Position numbers and translations under genes: made by a program
Notes under the pieces: model-generated
The model's input: the letters and a program-made list of their open reading frames with translations, nothing else
Told to the model about the DNA's origin: nothing
Databases searched by the model: none
Assembly (NCBI RefSeq): GCF_902459465.1
Contig: NC_047069.1
Coordinates: 14,880,001-14,944,000 of the forward strand
Direction of reading: 5' to 3'
DNA length: 64,000 bases
From: Asterias rubens
Lineage: Eukaryota
Part shown: in pieces, positions 1-64,000 of the stretch
Numbering within the stretch: the first letter of the stretch is position 1
Layout: every line of letters starts with the position of its first letter

Positions 1-590
1 ATTTGTCTGGTGAAACCGTAATGAGACAGCCCCTTTATAGAAACCTCTTATGATCAGATACCTTATGTAGCCAAAATAAGCCGTTTATGAATATTCCACC
101 CACCAATTTGTCTGGGGAAACCGTAATGAGACATCCCGTTTAAGGAAACCTATCGTGGTCAGATCTTCCTTAAAGAGCCAAAATGAGCTGTTGATCAAAA
201 TTCCACCCAACAATTTGTCTGGTGAAACCGTAATGAGACAGCCCATTTAAGGAAACCATATCATGTTCAGGTCTTCCTTAGAGAGCCAAAATGAGCTGTA
301 GATGTGAATTCCAAGCTCCAATTTGTCTGGCAAAAAAACATAGTAAGACGGCCCCTTTAAGCAAACCCTCTCATGGTCAGATCTATCTTATGGAGCCGAA
401 ATGACCCAATGATGAAAATTCTAAGCACCAATTTGTGAAAACATAGTGAGACAGCCTCTTTAAGGAAACCCGCTAATGGTCTACCTTTTGGAGTCAAAAT
501 GAGCTGCTGATAAAAATTTTGAGCACCAAATAGTCTGGTGAAACGTAGTGAGACAGCCCCTTCAAAGGAAAAGCTCTCACGATCAAACCC
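1..590. repeat. Diverged ~107-bp minisatellite in an intron of the Goliath-family gene
   Basis: Unit ATTTGTCTGG(T/G)GAAACCGTAATGAGACAGCCC... recurs at 1, 106, 213, 321, 431 and ~530, and runs off the left edge. Confidence 0.85.
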
Positions 591-625
591 ACCTTATTGA
601 ACCATCTATCACAATGTGGACTCAC

Positions 626-873
626 CTGTGTCCTGTCCCTTGCCTGTGCATACCGGAAGCGCTGAATGTAGTAAAACACCAGCCAGGCTAGCGAGATGAT
701 CATCAACACGATGAAGGACACCGACACGAAGAGAACCGAGGATTTCTTGATCTGGACGCTCTTGATGATCTTAGAACCGACGGCAAACTCTAGCTGGACA
801 TTGGTGCCGTTCTCGAGGAGGGTGACGATACGCTGGCCGGTTTCTGATGTAACTAAAATAGCTGGAATGTTTC
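626..873 (-). CDS. RNF130/RNF150: Goliath/GRAIL-family PA-TM-RING E3 ligase, coding exon 2 (end of PA domain and TM helix); gene continues beyond the left edge
   Basis: Acceptor ...aaaacAG at 875-874 and donor GTGAGT at 625. The 248-nt exon runs phase 1 to phase 0 and encodes ...VLFVSVSFIVLMIISLAWLVFYYIQRFRYAQARDRTQ, the TM/juxtamembrane motif of RNF130/149/150. Confidence 0.92.
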
Positions 874-1191
874 CTGTTTTAAAAGGGAGAAAAAGCAAGT
901 TATGCTTTTTAGTTACAAAATCAAGTTGTTCTCAGAAATAGTGAAATGGCATTAAAAGTGAAGAGAACCGAAACATTAGCCTTAAAACAATGTGATGCAG
1001 GCCTCAAAATAAACCAATAGCACCTAAAAATTTCTGTGGTGCCCTGTGCTTTTGCTGTGGTGCCCTGTGCATAGTTCCAATAAAAATTGATAAGTGCCCC
1101 TTACCCAAGGAAAATTTCTGTGCCCCTTCAAGAGCGGAGTTCAAAGCCTGGTGGTGTGAAATACTTTCAGCTTTAAGTCCTTATAAGTGAC

Positions 1192-1801
1192 ATTAATAAA
1201 TACCTTGGACGGTTTCAAGTCTCTGATTGGTCAAAACCCGGTCACGTGTGGGAGTGTTAACGGTGGTATAAAGACCAGCTTTTGGAAAATAGCGAATAAG
1301 TGTCCACTAAATCAGCATACATTGTGTAAACCTTGCGCGTTGCACTGTATCGCACGCTTATTTATATCCCTGTAAGTTTCATTGCAACTTCGCGCACTTA
1401 TGCGTACGCGCGCTGAAAATGTATAAATTTTGAGTGCGCGCAGATAACATGTGCGCGCGTATAAACTGACGCCGAGCTCATGCGTGCATTTAATGCACAA
1501 AGAACAGCTATCGTCCAATCATTTGCCTCCTTTGACCCCAGTGAAAGCGCTGAACAGATCATTATTTAAAAGAGTCACTGGTCTCAAAGATCAGTAATGT
1601 GATTAACGCACGAAAGAGATGGGAACCATCAAAAGCTCAAATATGGCCCCTGAACATGTCTGGAAGTACCGCCGAGAGAAAAGTCACAAAATTTTGACAA
1701 TTTTAGCCATTAAATTCGCTTAAAAAGGTCCGTTAACAGCGCCAGCCACCAACCCGGTCATTACCGCGCAGTGAAGACTGGGTACTCGCACTGTTATTCC
1801 C
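1192..1801. mobile_element. Non-autonomous Helentron-like element copy with half of its terminal hairpin deleted
   Basis: ATTAATAAATACC at 1192-1204. 1680-1801 is the reverse complement of parts of the element at 59092-59310. Confidence 0.55.
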
Positions 1802-2346
1802 GGCGCCTTTGAATGGATCTATTCCAGATACTGTGCGCCTTATAAATTTTATGTTATTTTTTTTTTTTTTTTTTTTAATTGGAAAGCTCCAAATCTTATC
1901 TATTTGATACAGTTTTTATTTTTAGCCGGAAGTTCCTGGTTTTGGCATGGAAATATATATGCTCAGGCCTCGAATTTCATCTGTGAGATGGCAATGGTAT
2001 TTAATTTTGTAAAGGGCACTCCAATCTGAAAGTCTAAGGGAAACTCTTGAAGGGGCACCAAGGCAAAGACCAGGGCAACAGTGAAAAGGATTCTGAGCAG
2101 GGGAACTCTAAACCCCTCCCACCCAATCTGGGTATGCCACTGCTTCAGAGTACCAAAGAAATACAAAGTGAAACAGATTATATAAACATTGTATAACAAG
2201 TGACTGAAGTGAAACAAGAACATACAAAAATCAAGCTACCAGGTAAAATTGAAAATGAAGTTTGAAATTCAGTTGAATTTGGATAAACGAACCAGTTACA
2301 TAAAGGTTAAGTAGGATTTGAAACTTTGCATGGTGGAAATACGCTA

Positions 2347-2733
2347 TGGAAAAGGTTTGCGGTAACACCATGTAATGTAATGACTAAAAAGAATCGTTGG
2401 TTTCAATTTGACGTTTCGATCAGTACACTGTATGCTCTGATCGTCTTCTGGAGAAAGCTGCAGCTTTCTTCAGAGGAAAGCTGCAGCTTTCTTCAGAGGA
2501 AAGCTGCAGCTTTCTTCAGAGGATGATCACTCAGCTTTCTTCTGGAGAAAGCTGCAGCTTTCTTCAGAGGAAAGCTGCAGCTTTCTTCAGAGGATGATCA
2601 CTCAGCTTTCTCCAGAAGACGATCAAAGCATACTGATCGAAACGTCAAATTGTAACGAACGTTTTTTTTCAGAACCACCCCAACTTATTTAGAGATAGTC
2701 ATTACATGGTGGTGTTACTGCAAACCTTTTCCA
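2347..2733. mobile_element. MITE with long TIRs and an internal array of 16-bp palindromes
   Basis: TGGAAAAGGTTTGCGGTAACACCATGTAATG at the left end and CATTACATGGTGGTGTTACTGCAAACCTTTTCCA at the right. A one-arm sister copy lies at ~9709-9834. Confidence 0.8.
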
Positions 2734-5710
2734 AATGACATAAAGGTTGATTGCTTTTCATATTGAAAAACAAGATCCATACACAGCGATGCAGTGCAAA
2801 TACAAAATAGTACTGACTATCCGAAGTAGAGCAAGGTTTCATTGATAATGATATAAATCTATAGACCTTGGACTTCATCCAATAACTTGTTTTACTATCC
2901 CACAGATCAGATGATCACATACTCTACTGGACTGCAGGGCACTAAAGTGTAAAGGAATTTCACAACAAGCAAGATTTCCATTTTTCAGGGTTTATGCACA
3001 TGGAAACTCGGCCTGACAATACATTTCATTTCATTGAGAGTGTGAAATGATAAAAAGAGATTGAGTCGCCTACAAAACAGGCTTGCAATAAATTACTTGT
3101 AGTATATTCTTCATACTAGTACTAATCCTTCAGAAAAAAATATTTCTAGATCTGAAGTACCATTGAAGCACAGCACTTAAGGCCAACATTACAATGTGCC
3201 TGTTACTTATTTTGAATGCTGCAATCAAAATAAGCCAACTATGATTTTAGTATGAATGTCACATACAAAACCCTTACAGAATATAGACTGGGTGTTTTCA
3301 CTATATTTGGGTGTTTTGACTTAATCATTTAATTTCATTGAATTTCCACAGATTAATTGTATGATGGGATGGGGGTGTTTATTAAAATCTATGAGATGTT
3401 TAAGTTGCTCTTCCAAAGAAAATGTATTTTCCCTTTAGTAGTCCTACACAGTACAACATTGTTATTTGAAACAGACTAGTTCCACACTTTTTATGACCCA
3501 ACATTTAGAAGGTGTGAACTCTGACATCACATGTTTACAAAAGAGCCACCAAGCCTTCCTGCAGGCACGATTTGTACACAGCTCAATGGAAGAAAACATA
3601 AAATCTCATTTTTTATGGAGATTGCACTGTCTAATTCTTATCAACTTTTGATATGATGAAAAGGGGCACAACTCAAAAACTCATTACTCTTGGATTGCTG
3701 TGAATATTATGACACAAAATGTCAACTTTCCCATATGACCAGGGCAGTATCTTGCCTGCCAGAATACCCAAAAGAATGTACAAGGTCACACTTATGGTAA
3801 ACAAAGTTCACATGGTCTAAAGACCAATAGACCCATACAATGTAGCTGGGACCCATAGTCTGAGACCTTGACCTAGACTGAAACCGGAAGGTCAGCCAGG
3901 GAGACCATGAAGGTCCAAGACCAAGATAAATTATTTTTAGCCTTCGAGAAAGACTCGGCTAAGGTCAAAATGTCTGGCCATTATACATTTGTTTTGCATT
4001 TATACCACAGGTCCTTTAGGTTGGTAAGTTGTTCGCAAGTTCAGCTAATTCTAATTTTTCGTTAAAATAATTATAATCTAAAGACCTACACATTGACATA
4101 ATGTAATTGAAATAACAAACCTTTTAAAATTTTAGGCTTAATCAGTCAGTGGAGTCACATGAAAAAAAATGTGGGGAAAAAGATAACTTTCATGTTTTCA
4201 ATGTTTTAGTTCTCAAGAGATCACAGCTATTTGTTTTCCTTATTTATCAAAAACTTCATAGCATTTCGAGCAAAAATATTTACAGAGACTTTTCACGATG
4301 ACCGTTTTTACACCAAAGTAGTGCAAATCTGTAAACAGTTTTGTTTATCAATTTAACCAATTACTTGCACACCATTTAATTGTTTTAACAAAAACTCAAT
4401 TAATACCATGACTACGATAACATCTTTTCAAACAGATCCAAAGTATCCAAATAGTTAGTTCTTTTAAAAAAAAGCCTAAACCTACATTTTAAATCTAACT
4501 GATATTCTGAGAAATAAAAGGAACCACATAAAAGCAATCAACAGTCGAACGCAGCATAGAAATTAAATCCATGAAAATTCTCTTCTCGTCATCAAATTGA
4601 AAATGTATCCTCTCATTCAGGTAATATAATGTAGAACATGACTTGATGCTCAAAAGCCAGACAGTTTGCCAATTGCCAGGGGCAGCCAGGCTGACTGTCT
4701 TTTGGACCCCTCTTTATCTATGGAGGACCCTAATTTGCAAGTTTACAGGATACATGTAGGCCTACAAGTACAGCAGTGAAGCAATAGTCGTAACTGCTTT
4801 AAAGGGTTGTGATACTTTTTGTAGATTAACTCTTTTGCCAAGACATAAATCCCTACTCACTGCGAATGACGATCCATATATGTAAGATAATTTACCTGTA
4901 GTTCTTTTCAGCTTCATTATTAGTCGTCAAGTTTTGAGAAACTCAAGGTGAAAATCACAGAGCAATGTTTTCAGGAGAGTCACGTAAATCCGACGAAAAA
5001 AATACTTTTTGCGAAACTGTTTTACTCAGTTCTCAAAAACTATAGCACCTCAGCAAATAATATTTAAAGGGATGCTTTCTACCATAATTATATTTAAACA
5101 GTGTAAGTTTTATGTTAAGACAAACAGTACCCCAAAGTAACCGATTTGTGCACTTCATAATCATTGATATTATAAACCACTGTCCTTTCTCTATGGTTTA
5201 ACCGATATTTGTAATGAGAGAGAGATTGGCTGTTCACAGCTTGGCATAAAATATTCCATTGTGGAAGTTTGCCAAGTTCCCTTGCCGGGAAGATCACCCA
5301 AAAAACAAACAAACACAGAAACAAACTCTACGAGGTACTCTAATCTGGGCGGAAGATGTCACCCATTGATTGAAGTGATAAAACATGGACATCCGGTGAA
5401 ATCTGGCTTTCCCTTTCACATAATCCAAATTTCACCCTGAGATTACCTTCTGCACCAATGCCCTCATACAATTGTATTTAATACTAAACACCTCCAAACA
5501 ATCTGTCCATTGTACAAAGGTGAGCAACCATGACCATACAGGCAGGCGAACTATTACTAATTGAACGGTTCCTAATGAATTCCTTGAAATCACGCATTTG
5601 CGGTCTTCTACATCCTTCCATTCAATTATGAAATGCATTAATCCATTTTCAGCAATCAACCATTTAGCCTGGCTACCGACTCCCACTATAGATGCCTTAT
5701 TATTCAGTTT

Positions 5711-6093
5711 AAAGGCAGTGGACACTATTGGTAATTACTCAAAATAATTATTGGCATAAAACCTTTCTTGATTACGAGTAATGGGGAGAGGTTGATGGTA
5801 TAAAACATTTTGAGAAACGGATCCCTCTGAAGTGCCATAGTTTTAGAGAAAGACGTAATTTTCCATGAATTTGATTTCGAGACCTCAGATTTAGAACTGG
5901 AGGTCTTGAAATCAACCATCTAAACGCACAAAACTTTGTGTGACAAGGGTGTTTTTTTCTTTCATTATTATCTCGCAAGTTCGATGATCAATTGAGCTCA
6001 ATTTTTCACAGGTTTGTTATTTTATGCTTATGTTAAGATACACCAACTGTGAAGGCTAGTCTTTGACAAATACCAATAGTGTCCACTGCCTTT
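5711..6093. mobile_element. ~380-bp MITE, family A
   Basis: TIR AAAGGCAGTGGACACTATTGGTA ... TACCAATAGTGTCCACTGCCTTT with TA-flanked ends, and at least 8 copies in the window. Confidence 0.9.
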
Positions 6094-7412
6094 AAAGGGT
6101 TTTGATACCTTTTGCAGATATATTTGTTTTGCGTGACAAGAATCCCTAATCACTGTGAATGAAGATATAACATAATTTACCTGAAGAAACTTCAGCTTCA
6201 ATTAGTCATCGAGTTTTAAAATCGCAGAGCAACTACAGCATTTAGAAAATAATATTTTAAGGGAAGTTTTCTACCATCATTATCTTCAAACCGTGTAAGT
6301 TTAATGTCAATCTGCGGACATTGTGTTTTGTGTCATTACAAAAAGTACTCCTTTTTGTTTTACCCATTTATACACTGATGTGTGTAAGCACTGTATACTC
6401 AGTACTTACCCAAGTTCTGTTTAAATAATCACATGTATGTTACTCGAGTGGGATTCCAATTCTAGAGCACAGTCACACCAACTAGACCTCCAAGATTGCC
6501 AGGTAGCTAGAGACAGTTCGAAACCTATGTTTTACGTAGCAGCTGGTACTGCAACGACGGTTTAATAGATGTTTTTTTTCATCAGGGATAAAGAATATTC
6601 ATTTTGGTTTACCCTTTAAAGTAGAGGCCTGGACTAGCACAAGTCTACTTATGCACCTGCTGGTCCTTGGGTAAGATAAATGTATGGATCATCAACTGTC
6701 ACAGGCATTTAGCCCAAGTCTGCTGGCTATGCTCAGGTGCTGAATCTTTATGTGGATTAAACTTGCTTGATAAAATGATGTATGATTGTTATTATTTATT
6801 TAAGCGGAAGGAAGGCCGGGTGGAATCCCCCTCACAGTTCAAGCAGGTTCGGGTTGGTGCTGAATGGAAAACAAAATAATTTTGGATATAAAGGTGACCT
6901 TTTCAAGGTTACTTTTTACCTCCAAATAAATTGGCCTGACTACAAAGTTGTACGTTTGTTTTGTTTTTGGGAAGGAAGGAATCCCCTCATAGTTCAGGCC
7001 GATTCAGGGTGGGTGATGAATGGAAAACAAAATTGTTTTCATGGTTGGTACTAGGCTCTAATGGTATTTAGGAGGCAGGTGTATTTCTTGTTGGTGCATA
7101 CTGTACATAGTACGTACTTCTCTTCAAAATCTCAACTAGTGTGTTCGTACAGCAGGCCTGGAACTTTGCTCTTGAAGAGCCTCTGACATTCCCCTCTGGG
7201 GTAGTTCCCCCTTTCACTATTTCATTGAGTGTCATGCTTGAACATTATTGTTGACCACCTAAAACTAATTGCACTGTGGTGCATTGTTTCAAATTCTACA
7301 ACTTGATCGCATTTGACACACAGCATGAGAAGCGCGCATGTAGAAATCAATCCTGTAAGTTCACGTGCTTCTCAAGTGCGTTTATCATGGTCTCCTCAGA
7401 AGTAAGTTTGTT

Positions 7413-7590
7413 TTTCGTGGAAAATGCCTCTGAATGATGCAACGGGTGAATTTTGGTGAAGCAACACACAAAGTTTTAGGCATGCTATGCCGCGGTTAAT
7501 GTTTCGTGGAAAATGCCTCTGAATGATGCAACGGGTGAATTTTGGTGAAGCAACACACAAAGTTTTAGGCATGCTATGCCGCGATTAATG
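7413..7590. repeat. Near-perfect 89-bp tandem duplication
   Basis: TTTCGTGGAAAATGCCTCTGAATGATGC...GCC GCG(G/A)TTAATG begins at 7413 and again at 7502. Confidence 0.9.
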
Positions 7591-7919
7591 CAATGCTGAC
7601 TTACCAACAGGATTGAGGGTAATATTTAGAATAGACCTACGCGCATGATATCCATTTAAGTAGGGCGCCCTCATCTAGAGGTCTACTATTACAAAAGAAG
7701 GTTGCTCGGTCATTGCCCTTTCCTGTGCCCTGCGCGTATTCTATATGTGTAGATGTGCGTTTCCTGCTATTGAATCATCTTTTTGTTAGTACTCAAGATG
7801 GCGGCGTGATAACCTCAACTCAATGCAATTGCAAGTGCAACAAGGACTACAGAACTAAAACTAATACGAAGCTAATAAGAGATGGTCCAAACAAGTCTGT
7901 ACCCGAATGAAACATTGAT

Positions 7920-8097
7920 TAGTTGCGTTAACGTAACCCACCTCCTGATGGTGTTCACACCGCCGGGGGGGGGAGGGTTACGTGGATAATCATCCTAGCC
8001 CAATCGATTGAAAACATCCTCGGGTGCAAAAAAAAAAAAAAAAAACAGAAGTTGGTGGCGAGGTCGTAAAATTTTTCCGGTTACGTTATCGCAACTA
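7920..8097. mobile_element. Small MITE
   Basis: TAGTTGCGTTAACGTAACC ... GGTTACGTTATCGCAACTA inverted ends. Confidence 0.6.
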
Positions 8098-8122
8098 GAT
8101 TAGCACATGAACAATCATAATA

Positions 8123-8257
8123 TGGATAACTTTCCGTATGGCGCCACCACCTTTTCACTCATTTTTACAAAAAGGGATATCTCATTGAGGTAAATTAGAT
8201 ACTATATTATTTCTTATCGAATGAAAAAGTGGTGGCGCCATACGGAAACTTTTCCCA
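8123..8257. mobile_element. ~135-bp MITE with TA target duplication (Tc1/mariner-like)
   Basis: TGGATAACTTTCCGTATGGCGCCACCAC ... GTGGTGGCGCCATACGGAAACTTTTCCCA, flanked by TA on both sides. Confidence 0.75.
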
Positions 8258-8311
8258 TAATATTTAAATAAAGAGTTAAAAAATAAACAGTACAATCAAT
8301 CAATGTAATAC

Positions 8312-8858
8312 CTAAATTTTGTATTGTATGCAGTTCCTCCCCTGCTTTGTTGTCAAAGACAACAACTCCGGTTGCATTATATTTTTCAGCCAGTGAAATC
8401 TTTTCCGAGTCCGAACAGTTTCCCTTCTTCACAAGGGCTATCCAAGGCAGCCCATGCCGTAGTTGTTTTAGGGTGCTCGACTTGCCCTTGCTTGGTTTAT
8501 ACGGTACACAACCACGAGCCTGTACACCACCCCGATAGACCAGCGTACCGTGGGCATCTCTGACCGGACCAGAGCTGTATCGTCCCGGGTCTTTGTGAGT
8601 CTGTGGATGGTACAGCATTTCCGTTGTCACATTACCCGTTGTCGGGTCCCGGTATGTGATAGAAACTATTGCTGTGGTCCATGTATCCGACTGACTGCTG
8701 TAGAAATCGTAAGTGTCCACGAAGGAAGATTGGATAATGGAGGCAAAGATGAACATCACCACTGTCTGGATGTACGAATGTGAAATTAGTTGCCATGTTT
8801 TTCCGGGCACGGAGATGAAACGAGTGCGATGTCGGTTGAATCCCGTGAACGCGGCCAT
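8312..8858 (-). CDS. RNF130/RNF150: Goliath/GRAIL-family PA-TM-RING E3 ligase, coding exon 1 (hydrophobic leader and PA domain)
   Basis: ATG at 8858 (accATGG) and phase-1 donor G|GTATTA at 8311, matching exon 2. PA motif WIALVKKGNCSDSEKISLAEKYNATGVVVFD resembles WIALLQRGNCTFKEKI of RNF130. Confidence 0.92.
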
Positions 8859-9223
8859 GGTGTTTCCACACACTATCCCCGTAGATTTACCACACAACTC
8901 CTGCCTGCTGCTCACACAATTTCACCCTTCAACAAACGAATGATTAGGACGTGTTCCTGCAACTGTTTCGACGATATGACATGAACGAGTGGTAACAAAT
9001 TATCACACAACATCATTAGTATCACTCAGTTAAAAAATGGCACATCACAAAGTTCCGACCTCTGATTCAATCACAACTGAACATGAACTGAACAACTAGC
9101 TGGACGGACGGGGTTTCACCACACAGACAGCGCCGACGTCGTGTGTCCGAGTATAATAACAACAAGCCTGTACATTGTTGTATACGTGACGTGTGTCGTG
9201 TATGTAAAAGGCATCTAACGGTC

Positions 9224-11489
9224 ACTTCGGCACTGGGCAAACTCGGCACCTGCTATCTCGCCACCTTGCAAATGCGGCACCCAAACAAACTCGGCACAAG
9301 CACAATAATCGGCACCGTTTTCAAAATGGCCAATCAGTGATAATTTTGTCCCGCATGGCAGAAATATATTTTGAAAATTAATAAGCACTGAAACGTTAAC
9401 TTTGGGGGTGGTGGGAGGGGATATTATAGAGTGATTTCAACAAAGAAATGCCGTAGCGGGAAAACAACCAAATTATAATTCGAAACAGCGCACTTGAATT
9501 ACAAAGTTTCCTGTTGTTTCCCGCAAATGAAACTGCGTTTTGAGGATCATTATTTTTTTTTTCAAAACGAAAAAACTATTTTCGAAACGGCGCGCTGGAA
9601 TTACCAAGTTTCCACGCAACTGAAAACTTGCGTTTCGCTGTCGCAAAGACCTTTAATTTTGATTCTTCAACGGATTTTTGTCGGACCACTGAAACAAAAA
9701 GCACATTATGGAAAGGTTTGCGGTAACACTATGTAATGACTATCTCTATGAGTTGGGGTGGTTCTGAAAAGAACAGTTGGTTTCAACTTGACGTTTCGAT
9801 CAGTATGCTCTGATCGTCTTCTGGAGAAAGCACTATGATATATTTTTTTCCCAGATGACAAAAACACACCACGAATTCGAAATGGCATCCGAATGCGATA
9901 TTTAGATACTAATAGTAGATTTGCAAGTAATAATTATTGTTCATGTGGAGAAGTGACTGGTGATGTTAGCCTCCATGCTAAGAATAAGAGGAGCCTCGCG
10001 ATCGAAAGGCACTTTTCGCGGATTGGTGAATTATTTGGCAGCATTTAATTATATAGGATTTTTGAAAAAGAATAACCATGTTTGTTGGTTAGACACTCTC
10101 CGCAGAGTTCTTTATACACAAAGTGGACAGAACAGTAACTCTACAAGAAGCCTAACAGGCATAGAAATCTGAGAAGTTGTCGAGGAACACAAAACAAGCT
10201 AGAAAGTATAATGATATAATAACGGTATTCTTATTCTTACTCTTTATTTGGCCATTAAACAATTACAAATACAAGCAGACAGTATATGTAAAATAAATAG
10301 TATAAATACAAAAGTAAACACAAAGCACATAATCTATGAACAACGGATTATTGATTATTGTCAATATTTTTATTACACAATAGTTGATGATTATATTAAG
10401 AAGCGCTGCCTTCAAAACAGTGTTTAAGTTGAGATTAGGAAAGTTTCCCAGTGCTTCGCAACGTGGGAAAAAACATTTTGGATCGAATAGGCGTAATTGC
10501 TCATGGTGACAACAAATGAATCATGACTATGTCATCGTTTCTTGTTGTTAGAAAATCTGTCACATGAATTAAACTCATCATTATGTACCATGTTCTCAAA
10601 ATTTGAAAACCGTTTGTCAGTTTTTTCCTAAAACACTTAGGTCTTTATATGAGGATGATTAAAACAATTAAGAAAACAAAGGGAGTGTAGTTTTAACCGT
10701 CTTGTTCGGAATGGCTCCTCCCTTACAAGGAAAACAGCATCTGATCCCGTATTATATACTACAGTAACGTCCTGGACATCAGGGTCCATTTCTGGGGCGG
10801 AAAATTTCCAAAGCTTCATAACTCAAATCTTACCTGCAAGAAACCACAGATTCACATCCATGGCAGCATATATTTTTCTGCAGTGGGTTTCGATCGTCAT
10901 ATACTCTTCACAAATCCGTAATTTTCATGAAATTAATAAAGCAGCTCCCAACGTTAAGAAATTCAAAGTTTGTGTTCGTACAGTCAAGATACGGTGACCA
11001 AGAATTCATGCGTCTTGCATCTTAATTGTGTCTTGCACGCGATGATGTATATGTACGCGCACGGCAGCAGACAACACTGTGAGTGTGAGAAAACGATCCA
11101 AAACGGGAATTTGTTAACACTGGGAGCTGCATTATTTCACGAAAAGTACGGATTTGTGAAGAATATATGACGACCAAAACCCACCGCAGAAAAATGTATG
11201 CCGCCATGGAATGTGAATCTGTTAAAATTAGTGGCTTGTTGCAGGTAAGATTTGAGTTATGAAGCTTTGAAAATTTTCCGCCCCACAAAGGGCTATGTCA
11301 CAACCATCTCTCTCGGAGGATTATTTCAAAAAGGGAGAGAAAGCCCGAACTCCATTAAATAATAACGCCCCTCCCAGGATTATTACAAAAAGGGGGAAAA
11401 AACGCCGAGTTGTTCTTGTGGCGCATACTACCAACTTTTCAGTGGGTGTGCCGAGTTTGCAAGGTGCCGAGTTTGCAGGTGCCGAGTTT
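9224..11489. mobile_element. Probable ~2.3-kb non-autonomous DNA element with subterminal inverted repeats, between the RNF and Rab9 5' ends
   Basis: AAACTCGGCAC x2 plus CGGCAC variants at 9224-9317, opposed by GTGCCGAGTTT x3 at 11448, 11464 and 11479. Confidence 0.5.
10793..11285. mobile_element. Nested ~490-bp MITE with ~200-bp imperfect TIRs
   Basis: TGGGGCGGAAAATTTCCAAAGCTTCATAACTCAAATCTTACCTGC ... GCAGGTAAGATTTGAGTTATGAAGCTTTGAAAATTTTCCGCCCCA. Confidence 0.8.
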
Positions 11490-13223
11490 AGTAATAGGTG
11501 GGTTAGGAATAGACTAGCAGTAAGTCGGGAGTTTTGGGGAACTACCACTAAATGCAGTGTACTCTGTAGCTATTTATTATTGAGAATATTTGTTATTATA
11601 AAATATTTTTGCAAGCAGCTCATGGTTAGCAGTCCATAACCAATTTATGATAGCAAATTATAAGATGTTAGAAAACTACTTGCACATTGTTTTAGATGGC
11701 GCAATTAACGCTGCCTGATTGTACAACGGACTTGAATAAGTTTAATCCAACTACACGAATCACGTGCATCATATCGTCTGATATCCGTCTTATCGTCCAT
11801 ACACACACCGTGATTTGAAGTCTAGTTTTTGTCTCTACACCACCATCATCGTGTGTGTCATCATCAGCACACACACCGCCCACCACCCATCCATCTATTC
11901 GTGTGTAAAACCAGAAGAGAAACGTAGGACATTTTGCAGACATTTACAATCAATGTTTTTCTGTTGTTGTGAGGTGGTGTAATATTTGTTATTTTGTTCT
12001 CACTGCGTACCGTGGAACCAGATGATATTCTTTGATGAGGTAATGTGAAAATGGAGGTATGAGAAATATATTGTGAAAAATGAATGTGTTTGAATTTGAA
12101 AGTCCTTTTTTGGTTTATAAAATAAATTGCAATAATGTATTGTATTGTTGTTGTTTATAACAAAAAAAAGTAATGACTCATTCATTCACTGGTGCTGCTG
12201 ACATGGCTGAGGTATTTAGGTCAGGATCAGGTGTTTGTTTAGTATTTAGAATATAACTGTAAGACGTTAAGCATGTTAAGTAAGTGGTAAGTAGCTGCAC
12301 ATATGTAAGAAACAATGACTGATGAGTTTTTACTTGTACATTGTACCATAGAGTATTACTCTATGATTGTACAGTCATATAGTATATACGTTTACTACAT
12401 CCTTACTGAACCCATGCATGGAGCTCTCCATGCTGAAGCTAAGGACTACATCATGATGTCATGGATGAAAATAGTACATCCCAGCCAGAGGTTCCTTCCG
12501 CTTTCCTTGAAACAATAGCGGAACGAACCTCATAGTTCTAGGGTAGGAGTATACATGTATATGCCAAGTACCGGCGAAGTAGAAGATACACACCTCTGCA
12601 CCGTTCATGGACAAGAAGTTCCTTGGCATTATGATATCCAGACTTGTGGATCCTACCGAGTTCCGAAGTGAAGGTAGAAACTTTGTGCACTGTTGGTTGG
12701 AGGGCATTTTTGCCATAACCTGTCAGTGTCACTTCAGTGTAATTTTTGCTAATATTTAGTTCCATATTTTTATGGGAAGAAGAAGTACATAATTTATACT
12801 GATTCGTCGGTGTCATTGTCACTTGTCAGTGTCACACATGCACCCAGTTGTTGGTGTTAGTGTCACTTTCAGTTTCATTTTGATGGTTGCTTGATGTATC
12901 TGCTCTTTACCCACAACCCAGCCTGCTGATGACATCAAGATTCTTAGCTAAAATTGTAGAACCCATGCTGTTAAAGGCATTATGCTAAATTTCTACCTTT
13001 CTTTTATGCTTTATAGGTTTGATTCTCGACTGACACAGATTGATAGAGACTCTTCAAATTTTTGGTTATTTGGACAAGAACATGTCAGTGGACACATCAA
13101 CTGCTTCAGTTCCGGTGGATGTAAGGACAACATTTCTACGAACATCTTTATGAAAGGTGTACTATCACCTATCACAGTAAAAGGCCACATAGGTTAAAGG
13201 CGGCAATTTCTGACGCATCCAAA

Positions 13224-13847
13224 ATGGCCAACAGATCAGTTCTACTCAAAGTAGTTATCCTTGGTGATGGAGGAGTCGGGAAAAGCTCCCTCATGAACCG
13301 ATTCATCAGCAATAGTTTTGACAGTCATTCGTTCCATACGATCGGCGTGGAATTCTTAAATAAAGACATCGCCATTGGATCAGAGAACTACACAATCCAA
13401 ATATGGGACACAGCAGGTCAGGAACGCTTCAAAAGTCTCAGGACGCCGTTCTACAGAGGATCGGACTGTTGCATGTTGACCTTTGCCCTGGACGACTTGC
13501 AGAGCTTCCGCAACTTGAACATGTGGAAGAGGGAGTTTCTGTACTACGCAGACGTCACCGACGCGGACAACTTTCCATTTGTTGTGCTCGGGAACAAAGT
13601 TGACGTTGATGAGGACGAGAGGCAGGTCACGCAAGAGGCCGCCATGGAGTGGTGCGCGTCCAATGGGAATATACCGTACTACGAGACAAGTGCAAAGACT
13701 GCTGTGCGTGTCGACGAGGCATTTAAAGCTGCCGTACAGAGGGTTGTCGAACTGGATCGGAAACAAGACTTAAAAACGTCTCCGACCACAGACTCTATTG
13801 TCCTGAAAACGAAGCCTAGCAACAAGCCACATAGTTCCTGTTGTTGA
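13224..13847 (+). CDS. RAB9: Rab9 small GTPase (late endosome to TGN), 207 aa, single coding exon
   Basis: GDGGVGKS P-loop, FHTIGVEFLNK, WDTAGQERFKSLRTPFYRGSDCC, NKVD, ETSAK and a C-terminal CC. These switch-region sequences are Rab9-diagnostic. Confidence 0.97.
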   Translation: MANRSVLLKVVILGDGGVGKSSLMNRFISNSFDSHSFHTIGVEFLNKDIAIGSENYTIQIWDTAGQERFKSLRTPFYRGSDCCMLTFALDDLQSFRNLNMWKREFLYYADVTDADNFPFVVLGNKVDVDEDERQVTQEAAMEWCASNGNIPYYETSAKTAVRVDEAFKAAVQRVVELDRKQDLKTSPTTDSIVLKTKPSNKPHSSCC

Positions 13848-15043
13848 CCAGTAAGGCATTGTTAAATTAATAACCTCATGGAAAATATACAGCTTTTGTT
13901 TTTGCGATTTGCATGGAATACAGTTGACTAAGCCCACCAGTGAAAATTCAGAAGTTGCCTTTGTATACATCATTATTGCTCTCGCATCAGAGATTGGTTT
14001 TTATTTTTTAGAACTGCTCTTATAAAGTAAAAAAATGCAAGTGTCCGTGTGTCATCAAGCAAGGCAGTGTATGAAGTAAGTGGTAGGTGAAGAACAGGTG
14101 GTTTATAACATGACACCTGTTCTCCCCCTCCCTAAAAAGGAAGGAAAAAAGAAAAGAAATACTATGTACTCATCACTTGACATCACCGCCCATTGATATA
14201 TCTTGGTTGTGCCATTTTGAAAGTCGTACTCCTTGTGTGTGACTGTGCAGTGTGCATTTTAATTTGGACACCCTGTTACAGTATTACATATGTAATCTGT
14301 TAACAATTTTGATACCCAGTTTTAAAATTTCTAGCAAATTTTGTCACTTCTTTAATTCTAATACCACATCCTGGCTAAAACTTTGACTGTTGTCACTAAA
14401 TTGTGTGTGAAATTTCCACAAGTTGTTTGGATGGTGTGAACACTTGAAGATGGAAACTAATGCTGTTTTATGATTGCAGCTTATTCCCTAATGGATATGA
14501 AGCAACAAGTTAAAGAACATTCAGAGTTAACCTAAGCGACCTTTGGAATGTCTGGACTTAACTTTCCTTTTTTGAAGTGGGAGCAATCATGATGTTGCCT
14601 TCGTGTACCCGAAGGATTTGTACTGTTAGTAGACTGGTGTGATTTGTTATTACAGTGTTACTGTGTAATTGTTGGTTCATATCAAATAAGCGCTAAAACT
14701 AACAGAAATTTGTATAATAGTACAGTCTTGAACTTGTCACTGAATACACCTCTGGTAGTCACAAGTAAATTTCCCAAAATGAACATGTTGTAAAATAACT
14801 ACAGTTAGATCAATTTTTCCCTGGTCAATGAACTTTATTTCTCAATGTACACATCCCCAAAAAATTCCAAATGTAAAAAATTTTATGACCAACAGTCCCT
14901 CTTTTTTTAAAGTTATTACACAGGAAACAAAACTTCTTTTTGGGTAGGTTGTATGCAGGAAATACCTGAATATATAAAATTGTGAAGTTCCTGTGGTGTA
15001 TTGTGAATGCGATGCAAGTCATACTCTTGAATCCATTTTCCAG

Positions 15044-15247
15044 AATACACCGATCCGTTAGGCTCCGCCCACAGCGCACGTGTGAGCAAGAACACGTGAG
15101 CCCTTCCAATGCCATTGTGCACAACTCTGCCGCGCGCGCCAAGCATACACGCACCGCATGTCGGACTTATAGTGTCAGACTTTTGGTTGTGCAATGGGTT
15201 GTAATTGGTCAATATGCAATGGGGCGGAGCTTAATGGATCGGTCTTT
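15044..15247. mobile_element. ~200-bp GC-rich MITE
   Basis: ACCGATCCGTTAGGCTCCGCCC ... GGGCGGAGCTTAATGGATCGGT inverted ends. Confidence 0.7.
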
Positions 15248-16463
15248 TGTTGAGCAACAGACCGTTGTGGCGGTTTCAGTCTTCCGCTGTGTTCAGTTTA
15301 CCAGGACTGAGTATGGCACTAACCATTGACTACTTTTGCCTGCTGAGCGCAGGCGTCGCATGACGTAATGTTACCGTATTTGGTCATTTGGAAAACTGAA
15401 CACGGGGGAAAGTTCAAACCACCACACCGTTCAGGTTTGTTTGTAAACTATGCTTGGTTGGCAGACTTTTTTTATTTCTTTTTGTCAAAGATGTTTTTTA
15501 ATTTTGTAGTGTGGTACTTAGTTTCATGTACGTGTTGCGAGTAATAGTACATAGAAGTACACAGACAATGTACCCACTTCCTGTTGGTTAATAACACAAC
15601 CCTAACCTCAATATTTGTTTTCATTGTTTGGTTTGTAAATTCACTATTCACTTTGTGAAACTGAAAGCCAATCTGGTACAATGTAAGCAAAGACCTTCGA
15701 CTGCATCACAAATCGCCAACATGCATATAAATTTATGTTTTGTGTACACAATGCACAAAGAATTTGGGATACAGACATCAATATTTTTGAATAAATTGGT
15801 TCTCACATAGTGATTTTAGGGTCCAAGTGAGTGCTGACTACCGTACTGGTGGTAGTAGTATTAAAAATAGAAATAGCATCGGGAACAATCACGGGAAAGA
15901 CAAATGGCGGAGACAGCAAGCTGCTCCAAAATCCTTGAAAGAGACCTAAACTGTAAACTTTTTCAGAGTAGACAGCCAAAAGGATCATTGCGTTGGAAAG
16001 ACATTCGAAACAAAAATGGAGGTCACAGAAAAGAAAAGTTCTCAAAAATCCTTGAAGCAGACCTAGCATAAAGGATCAATGAATACATGTAAATTGAATG
16101 AATAGTCACTTTAGTATTATTTTGTTAAAGGCTGGTTTTACTTGGTATGAGTACATCATAACATGACAGTAACTACATGATGCTAAAGTCAAACTTGAGA
16201 ACGTTATTTTTGATGATATTTGAGATGTTATTTTTTTTTATTATATAAAGAAGTGTGCGGTGCTGGCATGGAGGGTCACATACATGTATGGTATGATATT
16301 TACATCATGTTGTTCAGATATAATCTTGCTGAACGGATTGAGTGTAGTGATCATTGGAAAAAATTGTACAATTCAAATATTTGGTGGAAAATGTGTGTAA
16401 AAGAGAGTATACTATTGCAGCTGTTTTAAGGAAGGTACAACATTGGTCTGGGGTTCATACTCC

Positions 16464-16691
16464 AATGGACCTTTCCTATGAAATGTGCTAATTACATTCA
16501 CGCATGCGTACAAACCCTGTTGGTTGGAAAACACCATAGAGTTGTGCACTAAGCAGACGCGCAATCGCGTCTGCGTCACGCACCCATTAGCCGTGTACAA
16601 AACAGCGCGATGTTCCCTCATTTTGCCAACCAAAACGTTAGTGCGCACGCGCTATGTGCAATTTACATATTTCATGGGAAGGGTCTATTGG
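16464..16691. mobile_element. ~230-bp MITE
   Basis: CAATGGACCTTTCCTATGAAATGTG ... CATATTTCATGGGAAGGGTCTATTG inverted ends. Confidence 0.7.
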
Positions 16692-18433
16692 CCACTTCCC
16701 CTAATTGGCTGCCATCTTCGATGAAACTTGCATGCGTGAAATGTTACATTGACTGAGAGTCGTGCGCAGTGTGTACACTCGTGCACTTTTTTATTGTTTA
16801 TCATCAAAGATGGCGGTCATTGGTGCCATCTATACACACTTTAACCAAAAGAAAAATCCATTCAGTCTTTTTACTTTCAGTTGCTAAGCTGTCTTAGGTT
16901 TCGTTGCCTAGCGGCCCAGGGTTGGCTCGTAGGAAACCCAACACTTAACCACCATCGTGTGTTTTCTAGGAACGCTGCTAAAACCAGCAAAATGAAACAG
17001 AGTTCTAACCACATCAGGACTGTATGTTTTGCTTTTAAAAAAGGAAAGGGCACCAAGGCAGTTTCTCCTTGGTAAAGGGCACCCTATGAGGAAATTGTAA
17101 ATTTTGACAGTAGCATTTCAAGGGCACAAAGGCAATGACCAGGGGACATGGAGGCAATGAATCGTGAAGTATCAGACCTCTCATGTTTTTTCTATGCACG
17201 CTGAACAAAACAGCAAAATGAAGCAAAGTTCTAACCAAAGAAACGTAGATCCTGGTAACTTGTCAAGGCACTGCCTTCCATACCAAGTATGGTAGATTTG
17301 GTACCAATCATTGCAATCAAACAATAGAACCGCTCAAGTGCACTCATAGTCTTGAAATCAAGTCAGTAATTGTAAAGCGCGGTGTGGTCACGGGGACGGT
17401 ACACACATCCTCGATCCCAGTATGTGTGTGAGTCAGCTGCCTCGCGCTACCTACGACAGTTGCATGAATGTATAATCGCACTGTGACTGTTGCATGACGG
17501 CAAAATGTGTGTTTGTAACAAATAGGCAGCGCCTAACAACTTGTCATCAAGTCTAGTGCGTACACTGCACTCGCAACTCTCAGCCAGTGATAGGTCTTCC
17601 TTTGACCTCAGTTCGGGTGCTGTTCGGGCTTGTGAAGCCATATGGAAGGGGTCTATATCAACCAAAACTAAGGGTTTGATTTGAAACCTTTATTTAGAGG
17701 GTCTAATTGGAAAGTTTGCTTTAAAAAAGTAATACAAGAAGAATTTACCAATGTTGTATCTTCTGTTAAAAGTGTACTGTTTAAATATCTAGTATTTCTT
17801 GCTGTTTAGAATGTAACAGCTTTGGTGGGCCAGACGCCAGGCTTGGAATTTTCTGTCAGAATTTTGAGAAGACATTCTTGAATATTTTGAAAGTGCATCA
17901 AGTTCAAGTGCAGGTCACAGAGGGCAATGACCTCTGTGACAATTGTGAATTTCCAGGCCTGTAGGATACATGTAATTGATCATGTAATGTCAGTGTATAA
18001 AATAAAATGAAATTGCAATACAGCATGTAACAGTCTTGAGAATCAATTATGGTATGATTTTTTGTTAATTGCAAATCAATAAATGTTGACAAAGTTCACA
18101 CATTCAAGAGAGAACCACCCTCCACTACATCAACTTGACCCAAGTCACCAACTCCTATGAAATATCCTTCAAATCAAAAGATTTACGAAAAAACACTCAA
18201 AAAGGGTCACAGCTCTCCAAACTAAAACAAACATCCCCACCAACAAAACAAAAAAAACCCACATGTTTAAAGCTATAGCCCCGAAGAAGAAAGTTAAAAC
18301 ACCGCTCTCCAAAAACAGCCATCTTTAAAGCTAATATTTGGCTTTCCATAAATACAGCACAGGTCCTATTTTGTTAATGTATTTAATTTGTCAAGCAAAA
18401 TTCAGTATTTAACTTTGCATTTTAATTGTACTT

Positions 18434-18783
18434 AAAGGCAGTGGACACTATTGGTAATTGACAAAGACAAGACTTCACAGTTGGTGTATCTCAACATATG
18501 CATAAAATAACTAACCTGTGAAAATTTGAGCTCAATCGGTCCTCGAACTTGCGAGATAATAATGAAAGAAAAAAACACCCTTGTCACATGAAGTTGTGTA
18601 CGTTTAGATGGTTGATTTCGAGACCTCAAGTTCTAAATCTGAGGTCTTGAAATCAAATTCGTAAAAAATTACTTCTTTCTCGAAAACTATGGCACTTCAG
18701 AGGGAGCCGTTTCTCACAATGTTTTATACCATCAACCCCTCCCCATTACTCGTCACCAAGAAAGGTTTTATGATAATAAAACA
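18434..18783. mobile_element. MITE family A, right end truncated
   Basis: Starts AAAGGCAGTGGACACTATTGGTAATTG, and the body matches 36358-36739. Confidence 0.85.
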
Positions 18784-20480
18784 ATTCAGTTCAGATGAGC
18801 TTTATGCAGAATTAGCAGCATTTCAGACAGGCCTAATCAGAAAGATTGGTATTGGTTTAAAAACAAAAATATCATTATATTTTTTCCCTACATATACAAA
18901 TCCTGTACTTTCCCTTTAAATAGGTCTAAATATATTCTGTACAAATAACCAGTCAGTGATGATTCAGTTGGAGTTCAGACAGTCGAGAGTCTACAATTTG
19001 TTTGACATTTAAAATTTGGTCTTTGGAACTGGTATTGTCAAGAATAATTAACGGGAACAAAAACACCCCCGAAGACCATAAGTTGATATTACATTAGCGG
19101 TTAAAGGAACATTACCAATTTATTTTAAGAAGAGTTGCTGGCAGTGTAAGCACTTTATGTAATCATTTCCACCATATACATAAACTGACAAACCTGAAGA
19201 AGTTTTAGATCGATCAGCCATCTGGGTCACGAAAAAAATAGTGAAAAACAGATGAAACATTTTGCATGACACGGATTCAAAAAGAAAAATGATAAAACGC
19301 TCACTGAGCGGTAAACTCCAAACGGGAAATTAGTTTTATTTAATTCTCATCAAATATGACATTTCAGATAAAAATATTTTTAGGGATGTTTTCTACTATC
19401 ATCATCATTAGACCGTGTAAGTTTAATGTAAATCTGTGGTCTGAGACAAAATTTTATTCTTAGCTATTCTGTAATGTTCCTTTAAAAGGACAGCCAACAT
19501 TTATCAATGGTATCTGTCTACCTACCCCCCCCCCCCCCCCACCAGACAGTAGCCTGCAGTGTTGATTAATAAGAGACTTCCAAGTCCATACATGACATCT
19601 TTATGAGTTATTTTTGGATGCACAACATTGGTAAGATTGAAAGTAACTAAATATTTACTGATTTTTACACAAATTAAGGTTTTTACACAAACTGTCAACA
19701 CAAGTTGTGTAGAAATCTGTAAATATTTGTGTGTATAAAGATGGCAATGGTGGAAAACTCACATGAAATATTATGGCATGACATGCCATACATTTTGAAA
19801 AAAAGAATACAAGATTTTGAAAAAATTAATAAAAACAATTAGTTTTGATTTTAAGAACTTGATGTTATAAATAGTGTAACAAATCTAAAGGGTTTTGAAC
19901 TACATGTATATTCTGGTGACTTGGATGACTGATTGAGCTTCGTAGGTTTTTCATGTACATGTTGGGTCGTACAAAATACACTTGCCGGTACTGGTCTTTG
20001 ATGATAACAAATGTTGGGTGCATGGTTTAAAGGTATAGTTCCTGGTTCATGGTATGCCATCTGTATGGAAAATGGATTTAGCTTTCTTGCACCGCGGCGC
20101 GTGGCAAGTGCTCTAATTAATTTTTGTCTTTGTAGCCAAGGTAAGGAAGGACCATTTGTTTACTAGCAGCTGACATTAACTGGTACTCATGTTGAGAGAC
20201 ATGTGTTAGGTAGCAGGCAATGTCGACCACTTCTAGACCAAAGTGGTCCTTGTTCACCAATGATCATGCAAGGAATTTGATAAAACTATGGCATGCCACA
20301 CATGGTATTTATGAACATTGCAAAGTTGTGCACTAAAAAATGATTTACAATTGCTCATAAAGATGATGGCTGACTCTAAGTGGGACACTCTATTGAACCA
20401 AGTCTTCAATAAATCTTGGTTGTGCCATTTAAAAAGTCAGTTGCTTAACATATTCGGCATACATTTTGACTCCCAATATG

Positions 20481-20737
20481 GGTGGTGGGGTTGGCGTAGT
20501 GGGTTTCTTTCCTCGCCTTCCACCTCTGGGACCCCGGTTCGAATCACACCTGGGCACTTTGTGGATTTGGTTTTCAGTCCCTACCAAACTGTAGGGGGTT
20601 TTCCCTGGAATAATTCTCTGGAGTTTTTTTCACACATTTAAAACTCTTAAACTTCCTTGTCTTCTCTCCATTGGGTTATCGGCTAGTACAGTCCTTGGCT
20701 TCACAACCAAATTAAATGAAATTAAAAGAAATTAAAT
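20481..20737 (+). mobile_element. tRNA-derived SINE
   Basis: A-box-like TGGCGTAGTGG, B box GGTTCGAATC at 20536 and an A-rich (AAATT) tail. A diverged relative lies at ~32705-32870. Confidence 0.75.
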
Positions 20738-21307
20738 TGCAGACCTTCGGCAGACAGTAGCCACATGTGGCGTCAGTGCAGGGAGTCAATAGTCATTTTG
20801 AAGATTATCAATGCTTGTGATAGTGAGTGGGTGTGTGAACATGAATCACTGATCTCCCTGTTCATAACCTAGATTTGTTTGAACATTGCATTTTATGGTA
20901 ATGGAAATATATTCACAGTTCTTGTGGAGCTAGTCACTGTTACAGGCATAAATGTTTGTTCCTTGGAAAAAAAGTAGGAAAATTCTGTCGAGTACGAGGG
21001 CTGACCTACATGGACTCAAGGTATTGGCTCTGAATATACTTTTCAGTCCTATATGTAATAATAAAAAATTCAGATTTTTCCAAGAGATAGCAAGTTGAAT
21101 AACAGAAGAATATCATGCCCGCTGTTACTATTGATCAGTCTTCTGCTTTGGATGGGTAATGCCAACGGGGAATCACCGCTCGATTCCTTGAGTCAAGTAG
21201 CCAATGTTAATTACAGAATATTGCACATTTCAAGTGTTGGAGTAGGTGAGTCTGTCTACCCTTGGACACTGCGGACTTTAGACACTGCAGACTTTAGGGT
21301 AGGGATC

Positions 21308-21561
21308 CTGGGCTCAATTACATGGCTCTGCTTACCGTAAGCACAGAATCGGCGCTTATGGAAGCAGGGAATTCTGTGCTTACGGCAAGCTTATTTCACG
21401 GGTACGCGGCGAATTTTGGCTTCTGCGCATGCGTACTCCACGTTACTAGGCATTCTACGCTTACAAGGCTAGCGCAAAAATTCGGCGCTTACACGTAAGC
21501 GGGGAATCGTGTTCGTAAGCACAGAATTCGGCGGTAAGCAGAGCCATGAAATTGGGCCCAG
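21308..21561. mobile_element. ~250-bp MITE, family D
   Basis: CTGGGCTCAATTACATGGCTCTGCTTACCG ... CGGTAAGCAGAGCCATGAAATTGGGCCCAG. Relatives lie at ~44925-45150 and 54421-55801. Confidence 0.85.
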
Positions 21562-21654
21562 GTGGTGTGATAGACACAAGAGTAAAAGTCCTTGCTGGAC
21601 CCAAAAATCTGACTAGCATTCAAATTTTAGGAGGTGTATTAAATAACTTTGTTT

Positions 21655-21790
21655 TTTTACCCATACACCGATGTGTGTTAGCACTGTATACTGAGTACTT
21701 TTTCGAGTCCTGTAAAAAAATATCACAGGACAGGACTCGAAAAAGTACTGAGTATACAGTGCTAACACACATCGGTGTATATGGGTAAAA
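21655..21790. repeat. Near-perfect fold-back palindrome (~59-bp arms) of a dispersed repeat end
   Basis: TTTTACCCATACACCGATGTGTGTTAGCACTGTATAC...GAGTCCTGT, a 16-nt loop, then the reverse complement. Confidence 0.9.
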
Positions 21791-23758
21791 ACCAAAATGA
21801 TTCTTTATCCCCAATGAAAATTTAGGCGGTATGTTGAAATGATAACATTTCCACCATTTTGGTCAACCGCTGGGGCTTATATTTCGCAGAACTTTTAGGA
21901 ATAGGGTCCTCGGTGCCAAATCAAAGAGAAGGATTTCTTAAAATGTGGGAAAAATAATGGATGATTTTCTTCACCAGTCTGGCAAGAAAGTCTAAAGTTT
22001 CTCATCCCTGGACAGAACAAGAATGTCATCAGTTTGCTACTTGTACACAAAACCAAAGTTGAAGTCGCTGATGGAAATTAGTCCAAGCAAAGAAAAGATA
22101 CAGAGAAGTTTCTTGATAAAACAGTTTGTTAAATGTGTTTTTAACAAAACATAAGAAGTATGGACCAGAGAACAAAAGAGGTCCACATTATTTGTTTATT
22201 TTATTTTCATGTGGCGTTCCGTTTGGCAAAGCATTCAAGGTTTGCAGACTTTTTTTTGTATCCCTTTGTTGACTGCTTTACTTCACTTCTTTCCAGTATA
22301 TATAAGGAGATTTTTTGAAAAATCCTTGAAATCAGGACAAATATTCAGATAAATCGCCCGCCTGGTATTCAGTTATACACCACACATGACCAAGCTGTCA
22401 TTTTTCATATACCATTTGGATACTGTAGAATTGACAAAACAAAAAATCCGGAACAAATCTCTAGAAATCATAGCTGAAATTTTGAATTTTACACCTTATA
22501 CAGGGATGAAATTTGCCAACTTTGAATATTCCTGAAAATAGTTTGCAGGCCTAGGTTCTAGACCTAGAACCTCTCCGATGTAACAACTCAGGAGGTTTAC
22601 AGACTCTGTGCATCATCAGAAAGAAAAAACTACAGGTTTGGACACACTATTGACTATTTCTTTCTCCTTATGGTGATTGCTTTAGTTCTTTCAAGAAAAT
22701 TCCTGAAATTGGACTAATCCTGAGAAATTACACACCTGTTAAAGGCAACCTGTCATCCGGGATATATTGGTATAAGTACTGAAAAAGTACACAAATAGAA
22801 TACAATCTTATGAGACAATCTGAAAGAAATGTATGAATAAAAAAAAAACCACTATAACATTTGATTCCGCAGCATAGTTTTATTCCAAGATAAATACACT
22901 GATGCTGATATACAATATCGACGAATTTACCATATTTTTTACCACATGAGGGCACTTTCAAAGGCAAACTTCCCTTCATTACAATTAAAGTTTCTCTTAT
23001 TCTGATTGCCTATGTTTTCTTGCACCAATGCCCAGTCGATGATAATAATAACATTTGAAAAAAAAGTTTGATTTACTTGTTTTGCATTACGTAAATTTGG
23101 TTCACACACACCCTCAGGTAGACTTGTGGACAAGTCATTAAATGTCTGTCCTGGTGATAGCAGAAGGGCTAATTTCGTAACTATCTTGCGAGACTGCTGA
23201 TCTGCTGCTCTGCACGAGACTATTTTTAAATAGTTAAAACGACTTGCCATAAGTCTAACCCTCACAAAGTCAAAAATACTGCAAGTTCCCGTTGGTACAT
23301 TCACACTTTGTACAGGTGTCACAAGATAAAAAATACCAGAATCCAAACTGTGAAAGTGAAATTAACAAAAATTCAGATTAATCCAATCCATTCTTACATC
23401 AAATTCTATTTCCTTATTTAAAGGGTGTGCACAACATTTGGTCAGATTTAAAATTGAGGTTTTATTGACTTGCACACAACTTACATGGTATAGAGATGGC
23501 CATGGTGGAAAGCTTTTCCTGAAATATGATGCTTGAAATATGATAGTTTCAAAGAAATAAGTAATTAAATAGTTTTGATCTTGCAAGTCCAAAACTGATG
23601 ATATTTGAAAACAGTTGTTTTTCCCCTCAAATTCTTGCAACTCCAATGGCCAAATTGGGCTTTAATTTTCTCAGTTTTGTTCTTCTTCATGTACATGTTG
23701 GATCACAGAAAGTGTGGATATTGGTCTCTGACAATTACCAACGTCGTACACATGCTTG

Positions 23759-24125
23759 AAAGCCATTGGACCCTTTCGGTAAACAGTATTGTCCAAGGCC
23801 CACACAAGGTATCACAACTTCTATATACAATAACAAACCTGTGAAAATTTAGGCTCAATCGGTCATCGGAGTCGGGAGAAATAAACGGAAAAACCCACTC
23901 TTGTTTTCGCACGTTTTGCCGTGTCATGACATTTGTTCAAAATAAATTTGTAATTCTCGCTATCGAGAATTGATATTGTTTTAATGTTTTCTCAAAAAGT
24001 AAAGCATTTCATGGAATATTTCAAGAGAAGTCTTTCACCATTACCTTCTGTAAACCCTGTAAGTTATTTGTAAATCTGTGTTTTTTTTTTTTTTTTTTTC
24101 TGTACCGAAAGTGTATAATGGCTTT
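23759..24125. mobile_element. ~370-bp MITE, family B
   Basis: AAAGCCATTGGACCCTTTCGGTA ... TACCGAAAGTGTATAATGGCTTT. A partial copy lies at ~47540-47590. Confidence 0.8.
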
Positions 24126-24566
24126 AAATAAAGGGAAGGTAAAACATTAACAATGTTGTCAATAACTAGTATTGCCACTCAGAAAGACTATACAGTGATT
24201 AGCACATATTGGTCGAGGGTAAAAACTAAGGCAAAATGTATAGAGCTGCCTTAGCACAAAAGTAGCTGAACACCGTTTGCTTACCAAAAATAAGCCACAA
24301 GGCAAAATACCATTCTACATGTACCGGCAGTGACTTGGTATGCAGCTTTTGCCCTGTGTGCTCTGGCTGTAATGCCCTCTACAAGGTTCCAACACAAATT
24401 TAAATTGTTCTCATAGGAGTGCACCCCTCGCCAGCGGGAAGTTCCTGCGCCACTTCAAGAGCGAAGGCCATTAACTATTGTTTGCAAAAACCACCCTTTC
24501 CAAAATGATGATTGAGCTCAGAGGTTTGGAAAATACCCATAGTTTGGTTATATTAAATGTAAGGTT

Positions 24567-24942
24567 AACGGCAGTGGACACCTTTGTGACCAGTCTTCTC
24601 ACTTAGTGTATCTCAACATATGCATAAAATAACAAACCTGTGAAAATTTGAGCTTGATTGGTCGTTGGAGTTGCGAGATAACCATAAAAGAAAAAAACAC
24701 CCTTGTCACACGAAGTTGTGTGCGTTTAGATGCTTGATTTCAAGACCTCAAATTCTAAACTTGAGGTCTCGAAATCAAATTCGTGGAAAATTACCTCTTT
24801 CTCGAAAACTATGTCACTTCAGAGGGAGCTGCTTCTAACATTGTTTTATACTACCAACCTCTCCCCATTACTCTTTACCAAGTGAGGTTTTATGCTGATA
24901 GTTATTTTGAGTAATTACCAATAGTGTCCAATAGTGCCTTTA
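24567..24942. mobile_element. MITE family A
   Basis: GGCAGTGGACAC ... ATAGTGTCCAATAGTGCCTTT, with the same internal body as the other copies. Confidence 0.85.
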
Positions 24943-25688
24943 AACCATCTGATGGCTGCAACATGACTTACATAATATGTACAAGTAAAAAACAAAAACA
25001 GTTCAAGCATCTGATTACAATCCTGCTTGCAAAGTTTTTCATGGCACCATCGTCGATGGGAACCTTTAAATTTCACACGAAATAGAATAGCACAACATTT
25101 GAACTAGCCAATTATTTGCCCCCTAAAATGGCCAGCAAAACCTACACTAAACTTTATCTTCAGTGAATACATTTCTATAATTTTTATAATATTTTGTGTC
25201 AACTATCAATGCACTTAAAAGACCCCAGTACACACTTATCGCAAAGAAAAGGGGTTCGCCCCGGTGTGTCTGGAAGTGCGACTATCTTCAATTAAGAAGG
25301 CTGCACTAGAAAGGAAGAAGAAGAAGACCTACTTAGCAACATCAACAATAAGCAATTTGCTAAGCGTATTTTCCTTGCTTAGCAGCTATGACCCTGAGGA
25401 GACACACTTATCTTCGAATCAAAGTGCAGCATTTGTTTCATATTCAAGTCTGATATAAAGAGAGAATGTTGGGATATGGATCGCTGAAAAAAAGCTGGTG
25501 GACAAGTAAGACAAGATAATTGGTCCTGCTGGCAAGTCAATGAGAACATTGAGCAAAGTGTAAGTCAGGAGGGGTGTATGGGTGTCTTTTGGACACCCTG
25601 TTTTATCTGTTGTTTACATGTAAATGTATTGTAAGCGAACCCAGTGCAATTCAAATGTAGTCCCACATACCTTGCACGAATACTGTAT

Positions 25689-25763
25689 GTTAAAGCGCCA
25701 GGAGCGCCACTGAGTGACGGATATGCACGCTATAAGAAGCCACTATTATTATTATTATTATTA
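25689..25763 (+). mobile_element. 5'-truncated SINE 3' end with (TAT)n tail
   Basis: TGTTAAAGCGCCAGGAGCGCCACTGAGTGACGGATATGCACGCTATAAGAAGCCACTATTATT matches the 3' end of the SINE at 32025-32380. Confidence 0.7.
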
Positions 25764-26021
25764 TTTCGGACACCCATTTTTAATATTTTCAGCAAACTTG
25801 GACAAGCTTTTATCACATCCTGGCAAAGACCATGGTTAAGAGCATACTCAGTTTTCACTTCAAATGGCGGTTCAAAAGTACTGCACAAACATAGCATTAC
25901 ACTCGCTCTGAGCAGCAGGTAGTCTAGGCCATTGCACTAGCACACTGATTGGTGAGGAATGTTTACGCAAAGTGACTCACAGAAACACCGACAGTGCAGA
26001 GGTCGGCGAGTTTTACCAACA

Positions 26022-26153
26022 TCAAAAGATACCACCGAGAAGAACTGGCTTTGCAGCTTCTAAGATGTCCAAGTTGGGGTCCAAGGATCGGCCGAGACCT
26101 TCTAGGACCATGATGGCAAGCATGATGGAAGCAAAATTACTCTCTAGTTTCAC
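26022..26153 (-). CDS. ADCK2: ADCK2 (aarF/UbiB atypical kinase), exon 10 (last)
   Basis: VKLESNFASIMLAIMVLEGLGRSLDPNLDILEAAKPVLLGGIF*, with the acceptor at 26155-26154 in phase 0. Confidence 0.95.
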   Translation of the reverse strand: MKLESNFASIMLAIMVLEGLGRSLDPNLDILEAAKPVLLGGIF

Positions 26154-26316
26154 CTAGCAGAAAAAAAAACGAGAAACAAATTTTTAAAATCCAACTTTAA
26201 AATCATTTTGGGTTGAACATAGAAAACCTTCATTTTACTAATTTCTAATGCATCAGACCCTAGTACAAACAGACTTTTGTGGGCATTTTGTAATTGCACA
26301 AAGTATACTTTCTTAC

Positions 26317-26370
26317 CTTATGTTTTATCAGTAAAGAGAAAAGGTCCTCCAGAAGGACTCCAACTTGCAT
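26317..26370 (-). CDS. ADCK2: ADCK2 exon 9 (54 nt)
   Basis: tttgtttcAG|MQVGVLLEDLFSLLIKHK|GTAAGA, phase 0/0, equivalent to LHVSSLLSSVFKLLMTHK. Confidence 0.9.
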
Positions 26371-26836
26371 CTGAAACAAAAAGACAAGAAATAAGATTGC
26401 CATGAAATTCCACAACATTTACAAATTCAATTTTTTAAGGAACAAAACTGATCAAATAAATTTAATTATTTTTTGTATTGATGAATGAACCTTTCCAATG
26501 AAAAATCAATAAGTTGCACATCATGCGCCCACAGATACACTTTTGGTGTTTGCCACCCAATAGAGTCTGTACAAATGTGTAAATTTAAATGACATATTTC
26601 ATGGAAAGGGCTAATTTTAGTTGACTTGAAAAAAATGTGAATACAGTTAACCATTTCAGGGTTAAGTACAGTCACATTAATCGCCAAACTTAAGGATGTA
26701 AAATTCAATTAACATTTATTTTAAATGGCTTATGAAGATAAAAATCAAAACAATGAAATTATGTAGAATTAAGAATATATGCGTAAGATAAGTAATGGGA
26801 CTATTTTCAAACCATTATAAAAAGGAGAGCACTTAC

Positions 26837-26962
26837 CGAGCCGAGCCTGACCGTTTGTGCGTGGGCAAAGTTGACTAACTCCGCCATATCCGTCTTAAAT
26901 TTACTTTCATTTGGGCACTTGTGGATTGCATGTTGGAGAAACAAATCGGCCACTACCTCTCC
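26837..26962 (-). CDS. ADCK2: ADCK2 exon 8
   Basis: tttcAG|GEVVADLFLQHAIHKCPNESKFKTDMAELVNFAHAQTVRLGS|GTAAGT, 126 nt, phase 0/0. Confidence 0.92.
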
Positions 26963-27404
26963 CTGAAACAAAGAAAGGAAACTTATTTTCGGCGGGATGT
27001 CACGTCATTAATTTGCCAAATGCAGCATCTTTCCATTCAAACCAAGAACCGTTATATTCACAGTTTTTTAATTAATCTTCCTGCCTGCCTGAAACATTAT
27101 CACTAAAACTACAAACAATAGCAACAATTAATAAATTAATATACGACTAAAAAGTGCACATGGTATGATAAATTAAATATACAAAATGATGGGGAAAATA
27201 ATGAAGAAATAAACGTGCCTGAACTTGGCCTATCTGAGATCTTGTTCAGCTGTTATTCTTATAACTCCTGAACTTAACGTAAAAATTATGACACAAAACA
27301 ATTACAACCAGTGTAGTTTCTTGCCTGCGAGAAAGGCCCTGGAATGTACACTCTTTTTGTAAACAAAGGTTACACAAGGTCTTTAATAATATAGGATGCA
27401 TTTT

Positions 27405-27770
27405 AAAGGATTTGGGTACTTTTTCAAAATGTCCATAGATTTACATTAAACTTGAAGATAATGATAGTGGAAAGCTTCCCTTCAAATCTTACTTACTGAG
27501 GTGCTGTAGTTTTTGAGGAATGACTAAAACAATGTCCTGAAAATACTTTTGTAAATGATTAAAATAATTTTCGTCTCATGAGACGAAAATTATTTTCATG
27601 ACTAGGACTATTCATGACATTGTTTTACTCATTTCCCAAAAAACTACAGCACCTCAGCACGTAGTATTTACAGGGAAGCTTTCTACTATCATTATCTTCA
27701 AACTGTGTAAGTTCAGTGTAAATCTGTGGACATTGTGTTTTTTGTGCTACAAAAGTGATATAGACTCTTT
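27405..27770. mobile_element. MITE family C
   Basis: Starts AAAGGATTTGGGTAC. The body is shared with 39681-40043 (opposite orientation), ~4801-5118 and ~6094-6345. Confidence 0.75.
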
Positions 27771-28606
27771 AAATCAATGTAATAAATGCATCAGGGATAC
27801 AAAAATATTATTTGTGTTTCACACTTGCACAGAAATAATGCAAATAAGCACTGTACACTCAGTGTTTTCCCTTAGTCTTGTGGAAAAAAGCCCACAGACT
27901 AACTAATCGGGTTGGTTTCAAACCAACAACTGAATTCTCACATGCAGTGAACGTGCTCAGTGATCAGAGGTAAATTCAAATATGCAGTTAATAGATTATG
28001 TAATATGGAGAATATTATTTTGGCTTTACCTTTTACACACTGATATTTATGGAGCACAGTTGTATGACAAGATTTTTCCATTGGGAGGGGGGGGGGGGGT
28101 GGCAAGAGAGGAGGCAAGGGCTATGGGGGCTGCCTTTTAAAAACAACCACCACAACTCAAACAAAGATTTTATGTACATGTACAAGGCATTTTCACAACT
28201 TAACTAGGTAATATCGCCACCATCTTTTAAATCCTATATTTTACACCAGTGTAAACAATTACATTTTGGGGTGAACAAAGTAAATATTGCCTTGGGACAG
28301 GATTTGAACATGAGACCTCACAATTCACAGCGCCCTATCAACTAGACTGTGCAGCACTGTGACTATCTCCAAGTTCACACATTTTGTTGAAACCTTCATT
28401 CGCCCAAACATTCAATAGAATTTACCCAGTCACATTTCCCTTTTGGTTTATATCTTAATATTCAAAAACAATTAACTGTGATAACCAACAATTACACACC
28501 AGTGTAAGGGTAAAAATAAATTACAAATTAACTGTGACTTTGGACGAGGTATGACTTTTTTGTATTAATCCCCAGTTAAACGCCACTATTTAAAAACAAA
28601 TCTCAC

Positions 28607-28858
28607 CTTTCCCAGGACCACATTTGTGAATACATCCCTGAAGTTCTGGCGATCAAACTCGTTGAGCTGACCGACGATGCCCGTGTCGAGCATGACCAGC
28701 TTGAGTGGGCATTCCCTCGGCTTGACGCTGATGACCACCGTGTCGCACATGTCCTCCATCTTCAAGATGTTGTCCGTGTCTCCGGTGAAACTGTCGACTC
28801 CCTGGACGAGAATGTTACCAGGATGAAGGTCGGCGTGGACGAAGTTATCAATGAAGAC
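28607..28858 (-). CDS. ADCK2: ADCK2 exon 7 (catalytic loop)
   Basis: VFIDNFVHADLHPGNILVQ...LKLVMLDTGIVGQL...VVLGK|GTGAGA, 252 nt, phase 0/0. Confidence 0.96.
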
Positions 28859-29615
28859 CTGATGGGTAGAGTCCAAAAACGATTCAAGAAATTGTTTTGT
28901 AAATAAAATATTGCCCTAACCCTCCTACTATTGGTACCATTTTTTCCAGTGACTTGACCAACCAGTTAAAACCATTCAGCTGGGACAAAGGCTGTGAATT
29001 GAATAGGGTTGTGAATCTTTTTTTACTTTCCTAAATGGTTAAATGGAACTTGTTACTTCCAATAAACCATTAAGCATTTCTACAGATTCAAATCCAAATT
29101 GAAAATCAGAATAATGGCGCAGGGTACTTGTGTATTTGTCAAAACACTTTCCAGGATCAAATTAATAATTTCATCCAACAAAGCAAAAAGGTGGATTACA
29201 AATTGAAGGGAATAGAAATTAGACACATTCCCAACCAACAAAAGGAATGTCGATCATTCTTCCTGGATATAGTGTCCAGGGAATAAAAAGTAATACTATG
29301 CTAACATACAGTGCTAACACACATCGGTGTATGGGTAAAAACCAAAAATAATATTCTTTATCCCCGATGCACATCTATTATATCGTTGCGGTACCCGCTG
29401 CCAAAACATAGGATTCGAACTGCAAATTTAACATCTATTATAATACTATGCTGTTAATGGTGTGTCCTGGCGAAGAGGACAAGAAACAATGGACTCAAGC
29501 TCTGGTGTTTTTTTTAATCAGCAGAGTGTCACGACCGGGACTCAAACACACACTCTGCTAACCAGAGCTCGAGCTGGTGCTCTTCGCCACGATACGCTAG
29601 AGTAAGTCCACTTAC

Positions 29616-29723
29616 CATCTTAAGGAGGGCCTCTACCCCCATCGCAGCGAGTCGTTCATGAAGACCCTCTGGTCTATCCTCATCATCGGAGTTGGTAATG
29701 TAAGACGTTATTGGATCTCCTTC
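29616..29723 (-). CDS. ADCK2: ADCK2 exon 6
   Basis: ttacAG|EGDPITSY...LHERLAAMGVEALLKM|GTAAGT, 108 nt. Confidence 0.92.
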
Positions 29724-30320
29724 CTGTAAATCATTCAGACGTCCACAAAGACAACAATCAGCCCATTTCAAAATGACTTAACGGGGGAGTTAACTTATGT
29801 GTCACGATACTAGGTTTTTCCTGTCGGGCGAGCTAAGAGAGCAAACAGGTTAATGTTTCAAGAAGGCAGCAGAAACAACCGCCTCTGTTGCCCCCCTGGT
29901 CATTGCCTTAGTGCCCCTTGCAATGTTTCAGTAGAAATTTACAACATCCTCATAGAGGTGCCATTTGAGAAAGCCCCTATAGGTGCCCTTGCTCATTAGC
30001 CCTGTACGCTAATGTAAACATTTACAATAATAATAGGGTTTTAAATGAAAAATCTCAAGAATGCTGTACAGAAAATCAAAACAAAATATAGCGTAAATAA
30101 ATAAATTTAATTGAATACATAGAGTATAAGCACACAATGAAGAAGTTGCAAGAAGGAAAATGAGAGTATACAAAGTTAGGAAAAGGTTTCTGAATTCTTC
30201 GAAAATGATCTAAACCACTGTCGTCTTTTGAAAATGACATTTTTAAAAGTAAGTTTCTGAGTGTTGAAAATATAAACTAACAAAACGGAACAAACAAAGG
30301 ATTCAAATTTCAAAGCATAC

Positions 30321-30449
30321 CTCGTACGTCTCCACAAGGACATCTCTGCTCACAAAAGGTCGGAGTGGCCTTGGGAATCGAATATAACTTACGTCTGCAA
30401 AGTTTTCCACGAAGCGATCTAGATTGTTGGCCTCTATTCTTAGATCAAT
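30321..30449 (-). CDS. ADCK2: ADCK2 exon 5
   Basis: ttctcAG|IDLRIEANNLDRFVENFADVSYIRFPRPLRPFVSRDVLVETYE|GTATGC, 129 nt. Confidence 0.94.
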
Positions 30450-30666
30450 CTGAGAAAGAAACATTTAAAGACAATTACAATTTTTCAAAGTGACAATGTA
30501 TTATTTCTCCAATACGCCGCGTATTATGGCTACAAATGCCAAATGCGCTTAAGCCAACTGGCCAAACAGCTGCAGCTGTGTTCTTATGGCAAACTGTCCT
30601 GTGATTTGAATCCCATATTTGGCTCTAACAGACCTGTAACCCAAAGCACTGGTTTGCTAAAGATTA

Positions 30667-30799
30667 GGCCGAATCCGAATTGACGGCTACGGCTACGGCT
30701 GTTGCTAAGGGTGTTGCTAAGGACGTCCTATACCTCAACGCATGGTGACGCTGAAATCTAGCCGTAGCCGTAGCTGTAGCCACTAATTCGGACACGGCC
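30667..30799. mobile_element. 133-bp PIF/Harbinger (Tourist-like) MITE
   Basis: GGCCGAATCCGAATT...GGCTACGGCTACGGCT / AGCCGTAGCCGTAGC...AATTCGGACACGGCC, with a TTA duplication at 30664-30666 and 30800-30802. Confidence 0.85.
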
Positions 30800-30863
30800 T
30801 TAGTACAATAAGAAGAAGTAAAACACTCAACAAAAAACCTCAATCACTCAAACAGTGCAGTAC

Positions 30864-31010
30864 CTGTTTCTTCATGAGTTGCTCAAACTCTGCCATACAT
30901 TCCGGGAGACTAAGCCACTGAAGACCAGGAACAATAGAGAGAATTTTGGCCAGAATTTGGAGGAGTTGAAGATCCCACTGGACTCGTCTGTAGATACCCG
31001 GGTGTAACAC
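30864..31010 (-). CDS. ADCK2: ADCK2 exon 4
   Basis: VLHPGIYRRVQWDLQLLQILAKILSIVPGLQWLSLPECMAEFEQLMKKQ|GTACTG, 147 nt. Confidence 0.94.
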
Positions 31011-31345
31011 CTATCAGAAAAAGGAAAACAAAGAAAATAAACAAAATTATCATGATATCTTTTTCACAGGACTCTGGAAAGTACTGAGTATACAGTGCTA
31101 ACACACATCAGTGTATGGGTAAAACTCCCCCCCCCAAAAAAAAAAGTTTAAAAATTTATATTCTTTATCCCCGATGCAAATTTAACATCTATTATAAAAT
31201 TATCATGAACATTACAGAAAGATAGCACAGTTGGTGAAGCACCAGCATGTCAACCTGGAGATCGCAGGTTTAAATCCTGCTCTTGTCACTTTGTCGTCCC
31301 AATACTTAAAAACAAATTTACAACACTGTTTGGATCCGATATTTT

Positions 31346-31712
31346 AAAGACACTGGACACTGTTGGTAATTGTCAAAGACCAGTCTTCTCAGTTGGTGTA
31401 TCTCAACATATGCATAAAATACCAAATTAGTGAAAATTTGAACTCAATTGGTCGTCGAAGTTGTGAGATAATAATGAAAAAAAAAAAACCCTTGTGACAC
31501 AAAGTTGTGTGCTTTCAGATGCTTGATTTTGGGATCTCAAAAACTAATTCTGTGGTCTCGAAATCAAATTCGTGAAAAATGATTTCTTTCTTGAAGACTA
31601 TGTTACTTCAGAGGTAGTTGTTTCCATTGAATAGCTCTCCATTGCTTGTTACCGAGTAAGCTTTTATGCTAACAATTATTTTGAGTAATTAACAATAGTG
31701 TCCACTGCCTTT
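31346..31712. mobile_element. MITE family A
   Basis: AAAGACACTGGACACTGTTGGTAATT ... ATAGTGTCCACTGCCTTT. Confidence 0.85.
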
Positions 31713-32024
31713 AAAGTTTCATCTCAGGAGATGAAAAAGATTTAAGCATGTACAACAGATTAACGCAACTCTCCTGAAAACATTGCCCTGTGATTTTCAT
31801 ATTTTTCTCAAAAACGTGACGACTAATGAAGCTGAAACTTCTACCGGTAAATACATGTATTAAATACATCTTCATGCACAAGGAGTAGGGATTCATGTCA
31901 TTGCCCAAAACCTGCTCTACAAAGGGTATCAAAACCATGTAAGGGGAGAAATGTTACTTCAATTTTTCAGCTTGAAAGCAACTTCTTAGCAGAAAACCAG
32001 TCACAGGTGGTATGTGTAAATGGC

Positions 32025-32380
32025 ATAATAACAGTGGGTTCTTATATAGCGCTCAGGTCCGTCACACAGTGACGCTCATGGTGTTTCAACATTATTACCC
32101 CTGGTCACTGGGCCTTAAATCATTCCTTAAACCATCTCAGCTTCCTGTGGAGTATACAGCCTGTGCCGCCAAATATGTAGCGCAATCAAGGCTAATCAAT
32201 TACAAGAACCAACTCTGCCCTCACAGGTACCCATTTAGCCCTGGGTGGAGAGAAGCAATTATATTGAAGTGTCTTGCTCAGGGACACAAGTGTCACGACC
32301 GGGATTCGAACCCACACGCCGCTGAACAGAATCACCAGAGCTTGAATTCAGTGCTCTTATACGCTCGGCCACGACTCCCC
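32025..32380 (-). mobile_element. Full-length tRNA-derived SINE with L2-type tail
   Basis: On the minus strand: A box GTGGCCGAGCG, B box GGTTCGAATCCC, TGTGTCCCTGAGCAAGACAC, ...AAATGGGTACCTG, and tail AGCGCTATATAAGAA...TTATTA. Confidence 0.9.
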
Positions 32381-32526
32381 GCATTATGGTCGGTAGTCCT
32401 ATTCTGGTTTAGTGCTTAGCTACTTTTTGTGCTTAAGCAGCTCTCTGAAATTGGAACCCAGCTGATCTGCTATACCTAAAATTCAACTGACAGCTTAATG
32501 TTCGGTGACGGACATTTCTTTCTAAC

Positions 32527-32624
32527 CTTTATAGCAACTGGGATGACATCATCACTTTCCTTAAGTGATTTTGCGATGTGGACAAGGGATATTTCGTTTG
32601 CATTTTCTTCATCAGTTTCACCAT
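32527..32624 (-). CDS. ADCK2: ADCK2 exon 3 (ends with the invariant Lys of VAIK)
   Basis: tttcAG|..GETDEENANEISLVHIAKSLKESDDVIPVAIK|GTTAGA, 98 nt, phase 1 to 0. Confidence 0.9.
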
Positions 32625-33258
32625 CTGAAACAATTTACAATTAAAAAACACAAACACAAACAAATAATCAAACATGTTTATAAATACCAGTCACTGCTCA
32701 CATTTAGGTTTGCGCTGTGGTTTCTTCCTTGCCTATTACCTCTGTAAATGCCGGTTCAAATCACGGACACAAGCCTTGCATGTGGAGTGGGTTCTTAGCT
32801 CCTACCTACATGTTATTGTGTGGGTTTTCCTCCTGTATCAAAAACTGACTTTCCTTTTCATCATTTCTCTCGATTGACCCAATCCACCCGACGTTATCAT
32901 CACAATCATTTTGGTTGTGCAATTTTGGGAGTCAATGCCCGTACGTGTTATAGTGTTATGCACATTTTATACGATTAAATGATTATCGTATTTGTATGTG
33001 TAACTTTGACTCTCAAAATGGCGAGCGTGACAGACAGTAGCCGTATCTGACCTTTTGGCAAGGGGTCAATACGGGTTGCTGTGCTAGTAAGTCACTTTTG
33101 GGGATCCCTCGTTTTCAAATTAGTCCAAAAATTGTCAAGATAACAAAAGCAAAAAAAGTTTGTAAGATATAAAAGTGCTGCTTGAAATGCACACCAATGT
33201 TGTTTTTTGAGAAACTGCATTTTGTGCTGCCACTACAAAATATTAAAAACACACGTAC

Positions 33259-33339
33259 TTGAGTCATTTTCCTCATCATCCAGGTACGGATCCTTTGTTC
33301 TTTTTCGGAAAAACCAGTCCAGTTTGATGATTTCACGTC
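33259..33339 (-). CDS. ADCK2: ADCK2 exon 2 (acidic insert)
   Basis: gcttttatAG|..REIIKLDWFFRKRTKDPYLDDEENDS|GTACGT, 81 nt, phase 1/1. It is frame-neutral, so it is supported by its splice signals rather than required by phase. Confidence 0.7.
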
Positions 33340-33535
33340 CTATAAAAGCAAACAGCAAGAAGATACAAAGCTTTATGACATTGGGCCCTCGGTACATGAT
33401 CAATGCAGTTGAATGGTTTTTGAATAGTTTGTCAACTCACTGGAAGTTTTCACTAGGAGTAAATGAGGTAAAGAGAAAAATGAGTCTGAAGCGAAATTAA
33501 TCTGAAGCAAAACAACTGAAATGTATTTTTCTCAC

Positions 33536-34307
33536 CATCGTCAAACTCCGAGGGCTCATCATCATCATCCACTAATGCTTGGAGACACTCTTCCGACAGA
33601 GCTTCTGGTCTCATGTATGCCTTGTACACCTGCCCAACGCACCCAGAGTGAACACACTGCTCGATCTTAACGAAGATGTCCCGCCAGCCCTTCCCAAAGG
33701 AGCGCTGAAGCTTCTTCTGGGTTTGGTACCAGTAGTGCTTGGGCGCGTCCAGATGGAGTTTGGAGAACACGTTGCAGAACTCTGGCGAGAAGACGTCACG
33801 CCTGGTGCTCGCCCACTGACCAAGTTTGATGAATGTCGGTCCGGAGATCTCAACGGCCCATAAGAGCATCCGGTGCCATCTTAGACGAAAGGAATCCGAC
33901 AATATTGTTATGGGATACAGCGAAATAATCGGTCCGAATATCACCGAGATCCACAGCAGCCTTCCACATAAGCTCAGACACTTATAAATGTAGAAGAAAC
34001 TACGTACGATGACATTTCTGTGCCGTTTTGTCTTCTTCGTTCTCTTTGGTGATGGGGGTGGACTTCCAAGTCTGGGTTCTATAATGGTTTGTTGGCAATG
34101 GGCCCTGACTAAAAGTCCTCGATATGCTAGGGTACTTACACATAATGAAGCAGTAATGCTAAAGACTGCCCGGGCCTGTGACGGTCTAGGACATGTTGGA
34201 AGGAAAGATCTACATCTCGGAAGAGGAAAAGATCTCTGAAGAGAGCCAAATTTACACCCAAGGCCCACTGGACCCTTTGATAATAGCTTTCCGGACAAGT
34301 GAAGCAT
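33536..34307 (-). CDS. ADCK2: ADCK2 exon 1 (R/S/L-rich mitochondrial-type leader, KxGQ motif)
   Basis: First ATG at 34307 (the ORF track begins at a GTG). SGPTFIKLGQWASTRRD and GCVGQVYKA are present, with phase-1 donor G|GTGAGA at 33535. The full joined CDS is 1899 nt. Confidence 0.95.
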
Positions 34308-34780
34308 TTCTCCAACAGGCGTGGTTGCAGGGTCAACCACAAACTTAAATTATCTGACGTTCCTTACACTGATATTGTGAAAATCCTCCAATACAAATAT
34401 TGTTAATTAGTTGAGAATTAAAACTCCGCATGATGCGACACCGAGCTTAATCGGGAAGTCAAAACTTCCTGCTTCAGTCCAGCGTCATTTACAATGTAAT
34501 CTTCCACTGGTTTGCGTCTTGGTGACTCCTGGAGTAAAATGAGAACAAATATTGTATTAGTTCTTACAGTCCCAAATCTTTCTTTAATGCAAAGTAAGGG
34601 AAGGATTGGGCCAGTTAGCCCACCTTGTTGAGGTGTTATGGCTCTTTTTAAATCAGTGTTCACTGTTCAGGCCCAGAAATAACCTACACTACCCACAGCA
34701 ATTGAACAGTTTTGAAAACAGTGAAACAGGGGTTTCTCAATGTTTTCTTTAATTTCTCCAATGATTGACGAAGTGAGCTT

Positions 34781-35175
34781 AAATGCAGTGGACACTATTG
34801 GTAATTACTCAAAATAATTATCAGCATAAAACCTCACTTGGTAAGAGTAATGGGGAGAGGTTGATAGTATAAAACATTGTGAGAAACGGCTCCCTCTGAA
34901 GTGACGTAGTTTTCAAGAAAGAAGTAATTTTCCACAAATTTGATTTAGAGACCTCACTGCCTCAGATTTAGAATTGTAGGTCTCGAAATCAAGCATCTGA
35001 AAGCACACAACTTCCGTGGGGCAAGGGTGTTTTTTTTCTTCTTTCATTATTTTCTCGCAACTCCGCCGACCAATCAAGCTCAAATTTTCACAGGTTTAGT
35101 ATTTTATGCATAGGTTGAGATACACCAAGTGAGAAGACTGGTCTTTGACTATTACCAATAGTGTCCAGTGTCTTT
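34781..35175. mobile_element. MITE family A, ~470 bp upstream of the ADCK2 ATG
   Basis: AAATGCAGTGGACACTATTGGTAATTAC ... ATAGTGTCCAGTGTCTTT. Confidence 0.85.
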
Positions 35176-36357
35176 AAAACTTTCATTACTACTAAAATCT
35201 GCAACTTAACAACTACACCATGTATACTGGGGAGTCCAGTGTTATTGTGCCAGAGCAAGGAGGCCTCTTCATAACAATACATAATTATTTATCCCGGTGA
35301 AAACTGAAAACAAGAGTCTGAGTTATCATTTTAGGCTAAACATTCAATCACTTGTCCATTTCTGGCCTCTGACTCCCACTGTCTGACTGTGGATATGTTA
35401 GAACCGAATGCATCTTTTACATTATTTTATCCATTTTCTTTTTCACTGTAAACTCATATCATAGAAATTGGTCCAAGTCCTTTCTGACTCTTTTCTCTTC
35501 ATGTTTGATTTATCACCGAAGGGCTGTCATAATGTGTCATAGTTTGATCCTTCAAGGTAACCCATTCATAACGCGGAACAAAGAGCCAGACAAACTTGAA
35601 TTTCTGTCCAATGAAGTCATTATTTTAACAGGATTAGTAGCGGATCTGGTCGGTTCTGGTCCACTGCTTTTCAATGGAATAAGGAATAAGCACAGACTTT
35701 GGTTTTAAATCATTATACAAACTTTGTAAATTCGTGGGTGATATAATTAAGTCTGATTCCATATCATAGCTTGAACCAAACTTATTGATGTACAACAGGC
35801 AATTTTACCTTTTAAGTAATCAATCAATCAATTTGAATACCGCATTCCCCCGGACAATAGCTACATGGCGCTGTAGATGTTATTTCTGTAAAATATGACG
35901 CCAAAACATTTTATAAGTACAAGGGTTCAAATATTTTCAGCTGAAAGGCTAAGTTGACTGTATGAACTTTATTTTTTTATTATTACAATTTCTACATAAA
36001 AAGGCTGTTTGAATGTCACAACACACCCCCACATTTTAAAAGCACTTTGTAGTTTTCTATTTCCTGCATTAAGTGTTAGTTATTTCTACCTAGATCCAAA
36101 AGTAACTGGGACTCAATCAATAGTACTCAATTTGTAGAATGTTGACATTTGCATTTTCTTATTATTCTTCCGTGTAAGTGCAGACTCAATTATATGAGCA
36201 AAAGCGTACTAGGCCTAATAATTTAATGCAAATGTAAAAAAGGAAAAAAATTACTATTCTACTAAAAAAATTCTCTAGCTAGGCTTCAAAACAGTGGCTA
36301 CAGTCCAGGATCCAAATGACTGGATCTGAAATAAATTCATTTGTTATTCTTTGTTTT

Positions 36358-36739
36358 AAAGGCAGTGGACACTATTGGTAATTGTCAAAGACTAGCCTTC
36401 ACAGTTGGTGTATCACAACAATGCATAAGATAACTAACCTGTGAAAATTTGAGCTCAATTGGTCATCAAAGTTTCGAGATAATAATAAAAGAAGAAAACA
36501 CCCTTGTCACACAAAGTTGTGTGCGTTTAGACGGTTGATTTTGAGACCTCAAGTTCTAAATCTGAGGTCTCAAAATCAAATTTGTGGATAATTACTTCTT
36601 TCTCGAAAACTATGGCACTTCAGAGGGAGCCGTTTCTCACAATGTTTTATACCATCAACCTCTCCCCATTACTCGTCACCAAGAAAGGTTTTATGCTAAT
36701 AATTATTTTGAGTAATTACCAATAGTGTCCACTGCCTTT
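36358..36739. mobile_element. MITE family A, intact
   Basis: Perfect TIR AAAGGCAGTGGACACTATTGGTAATT / AATTACCAATAGTGTCCACTGCCTTT. Confidence 0.92.
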
Positions 36740-37707
36740 ATTCCAACACTTGACTAGTGTGGGTGACCACATTTTAAACCAACAATTGATCACTCAGCTC
36801 AGCACAGAGTAGCTTGATGTTTGGTTAATAACCACCTAGATTCACTAGAAAAGTAACTGCTTGTCCAAGTTGTGGTATAGAGGCGCTCGTGTTGTGTGGT
36901 GGTGAAAGTGACTATTTTACAAGGTGCGAGCATCTACCTCAATGAGCAGAGTAACACTTCAGTCAGTGACACCATGTAATGGAGGTAGAAATGTCATATC
37001 ATTCACTGACTGCAGACGAGACAGACATACAATTACAAAACATGGCATATCGTAGTGTCATACGTTATCGACCCTCGTATGTTTTCGAACTCCAACTTTG
37101 ATTCCTGTTTACCACGAGATTGTGCAAGCTGCACCGTTGACAGAAGCTATGCAGTTTACTCACGGTCTGTATTTTCATCAGGCTTAATCATGCTGAGAAT
37201 AAAGTTTCCTGTCGTTGGTTATGCTCAAACATTTATAAAATGATTGATTTTTTGTACAAATTTATCATGAGTGCGTTATTATGCCAACATTCAAATGAGT
37301 CAAAGAAACATCATCCAACCTTAAAAGTTCAAAACAAAATTACTATCTGCTAGATTGAGTTTCAGTAGTAATTGAGTAAGTAGTAATTGAATAATATTTT
37401 TGATTTATTTTGCACGCCATACTAGCTTCTGAATATTCAATAAAATACCAACCAATGAAAGGTGTGAAAACATATGACGCAGCTCCAATGTCCTGCATGC
37501 ATAAGCACCGTTAATGGCGGACTGTCTCTCGCAACGTAAAACCAAAACTTTAAAAATTTCAACATACCATGAAGTGTAAGTGTTATTGTTAAAAAATTGG
37601 ATAGATGATTTGAAAAAAAAACCATTTAGTTTTTGATTGTGAACAATTTTCCTGTTATGCTACTGAAAACACATGACACCAGGAATCCTGGCAGGATGAT
37701 TAGAAAT

Positions 37708-37866
37708 TAGACCCAGTGACTGGGGCGCCAGATTCCTTTTTTCGAATTTTTGACATTATCGGTCATATACTTTGTTCGAAATTTTGACATTATCGGTCAT
37801 CTGGATGACCGATAATGTCAAAATTTCGAAAAAGGAATCTAGCGCCCCAGTGAGTCACTGGGTCTA
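37708..37866. repeat. Long palindrome with a 2-nt loop
   Basis: TAGACCCAGTGAC...TTTTGACATTATCGGTCATC-TG-GATGACCGATAATGTCAAAA...GTCACTGGGTCTA. Confidence 0.9.
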
Positions 37867-39327
37867 GCATAATTATAAATCATTCGGCATTCGACAGTTC
37901 GATGTTTTCTTTTTGTTTCTTCGATTCTAAAGTAATCCTGAAACCTCAACATATCTCCATTCTTTTCAACCCAACCATATTAATACATAAATGCAATCGT
38001 TAAAATGCAGTGAACAATACTTTCCTTCATTTCCAGCAAAGAAGCGCGGGGTTACAACTAATGTAATATAATAATTATTGCCCGTCTGTTTATGCTAAAT
38101 CTAAAGTTCATAAAAAGAGCAGGGTAGTGCGCCCTCTTTGTTCATGTTGCCGCCGCCCGGCCGCCGAAAATTGAAAGGCGCTGCTTTAAACTTCCTCAAG
38201 TCCTTCAGGTGCCGCTTAAAATTCCAGCGAATCTTCCTTCCTTCTCCTTTGACACGCGCCCCTTTTTACGTCACCCGCGCACGACCAAATCGCAAGAATC
38301 GTTATTATCGTTCGTCAGTGCTATACAAATTCACTAACCCAGCTAGCGGTTTTTGTCAGAACGCAAGATCAAAAGTTAACACTGAGGTGACATCATCATA
38401 CATCACTTAGACGCTATGACATGACAAACAAAACCCATGGGGTCTAATAATACGTCTTCTCCGATCTTCTTATTTATTAAACACTCAAAATCCAGGCCGT
38501 TGATCACATGCACAGTCAATTAATTTAATAATAATTATTCAATAATACGTTCTTACTTGTGTACATTGCCACTTTTGAATTATTTTTTTATTTTATTCTA
38601 AATGCATTTGATAAGAGTTGAAGACACAATCCACAGATTGTCATTTTTAGTTCGGCGGCAATTTGAACTTGAAAAGTGACATTCACGTTTAGCAAAAAAA
38701 TGTGTGTGTGGAAGTGGAAGTAACTTACACATAACTAATTTTTAGTCTAGTGATATATATAACGCCGCCCACCTAGACAATAGAACAAGAAAGGTAGTGA
38801 CAGCATTTCAAGAATAAAACTGTGTTCCATTTTTAATCATCAGCTGCAATGGCTTTTTTATTAGGCCTACTATGGAAGAGCAATCAAAGGGTGTACAACC
38901 TATAGGATCATATAGTCCAAACCTGTATTTCAACCAATGAAGACTATAGCTGGAGATGAAATGCGACCACGTGCGAAGGTAAAACAAAGATCAAAAATAT
39001 TCATGTTTATGTGTTATGATTATTCTACAAAGAAATGCCAAAGAGGCTTAATCGGGTTAATATTTAATTTACAAGCTTTTATCTTCAATCTAACTCTTGA
39101 ACTATGGATCTTGAATCAATTCATTAAACGAATTAAAGTCACATAATTTTATGGACCCTATAAGTCACATAATAATAGGCAATACTTTTCTCACTGCATG
39201 TGTCAACATAATAGTCCAATGGCTTGCTGTAAATAGTGATGAAAATGTCACATTGAAGAAGAATGTTCATTCACATCTCGATCGTGATTGGAGAGAAGTA
39301 GGCCTAGTTGATCACGGTCTTGACCAG

Positions 39328-39438
39328 TCAGCCAACGCGTGGTGGTCTCGTGACTTTCCCATCTGCGTCAAGGAAAATGCGCACTCGGTCCGTTCGGAAA
39401 TCGCAAGTTACCATATATCCATCCGGGACTAAGTCAAC
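39328..39438 (-). CDS. Potato inhibitor I (eglin c/CI-2, MEROPS I13) protease inhibitor, last exon with the reactive loop
   Basis: tcttttttgaAG|VDLVPDGYMVTCDFRTDRVRIFLDADGKVTRPPRVG*. This is the hallmark VTxD(F/Y)RxDRVRxF...PxVG motif. Confidence 0.92.
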   Translation of the reverse strand, partial: VDLVPDGYMVTCDFRTDRVRIFLDADGKVTRPPRVG

Positions 39439-39570
39439 CTTCAAAAAAGATAATAAATATGACATAAAATAAGATTTTTACCTTTTATGACCGGACAAAA
39501 AAATATTGACAGGGTTAATTTTGAAACTATTCATTGTGATATAAATTAGATATTCAAACAAAACCATTAC

Positions 39571-39621
39571 CTGAAGGGTTGTGTCTGTCTTTGATATTTC
39601 TTCTTTTGCCTCTTCACCCAT
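39571..39621 (-). CDS. Potato inhibitor I family gene, middle coding exon (51 nt)
   Basis: ttttgtttgcacAG|MGEEAKEEISKTDTTLQ|GTAATG, phase 0/0. Confidence 0.88.
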
Positions 39622-39680
39622 CTGTGCAAACAAAATTGATAAATTAGAAACCCAAATTCAGCGTTATAATGCACTTCATT

Positions 39681-40043
39681 AAAGGGTGTATATACTTTTT
39701 GTAGGACAAAAAACACAATGTCCACAGATTTACACTAAACTTACACAGTTTGAAAATAATGAATTAGTAGAAAGCTTCCCTGAAAATATTATGTGTTGAG
39801 GTGCTGTAGTTTTGGGGAAATGAGTAAAACAATGTCACGAAAATAATTTTGGTCTCATGAGACCAAAATTATTTTAAGCATTTACAAACGTATTTTCATG
39901 ACATTGTTTTACTCATTTCTCAAAAACTACAGCACCTCAGTAAGTAATATTTGAAGGGAAGCTTTCCACTATCGTTATCTTCTGTCAAACCCTGTAAGTT
40001 TAACGTAAATCTATGGGCATTTTGAAAACTACCCAAATCCTTT
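39681..40043. mobile_element. MITE family C inside the inhibitor gene intron
   Basis: Ends TACCCAAATCCTTT and is reverse-complementary to 27405-27770. Confidence 0.75.
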
Positions 40044-40603
40044 AAGGGAGGTTAGCAGTAGTATGTGGCACCTACCCCCAGCCTACATGGTTAAAGTATG
40101 GGAACATTATTGCGGAGACCCTCTGATCAAGATTACAGATAACTAATTCCTTCAGTTTTACCGTATGGGAAACACATCAAAAAAAAAAAATAACTACAAG
40201 TAACCAACGAAAAAAAAAAAACGAAAAGAAAACGTACAACCAACAACAACAAACGAACATCGATGATGAAAGCTTGCAAGCCTTGTGTGAAGCGACTAAT
40301 TGATTAATGAACTACAGTAATTCGAGGACCATACGAGAAAATTGCGATCAAGGTCCATAATCGAGACAAAAACAAGCGAACCGCATTTAATTTAATAGGC
40401 CATACTTCCTTGTTTTACTATCCAAAATTAACAGGTGAAACAGGAAAATGAACAGTTACAGATAGTTACACTACTATACAGTCATAACAGGCATATGATT
40501 CAGATCACTGCGTTAGTGTAGTTTCTGTGCAATAAAATATGGGTCAAATTTGTAACTGTTCATTTATTATTAATGTTTCATAGTTATAAATCAATGTTCT
40601 TAC

Positions 40604-40642
40604 CTTCCCAACCAGATGTGGCCATTCTTTCATTTCACTCAT
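40604..40642 (-). CDS. Potato inhibitor I family gene, first coding exon
   Basis: aaaATG, MSEMKEWPHLVGK|GTAAGA. WPxLVG is the family N-terminal motif. A longer in-frame N-terminus cannot be excluded. Confidence 0.85.
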
Positions 40643-42200
40643 TTTAACACCTCTGTCTGTTTGTATATCACTTCGTGTGGACACCGCTTCTATATTATGG
40701 ATAATATTACCAGAGTATTTTACCGGAGGCATTGATGGCACATTGGACCAAATAGAGGGGACAAAGTGCAATATCAAAAGACGGTTTCGCATACGCACGG
40801 GGTGTACAATACTAGCATGTTATTGTGTCATACAATCCTGTTAACCAAACAAAGCAGAGGTCAATATTTATGTTTCTGGTTGGATGGCAGTCTGTATGTT
40901 TTTATAAGGGCATATTATATTAACATGATTCAAGAGATATGCCTACAGCTATAAATTCGCTCTTATCATTTTATGAAAAGCGGGTAGGACCATTGAGACC
41001 ATTAGCAGTCAACTGCGAGTTGAGACTCATTAGTTTCCGGAATTAAATAGCACTGTCAATGGATTGTCATAGAATACCAGCATATTAATTAGTCAATCGT
41101 CAATAATAATTGTGTATATATATAATAATTGTGTATATATAATAATAATTGTGCCTACTGGGTTTTTTACCAATGTATTTTTGACAATGTATATAATAAT
41201 AATTTCTTGTTTAATATCCTTTTCTTTGTTTACTTCTACTTGATGTAATTTTTTTAAAAACATATTATGATGTTGACACGTGCAAATCAGTTTTTAACTT
41301 TTTGAATTAAATTGAATTGAATTGAACTGCACAAGTCGTTCAATGGGACCATTTTCTATGGCATGCGTGAACATCAGACAACAGCCGCACCCTCGACTAC
41401 AGGGCCTATTATGCAATAACGCAAACTTTGATTTCTTCTTCCTTAGTGCAGACCGCCAATGGCGTATAACGTATAGGCCTACTGTGATCTCAAGTCACGG
41501 AGGTATATTTCTTCCTCAATATTATTTAATTGAATTCAATTTTCAATTTAATTTTTATTTCATCACAGCAAGTAGTGAAAAAACAAATTCCTGTGTGCAC
41601 TAAAAACATTAAAATTCGATACTCATTAAAAAAATTAAAAAAATTACGTTTTAAAAACACAAGAATTTAGAAGACACACAATATGTCCATTTTAATACAA
41701 AGCACGAAACCAAAAGCTTTTAAATTAATTTGTAAACTCTTTCTGTTAGTTTCTAGTGTCCTCTAGTAAAATCTTCTTAACTTTTCTTTTCTATGTCTTT
41801 TGTAGAACTTGCCTAGTTGCCTCACACTCATGAAACCAAAACGAGAATATCAAATGCCAAGACAATGACTTGCAGAAATCTGAGAACTAGTAATTTCTAA
41901 CCTGGGAAAGAAAGGAATACACATACTTTTAGTACAGGAACAGTTTCAAACTTAGTTTTCTTAGAATCATGCACATGGGCCCTTGGGAATCTATCGAATT
42001 ACGCACGCAAGACGGTAGGCTCTAGTTTCCTTTTTCATTATTGGCAATACAAACGTTAAAATGCCAGGCAGGGGACGGAAATGCTTGTTTATATTCGTTG
42101 TAGGCCTTTTCATTTTATTCTGTAAACTAGGCAGCCCACTGCAATCTTTTTGTATGAGTAGAGGAACGCCCACTCCAGATATCCGTATGCATACACGGGG

Positions 42201-42261
42201 GTCACGTGTTTGCAACACCTGATCCTGTAGTAGTATGGTGCTTTTCAGAACAAATCACGTG
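42201..42261 (+). promoter_or_regulatory. Pair of CLEAR-like E-boxes upstream of the GM2A-like gene
   Basis: GTCACGTG at 42201-42208 and TCACGTG at 42255-42261, 200-260 bp before the ATG. Function is inferred only. Confidence 0.4.
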
Positions 42262-42459
42262 TACGTTGTTATTAAACAGGGAACCATACCATTGTCCGTT
42301 GTTTTGTTTCCCACACAGGTGTTTTGTGTTGTTTCTTTTGTTGTTTTTCTTATCAACACCATTGTGATAAAGTTTGTCACAGTAGGGGTCACTTATAAAA
42401 GTTTTACGAAGAAGGTAACACGTTATTAGATTTAGAGCAGATCACAATAAGGCTTCGTC

Positions 42460-42591
42460 ATGAATGTGTTAACGTTGATGTGTTTTGTTGCTTCGGTTCT
42501 TGCCGTCACGTTGGCACTGCCACCACCATCGCGAACATTTGCCCAAGAATACATCGTACAGCAGATGCAGAAGATCAGTGTTACGGGAAAG
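42460..42591 (+). CDS. GM2A: GM2 ganglioside activator-like (ML-domain lipid transfer protein), exon 1 with signal peptide
   Basis: MNVLTLMCFVASVLAVTLA hydrophobic leader, and phase-0 donor AAG|GTATGG at 42592. Confidence 0.85.
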
Positions 42592-43145
42592 GTATGGCAT
42601 GTTGATGTTCGGACCAGATTTCCTTCCTCTATGATTGTACTTCGAAAAAAAAACATTATTCATTTTGTATCTATAGTCGAAGGAAGTCTGAGGAAAGATG
42701 TTGAATCGGTGACCCAAGTTGTTCACTCAGTCATCATATTTCTTGTTATGACCAACAATATATAATATTATTAATTGAATCTGTTGTGTGTTTTTTACCC
42801 GAGTCCATGATTGTTGTAAATGTGATGAATTAACATGATTGAGTAATTTAAACAATTGTTTGGTCTAACTCTAAATAATGGATGAAAACGGTGGTCGTGA
42901 GTCATCCAGAATCCATTTTCCCCTTTTTTAACAAATAAAGACCTTTGTTGAATAGGAAGAAAGGAACATGATTAATAATATTAAATATACAAACAATTTT
43001 GTGTTTGTCAGTGTTTTTAAACCGATGATTAGCTTGATTAGTTGAAGTTTGGGTGAAGGATATTCCTCCTAGCCCTAGTCTAGGAGTAGGTAAAGGATAG
43101 CCCTAATCACGGTCTCCTTTTGTTGATGCCTCTTTTGTTATACAG

Positions 43146-43334
43146 AGTAAACTTGGCCTGTATAGTTTCAGTTTCACTGATTGCAGTGCACCATCGGCTC
43201 CATTAAAGGGAAACGTGACTCTCTCCCCAACCAGCCCTGTAACCCTACCTGGAAAACTCACCGTCTCTTTCAATGCTTCATTCGGAGTCACCTTGAAAAC
43301 ACCGTTGAAACTTGTGCTCAAGATTGAAAAGAAG
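43146..43334 (+). CDS. GM2A: GM2A-like exon 2
   Basis: tcttttgttatacAG|SKLGLYSFSFTDCSAP...VTLPGKLTVSF...LKTPLKLVLKIEKK|GTATGT, 189 nt, phase 0/0. Confidence 0.88.
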
Positions 43335-43345
43335 GTATGTTGGTT

Positions 43346-43719
43346 GAAGACACTGGACACTATTGGTAATTGTCAAAGACCAGTCTTCTCACTTAGTGTA
43401 TCTCAACATATGCACAAAATAACAAACCTGTGAAAATTTGAGCTCAATTGGTCGTCGAAGTTGCGAGATAATAATGAAAGAAAAACACCCTTGTCGCACA
43501 AAATTGTGTGCTTTCAGATGCATGATTTCGGGACCTCAAAATCTAATTCTAAAGGTCTCAAAATCAAATTCGTGGGAAATTACTCCTTTCTTGAAAACTA
43601 CTTTACTTCAGAGGGAGCCATTTCTCACAATGTTTTATACTATCAACAGCTCCCCATTACTCGTTACCAAGTAAGGTTTTATGCTAATAATCATTTTGAG
43701 TAATTACTAATATAGTGTC
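43346..43719. mobile_element. MITE family A inserted 11 nt into GM2A intron 2
   Basis: GAAGACACTGGACACTATTGGTAATTGTCAAAGACC..., with a degenerate right end. Confidence 0.85.
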
Positions 43720-44721
43720 AATTCAAAGCTAAACATACAATTTTGTAACAAAGGGAATGTGTTATTGATGTTATTTGGTGGCTGATATTTCCAAACAAAA
43801 ATACAAATCTATGGACTGTACTTCTTATCGTATTAAGACATCACACGTCACATTATTATAATGTTTTGGTAGTCTTCCGGTTTAATAATAATATTTTTTT
43901 TGAAGTTCCTGATTTTGGCGAGGTGCGTCAAATAATAATTATAATAATACAAGACACTTTAATAAAGCGGATTATTAGCTACACATAACAAAACTACGAG
44001 ACAGTTAATGAAGAAAAGGAGAAAAGACCAGTTCAAACATAATTTTGGAGGCACCACTCTTTTGGTTAGAAGCCTTAAGCACTCGGCAGCTTTCATTAGT
44101 AAAGCATTTTGAGAAACATTTCACTTTAATGTATTGTGGTTTAACAAAATGTTAAAAGAGATAAGTTTTCAATTCAAATCTGAGAATCATGTTTAATTCC
44201 AATATTTTTTAAAGAAGTTCCCGATTTCAGTGTGGGGCATCACATAATAATAATACAAGAGGATTATAAACCGGAATAATGCAAGAGCCTTTTTTAAGAA
44301 CATAAAACAATGAAGAGAATGAAATATATGAAGCAAAAGAGAAAGATGGATACATTATAGATAGATAAAAGGTTTATTCACAATAGTCATCACAGTATGA
44401 CAGGTCTGTATGCTTTGTTATGTAAGGGCAAGGGCACCAAGGCATTTTCTCCTTGGTAAAGGGCACCCTTTGAGGAAATTGTAAATTTCTACTGGAACAT
44501 TTTAAGGGCACCAAGGCAGTGCCCAGGGGGCACGGAAGCAGTCACCTTCGTTGCCTCTGTGAAGTATCAGGCCTGATAGTATAAATTGCAACTACCGAAC
44601 TACAACACATCATTGGAAGACAAGTTCAAACATAATTTTAGAAGCATTAACAAGAAATACAAGAAAATACAAACATTGTTAACATGAAGGGCTTAACAAA
44701 TTGCTTTAATTTTGGTGACAG

Positions 44722-44872
44722 GAATTCATCTGGATTGATATTCCATGTGTGGATAATATCGGATCCTGCACCTATGATGATATTTGCTCGATGATCCCAC
44801 CCACCCCGAGCTCAGGATGTCCCCCTCCATTGAAGGCTGCTGGGATTGCCTTGTGCATGTCCATTCCAACAG
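44722..44872 (+). CDS. GM2A: GM2A-like exon 3, containing a +1 frameshift
   Basis: EFIWIDIPCVDNIGSCTYDDIC is in one frame and (G)LPCACPFQQ|GTAAAG in the next. The exon is 151 nt between phase-0 neighbours. Confidence 0.85.
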
Positions 44873-45720
44873 GTAAAGTGATGAGTTATAACAAATCTTC
44901 AAGTTTGTGGTGACACCGTATGTGTGTGCCCAATTTCATAGCTCTGCTTACTCCCGAATTCTGCGCTTTCGATCACTTTTCTCTGCTTATGTGCAGGTGC
45001 CAAATTTCTTTGCTAGCTCTGAAAGCGTAGAACGCCTGCGGCCTAGTTACATGGAGTTCGCACAAGTACAAGCAAAGATTCCCCGCTAACCCGTGAAATA
45101 CGCTTGCTGTAAGCACCGATTCAGTAAGCAGAGCCATGAAATTGGACCCATACATGTACCTGTTGAAAATTCTAGATCTCATTCTTCATGAGGCAACAAA
45201 AGCTTTGTTTCATTTGGACAAAATTTGTTGTTTTTTGTTTGTTTGTTTGTTTATTTTATTTTATTATTTTTTTTTTTTGGGGGGGGGGGTGGTTACTTAA
45301 TGTATTAAACCATATTAAGGATTTGTTTTCGACCCCTGGTTTTCCAACTTGCCATGTGAATAAATATGAAAGAAGCCCGAAAAGTTTAATTATTTAGCTT
45401 GCACCATTTATTTTAATACTTAAGCCTGCAATTGAATTCGGTGAAGTGATTATGTTTCGGTGACCTGTTGGCTTTCAATGACTTGTTATCTGTAAATATA
45501 TGAATATGTTTGCTTTGTACATTTATTCATATCTAAACTGCAGGAAAAAGACTAATTTTTGTTTTTACATAATGCAGTACAAACCTGCAGTTAATAATGT
45601 GGGGGAAGTAAAATGCTTTTATTTACGGCCATGACAATATTAACAACTCTAGATGAATTGACATTGAGGTAGTTGAACGTCTTACACTTCCTTTTTAAAT
45701 AATGTTTTTACAATTTTCAG

Positions 45721-45885
45721 GGGAAGTACAGCTTGAAGCCCACAGTGCTGGAAATAGCGTCCCTTCCTTCAGGCATTCCAGATTTCCTGGCCGACGGAGA
45801 CTTCAAAGTGAACGCAAAACTGTTTGATGGTAACAACGAGCTTGGCTGTGTCGATCTGGCCTTCACGCTGAAACTGAACAACTAG
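45721..45885 (+). CDS. GM2A: GM2A-like exon 4 (last)
   Basis: ttttcAG|GKYSLKPTVL...IPDFLADGDFKVNAKLFDGNNELGCVDLAFTLKLNN*, with AATAAA at 46045-46050. Confidence 0.9.
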   Translation, partial: GKYSLKPTVLEIASLPSGIPDFLADGDFKVNAKLFDGNNELGCVDLAFTLKLNN

Positions 45886-47761
45886 TATGCGTCCACGTGC
45901 TTGTGATCAAGGTGATTAGAGTAAACAGAGCAATTATGCGGGTTGGAGGGGGGGGGGGGGTTGATGTAGTTGGATGAACACTGATATGGCCTTAGATGTC
46001 AAAAGTTTATCCAAGATCTTTATCTTTCATATCTAGAAAAAAACAATAAAGTGGGGCCAATGTGAGACTTTTGCGGGCAATAGGTGGCAGCAGACGTGCT
46101 TGGTAAACCAAGGTTTTTGCAACAAGTGTGTTCTCAGAACTATAAGCACATACACAATAGAATTGTTTGGTTATTCAAAGCCACCTTGTGTAACAAACGA
46201 TACCCCCAACCCCCTTGCAGAACAAAAAGAGGGGGAAAAAAAGAAACATCTTTCTTGATCCGCCCCAAAGCTTGTTATAAGGCCTCTTCCTAAACCCACA
46301 TAATTTTTTATTGTGTTTTCTGGAATTATTATTGCTGTAGTAAATTAATTTGTCAGAATGTTGTATTGGGTGGGTCTTAGAAAGCAATTCTAAAATGTAT
46401 AAACAAAAACAAACAAACTATGCAGTCAATTTTGAGCTTCCATGACAGTCTATTTTTAATCTACTGACGTTCCATTTTTACACAATACATTGTAAAGGAG
46501 CCTACTCGTTATTTGCTGAAATCTGTGTATTGATTTTTCTTTAAAAAGGCAGGTATACTTTATGTAATTGTTAAAATTGTCAAAAAATGTCAATTGCTTG
46601 GTATGCCCAACACTAAGCTTAAAATAATAAACATGTGATAATTTAGACTCAATTGGTCATCAAAGTTGCAAGAAAATAATAAAAGAACAAACCCCCTGGA
46701 TTCAAAGAATTGTATGTGTTCAGATGCCAGAGACTGAAGCCTCTCAGGTTCAAATGTTTTGGGTGAAACATTATCTCTTTCTCCAAAACTACATTACTTC
46801 AAAGGTTGTCATATCTAGCAAGTTTTATAATATCAACAGCAATATCCAGTGCTCTTTATCAAATAAGTTTTGATGGTCATTCATATTTGGAGTAATTACC
46901 AAAGGTATACTCCCTTTAATATGAATTTTTTTAGATGATTTCTGTTCACAAATCTTATTACTTAATAGAATTCTAAGGTACTTGTCCGCCAGGGAGCAAT
47001 TTACACTGTGTTGGCAAAAAAAAAGTCAAATACATTTTCTGCTCTTTTAAGTATTTCATAAGATGGCATTGTTAGCCATTAAAGGATGGGACTCTTTGTA
47101 AAAATGATTTATACAAACATTCTTAAAATGGGTTGTTGGAGAAATTCATTGAAATATTTTATATAAAATTTAATGAATATTTTTTAAGATAGCACTTTAA
47201 AGTAAAATGCATTTATAATGACTTACAACAGAAATTTGAAAAGGAAAGCAAAACAAAAATGTAATTTAAACAAATTAAATGAAAAGTGTTTAATTTTTAA
47301 ATACAACATTTTTGTTTAAATCAAAGTCATATACTTTTGAATAGGCGAACAATCTCGCATTGTTTTACAGTATGAGTGGAGAATAACAGCCGAGTATTTA
47401 TTTATACATTTGGAAGAATAATTTTATGTGATAGTTTAAAAATGAATATATGCTGAGTCTCAGGTTTATGATTTTGAGTTCTTTACTCTTTTTCAAAATG
47501 TAAAAGAAATGACTTTGTATTTGTTGCTAATGGTCATTAAAGCCATTGGACACTTTCGGCAAACAGTATTGTCCAAGGCAAACCTGTGAACATTTGAATG
47601 TATGATTACTTAAATTGCGTATGAATTGGTCAGTATATAAAATACTAATTTATCAGGCATATATTTTGTTCTTGTTATCTGAAAGCATGCAGACAACATT
47701 AATTGTCAAAGACCAGTATCTGCACTTGATGGGACCATCATCAACAAACATGTGAAATTTC

Positions 47762-48142
47762 AAAGGAACACGTTGCCTTGGACCGGTCAAGTTGGTCTTT
47801 GAAAAGCGTTTGTAACCGTTTGTTATAAAATGCATATGGTTAGAGAGATGTTTCAAAAGTAGAATACATTGATCCACACACATTTGCCTCGAAATTGCGT
47901 GGTTTTCCTTTTGCTTTGCGAACTAACACGGTCGGCCATTAATTATGGGAGTCAAACATTTGACTCCCAAGGCCCAATGGCCGACCGTATTAGTCGACGA
48001 GGTAAAAGGAAAACCACGCAATTTCGAGGCATATTTCGTGTGGATCATTGTATTCTACTTTTACAACATCTTCCTACCCATATGGATTCTATAACAAACG
48101 GTACCAACTCGATCCGACCGGTCCAATGCAACGTGTTCCTTT
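47762..48142. mobile_element. ~380-bp almost wholly palindromic MITE
   Basis: AAAGGAACACGTTGC...GGACCGGTC / GACCGGTCCAATGCAACGTGTTCCTTT, with arms pairing nearly to the centre. A partial copy lies at ~59897-59985. Confidence 0.85.
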
Positions 48143-48544
48143 AAGCTCATCGGAGTCGAACGAAATCGGTAAAAAACACCCGATAATTTTTTTTTTTTAA
48201 GTTGTCACTGTTTTTCAACATCAGGTTTTGGGCTCTATAGATCTTTATCACTGTGTGGTCATCTTGATTTAACTCCATTCCAACTCATTGTAACCAAACT
48301 GAGGCTGGACGAAATAAAAGTCTGGTGCCATGTTTATGCAATGAATGTTAGCATTCGTTACTGTTATGGAAACAGGGAACATGACCAAGATGGTGACAGC
48401 GTGATAAAGGTCTGTACATATAACATTTCAGGCAAAATATTTCAAGGGAAGTTTTCCACCGTGTATACATAATTATACGATCTAAGTTATATACAAATCT
48501 TGTGCACTTATAAATGTTATGCAATATAACTACTGTCAAACTTC

Positions 48545-49152
48545 AACTATTTTAATCATGTGCCTTTTCCTCAGCAACGTTAATTGTATTGTAAGAATTA
48601 TAAAATCATGCAATAAATGAACTCAAATCTTATGAACAATTATTGTCATTTTAACATGAATAACATGTAGTTCTTTTACTGAGTTGTTCATAATACTAAC
48701 GTTACGAATTGAACCAACATAAAAAGCTATTGCGGCAAGCTGCCGCGATCGCCAGAGAAATACAATGACTAAATAGAAAAGAATAATAATTTTATAAATT
48801 TGACAGAGTTTGGCGCTTCAAAATCCAATGGTTAACCCGTGGCTGATGTTGGCAAGTTTCAGTCTTTTCCAAGTTCACTAAAAAGAAGAAATGCAGCCAT
48901 CCTTCCAATTGTTGTTAGCATATTTATTTAGCTGTTTGGAGCAAAATATCACTCTAAACATTTTACTTTTTACAACCGCGAAAAAGGGAGCACAGCGCCC
49001 CACTGTAGTACGACTGATAATGACAGTTCGAAAAATGAGTATGGGTGCCTAGCCAAAGCCGCACTAATTTTGAGAACTATTTTCTACAAGGCTCCATTCA
49101 AGTATTATTGTTTCATTAGAATGTTACAATTTTATTCCGACTTTCACTCAGA
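48545..49152. repeat. ~600-bp segment duplicated in direct orientation at ~58430-59075
   Basis: Colinear blocks such as TTTGGCGCTTCAAAATCCAATG and AAGAAGAAATGCAGCCATCCTTCCAAT occur in both places. Confidence 0.85.
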
Positions 49153-50037
49153 ATTGGTTTCAAAAACCCAACTTTCCAACTGTAAGCTGAATTTACCGTA
49201 TACGCATCTGGAAGACACCAATTAACGCCATGTACAAACATTGAGTATAATTTTACTTTACCGAGCATGGTTCATGCGTTTAAAAGAAAAATAACCAAAA
49301 ACTGCACAATATTGCTTTGCAGCTGAATTATAATAACTTACAGGAATGTGGCTTGCAGAAAAAAAGCGTCCACTGCAGCTGTTCATGATCGATGCTTTCA
49401 ACGCCCACCAAGACTAAGAAGTAAACTACATGTATATAAACACTAAATAGTAACCTTGCGGGCACATCCATGCAGTATCTCTTTTGAGGGAGTGTTGGCT
49501 CTGATTTGAGATATTTTTCAAGCACGCATGAAACGTTTCTTAAACCTTTTGTAGACGAAGCAGACCAAGACTATCAAAATTCCAAGATAATTTTCCGACA
49601 GAATAATACAATTGGCGGTGCTTTTGTTATAATGGACGTAGGCCTACAATATTTCAGTGTAGTCGATCTCATAATGACACTATGCCATCGCATGCTGAAT
49701 CCTCACTTTTTACCAGACTAGATCGTTTGAACCAACTTTCATATCTTGTTCATCACTTGCACGCGAACAGATACGCATACGTTACCTAGGCCTACATATT
49801 ATGTAGTGATGCTGTATCCGTCGCACTAACCGTATCCGTTCGCATGCGAAACCTTATAGGCCTAGGCTATACAGTAACAAACCGATGCAATACAAGACGA
49901 CATGGACATCATTCTTTTCAGGCCATTTGCTCGAATACATTTTAATGAAAATACACATGTGGGCTATTCCACATACATTAGTAAAGTTGCAGTTCTAATG
50001 ATTTTGATTTCGTTATGATTTTATTCAAGTGATATTG

Positions 50038-50189
50038 CTACAGTATAACGCAGAAACCTCCCCCGTTTTCCTCCCGCGTGGTTAATACAGGCTGAAAGTA
50101 CACGTGGAAGACATCATTCTTTGTGCCCATCTCAATTGCTTTGGATAACTCCGAGTCGTTTGAGAATGAAACAAGATCACCTTCATCAT
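50038..50189 (-). CDS. PB1-CaaX protein (p62/SQSTM1-type PB1 domain), terminal coding exon 2
   Basis: tttattcacAG|(D)DEGDLVSFSNDSELSKAIEMGTKNDVFHVYFQPVLTTREENGGGFCVIL*, containing the OPCA acidic motif. Phase 1 matches exon 1, and AATAAA lies at 50025-50020. Confidence 0.85.
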
Positions 50190-50308
50190 CTGTGAATAAA
50201 AAAATAAAAAAAACATAAGAAAGAATACAAAATTAAAAGTTTAGCTACAGGAAAAAAACTATAAACTATACCTGTACATGCTAAATGGCAACTAAAGCAC
50301 TGATCCTG

Positions 50309-51324
50309 ATGCTGCTCTCACACTGAGGCGATCATATTCTTGCGAATATTATAAATATTTTAATTTCGCGGTGAATTTGCCCCAAAATTGCAGTTGGATA
50401 TTTTATTTTTATTTGTTAATTTGTTTAAATTAAATTACCATTACAACAACAAAATTACAGGAATATTGGTAACAAGTAAATAAATAAAGTTATAAATGCT
50501 AAGTAAGTACAATTGATGATTGCAACCAGAGGAGGTAACCCTCCTGTATTGTGGAGCACCCAAACTGCTGTAAAATGCTGCACCGGTTCAACAAAATGAC
50601 AAAGTAAGTTAAAGTATCCCTTTTAAAGAATAAATAACGCATAATTATTAAATAATAATAATTATGTTCATCATCTCGGTCACCCCTCGGTGGAAATTGG
50701 AAATTGGGTCTTTCATGCTCTCTGGACACCTCCCTGAGGCGAATATTCTCAATTTTGGCTGAATATTGGCAAGACATTTGCAATACATTTTTAATGGCAC
50801 TTTGACAAAAACACGCGTTCGCAAGCATTGCTGTTTACTCATCAAGCATTGGTAACCGTTCGTAAGCAATGGCAATCCATTTTGTGGAAGCATTCGTAAA
50901 CTATGGCATCGGTTCGCAACAAATGCTCTAAAATATTGGTAAAGTATTGGTGAGCCATTTGTAACATTGACAACAGTGTTATTGGTAAGGAAGTGGACCC
51001 GGCGAAAGTTACAAACGCCTTACAAATGCATTTACGAACGTTGCCAACGCATACGCACGCTTTACCAACGTTCTGGCTCACCAATGCTTACGAAAATCGA
51101 CGGCGAATGTCGGATTAACGTCTTCACAACATTCGATGAAATTTAGGAAGCGCTTCCTAAATTGACCGATCTTCACCAAGAGGTGGAGAATGACTTGTGC
51201 ACGTTCCGAATTTGTTACCGCCGCTTACAAAGACACGGCGAATGTCGCGAAGTTTGAGCGATTGTCAAACATTTCCATTTGTAAGCACATTCGCTAGCAT
51301 ATTCGCATAGTGTGAGAGCAGCAT
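50309..51324. mobile_element. ~1-kb non-autonomous TIR element
   Basis: ATGCTGCTCTCACACT ... AGTGTGAGAGCAGCAT, with the interior rich in GC(A/G)TT/AATGC-type short repeats. No clear TSD. Confidence 0.65.
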
Positions 51325-51783
51325 AAACGAAGATGACTGACAGAAGGTTTTGACAAAACAAGGAACATGTGAAGAATAGATGAGGGTATATATAGGTAAG
51401 GACATGAAATGGGGAGGGAGAGGGAACAGCAGGTAATTAGGAAAAGGCATTATCCTAGCGCTTTGTGAAATCGACGGCAGGATTAACAAAAGTGTGGGCC
51501 TACCACTACCGTGTGTCAATCTAGAATAATGACATGACGATATCCTGATAAACATTCGATAATCTATAATCAATAAACTAAGGTCATGTGTTTTATCCGG
51601 ACTGAACTTTTGGTTTGGGATAAATCACATGATCTTCGGCAAAGCAACCGCGGGACCAAGCTAGCCTGAGCCGAATCTGGAACGGAAGCCGTGGTTTCGA
51701 AAAGGGCCATATTAGTTATATTATTTGTACTTGAACAGAGCACCAGTCTACTTGCAGCACTGTGCAACAATGGCACCCGAACA

Positions 51784-52606
51784 CGGGTTATTCTAAAACC
51801 CCCTCGACCCCCTCGACCCCCACGACCCACGACCCCCTCGACCATCGACTTTTGTGCGATCTTTTTTTCTGTACACCGAAATTGCCACAGTTCACAACCT
51901 CAGCCAATCACGCACACAATGTTGTATGCTGACATCATGCTGACATCGACTACCATGCCTCGCACATCGCAACACAGCGTACGAGCCACGTAGTATGCAC
52001 GAAGCAAACTTCGCGTGATTGGCTGCCGAGATCGGGCCTGTGGCAATTATGATGTACAGATAAAAAAACGCGGCATTTCCACGTGTATCTCTTGGCCGAT
52101 CCGAGATTATTATCCCAAGTGGAAACCTGCGTTTACCGCCCGAGTACGATTTAATACGGCCAACTCATTACGTGATGATCAGGCAGACCCATTTCCGGCC
52201 GATCGCTCCCGTCCTGTGTACTATTACTACTAGTTGCTCTAAGCGGAGCGCAGAGCTCAAGGTTGTAGACCCGACCGACCGGCCACACGGACGTGTTTGG
52301 GGTCCCCAATCGGTGTGCACTTGTCGTGCATGCAGAAGCGGAGAGTAAAAACTCCCAATTCTGTGTGGCCGATGCAGATAAATATAACCGCAGTCTCAGA
52401 CTTGAGGTCAAGCCTAGTCGTGGAAGGAAGTTGCGTCACGGACGGATCACACACTATGATTTCTAAATCGGGGACTTAATTCTTACTCGGCCGTAAAGCG
52501 ACATTTTATGAATTCGGAATTGGGACATTCTTCGAACACGGGCGGACGTCGGAGGGTCGTGGGTCGTGGGGGTCGAGGGGGTCGAGGTTTTTTTTAGAAC
52601 AACCCC
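51784..52606. mobile_element. ~820-bp TIR element with G/C-tract termini
   Basis: GGGTTATTCTAAAACCCCCTCGACCCCCTCGACCCCCACGACCCACGACCC ... GGGTCGTGGGTCGTGGGGGTCGAGGGGGTCGAGG...TTAGAACAACCC. Confidence 0.75.
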
Positions 52607-52714
52607 CCAAACACACAGGCAACGGTTGTTAGAGCCGACGATAGAGGGTGCGTTTGTTTAGCTTCCCTGGGTCGACCCCGGTCTGCCCCCGTACGTTCAA
52701 ATAGCTTTGACGGG

Positions 52715-53222
52715 GCTCAACAGATTTAAAAAAACTGCAACGAGTTCAAAATTCAGCTGCTAGATTAGTCACATGCACTCGTCCACGACGTGATCACATA
52801 ACTCCCATCCTACAAAATCTTCATTTGCTACCTGTTCAAGCTAGAATTAAATTCAAAATTCTCCTTTTAACTTTTCAATGTTTGCAAGGCACAGCCCCGA
52901 TTTATCTCCAGGACCTAGTTCACAAATACATTCCTTCGACAAATTTGCGTTCTAAGTCAAAGTCTCTTCTTGTCATTTCCACCCGTTACAAAATCTTATG
53001 GTGCTCGCTCTTTCCAAGTAGCTGCAGCTGAACTGTGGAATGGCCTACCCGAGTCTGTCAAGGATGCTTCCACAGTTGACACATTCAAAAAACGCCTTAA
53101 AACTCATCTTTTCAACGCTTTTCAGTAACTTTCTTTGATGGTTCATTCTTCCTTTATTTTGTTTTCCTTAAAGCGCATAGGGACTTTGTTTTAATGATAT
53201 GCGCTATATAAACACGGTTGTT
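52715..53222 (+). mobile_element. L2-clade LINE 3' fragment (ORF2 C-terminus and 3' UTR), frameshifted
   Basis: LQRVQNSAARLVT..DHITPILQNLHLLPVQARIKFKILLLTF..APIYL / LWNGLPESVK..FKKRLKTHLF, stop at 53126-53128, tail GCGCTATATAAA. Confidence 0.9.
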
Positions 53223-53223
53223 T

Positions 53224-53525
53224 ATTAGCTGTTCCGACCGTCCGTCGGAACAGGTATTGTTTTCGTCAAGATTTTTATTGTTTTTATTATTAGCTGTTCC
53301 GATCCAGTCGGAACAGCTATTGTTTTCGTCGAGATTTTTATTATTAGCTGTTCCGACCGTCCGTCGGAACAGGTATTGTTTTCGTCTAGATTTTTATTGT
53401 TTTTATTAGCTGTTCCGACCGTCCGTCGGAACAGGTATTGTTTTCGTCTAGATTTTTATTGTTTTTATTATTATTAGCTGTTCCGACCGTCCGTCGGAAC
53501 AGGTATTGTTTTCGTCGAGATTTTT
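53224..53525. repeat. Five 54-68-bp tandem units each holding a 10-bp stem hairpin
   Basis: CTGTTCCGAC-CGTCC-GTCGGAACAG at 53229, 53348, 53410 and 53478, with a variant at 53294. Confidence 0.9.
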
Positions 53526-54420
53526 TTAACGTTTTAGAAACGTTTTTTTTTCAAAACGCCATAGGTTTAACTTACGACTTTTTTGTGGCAAGATAATCTT
53601 AGAAACGGTAGAAATGAAAGACTTGAGTTCTATATTAAATCGAAGCTTAGTACGTAACTTAGTTTTTCTACGTATGATTTTTAATCTCATAATCAATTAG
53701 CCGAGTTTTTAAAGATATGAATATTTAATTAGGCAATCTTGTTAACAGCATATCTCCCAAAATAAACGTCCGATTTTCAAAAATTCTTCATATATTGATT
53801 CTCTGGGTATTGAAGATGTGCAAAATGAAGTAATTTTATATCTCACGTCATCTTGTAATTGTTTTTATTAAATGTTTACAGTTATTATATAAGGAATAAA
53901 ATCGCAACATTTTGAGAAAGGAGTACAAAATAAATGTCACGAAAACTATTTTAGTCTCAGTTTTAGCATGGAGGTAGAAATGGCACATGGTTTTAGCAAA
54001 GCATGTAAAAACGTATTAAGCTCTGAGCATGGCGCGTCTTTGACCGGGCTCGTTTCAGGCGACGAGCGTAGACGACGAAAATAGACCGCCCGGGATTTGG
54101 AATTATTTACGGGTAAAGTCACCTTGTTCGCGCCGGGGACCATTTGCCTAAACTAATTCCAGTATTTCGCGTTACGTTCGGAAATTAGACCATGACAAAC
54201 AAAAACTCTTTGACAGGAATACAAAAGCAGAGATTTTATTATGCTGACGTTTCTCTGGTGGTTGAGTGGCTCAGTTTTATAGAGCTGCTTATAATAAACA
54301 GGCAAAACATTTTGCTTTACAAAATTGCAGAAATTGAGCAGAATACCTGGATTCACAACTTGAACATGAGGCATGGTTAAGCTGCTTTTTGTGTTTAAAA
54401 AGCTATTATGTAGTTTGGTC

Positions 54421-55801
54421 CTGGGCCAATGGCTTTTAAAGGAAAGAATCGCAGCGCTTACGTAATCAGGGAACTGTGCTTACGCTAAGCGTATTTTACA
54501 GCTTAGCCGGGAATGTGTTCTTCACATCACAATTCGCATCAAAAAATTTGCTACAGTTGACTAATTGTGCTCAACTCCTGCGAAACTTTCACTGCGAAAA
54601 CAGTGACTTAAAAATTTAAGTGTGCGACTAGTGTGCTTTAGTGTTAAAGTCGCGACTACAAATTATTATTTGAGTCGCGACTACTGTTTTTCTCTACTCC
54701 GTTATAATCGTGTCCACTCATCGACTACAAAATTTGTCCCGACTACCTGTTTGGTGAACCAGTTGTGTTGCTTACTACTATTCGCAACATAATTAATATT
54801 GCCCTTGCGGCATAGCGGCACAAATCTTGAGAATCCGTACTTTATCTCGACAAGTGTCATAGTTAGGTTTGAAGTGCGACTAGTCGAGTAGTAAATTTCA
54901 CTAGTCACACCCATTCGCAACATAATTAAAAATTTGTCCCGACTACCTGTTTGATGAACCAGTTGTGTTGCTTACTACTATTCGCAACATAATTAATATT
55001 GCCCTTGCGGCACATAGCGGTACAAATCTTGAGAATCTGTATTTTATCTCGACAAGTGTCGTAGGCAGGTTTGAGGTGCAACTAGTCGAGTAGTAAAATT
55101 CACTAGTCACCCATTGGCAACATAATTAATATTGCCTTTGCGGCACATAGCGGCACAAATCTTGAGAATCCGTATTTTATCTCGACAAGTGTCGTAGTTA
55201 GGTTTGAGGTTCGACTAGTCGAGTCATGATGGGAACTTGCTTAATGAAAAAGATTCAGTGCTCTGCAGAAGCATTGAATTCTGCGCTTACGTCAAGCGAA
55301 ATAGACTGCTTATAGCAGGGATTTCTTTTGTTTGTGTGCTTCCAAGTTCGCACATTATTTTCCAAGCTTGCACATCACAGTAAAGCGGAAAATGGTGATC
55401 GTAAGCGCAGACTTTGGTGGTCATGAGAACCATGTAATTTTGCCCTGTAAGTAGGTTTGGTAAGTAGGTTTGGTAAGGCCTACACTTCAAACATGTAAAG
55501 TCAAAAAAGATTGTTAGTACATGAGGGGAAATCTTGTGAAACTGGTCCAATTTGACTCTGCTTCACTGCGTAAGCAAAGAATTGACACATCAGAAGCGCG
55601 GATATTATCGCTTACATAAAGCATATTTCACAGCTTAGCAGGAATATTTTTGCTTGTGCGCGGGGAAACTTATCATTATGTAATCTTTGCTTTGAACTAA
55701 TTGCACAGATATTTCAGCGCCTGCACAGTAAGCGGAGAATGGTGGTTGTATAATAAATGGGCAGAGTTTGGTTGAAGCAGACAGAGCCATAAAACTGGGC
55801 C
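54421..55801. mobile_element. Nested family-D-like element with an internal ~200-bp tandem repeat
   Basis: CTGGGCCAATGGCT ... AGAGCCATAAAACTGGGCC. GCAACATAATTAATATTGCC units occur at ~54783, 54983 and 55116. Confidence 0.6.
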
Positions 55802-56129
55802 GTGTTCTATAGGGGAAATTATAGCTTGACATTTTATGACAGTTTTGGTCTCTGCGACGTACACATACAAATACAGAGTCAGACACAGACATTACGGTGC
55901 AGAAATCGTGCAATTGAAGTGTCTCATAAGAGCGCCCCCTATCGGCAGGAGTAGGAAAATAAAGGAGTATCCTACAAATTAATTATGTGTTTTTAAACAC
56001 GTAAAATAATATCAAATGGAAGCTTTAGGATGTTTAGCTTAATATCTATCATAAAACATATTAAAATTCTTTATTAATTAACCACCAGTGACCCTCATTA
56101 TCATATTAATTAGGAAATCTTTGCAGCAT

Positions 56130-56790
56130 CATATCTCAAGAACTTCACGGCCGACTTCAACTGTTGTTAAAGACTCCTTGGGGGTTGGAGATTAATTTGA
56201 AAAAACTGTGACCTCAAATTGACCTCTACTTCCGCGTCAACCGGAAGTGGGACCATATCTCAAGAACTATACAGCAGATTTTCAAAATATTTTCAGTTAT
56301 AAACTCCTTAGGCATAAAATATTAACTTTAAAAAACCGTGACCTCAAGTTGACCCCTACTTCCTGGTCAAACAGAAGTGGGACCATATCTCAAGAACTAT
56401 ACAACAGATTATCAATTTTGGTTCAGTTATAGACTCCTTGGGCATTCAAGATTAGTTGAACCAACTTTGACCCCATGTTGACCTTTACTTCCGGGTCAAC
56501 CGGAAGTGAGCCCATATCTAAAAAAAGTACAAAGCTAATGTTCAAACTTCAGTTATAGAGTCTTAGGCAATAAATAATTAGCTTTGGAAAACTGTGACCC
56601 CAAGTTGACCTCTACTTCTGGGTCAACCGGAAGTGGGACTATATATCAAGATCTACACAACCGATTTTATAGACTCCTTGGCATTGCAGATTAATCTTTG
56701 GTAGCTGTGGGCCCATGTTGACCTTTACTTACGGGTCAACCGGGAAGTAAGACCTTAAATAACAAGAGCTACACAACTTTTTTGAAACCT
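56130..56790. repeat. ~125-bp tandem repeat (about 5 units) inside the HINE
   Basis: Units ATATCTCAAGAACTA...GACTCCTTGGG...TTGACC...ACTTCCGGGTCAACCGGAAGT. Confidence 0.85.
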
Positions 56791-57339
56791 TCTTTCAGTT
56801 ATATATTCATTGGGCAATGAAGCACATAATCCAAGCAAAACAACAAGGAACAGCTTTGTGTTTGTTCACAAACACTTAATGTCTAGTTATTATTATTATT
56901 ATTAGCCCCCAGTGCCCTGCCTGTGGAGTGGGTCACTTGGTGGTGACCTGAGATGCATGCCGTCAACACGCGAGAGAGAGTGTGATCGTTCGATCCAGGG
57001 GAAGCTTATCGAATACACCCACCATAGGCCTATTTTGGGGTTGGACATTTTACTCCTTATTTATAGTTGCGGGACATTTTGACGTTTTTGTTTTTATCGG
57101 TCGTTTGTGATGCAACACACAGTCTACTTCAGCACTGCGCAACAGTGGCGCCCAATCACACTTGCAACGGTTGGTGAAATGATTGTCTCTGATTCTAAAT
57201 CCCCCCAAAACTTCAACAGTTGTTTCCATGTGTGTCGCATTTCAAACGACCGATAAATTGATAATTATACCGTTTTGCTTATATAGACTTCCAATGGTTT
57301 GTATTTTTATGATGCTAAAGCCTAAACTTTATGACTCAC

Positions 57340-57595
57340 CTTTCCAGAACAGCCGGTGATATCGAGCCCCACTATAGAAGCGCCTGGCTGACTCGAAGAA
57401 GGCATTTTTTAATTCAGATTGCAACTCATCATAGTTCAGATCTAGTTTTTCTTTGGCGAATGGTAGGTAGCGAATTTCCTGTGGAGCGTTAAGTGTTGCT
57501 TTCAAATTCACAGTGTCACTGTCATCACTTTCAACGGCACTTAGCAGATATGCCTTTACGTGAAGTTTTCTAACGGAGTTGAATTCATAAGCCAT
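57340..57595 (-). CDS. PB1-CaaX protein (p62/SQSTM1-type PB1 domain), coding exon 1
   Basis: accATGG start. LHVKAYLL...EIRYL...YDEL...LFWK resembles p62 LTVKAYLL...EIRRF...HYR. Phase-1 donor G|GTGAGT at 57339. Confidence 0.88.
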
Positions 57596-58429
57596 GGTAT
57601 GGTTGTTAAATGTTAGGCCTATAATGTTAAAATAATATCAAACTGCTCTTTTTCACGTTTTTCCAATGAAATTATTTTATCCAAACCGCGGTTTTATCCA
57701 ATTAACTCTAAAGGTTATGTAAAATCAATGCGGATAAAGACATGCATGAAGACAGGGGACCAGTGGGGAAATCCCCAAACACTTCCTCGATTTTATCTAC
57801 CGACCGAGGGCGCACTACAATCAGCGTAGGTTTTTATATTAAATAAAATATACATGGTAGGTATATACCCAATTTTTAGCAAAATGAATTTGCTAATGTG
57901 TACAAATTTGACCTTGCATATCAGAAAATGATCACCAAAAAAGTAAGCGTGTGCAATTTATGATTAGTTTTTACCGCTTGTCTTTGACTAGTACTAGTAG
58001 AACAATATTGTCTGGAAGGTCTCTGTCTGCACACAGTCCAGCTGAATCTTCCCTACCATAGCCTCTACATCATAAAAGCGCAGCGTCTTAACCTGCAGGT
58101 GACTTTGTTTTTAGAACTGCAATTAATATTTATCTGTTTTAAAACCAGTATCGGTAATGTTAATTGCTCCCTATTGTTGTCCTTTGTTATTTTGGCAAGA
58201 GAACCAGTGTCTACTTTTGTTTCAAGAATGAGGGCATGGTATAATTAATTTACTCACTTGGTTGAAAGAAAGAAAAATCTAGAAATTCGCAATTGGGTCA
58301 CACATCTAGTCAAACTGAGGTTTACCACTAGTCGGTGTGGTACCTCCACTACAACGTCCCATTTGCTATACATCCACTTATAAAAAGAACAGGTTGGAGA
58401 CTGTATACACAAGAAACATTTTGTCAAGC

Positions 58430-59075
58430 TTTAACTTTTTTTAATCATGTGCCTATTCCTCAGCAATGTTAACTGTATTGTAAGAATAAAATCATATGCA
58501 GTAAAGGACTTCAAATCTTATGAAAAATTATTGTCACTTTAATATTAATAACAATCCCATGAAGTTCTTTTACTGAGTTGTTCATTATACTAAATTACGA
58601 ATGGAACCAACAAGCTGGTATGGCAAGCAGTGTGATCGCCAGATAGAAGAACAATGACCAAATAGAAAAGAAAAAACCCAATCACTTTTATCAATTTGAC
58701 CAAGTTTGGCGCTTCAAAATCCAATGATTAACCCTTGGCTGATGTTGGCAATTTTCAGTCTTTTCAAAGTTCACTGAAAAGAAGAAATGCAGCCATCCTT
58801 CCAATGGTTGTTAGCATATTTATTTAGCTGTTTGGAGCAAAATATCATTCTAAACATTTTACTTGTTACAACCGCTAAAAAGAGAGTACAGAGCCCCAGC
58901 ATATAGTACGAATGATAACGACAGTTCGAAAAGGGAGTACAAGCCGCACTATTTTTTACAAGGCTGTTAAAATTAAATTGATTTTAATAGCCTTTTAGGA
59001 ATTAGTTATCCAAAAAATTCAAGAGTTATTGTTCCTTTAGAATGTTATGATTTTATTTCGACTATCACTCAGAAG
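58430..59075. repeat. Second copy of the 48545-49152 segment
   Basis: Same colinear blocks, with indels and substitutions throughout. Confidence 0.85.
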
Positions 59076-59091
59076 AAACCTTTATTAATAA

Positions 59092-59760
59092 GGGAATAAC
59101 AGTGTTCGTACCCGGTCTTCACTGCGTGGTAATGACCGGGTTGGTGGCTGGCGCTGTTAACGGACCGAGCCGGAGGCGAGGTCCGTTAACAGCGCCAGCC
59201 ACCAGCCAAGGTCATTACCACGCCGTGAAGACCGGGTACGAACACTGTTATTCCCATTAATAAATACCTTTTTTAGCGAATTAAACGGCTAAAATTGTCC
59301 AAATTTGATTGCATTCTAATAAAATGTTCAGTGTGCAAGAAACGCCTTCATATCTCATGGGTTACCTAACATCCATTTCAGACAGGCGCTCCAGTCGCGC
59401 CGAACCAAACTCTTAATTAATGAAAAGTTTGACGTCTGAAACAGGAGCGACTGGACGCGCTAGAAGTCGAAAGTTTGACTGTTGCAGTCGTTCGGAACGA
59501 CCCTGGAGTGCCTTGGTTTCAGACTGCGATCTTGTCATGAGCCGAGCCAATGTAAAGGTTATGTTAAATTCGCCTTACTGAAATAAAAAGGGGTTGGGTC
59601 GACCTAGAGCCGCTCTTAATCTATTTTTGATTCGGCACGGCATTGGCGCGCTTTTCAAAAAAGGGTGCAAATGAATTACAAATTTTAAACTACCTTTACT
59701 GGTGTTTACTATGCTTAATAATCATTTGCATTTTCTTCAGCATGAGCACAAACCTTTCGA
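59092..59760 (-). mobile_element. Helentron-like element with a 164-bp terminal hairpin; right boundary uncertain
   Basis: 75-bp arms at 59092-59166 and 59180-59255, directly followed by ATTAATAAATACC. Related to 1192-1801. Confidence 0.55.
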
Positions 59761-62295
59761 AAAGTTACATGACTTTCAAATTCAGTTTTTACTGAATAGC
59801 TAGTAAAGACACAAGATGTTGCAGATAACTGAACTATTTATAACAACAAAAGTTTACAAAAGTTATAAATTTAAAAACAGGCTACTTAATGTATTAAAGG
59901 GACACGTTGCATTGGATCGGTCCAGTTGGAATTGCATGGTTTCCTTTCACTTTGCGAACTAACGGTTGGCCATTTTTTTGGAGTCAATCTTGTTGATTGG
60001 GTGCTATGGCTTCACTTCTGCGCCTTGAACACCCAGCAGGGTGGATATGTGCGCATTACAAGTCTTAATATTATTATTATTATGAAAAATTACATAAGTT
60101 TATGTTATTTATCAGAATAGGCTATACTGTTAAAAACGTTCAAATTGTCTTGTTAATCTCTTATACGCACATTGTTTATGGTCATTACCCAGAGATCGGG
60201 TGGTCCTAGGGCACCGCACTCAGTCTCACTGATTTAATAGGTGGAAGATATCGAGGGGGGGGGGGGGTGTTGGTCTGTGTGTGGAAAGGGTGCTTATGTA
60301 GGCCTACCCAATGGTGCTTACTGTGAGTCGCCCAGTTCAAGGTACACCAAGACTAGACGTAACTATATAAATACTAAATAGTAACCTTGCGGGCACATCC
60401 ATGCAATATCTCTTTTGATATGTCTTTAATTGTTTGCCTAATGTTTTTAAATCATACAATTCTAGTTTTTGTTGCTGTGTGTTGTTTTTTATGTTTTTAA
60501 AGCCTGGACGAATAAACAAATAAATTAATAAATAAAGTGATAATCAAATAAATAAATAAATAAATAAAATAAATAAGAGGCTGTAATCTTAGAAAAATAA
60601 TGAGCTCGGGAAATTCCGTCCAACATCTTGAGATCATTAAATAATTTACTGTATGGATGATGGTATCATGAGTGTAAGATGACAATACCCTGATGAATAT
60701 TCAAAAAATTATAATCAAATAAATTAAGGAAGGTCACGTGTTTTATCCGGACCGAGAAAAAAGTCAATGACTGCACCACAGTCAAATTTGTTTTCACACA
60801 CTTTTTTCGAGGGTATTCAACATCTATCTAAACATGATTGTCTCTTATTCTAAATTTTCCAGCAAACTTCTAGAATTGTTTTTTTTGTGGGTATTGCATT
60901 ACAAACGACCAAAAATGTCCCGATGACAATGTGCAGGCTGCGATAGAAGCACTGTTATCAGGTGTAGCCAAGCGACGGCAATTATTTGGAAAAAATATTG
61001 ACAATCCATATTTACATTTAGACGGGAAACGCCCAATATAATAACACTTTAGTACTTTTTATACAAGCCAAAATCTATAGAGGGCGTACTTGAACCAGAG
61101 TAGGTAAAAATGCCAGGAGAAGCGATGTGCCAACATCCCCCTGGTAAAATAAACTAAGGTACTTGAAAGGTTGCTGGGTTTTTGTATGTAGGGAAAATTC
61201 AATATCCAACTGCATTTTATGTATGTTGAATTATTATTAACTTCAGAAATAATTTATCAGATGTATTCAATTAAAAAAAAATCACAGTGGTGTTTAGCGT
61301 TTATCCTTTGTAACAGTATTCTTGAATTAAACAAATCATGCCAACTACATTACACATTATGACAACCGGTGACTTGAAGTTTCAACCCTGACGGACATTT
61401 CCAGTAAGATTCAAGTCTTCGAACAGTTTAAGAGCATCACTGGCTTCGACCAGTATGCACATAAAGAAAAAGTCCTGGGATGGCGTGAAGGCACCTTTGA
61501 AGCTGTACATTACTGGGGACAACATCAACAAGTTGGTCGAGCATCTTGTGTAGTTTGGCCCCTAAGGAGCCGTGTACAGAATTAAGAGGCCTGCAAGAGA
61601 GCGGGTTAGATCTTCGCTTACCGTTCGCAGTCTTCCCTCTTTTCTTCTTCCCTCTTTTCTCAGTTGTCTTTCCTCCGTTAGGCAAGCTTGCAGTATCCGA
61701 CCTCCGTTTTCCCGTCATTATTCTTATCTTATGTGTTGGTTTAAATGTAGTTAACCTATTTTACAACCATTTGACGATTGCTCGAGATGTTCTTTTGCGG
61801 GGAAGGAAAGTCCAATTTTCTCTGAATGTGAATCGCACAATTTATCTTAAAAAGTGGAGGTCGGATAAGGCAATAATTGCCCTTACCTTGGTCCTTTGGT
61901 GACCTCCAATGCACATCCAGATGCATCGACATTAGACAAACAACACAGCATAACACCACAAAATCCAATATCCAACTTCAACTCCCTTCCCTGGTCACAA
62001 AGTACTAGGCTGGCCCTGGCCGCGATGGGTTCGAATCCCTATTTACAAATTACACCATACAAAATGTTGGATGTGTGAACTGGTGCGTGACTTTTTTGTA
62101 ATCTGGGAATGCCAGGAATAGATATACACAAAATAGAGAAATTACATGAAATGGAATATTAAAAAGCGAGCCGGGAGCGTCAAACCTGGGTAAAGGTTTT
62201 GCTACCGTCGGATGTCAGAAGAACATGTTTTTACGGTTTTGTATTTTCAGTTTTATTTTAACCTCATGATTCACAACAATTGAAAACTTACTGTT

Positions 62296-62807
62296 AAAGG
62301 CAGTGGACACTATTGTTATGGTAATTACTCAAAACAATTATTAGCATAAAACCATACTTGGTAGCGAGTAATGGAGCTGTGTAAGATAGTGTATAACATT
62401 GTGAGAAACTGAAGTTGTGTGCTTCCATGCAGATGCTTCCATGCCTCAGCTGAGGTCTCGAAATCATCTAAAATGTTTTAGGGGATCACCTCGGGTAGCA
62501 TTCGAAGCAGTCATTTTTTGTTGTATCACTTTTGCTATGGATCGACCAAGCAGAATCAAGATTTCAAGCATACTTGAACATAAACAAAATGGTGAGAAAC
62601 CGGGCTCCCTCTGAAGTTACGTATGGTTTTTGAAAAAGAGGTAGTTGTCTCACTAAAATAATACTTCAGGCCTGAAGCATCTGAAAGCACACAAATCCGG
62701 CAACGAGGGCGTTTTTCTGTCATTATTCTCTTGCAACTTTTATGCATAATGTTGGGATACATCAGGTGAGAATACTGGTCTTTGACAAAAACCAAACGTG
62801 TCCAGAC
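62296..62807. mobile_element. MITE family A, diverged, with an internal rearrangement
   Basis: AAAGGCAGTGGACACTATTG ... GTGTCCAGAC, with duplicated internal segments. Confidence 0.75.
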
Positions 62808-64000
62808 TCACCAAATATGTCGTATTGCAAGGCCCGTTACCCTCTGGTAGATCACCTCAGAAGAAAATTCCAGTGACCGACTTGTTCATCAACTTCAGAG
62901 GAAAACATAATAATATACCCTACACACTTGGAAGAATTACATTCTAGAAATTTAATTTTCAATATAGGTCACACTCAAGTCAAACTGAGGTTTAGGCCTA
63001 CCACAAAGTTACCTTCATACAGTACTTCAACCAACGAACCTTTTTTTTTGCACAAACAACTAATGTCTATAATTATAGTTATTTTACGTATTCGGACATA
63101 TTAAGTATATTAGACCTATATGCTTTTAAAGTTGTTCGGGCAAAGACAATAGTTTACAAAACTGTCATTATTGTGTCAGACCCAACAAAAACTCTACTAC
63201 CAAGGTAAGGATAAAAATGATCACAAAATAGTAATTTTTTTAATATTATTGTTTTATCATGTAAACTTGTACATATATTTTTGATGTAATTTTTTTGTTA
63301 ACCAAATGCCATTAGTCTATGACTTTTTATTTGGTCCTGTATTTTTATTTGAAAATAAACCAATATTGAATTGAATTGAATACAAAAATGTGAAACTAAC
63401 GATAGCTATTACAGTGGATTTCAGTGGCGTTTTTCGGAGTAGTAGCGAAATTAGTTACGAAACTGTTACGTAAGATCGTAAAATATTAACAGCATTAAAC
63501 AAACCAATAATTGATCTGAATAAAACAAAGTTAAAAATAAGGGACCCTTTTTGCCGCATTAGTAAAAATAAAAAAATAAAAAAAATAAAAATAAAAATAA
63601 ACAACAGGACATTTCAAATATGTCTTTTTACGTTTACAATTTGATTTACGGTCGTGATGGAAGAACATAATTATGATCGCTTTCCAATGAACAGTTACAA
63701 CTCTCTATTACGAACATATTCCTGTTCTCTGTGAACTTATTTAAAGAATTATGGTTTTTGTAAATTAATTTTTGACCTTAACAATAATGGATTAAAAGTA
63801 CTGTCAACCTTCAAATTAGTAACAACCATTTGCAATTTTATGTGGCATTCTTGTGTTGGAAGTAAAACTACGCAATAAAGGAAGACACATCTTACGAAAA
63901 CTTTACATAACACTTTTAAAGCAAATCACAATGTTGTTGCTGTTGCCAAATGACTTATATAATTTGTTTACTGGGTGGCTCGTAAGTCATCAAGTTAAAA

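What the first reader, a model, noticed from the sequence alone, without database searches (positions are those of the whole stretch)
50038..57595. A p62-type PB1 domain fused directly to a CaaX prenylation box: candidate membrane-anchored PB1 scaffold or decoy
Seen in sequence: two phase-1-compatible exons (57595-57340 and 50189-50038) join into a 135-aa ORF. It has VKAYLL (basic Lys14), EIRY, and WK|DDEGDLVSFSNDSEL (acidic OPCA motif), then a 19-aa tail ending GGGF-CVIL-stop, with AATAAA 13 nt after the stop, so exon 2 looks terminal. Established: p62/SQSTM1 has a type I/II PB1 that polymerises head-to-tail and binds aPKC, NBR1 and MEKK3, followed by ZZ, LIR and UBA domains. From memory its first intron falls at the same HYR|D position. 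C-aliphatic-aliphatic-Leu is the GGTase-I geranylgeranylation signal. Inference: this is a p62-derived paralog that lost all cargo and LC3-binding modules and gained a lipid anchor. It could nucleate, cap or tether p62/NBR1 filaments or aPKC signalling on membranes. It also has a long acidic insertion between beta1 and beta2 and Tyr in place of the second Arg of EIRR. I do not know of a described PB1-only CaaX family, but I cannot search for one.
Basis: partly seen in the sequence, partly recalled or inferred. Interest (0 to 1): 0.88.

Follow-up and report, generated by a model that had tools for sequence, protein, structure and literature searches.

The report
Sea-star PB1-only protein with prenylation box
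This is a real, expressed two-exon gene of the starfish Asterias rubens that encodes only a p62-like PB1 docking domain followed by a CVIL lipid-anchor signal; that combination has not been described, but whether the lipid is actually attached is untested.

Summary
Exons 57595-57340 and 50189-50038 (minus strand) join in phase 1 with GT..AG. The product is a 135-aa protein identical to the RefSeq model LOC117293614 of Asterias rubens ("uncharacterized protein"). RNA contigs from four runs carry the exon junction and run unspliced through the stop codon. They continue at least 1.6 kb further, so the AATAAA 13 nt after the stop is not the main 3' end.

The protein passes Pfam's PB1 threshold and folds as a PB1 beta-grasp. 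Its only significant relatives among solved structures are p62/SQSTM1 PB1 domains. It keeps the beta1 lysine and all four OPCA acidic residues. It has Arg-Tyr where p62 has the Arg-Arg finger needed for filaments.

It belongs to a small tandem family seen only in Asterias and in marine-metagenome fragments. Tail DNA is homologous in all five genes, but only this gene and its A. amurensis orthologue still encode CVIL. The orthologues differ about 1.8-fold more at nonsynonymous sites than the local neutral rate, and all four indels are in frame.

The best reading is a geranylgeranylated, non-polymerising PB1 adaptor or cap. Lipidation and binding partners are inferred. No paper describes a natural PB1-CaaX protein.

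The parts
57340..57595 (-). Exon 1 coding part: Met1 to Lys85 plus the first base of codon 86. Contains beta1 (K14, codon 57556-57554), the variable acidic beta1-beta2 insertion, and E40-I-R42-Y43 (R42 at 57472-57470, Y43 at 57469-57467).
   Evidence: Identical to the N-terminal 85 aa of the RefSeq protein P0001. A at -3 and G at +4 around the ATG, read from the sequence.
57596..57716 (-). Probable 5'UTR.
   Evidence: RNA contigs extend 359-377 nt beyond the exon-2 junction (records 16, 22, 31). That equals 256 nt of exon-1 coding sequence plus about 103-121 nt. Only the first 30 loose letters were shown, and they match the end of exon 1.
50190..57339 (-). Phase-1 intron of 7150 nt, GT at 57339-57338 and AG at 50191-50190. 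About three times longer than in A. amurensis because of insertions, for example 52722-56904.
   Evidence: Zero RNA depth at 50258-50419. Collinear blastn against the A. amurensis locus.
50038..50189 (-). Exon 2 coding part: the rest of Asp86 to Leu135 plus TAG. Contains the OPCA acidic motif (50189-50146), alpha2, beta5 and the disordered tail.
   Evidence: Pfam PB1 hit on this piece alone. RNA contigs with 0 differences.
50041..50052 (-). CaaX box Cys132-Val-Ile-Leu135 (TGC GTT ATA CTG), directly before TAG at 50040-50038.
   Evidence: The same 15 nt are present in A. amurensis. CVIL is a proven GGTase-I/III substrate box. AF2 pLDDT is below 50 for residues 123-135.
50020..50025 (-). Proximal AATAAA. 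Present and conserved, but transcripts read through it.
   Evidence: Continuous RNA coverage downstream.
48431..50037 (-). 3'UTR, at least this long. The true 3' end is hidden by a very high-copy repeat that starts near 48540.
   Evidence: Overlapping contigs 49825-50191, 49475-49843 and 48431-49504 at depths 10-19, like exon 2. 97% identical to A. amurensis over the first 300 nt.

Best explanation
LOC117293614 of Asterias rubens is a functional, expressed, two-exon gene. It encodes a stand-alone p62-type PB1 domain (residues about 10-121) with a short disordered tail ending in the geranylgeranylation box CVIL. It most likely arose from the 5' part (PB1 exons) of a p62-like gene. It now belongs to a tandem, fast-evolving family restricted to Asterias.

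Proposed mechanism (inferred): GGTase-I attaches a C20 lipid to Cys132. The VIL residues are removed and the cysteine is methylated at the ER. Because the tail is acidic or neutral and has no polybasic stretch or second cysteine, the protein should sit on endomembranes.

The PB1 keeps the beta1 lysine, one arginine and the full OPCA acidic face. It has Arg-Tyr instead of the tandem-arginine finger. It should therefore not build filaments itself. It should instead bind other PB1 proteins one-to-one or cap them, and so tether or titrate them at membranes. Candidate partners are p62, aPKC, Par6, MEKK/MEK5, NBR1 and its own paralogue.

Shown: the gene model, expression, the splice junction, PB1 identity, p62 as nearest relative, presence and ancestry of the CaaX tail, and rapid in-frame evolution. 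Inferred: lipidation, location and partners.
For: Gene and transcript.

PB1 identity: Pfam 30.5 bits against 23.6. The AF2 model has the order b-b-a-b-b-a-b at pLDDT 63.

Nearest relative is p62: phmmer and hmmsearch against all PDB sequences give nine p62 PB1 sequences at E 1e-4 to 5e-3, with TFG next at 0.06-0.45. The top 14 Foldseek PDB hits and top 4 Swiss-Prot hits are p62 at 22-30% identity. The first ESM Atlas structural hit is sequestosome-1.

Interface residues: K14 aligns to K7, and D86/E88/D90/E99 align to D69/D71/D73/E82 (with numbering from PMC6978347). They are kept in all family members.

CaaX: CVIL is the box of Rap2B (GGTase-I co-crystal 1N4Q), FBXL2, yeast Rho5 and rice CaM61. 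The tail is disordered in the model. Tail DNA is homologous in all five family genes, and TGCGTTATACTGTAG is intact in three of them, so the box predates the paralogue split.

Selection for an open frame: four indels between the orthologues are all in frame, while pN is 8.4% against 4.9% in 6.4 kb of local noncoding DNA (Fisher p 0.015) and dN/dS is 1.9.

Non-polymerising prediction: PB1 filaments need the tandem arginine. PKCzeta, which lacks it, stays soluble, and MEK5, PKCzeta and MEKK3 PB1 domains cap p62 filaments (PMC6978347).
Against: There is no direct evidence of lipidation. The CaaX box is dispensable for the family. The 116/118-aa paralogues stop before a decayed tail. The A. amurensis 123-aa paralogue has a 13-nt insertion with a stop ahead of its tail. 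That middle paralogue has lost both exons in A. rubens.

CVIL identity between the two species is uninformative: 15 unchanged bases are expected with probability about 0.47 at 4.9% divergence. No third species could be found.

dN/dS above 1 is not significant against dS alone (p 0.35). The second orthologue pair has omega about 0.95, which is compatible with weak constraint.

RNA depth is low (5-19). Three other same-species RNA runs held none of the sampled words.

The AF2 model is only of moderate confidence. The R42-Y43 to R21-R22 equivalence rests on the EIRR/EIRY motif and the model, not on a scored alignment.
Confidence: 0.5

Rival explanations
1. It is a soluble PB1-only regulator and the CVIL ending is incidental. 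The family works as small cytosolic PB1 competitors or caps. The tail is a leftover, for example read-through past an old splice site, that happens to look like a CaaX box and is not modified or not needed.
For: Two of three paralogue lineages lost the tail yet keep intact PB1 open frames and pass Pfam PB1. The stretch just upstream of the Cys differs between the species (GGGF against AL). There is no polybasic or palmitoylation second signal (read from the sequence). Short PB1-only clusters exist in other animals.
Against: CVIL is an optimal, experimentally proven GGTase-I box. It sits on a disordered tail, which is the usual context. A cytosolic protein ending in it would be expected to be modified by default. 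The box is intact at DNA level in three genes despite fast change elsewhere.
Confidence: 0.27
2. It is a young partial duplicate of p62 drifting without function. The locus is a birth-and-death cluster of truncated p62 copies that are transcribed at low level and evolve neutrally.
For: Omega is about 1-1.9. Paralogues have been truncated and one deleted. The family is seen only in Asterias plus metagenome fragments. Contig depth is low and the sequence is absent from some RNA runs.
Against: Four of four indels are in frame (chance about 0.01) and the ORF is intact in both species. Interface residues and core motifs (HVKAY, IRYL, LFWK, EGD, AIEMG, HVYF) are kept between paralogues only about 50% identical. 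UTRs and splice-proximal intron are more conserved (2%) than the local background of 4.9%. Nonsynonymous divergence exceeds the neutral rate rather than equalling it.
Confidence: 0.17
3. These are the first two exons of a longer p62-like gene. The main product would splice from near 50058 into downstream ZZ/UBA exons, and the 135-aa form would be a minor read-through.
For: A GAG|GTTTCT string exists at 50058. Contigs drop rare isoforms, so a minor spliced form cannot be excluded (tool note).
Against: Contigs of four runs run unspliced through the stop and at least 1.6 kb further. The GT is absent in A. amurensis. NCBI models in both species end at the same stop. The next downstream gene is a convergent ML-domain gene on the other strand.
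Confidence: 0.03

Closest known systems
PB1 domain of p62/SQSTM1 (sequestosome-1)
   Same: It is the nearest relative by sequence and by fold. It shares the N-terminal L-x-VKAYLL strand, the EIR motif, the full OPCA acidic set (D69/D71/D73/E82 equivalents), the canonical beta1 lysine, and an N-terminal position in the protein.
   Different: There are no ZZ, TRAF6-binding, LIR, KIR or UBA modules. Tyr replaces the second arginine of the filament-forming finger, and His replaces R96. There is a 14-residue acidic insertion between beta1 and beta2. The C-terminus is a CaaX box. Identity is only 22-30%. It did not reach E 0.001 against any p62 in the 1.8-billion-protein library.
PB1 domains that cap or shorten p62 filaments (NBR1, MEK5, PKCzeta, MEKK3; PMC6978347)
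   Same: This is the predicted mode of action: a PB1 without the tandem arginine that can dock on a p62 filament end or on another PB1 but cannot propagate a filament.
   Different: Those are domains of large kinases or receptors and are soluble. This one is a stand-alone domain with a predicted lipid anchor. Binding has not been tested.
Engineered aPKC-CaaX and Par6-CaaX fusions
   Same: They are PB1-containing proteins forced onto membranes through a C-terminal CaaX box. They are the only PB1+CaaX combinations found in the literature search.
   Different: They are artificial constructs that use Ras or Rho tails with polybasic regions to target the plasma membrane. Here the box is natural and has no polybasic signal.
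CVIL-ended prenylated proteins (Rap2B, FBXL2, yeast Rho5, rice CaM61)
   Same: They have the identical C-terminal tetrapeptide, which is geranylgeranylated in those proteins.
   Different: The folds are unrelated (GTPases, an F-box protein, calmodulin). Several of them carry a second membrane signal that is missing here.

Membership tests
PB1 domain (Pfam PF00564) | Score above Pfam's gathering threshold | tested here: met
   30.5 bits against 23.6 for P0001. The orthologue and paralogues score 31-35 bits.
PB1 domain (Pfam PF00564) | Ubiquitin-like beta-grasp fold with the order b-b-a-b-b-a-b | tested here: met
   AF2 model: E11-17, E41-46, H55-67, E77-85, E91-94, H97-107, E112-121, at moderate confidence (pLDDT 63). 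The top 30 Foldseek PDB hits are all PB1 domains.
PB1 domain (Pfam PF00564) | Type A face: OPCA acidic motif | tested here: met
   D86, E88, D90 and E99 align to p62 D69, D71, D73 and E82 (residue roles from PMC6978347).
PB1 domain (Pfam PF00564) | Type B face: conserved lysine on beta1 | tested here: met
   K14 in LHVKAYLL aligns to p62 K7 in LTVKAYLL (first stretch). It is invariant in the family.
p62/SQSTM1 orthologue | ZZ, LIR and UBA modules after the PB1 | tested here: not met
   The protein ends at residue 135. The RNA keeps the stop. Pfam finds only PB1. The next gene downstream is an unrelated convergent gene.
p62/SQSTM1 orthologue | Tandem-arginine finger (R21-R22) needed for filament formation | tested here: not met
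   E-I-R42-Y43 in this protein, and I-R-Y in every family member. The equivalence rests on the motif and on beta2 in the model, not on a scored alignment.
p62/SQSTM1 orthologue | Same intron position and phase inside the PB1 as SQSTM1 (evidence of partial duplication) | not tested
No tool path gave the A. rubens SQSTM1 gene or any p62 gene structure.
CaaX substrates of GGTase-I | Cys at -4, aliphatic a1 and a2, Leu at X, directly before the stop | tested here: met
   TGC GTT ATA CTG TAG at 50052-50038. It is present in the RNA contigs without change.
CaaX substrates of GGTase-I | The box is a proven substrate sequence | tested here: met
   Literature: Rap2B CVIL in GGTase-I crystal 1N4Q and FBXL2 CVIL (PMC9141697); yeast Rho5 CVIL (PMC11304957); rice CaM61 CVIL (PMC3886798).
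CaaX substrates of GGTase-I | Flexible, exposed linker before the cysteine | tested here: met
   Residues 123-135 have pLDDT below 50 and no secondary structure. The sequence TTREENGGGF is glycine-rich and polar.
CaaX substrates of GGTase-I | Box conserved in orthologues beyond chance | tested here: inconclusive
   It is identical in A. amurensis, but at 4.9% neutral divergence 15 unchanged bases are expected about 47% of the time. It was lost in the paralogues. No third species was found.
CaaX substrates of GGTase-I | Lipid actually attached and protein membrane-bound | not testable with these tools
   This needs metabolic labelling, mass spectrometry or localisation of wild type against C132S.

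The most novel reading that the evidence does not exclude
This is a natural lipid-anchored PB1 'cap'. It would be a geranylgeranylated, non-polymerising p62-derived PB1 that docks on p62 filament ends or on aPKC/MEKK-type PB1 partners and holds them on endomembranes. It would be evolving under positive selection in a birth-and-death gene cluster, perhaps because a pathogen targets the p62 pathway. That would be the first natural case of membrane targeting of a PB1 scaffold by prenylation, and a ready-made tool for studying p62 body nucleation at membranes.
Probability: 0.25. Interest if true: 0.7.

Novelty: new variant of a known kind. Interest (0 to 1): 0.48.

Why it matters
PB1 domains organise selective autophagy (p62, NBR1), cell polarity (aPKC-Par6) and MAP-kinase cascades. 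So far their membrane recruitment is known to go through partner proteins or other domains, and researchers add CaaX tails artificially to force it. A natural PB1-only protein with an optimal geranylgeranylation box would show that evolution used the same trick. It would also offer a minimal, genetically encoded membrane tether or cap for p62-type assemblies.

The locus is also a compact example of gene birth and death. It appears to show a partial copy of a multidomain receptor, tandem duplication, repeated loss of the tail, loss of one copy in one species, and faster-than-neutral protein change between two sister species.

The weight is limited. The family is seen in one sea-star genus only, and nothing about lipidation or partners has been tested.

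Tried and rejected
1. Alternative splicing out of exon 2 at GAG|GT (50058) into ZZ/UBA exons. Rejected: four runs give contigs that run through the stop, the GT is not conserved, and the downstream neighbour is a convergent ML-domain gene.

2. Proximal AATAAA as the poly(A) site. Not supported: coverage continues to about 48431. The true end could not be found because a very high-copy repeat breaks the contigs.

3. Pseudogene reading. Rejected on the in-frame indels, intact ORFs, conserved core and expression.

4. A third species for the CaaX test. A degenerate DNA pattern for the exon-2 start found nothing in JGI metagenome contigs. A protein search with exon 2 alone found no candidate. Run X1 (organism A), laid at 85% likeness, gave 3'UTR pieces about 97% alike, but the coding piece was not among the rows shown. 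It is probably A. amurensis, which was already in hand.

5. Finding the A. rubens SQSTM1 gene to compare intron position and build a PB1 tree.

6. My first estimate of selection used only the 800 nt next to the exons as baseline (2.1%, p 9e-6). That baseline is itself conserved. I replaced it with 6.4 kb of collinear noncoding DNA (4.9%, p 0.015).

7. Other copies in the window. tblastn finds none. The paralogue P0011 lies about 1 kb beyond the window end.
Full report
**Observation.** On the minus strand, 57595-57340 opens with ATG in a good context. It runs 85 codons plus one base and ends at G|GTGAGT. The second exon begins at 50189 after a pyrimidine-rich tract and CAG. The split codon reads GAT, and the frame continues to TAG at 50040-50038. 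The 135-aa product carries K14 (VKAY), E-I-R42-Y43, the acidic run D86-D-E-G-D...D97-S-E99-L, and ends in C132-V-I-L. AATAAA sits at 50025-50020.

**It is a real gene.** The product is identical to the NCBI protein "uncharacterized protein LOC117293614 [Asterias rubens]", so the window is starfish DNA and the model is already in RefSeq, unnamed.
- Four public runs of the same organism hold the sequence. Their contigs cover 49825-50191 without a single difference.
- The contigs then continue with letters that are the reverse complement of the end of exon 1, and extend 359-377 nt beyond the junction. Depth in the adjacent intron is zero. These are therefore RNA-derived contigs that carry the predicted junction, the CaaX codons and the stop.
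- The same runs cover 50037 down to about 48431 at similar depth, where a very high-copy repeat breaks assembly.
- Exon 2 is thus terminal, but the 3'UTR is at least 1.6 kb and the proximal AATAAA is read through.
- Three other RNA runs with the same species label held none of the sampled words, so expression is probably not ubiquitous.

**What the protein is.**
- The full protein passes Pfam's PB1 threshold (30.5 against 23.6 bits).
- An AlphaFold model built on the seven-row family alignment has moderate confidence (pLDDT 63). It shows the PB1 order b1-b2-a1-b3-b4-a2-b5, with residues 123-135 disordered.
- Against all PDB sequences, the only hits better than E 0.01 are nine p62/SQSTM1 PB1 sequences. 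TFG and PKCzeta follow at 0.06 or worse.
- The top 14 Foldseek PDB matches and the top four in Swiss-Prot are p62, at 22-30% identity. The first ESM Atlas structural match is a sequestosome-1 cluster.
- The HMMER alignment puts K14 on p62 K7, and D86/E88/D90/E99 on D69/D71/D73/E82. The p62 filament paper names these residues as the interface (PMC6978347).
- That paper also shows that PB1 self-polymerisation needs a tandem arginine (R21-R22). PKCzeta, an AB-type PB1 without it, stays soluble. MEK5, PKCzeta and MEKK3 PB1 domains cap p62 filaments, and NBR1 shortens them.
- Here the motif is R42-Y43 in every family member, and His stands where p62 has R96.
- I therefore read this as an AB-type PB1 with a full acidic face and a weakened basic face. 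It is a docking or capping module rather than a filament former. This step is inference.

**The family.**
- An exhaustive HMMER search of 1.8 billion representatives found seven proteins at E up to 0.001. Five of them are starfish family members, and none is a p62. A profile search of the 5.8-billion set added one more.
- Members are: the A. amurensis orthologue (132 aa, 76% identity, ends CVIL); A. amurensis 116 aa and A. rubens 118 aa paralogues ending QQIN/QKIN; an A. amurensis 123-aa paralogue; and exon-1 read-through fragments from marine metagenome assemblies.
- In A. amurensis the three genes lie in tandem on one strand.
- In A. rubens the 118-aa gene lies 7.4 kb upstream of ours, about 1 kb beyond the window end.
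- The middle gene survives in A. rubens only as an intron relic at about 60082-61520. Both of its exons are deleted.

**Ancestry of the tail.**
- The DNA after the PB1 aligns in all five genes.
- TGC GTT ATA CTG TAG is intact in our gene and in its orthologue.
- It is also intact at the end of a 5.1-copy tandem array of a 39-nt tail unit in the A. amurensis 123-aa gene. There it lies behind a 13-nt insertion that brings a stop and a frame shift.
- In the 116/118-aa genes an earlier TAA precedes a decayed version of the tail, with Cys kept or changed to Ser, a 3-nt insertion, and TAG changed to CAG.
- The CVIL tail therefore predates the split of at least two paralogue lineages and has been lost repeatedly. 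That argues it was once coding and that it is dispensable for part of the family.

**Rate of change.**
- Between the two orthologues, Nei-Gojobori counts are 25.2 nonsynonymous and 3.8 synonymous differences: dN 0.089, dS 0.047, ratio 1.9. The ratio alone is not significant (p 0.35).
- Against 6.4 kb of collinear noncoding DNA around the gene (4.9% substitutions), the nonsynonymous proportion of 8.4% is higher (odds ratio 1.75, p 0.015).
- The 800 nt directly next to the exons are unusually conserved (2.1%).
- All four indels between the orthologues are multiples of three.
- The second pair (118 against 116 aa) has omega about 0.95 with more diverged flanks.
- Together this fits a protein kept open and changing faster than neutral on its surface, while interface residues stay fixed. 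The data set is small.

**The CaaX box.**
- CVIL is the box of Rap2B (co-crystallised with GGTase-I, 1N4Q) and of FBXL2 (PMC9141697). It is also the box of yeast Rho5, where it is called canonical and gel-shifted when put on Ydj1 (PMC11304957), and of rice CaM61 (PMC3886798).
- Here it sits on a disordered Gly-rich tail, which is the usual context.
- There is no polybasic stretch or second cysteine. From established knowledge of CaaX trafficking, this predicts ER/Golgi rather than plasma-membrane residence (from memory, not tested).
- Conservation in A. amurensis does not add weight, because 15 unchanged bases are expected about 47% of the time at 4.9% divergence.
- Attempts to find a third species failed.

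**Comparison with what is known.** Full-text searches for PB1 domain with CaaX or prenylation returned only engineered fusions such as aPKC-CaaX, plus papers on prenylated partners such as Cdc42. Nothing mentions LOC117293614. The protein is a PB1 domain and its PB1 is p62-like. It is not a p62 orthologue, because ZZ, LIR, UBA and the arginine finger are missing.

**Verdict.** The best explanation, at confidence about 0.5, is a geranylgeranylated, non-polymerising PB1 adaptor or cap on endomembranes. The main rivals are a soluble PB1 regulator with an unused CaaX-like ending (0.27) and a drifting partial duplicate (0.17). It is a new variant of a known kind and of moderate interest.

Noticed in passing
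window 60082-61520 (minus strand): This is a relic of a third family member. The stretch is collinear with the flanks and intron of the A. amurensis 123-aa PB1 paralogue. The parts matching its exon 1 (L001 2675-3725) and its exon 2 plus tail (L001 4210-5252) are missing, so A. rubens seems to have lost this gene through two deletions.
   Followed up: partly
L001 4624-4820 (A. amurensis): There are 5.1 tandem copies of a 39-nt unit that encodes the tail (PVVISEENVCCVR in one frame). The last copy ends in CVIL-TAG. The array lies just behind the annotated stop of the 123-aa paralogue and is out of frame because of a 13-nt insertion.
   Followed up: partly
window about 42400-45900 (+), with RNA coverage to about 47566: This is a convergent neighbour gene, orthologous to an A. 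amurensis 211-aa ML-domain (PF02221, MD-2/NPC2-like) gene. Its contig depth is 10-20 times higher than that of the PB1 gene. The last-exon ORF 45733-45885 alone gave no Pfam hit.
   Followed up: partly
window 47478-48540: This is a very high-copy repeat (summed contig depth 10^4 to 6x10^5) with an internal inverted repeat around 47780-48140. It lies between the two convergent genes and breaks all transcript contigs, which hides the 3' end of the PB1 mRNA.
   Followed up: no
window 52722-56904 (intron of the PB1 gene): This is an insertion of about 4.2 kb relative to A. amurensis. It includes a retrotransposon-like ORF fragment on the plus strand (52825-53128, ending ...KKRLKTHLFNAF). It explains why the intron is 7.1 kb here against 2.4 kb in the sister species.
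   Followed up: no
L005 10001-12042 (A. rubens, about 1 kb beyond the window end): The paralogue LOC117293700 (118 aa) has Gly instead of Glu before the IRY motif and stops at QKIN. Its 3'UTR still shows the decayed tail (…CASLLQ).
   Followed up: partly
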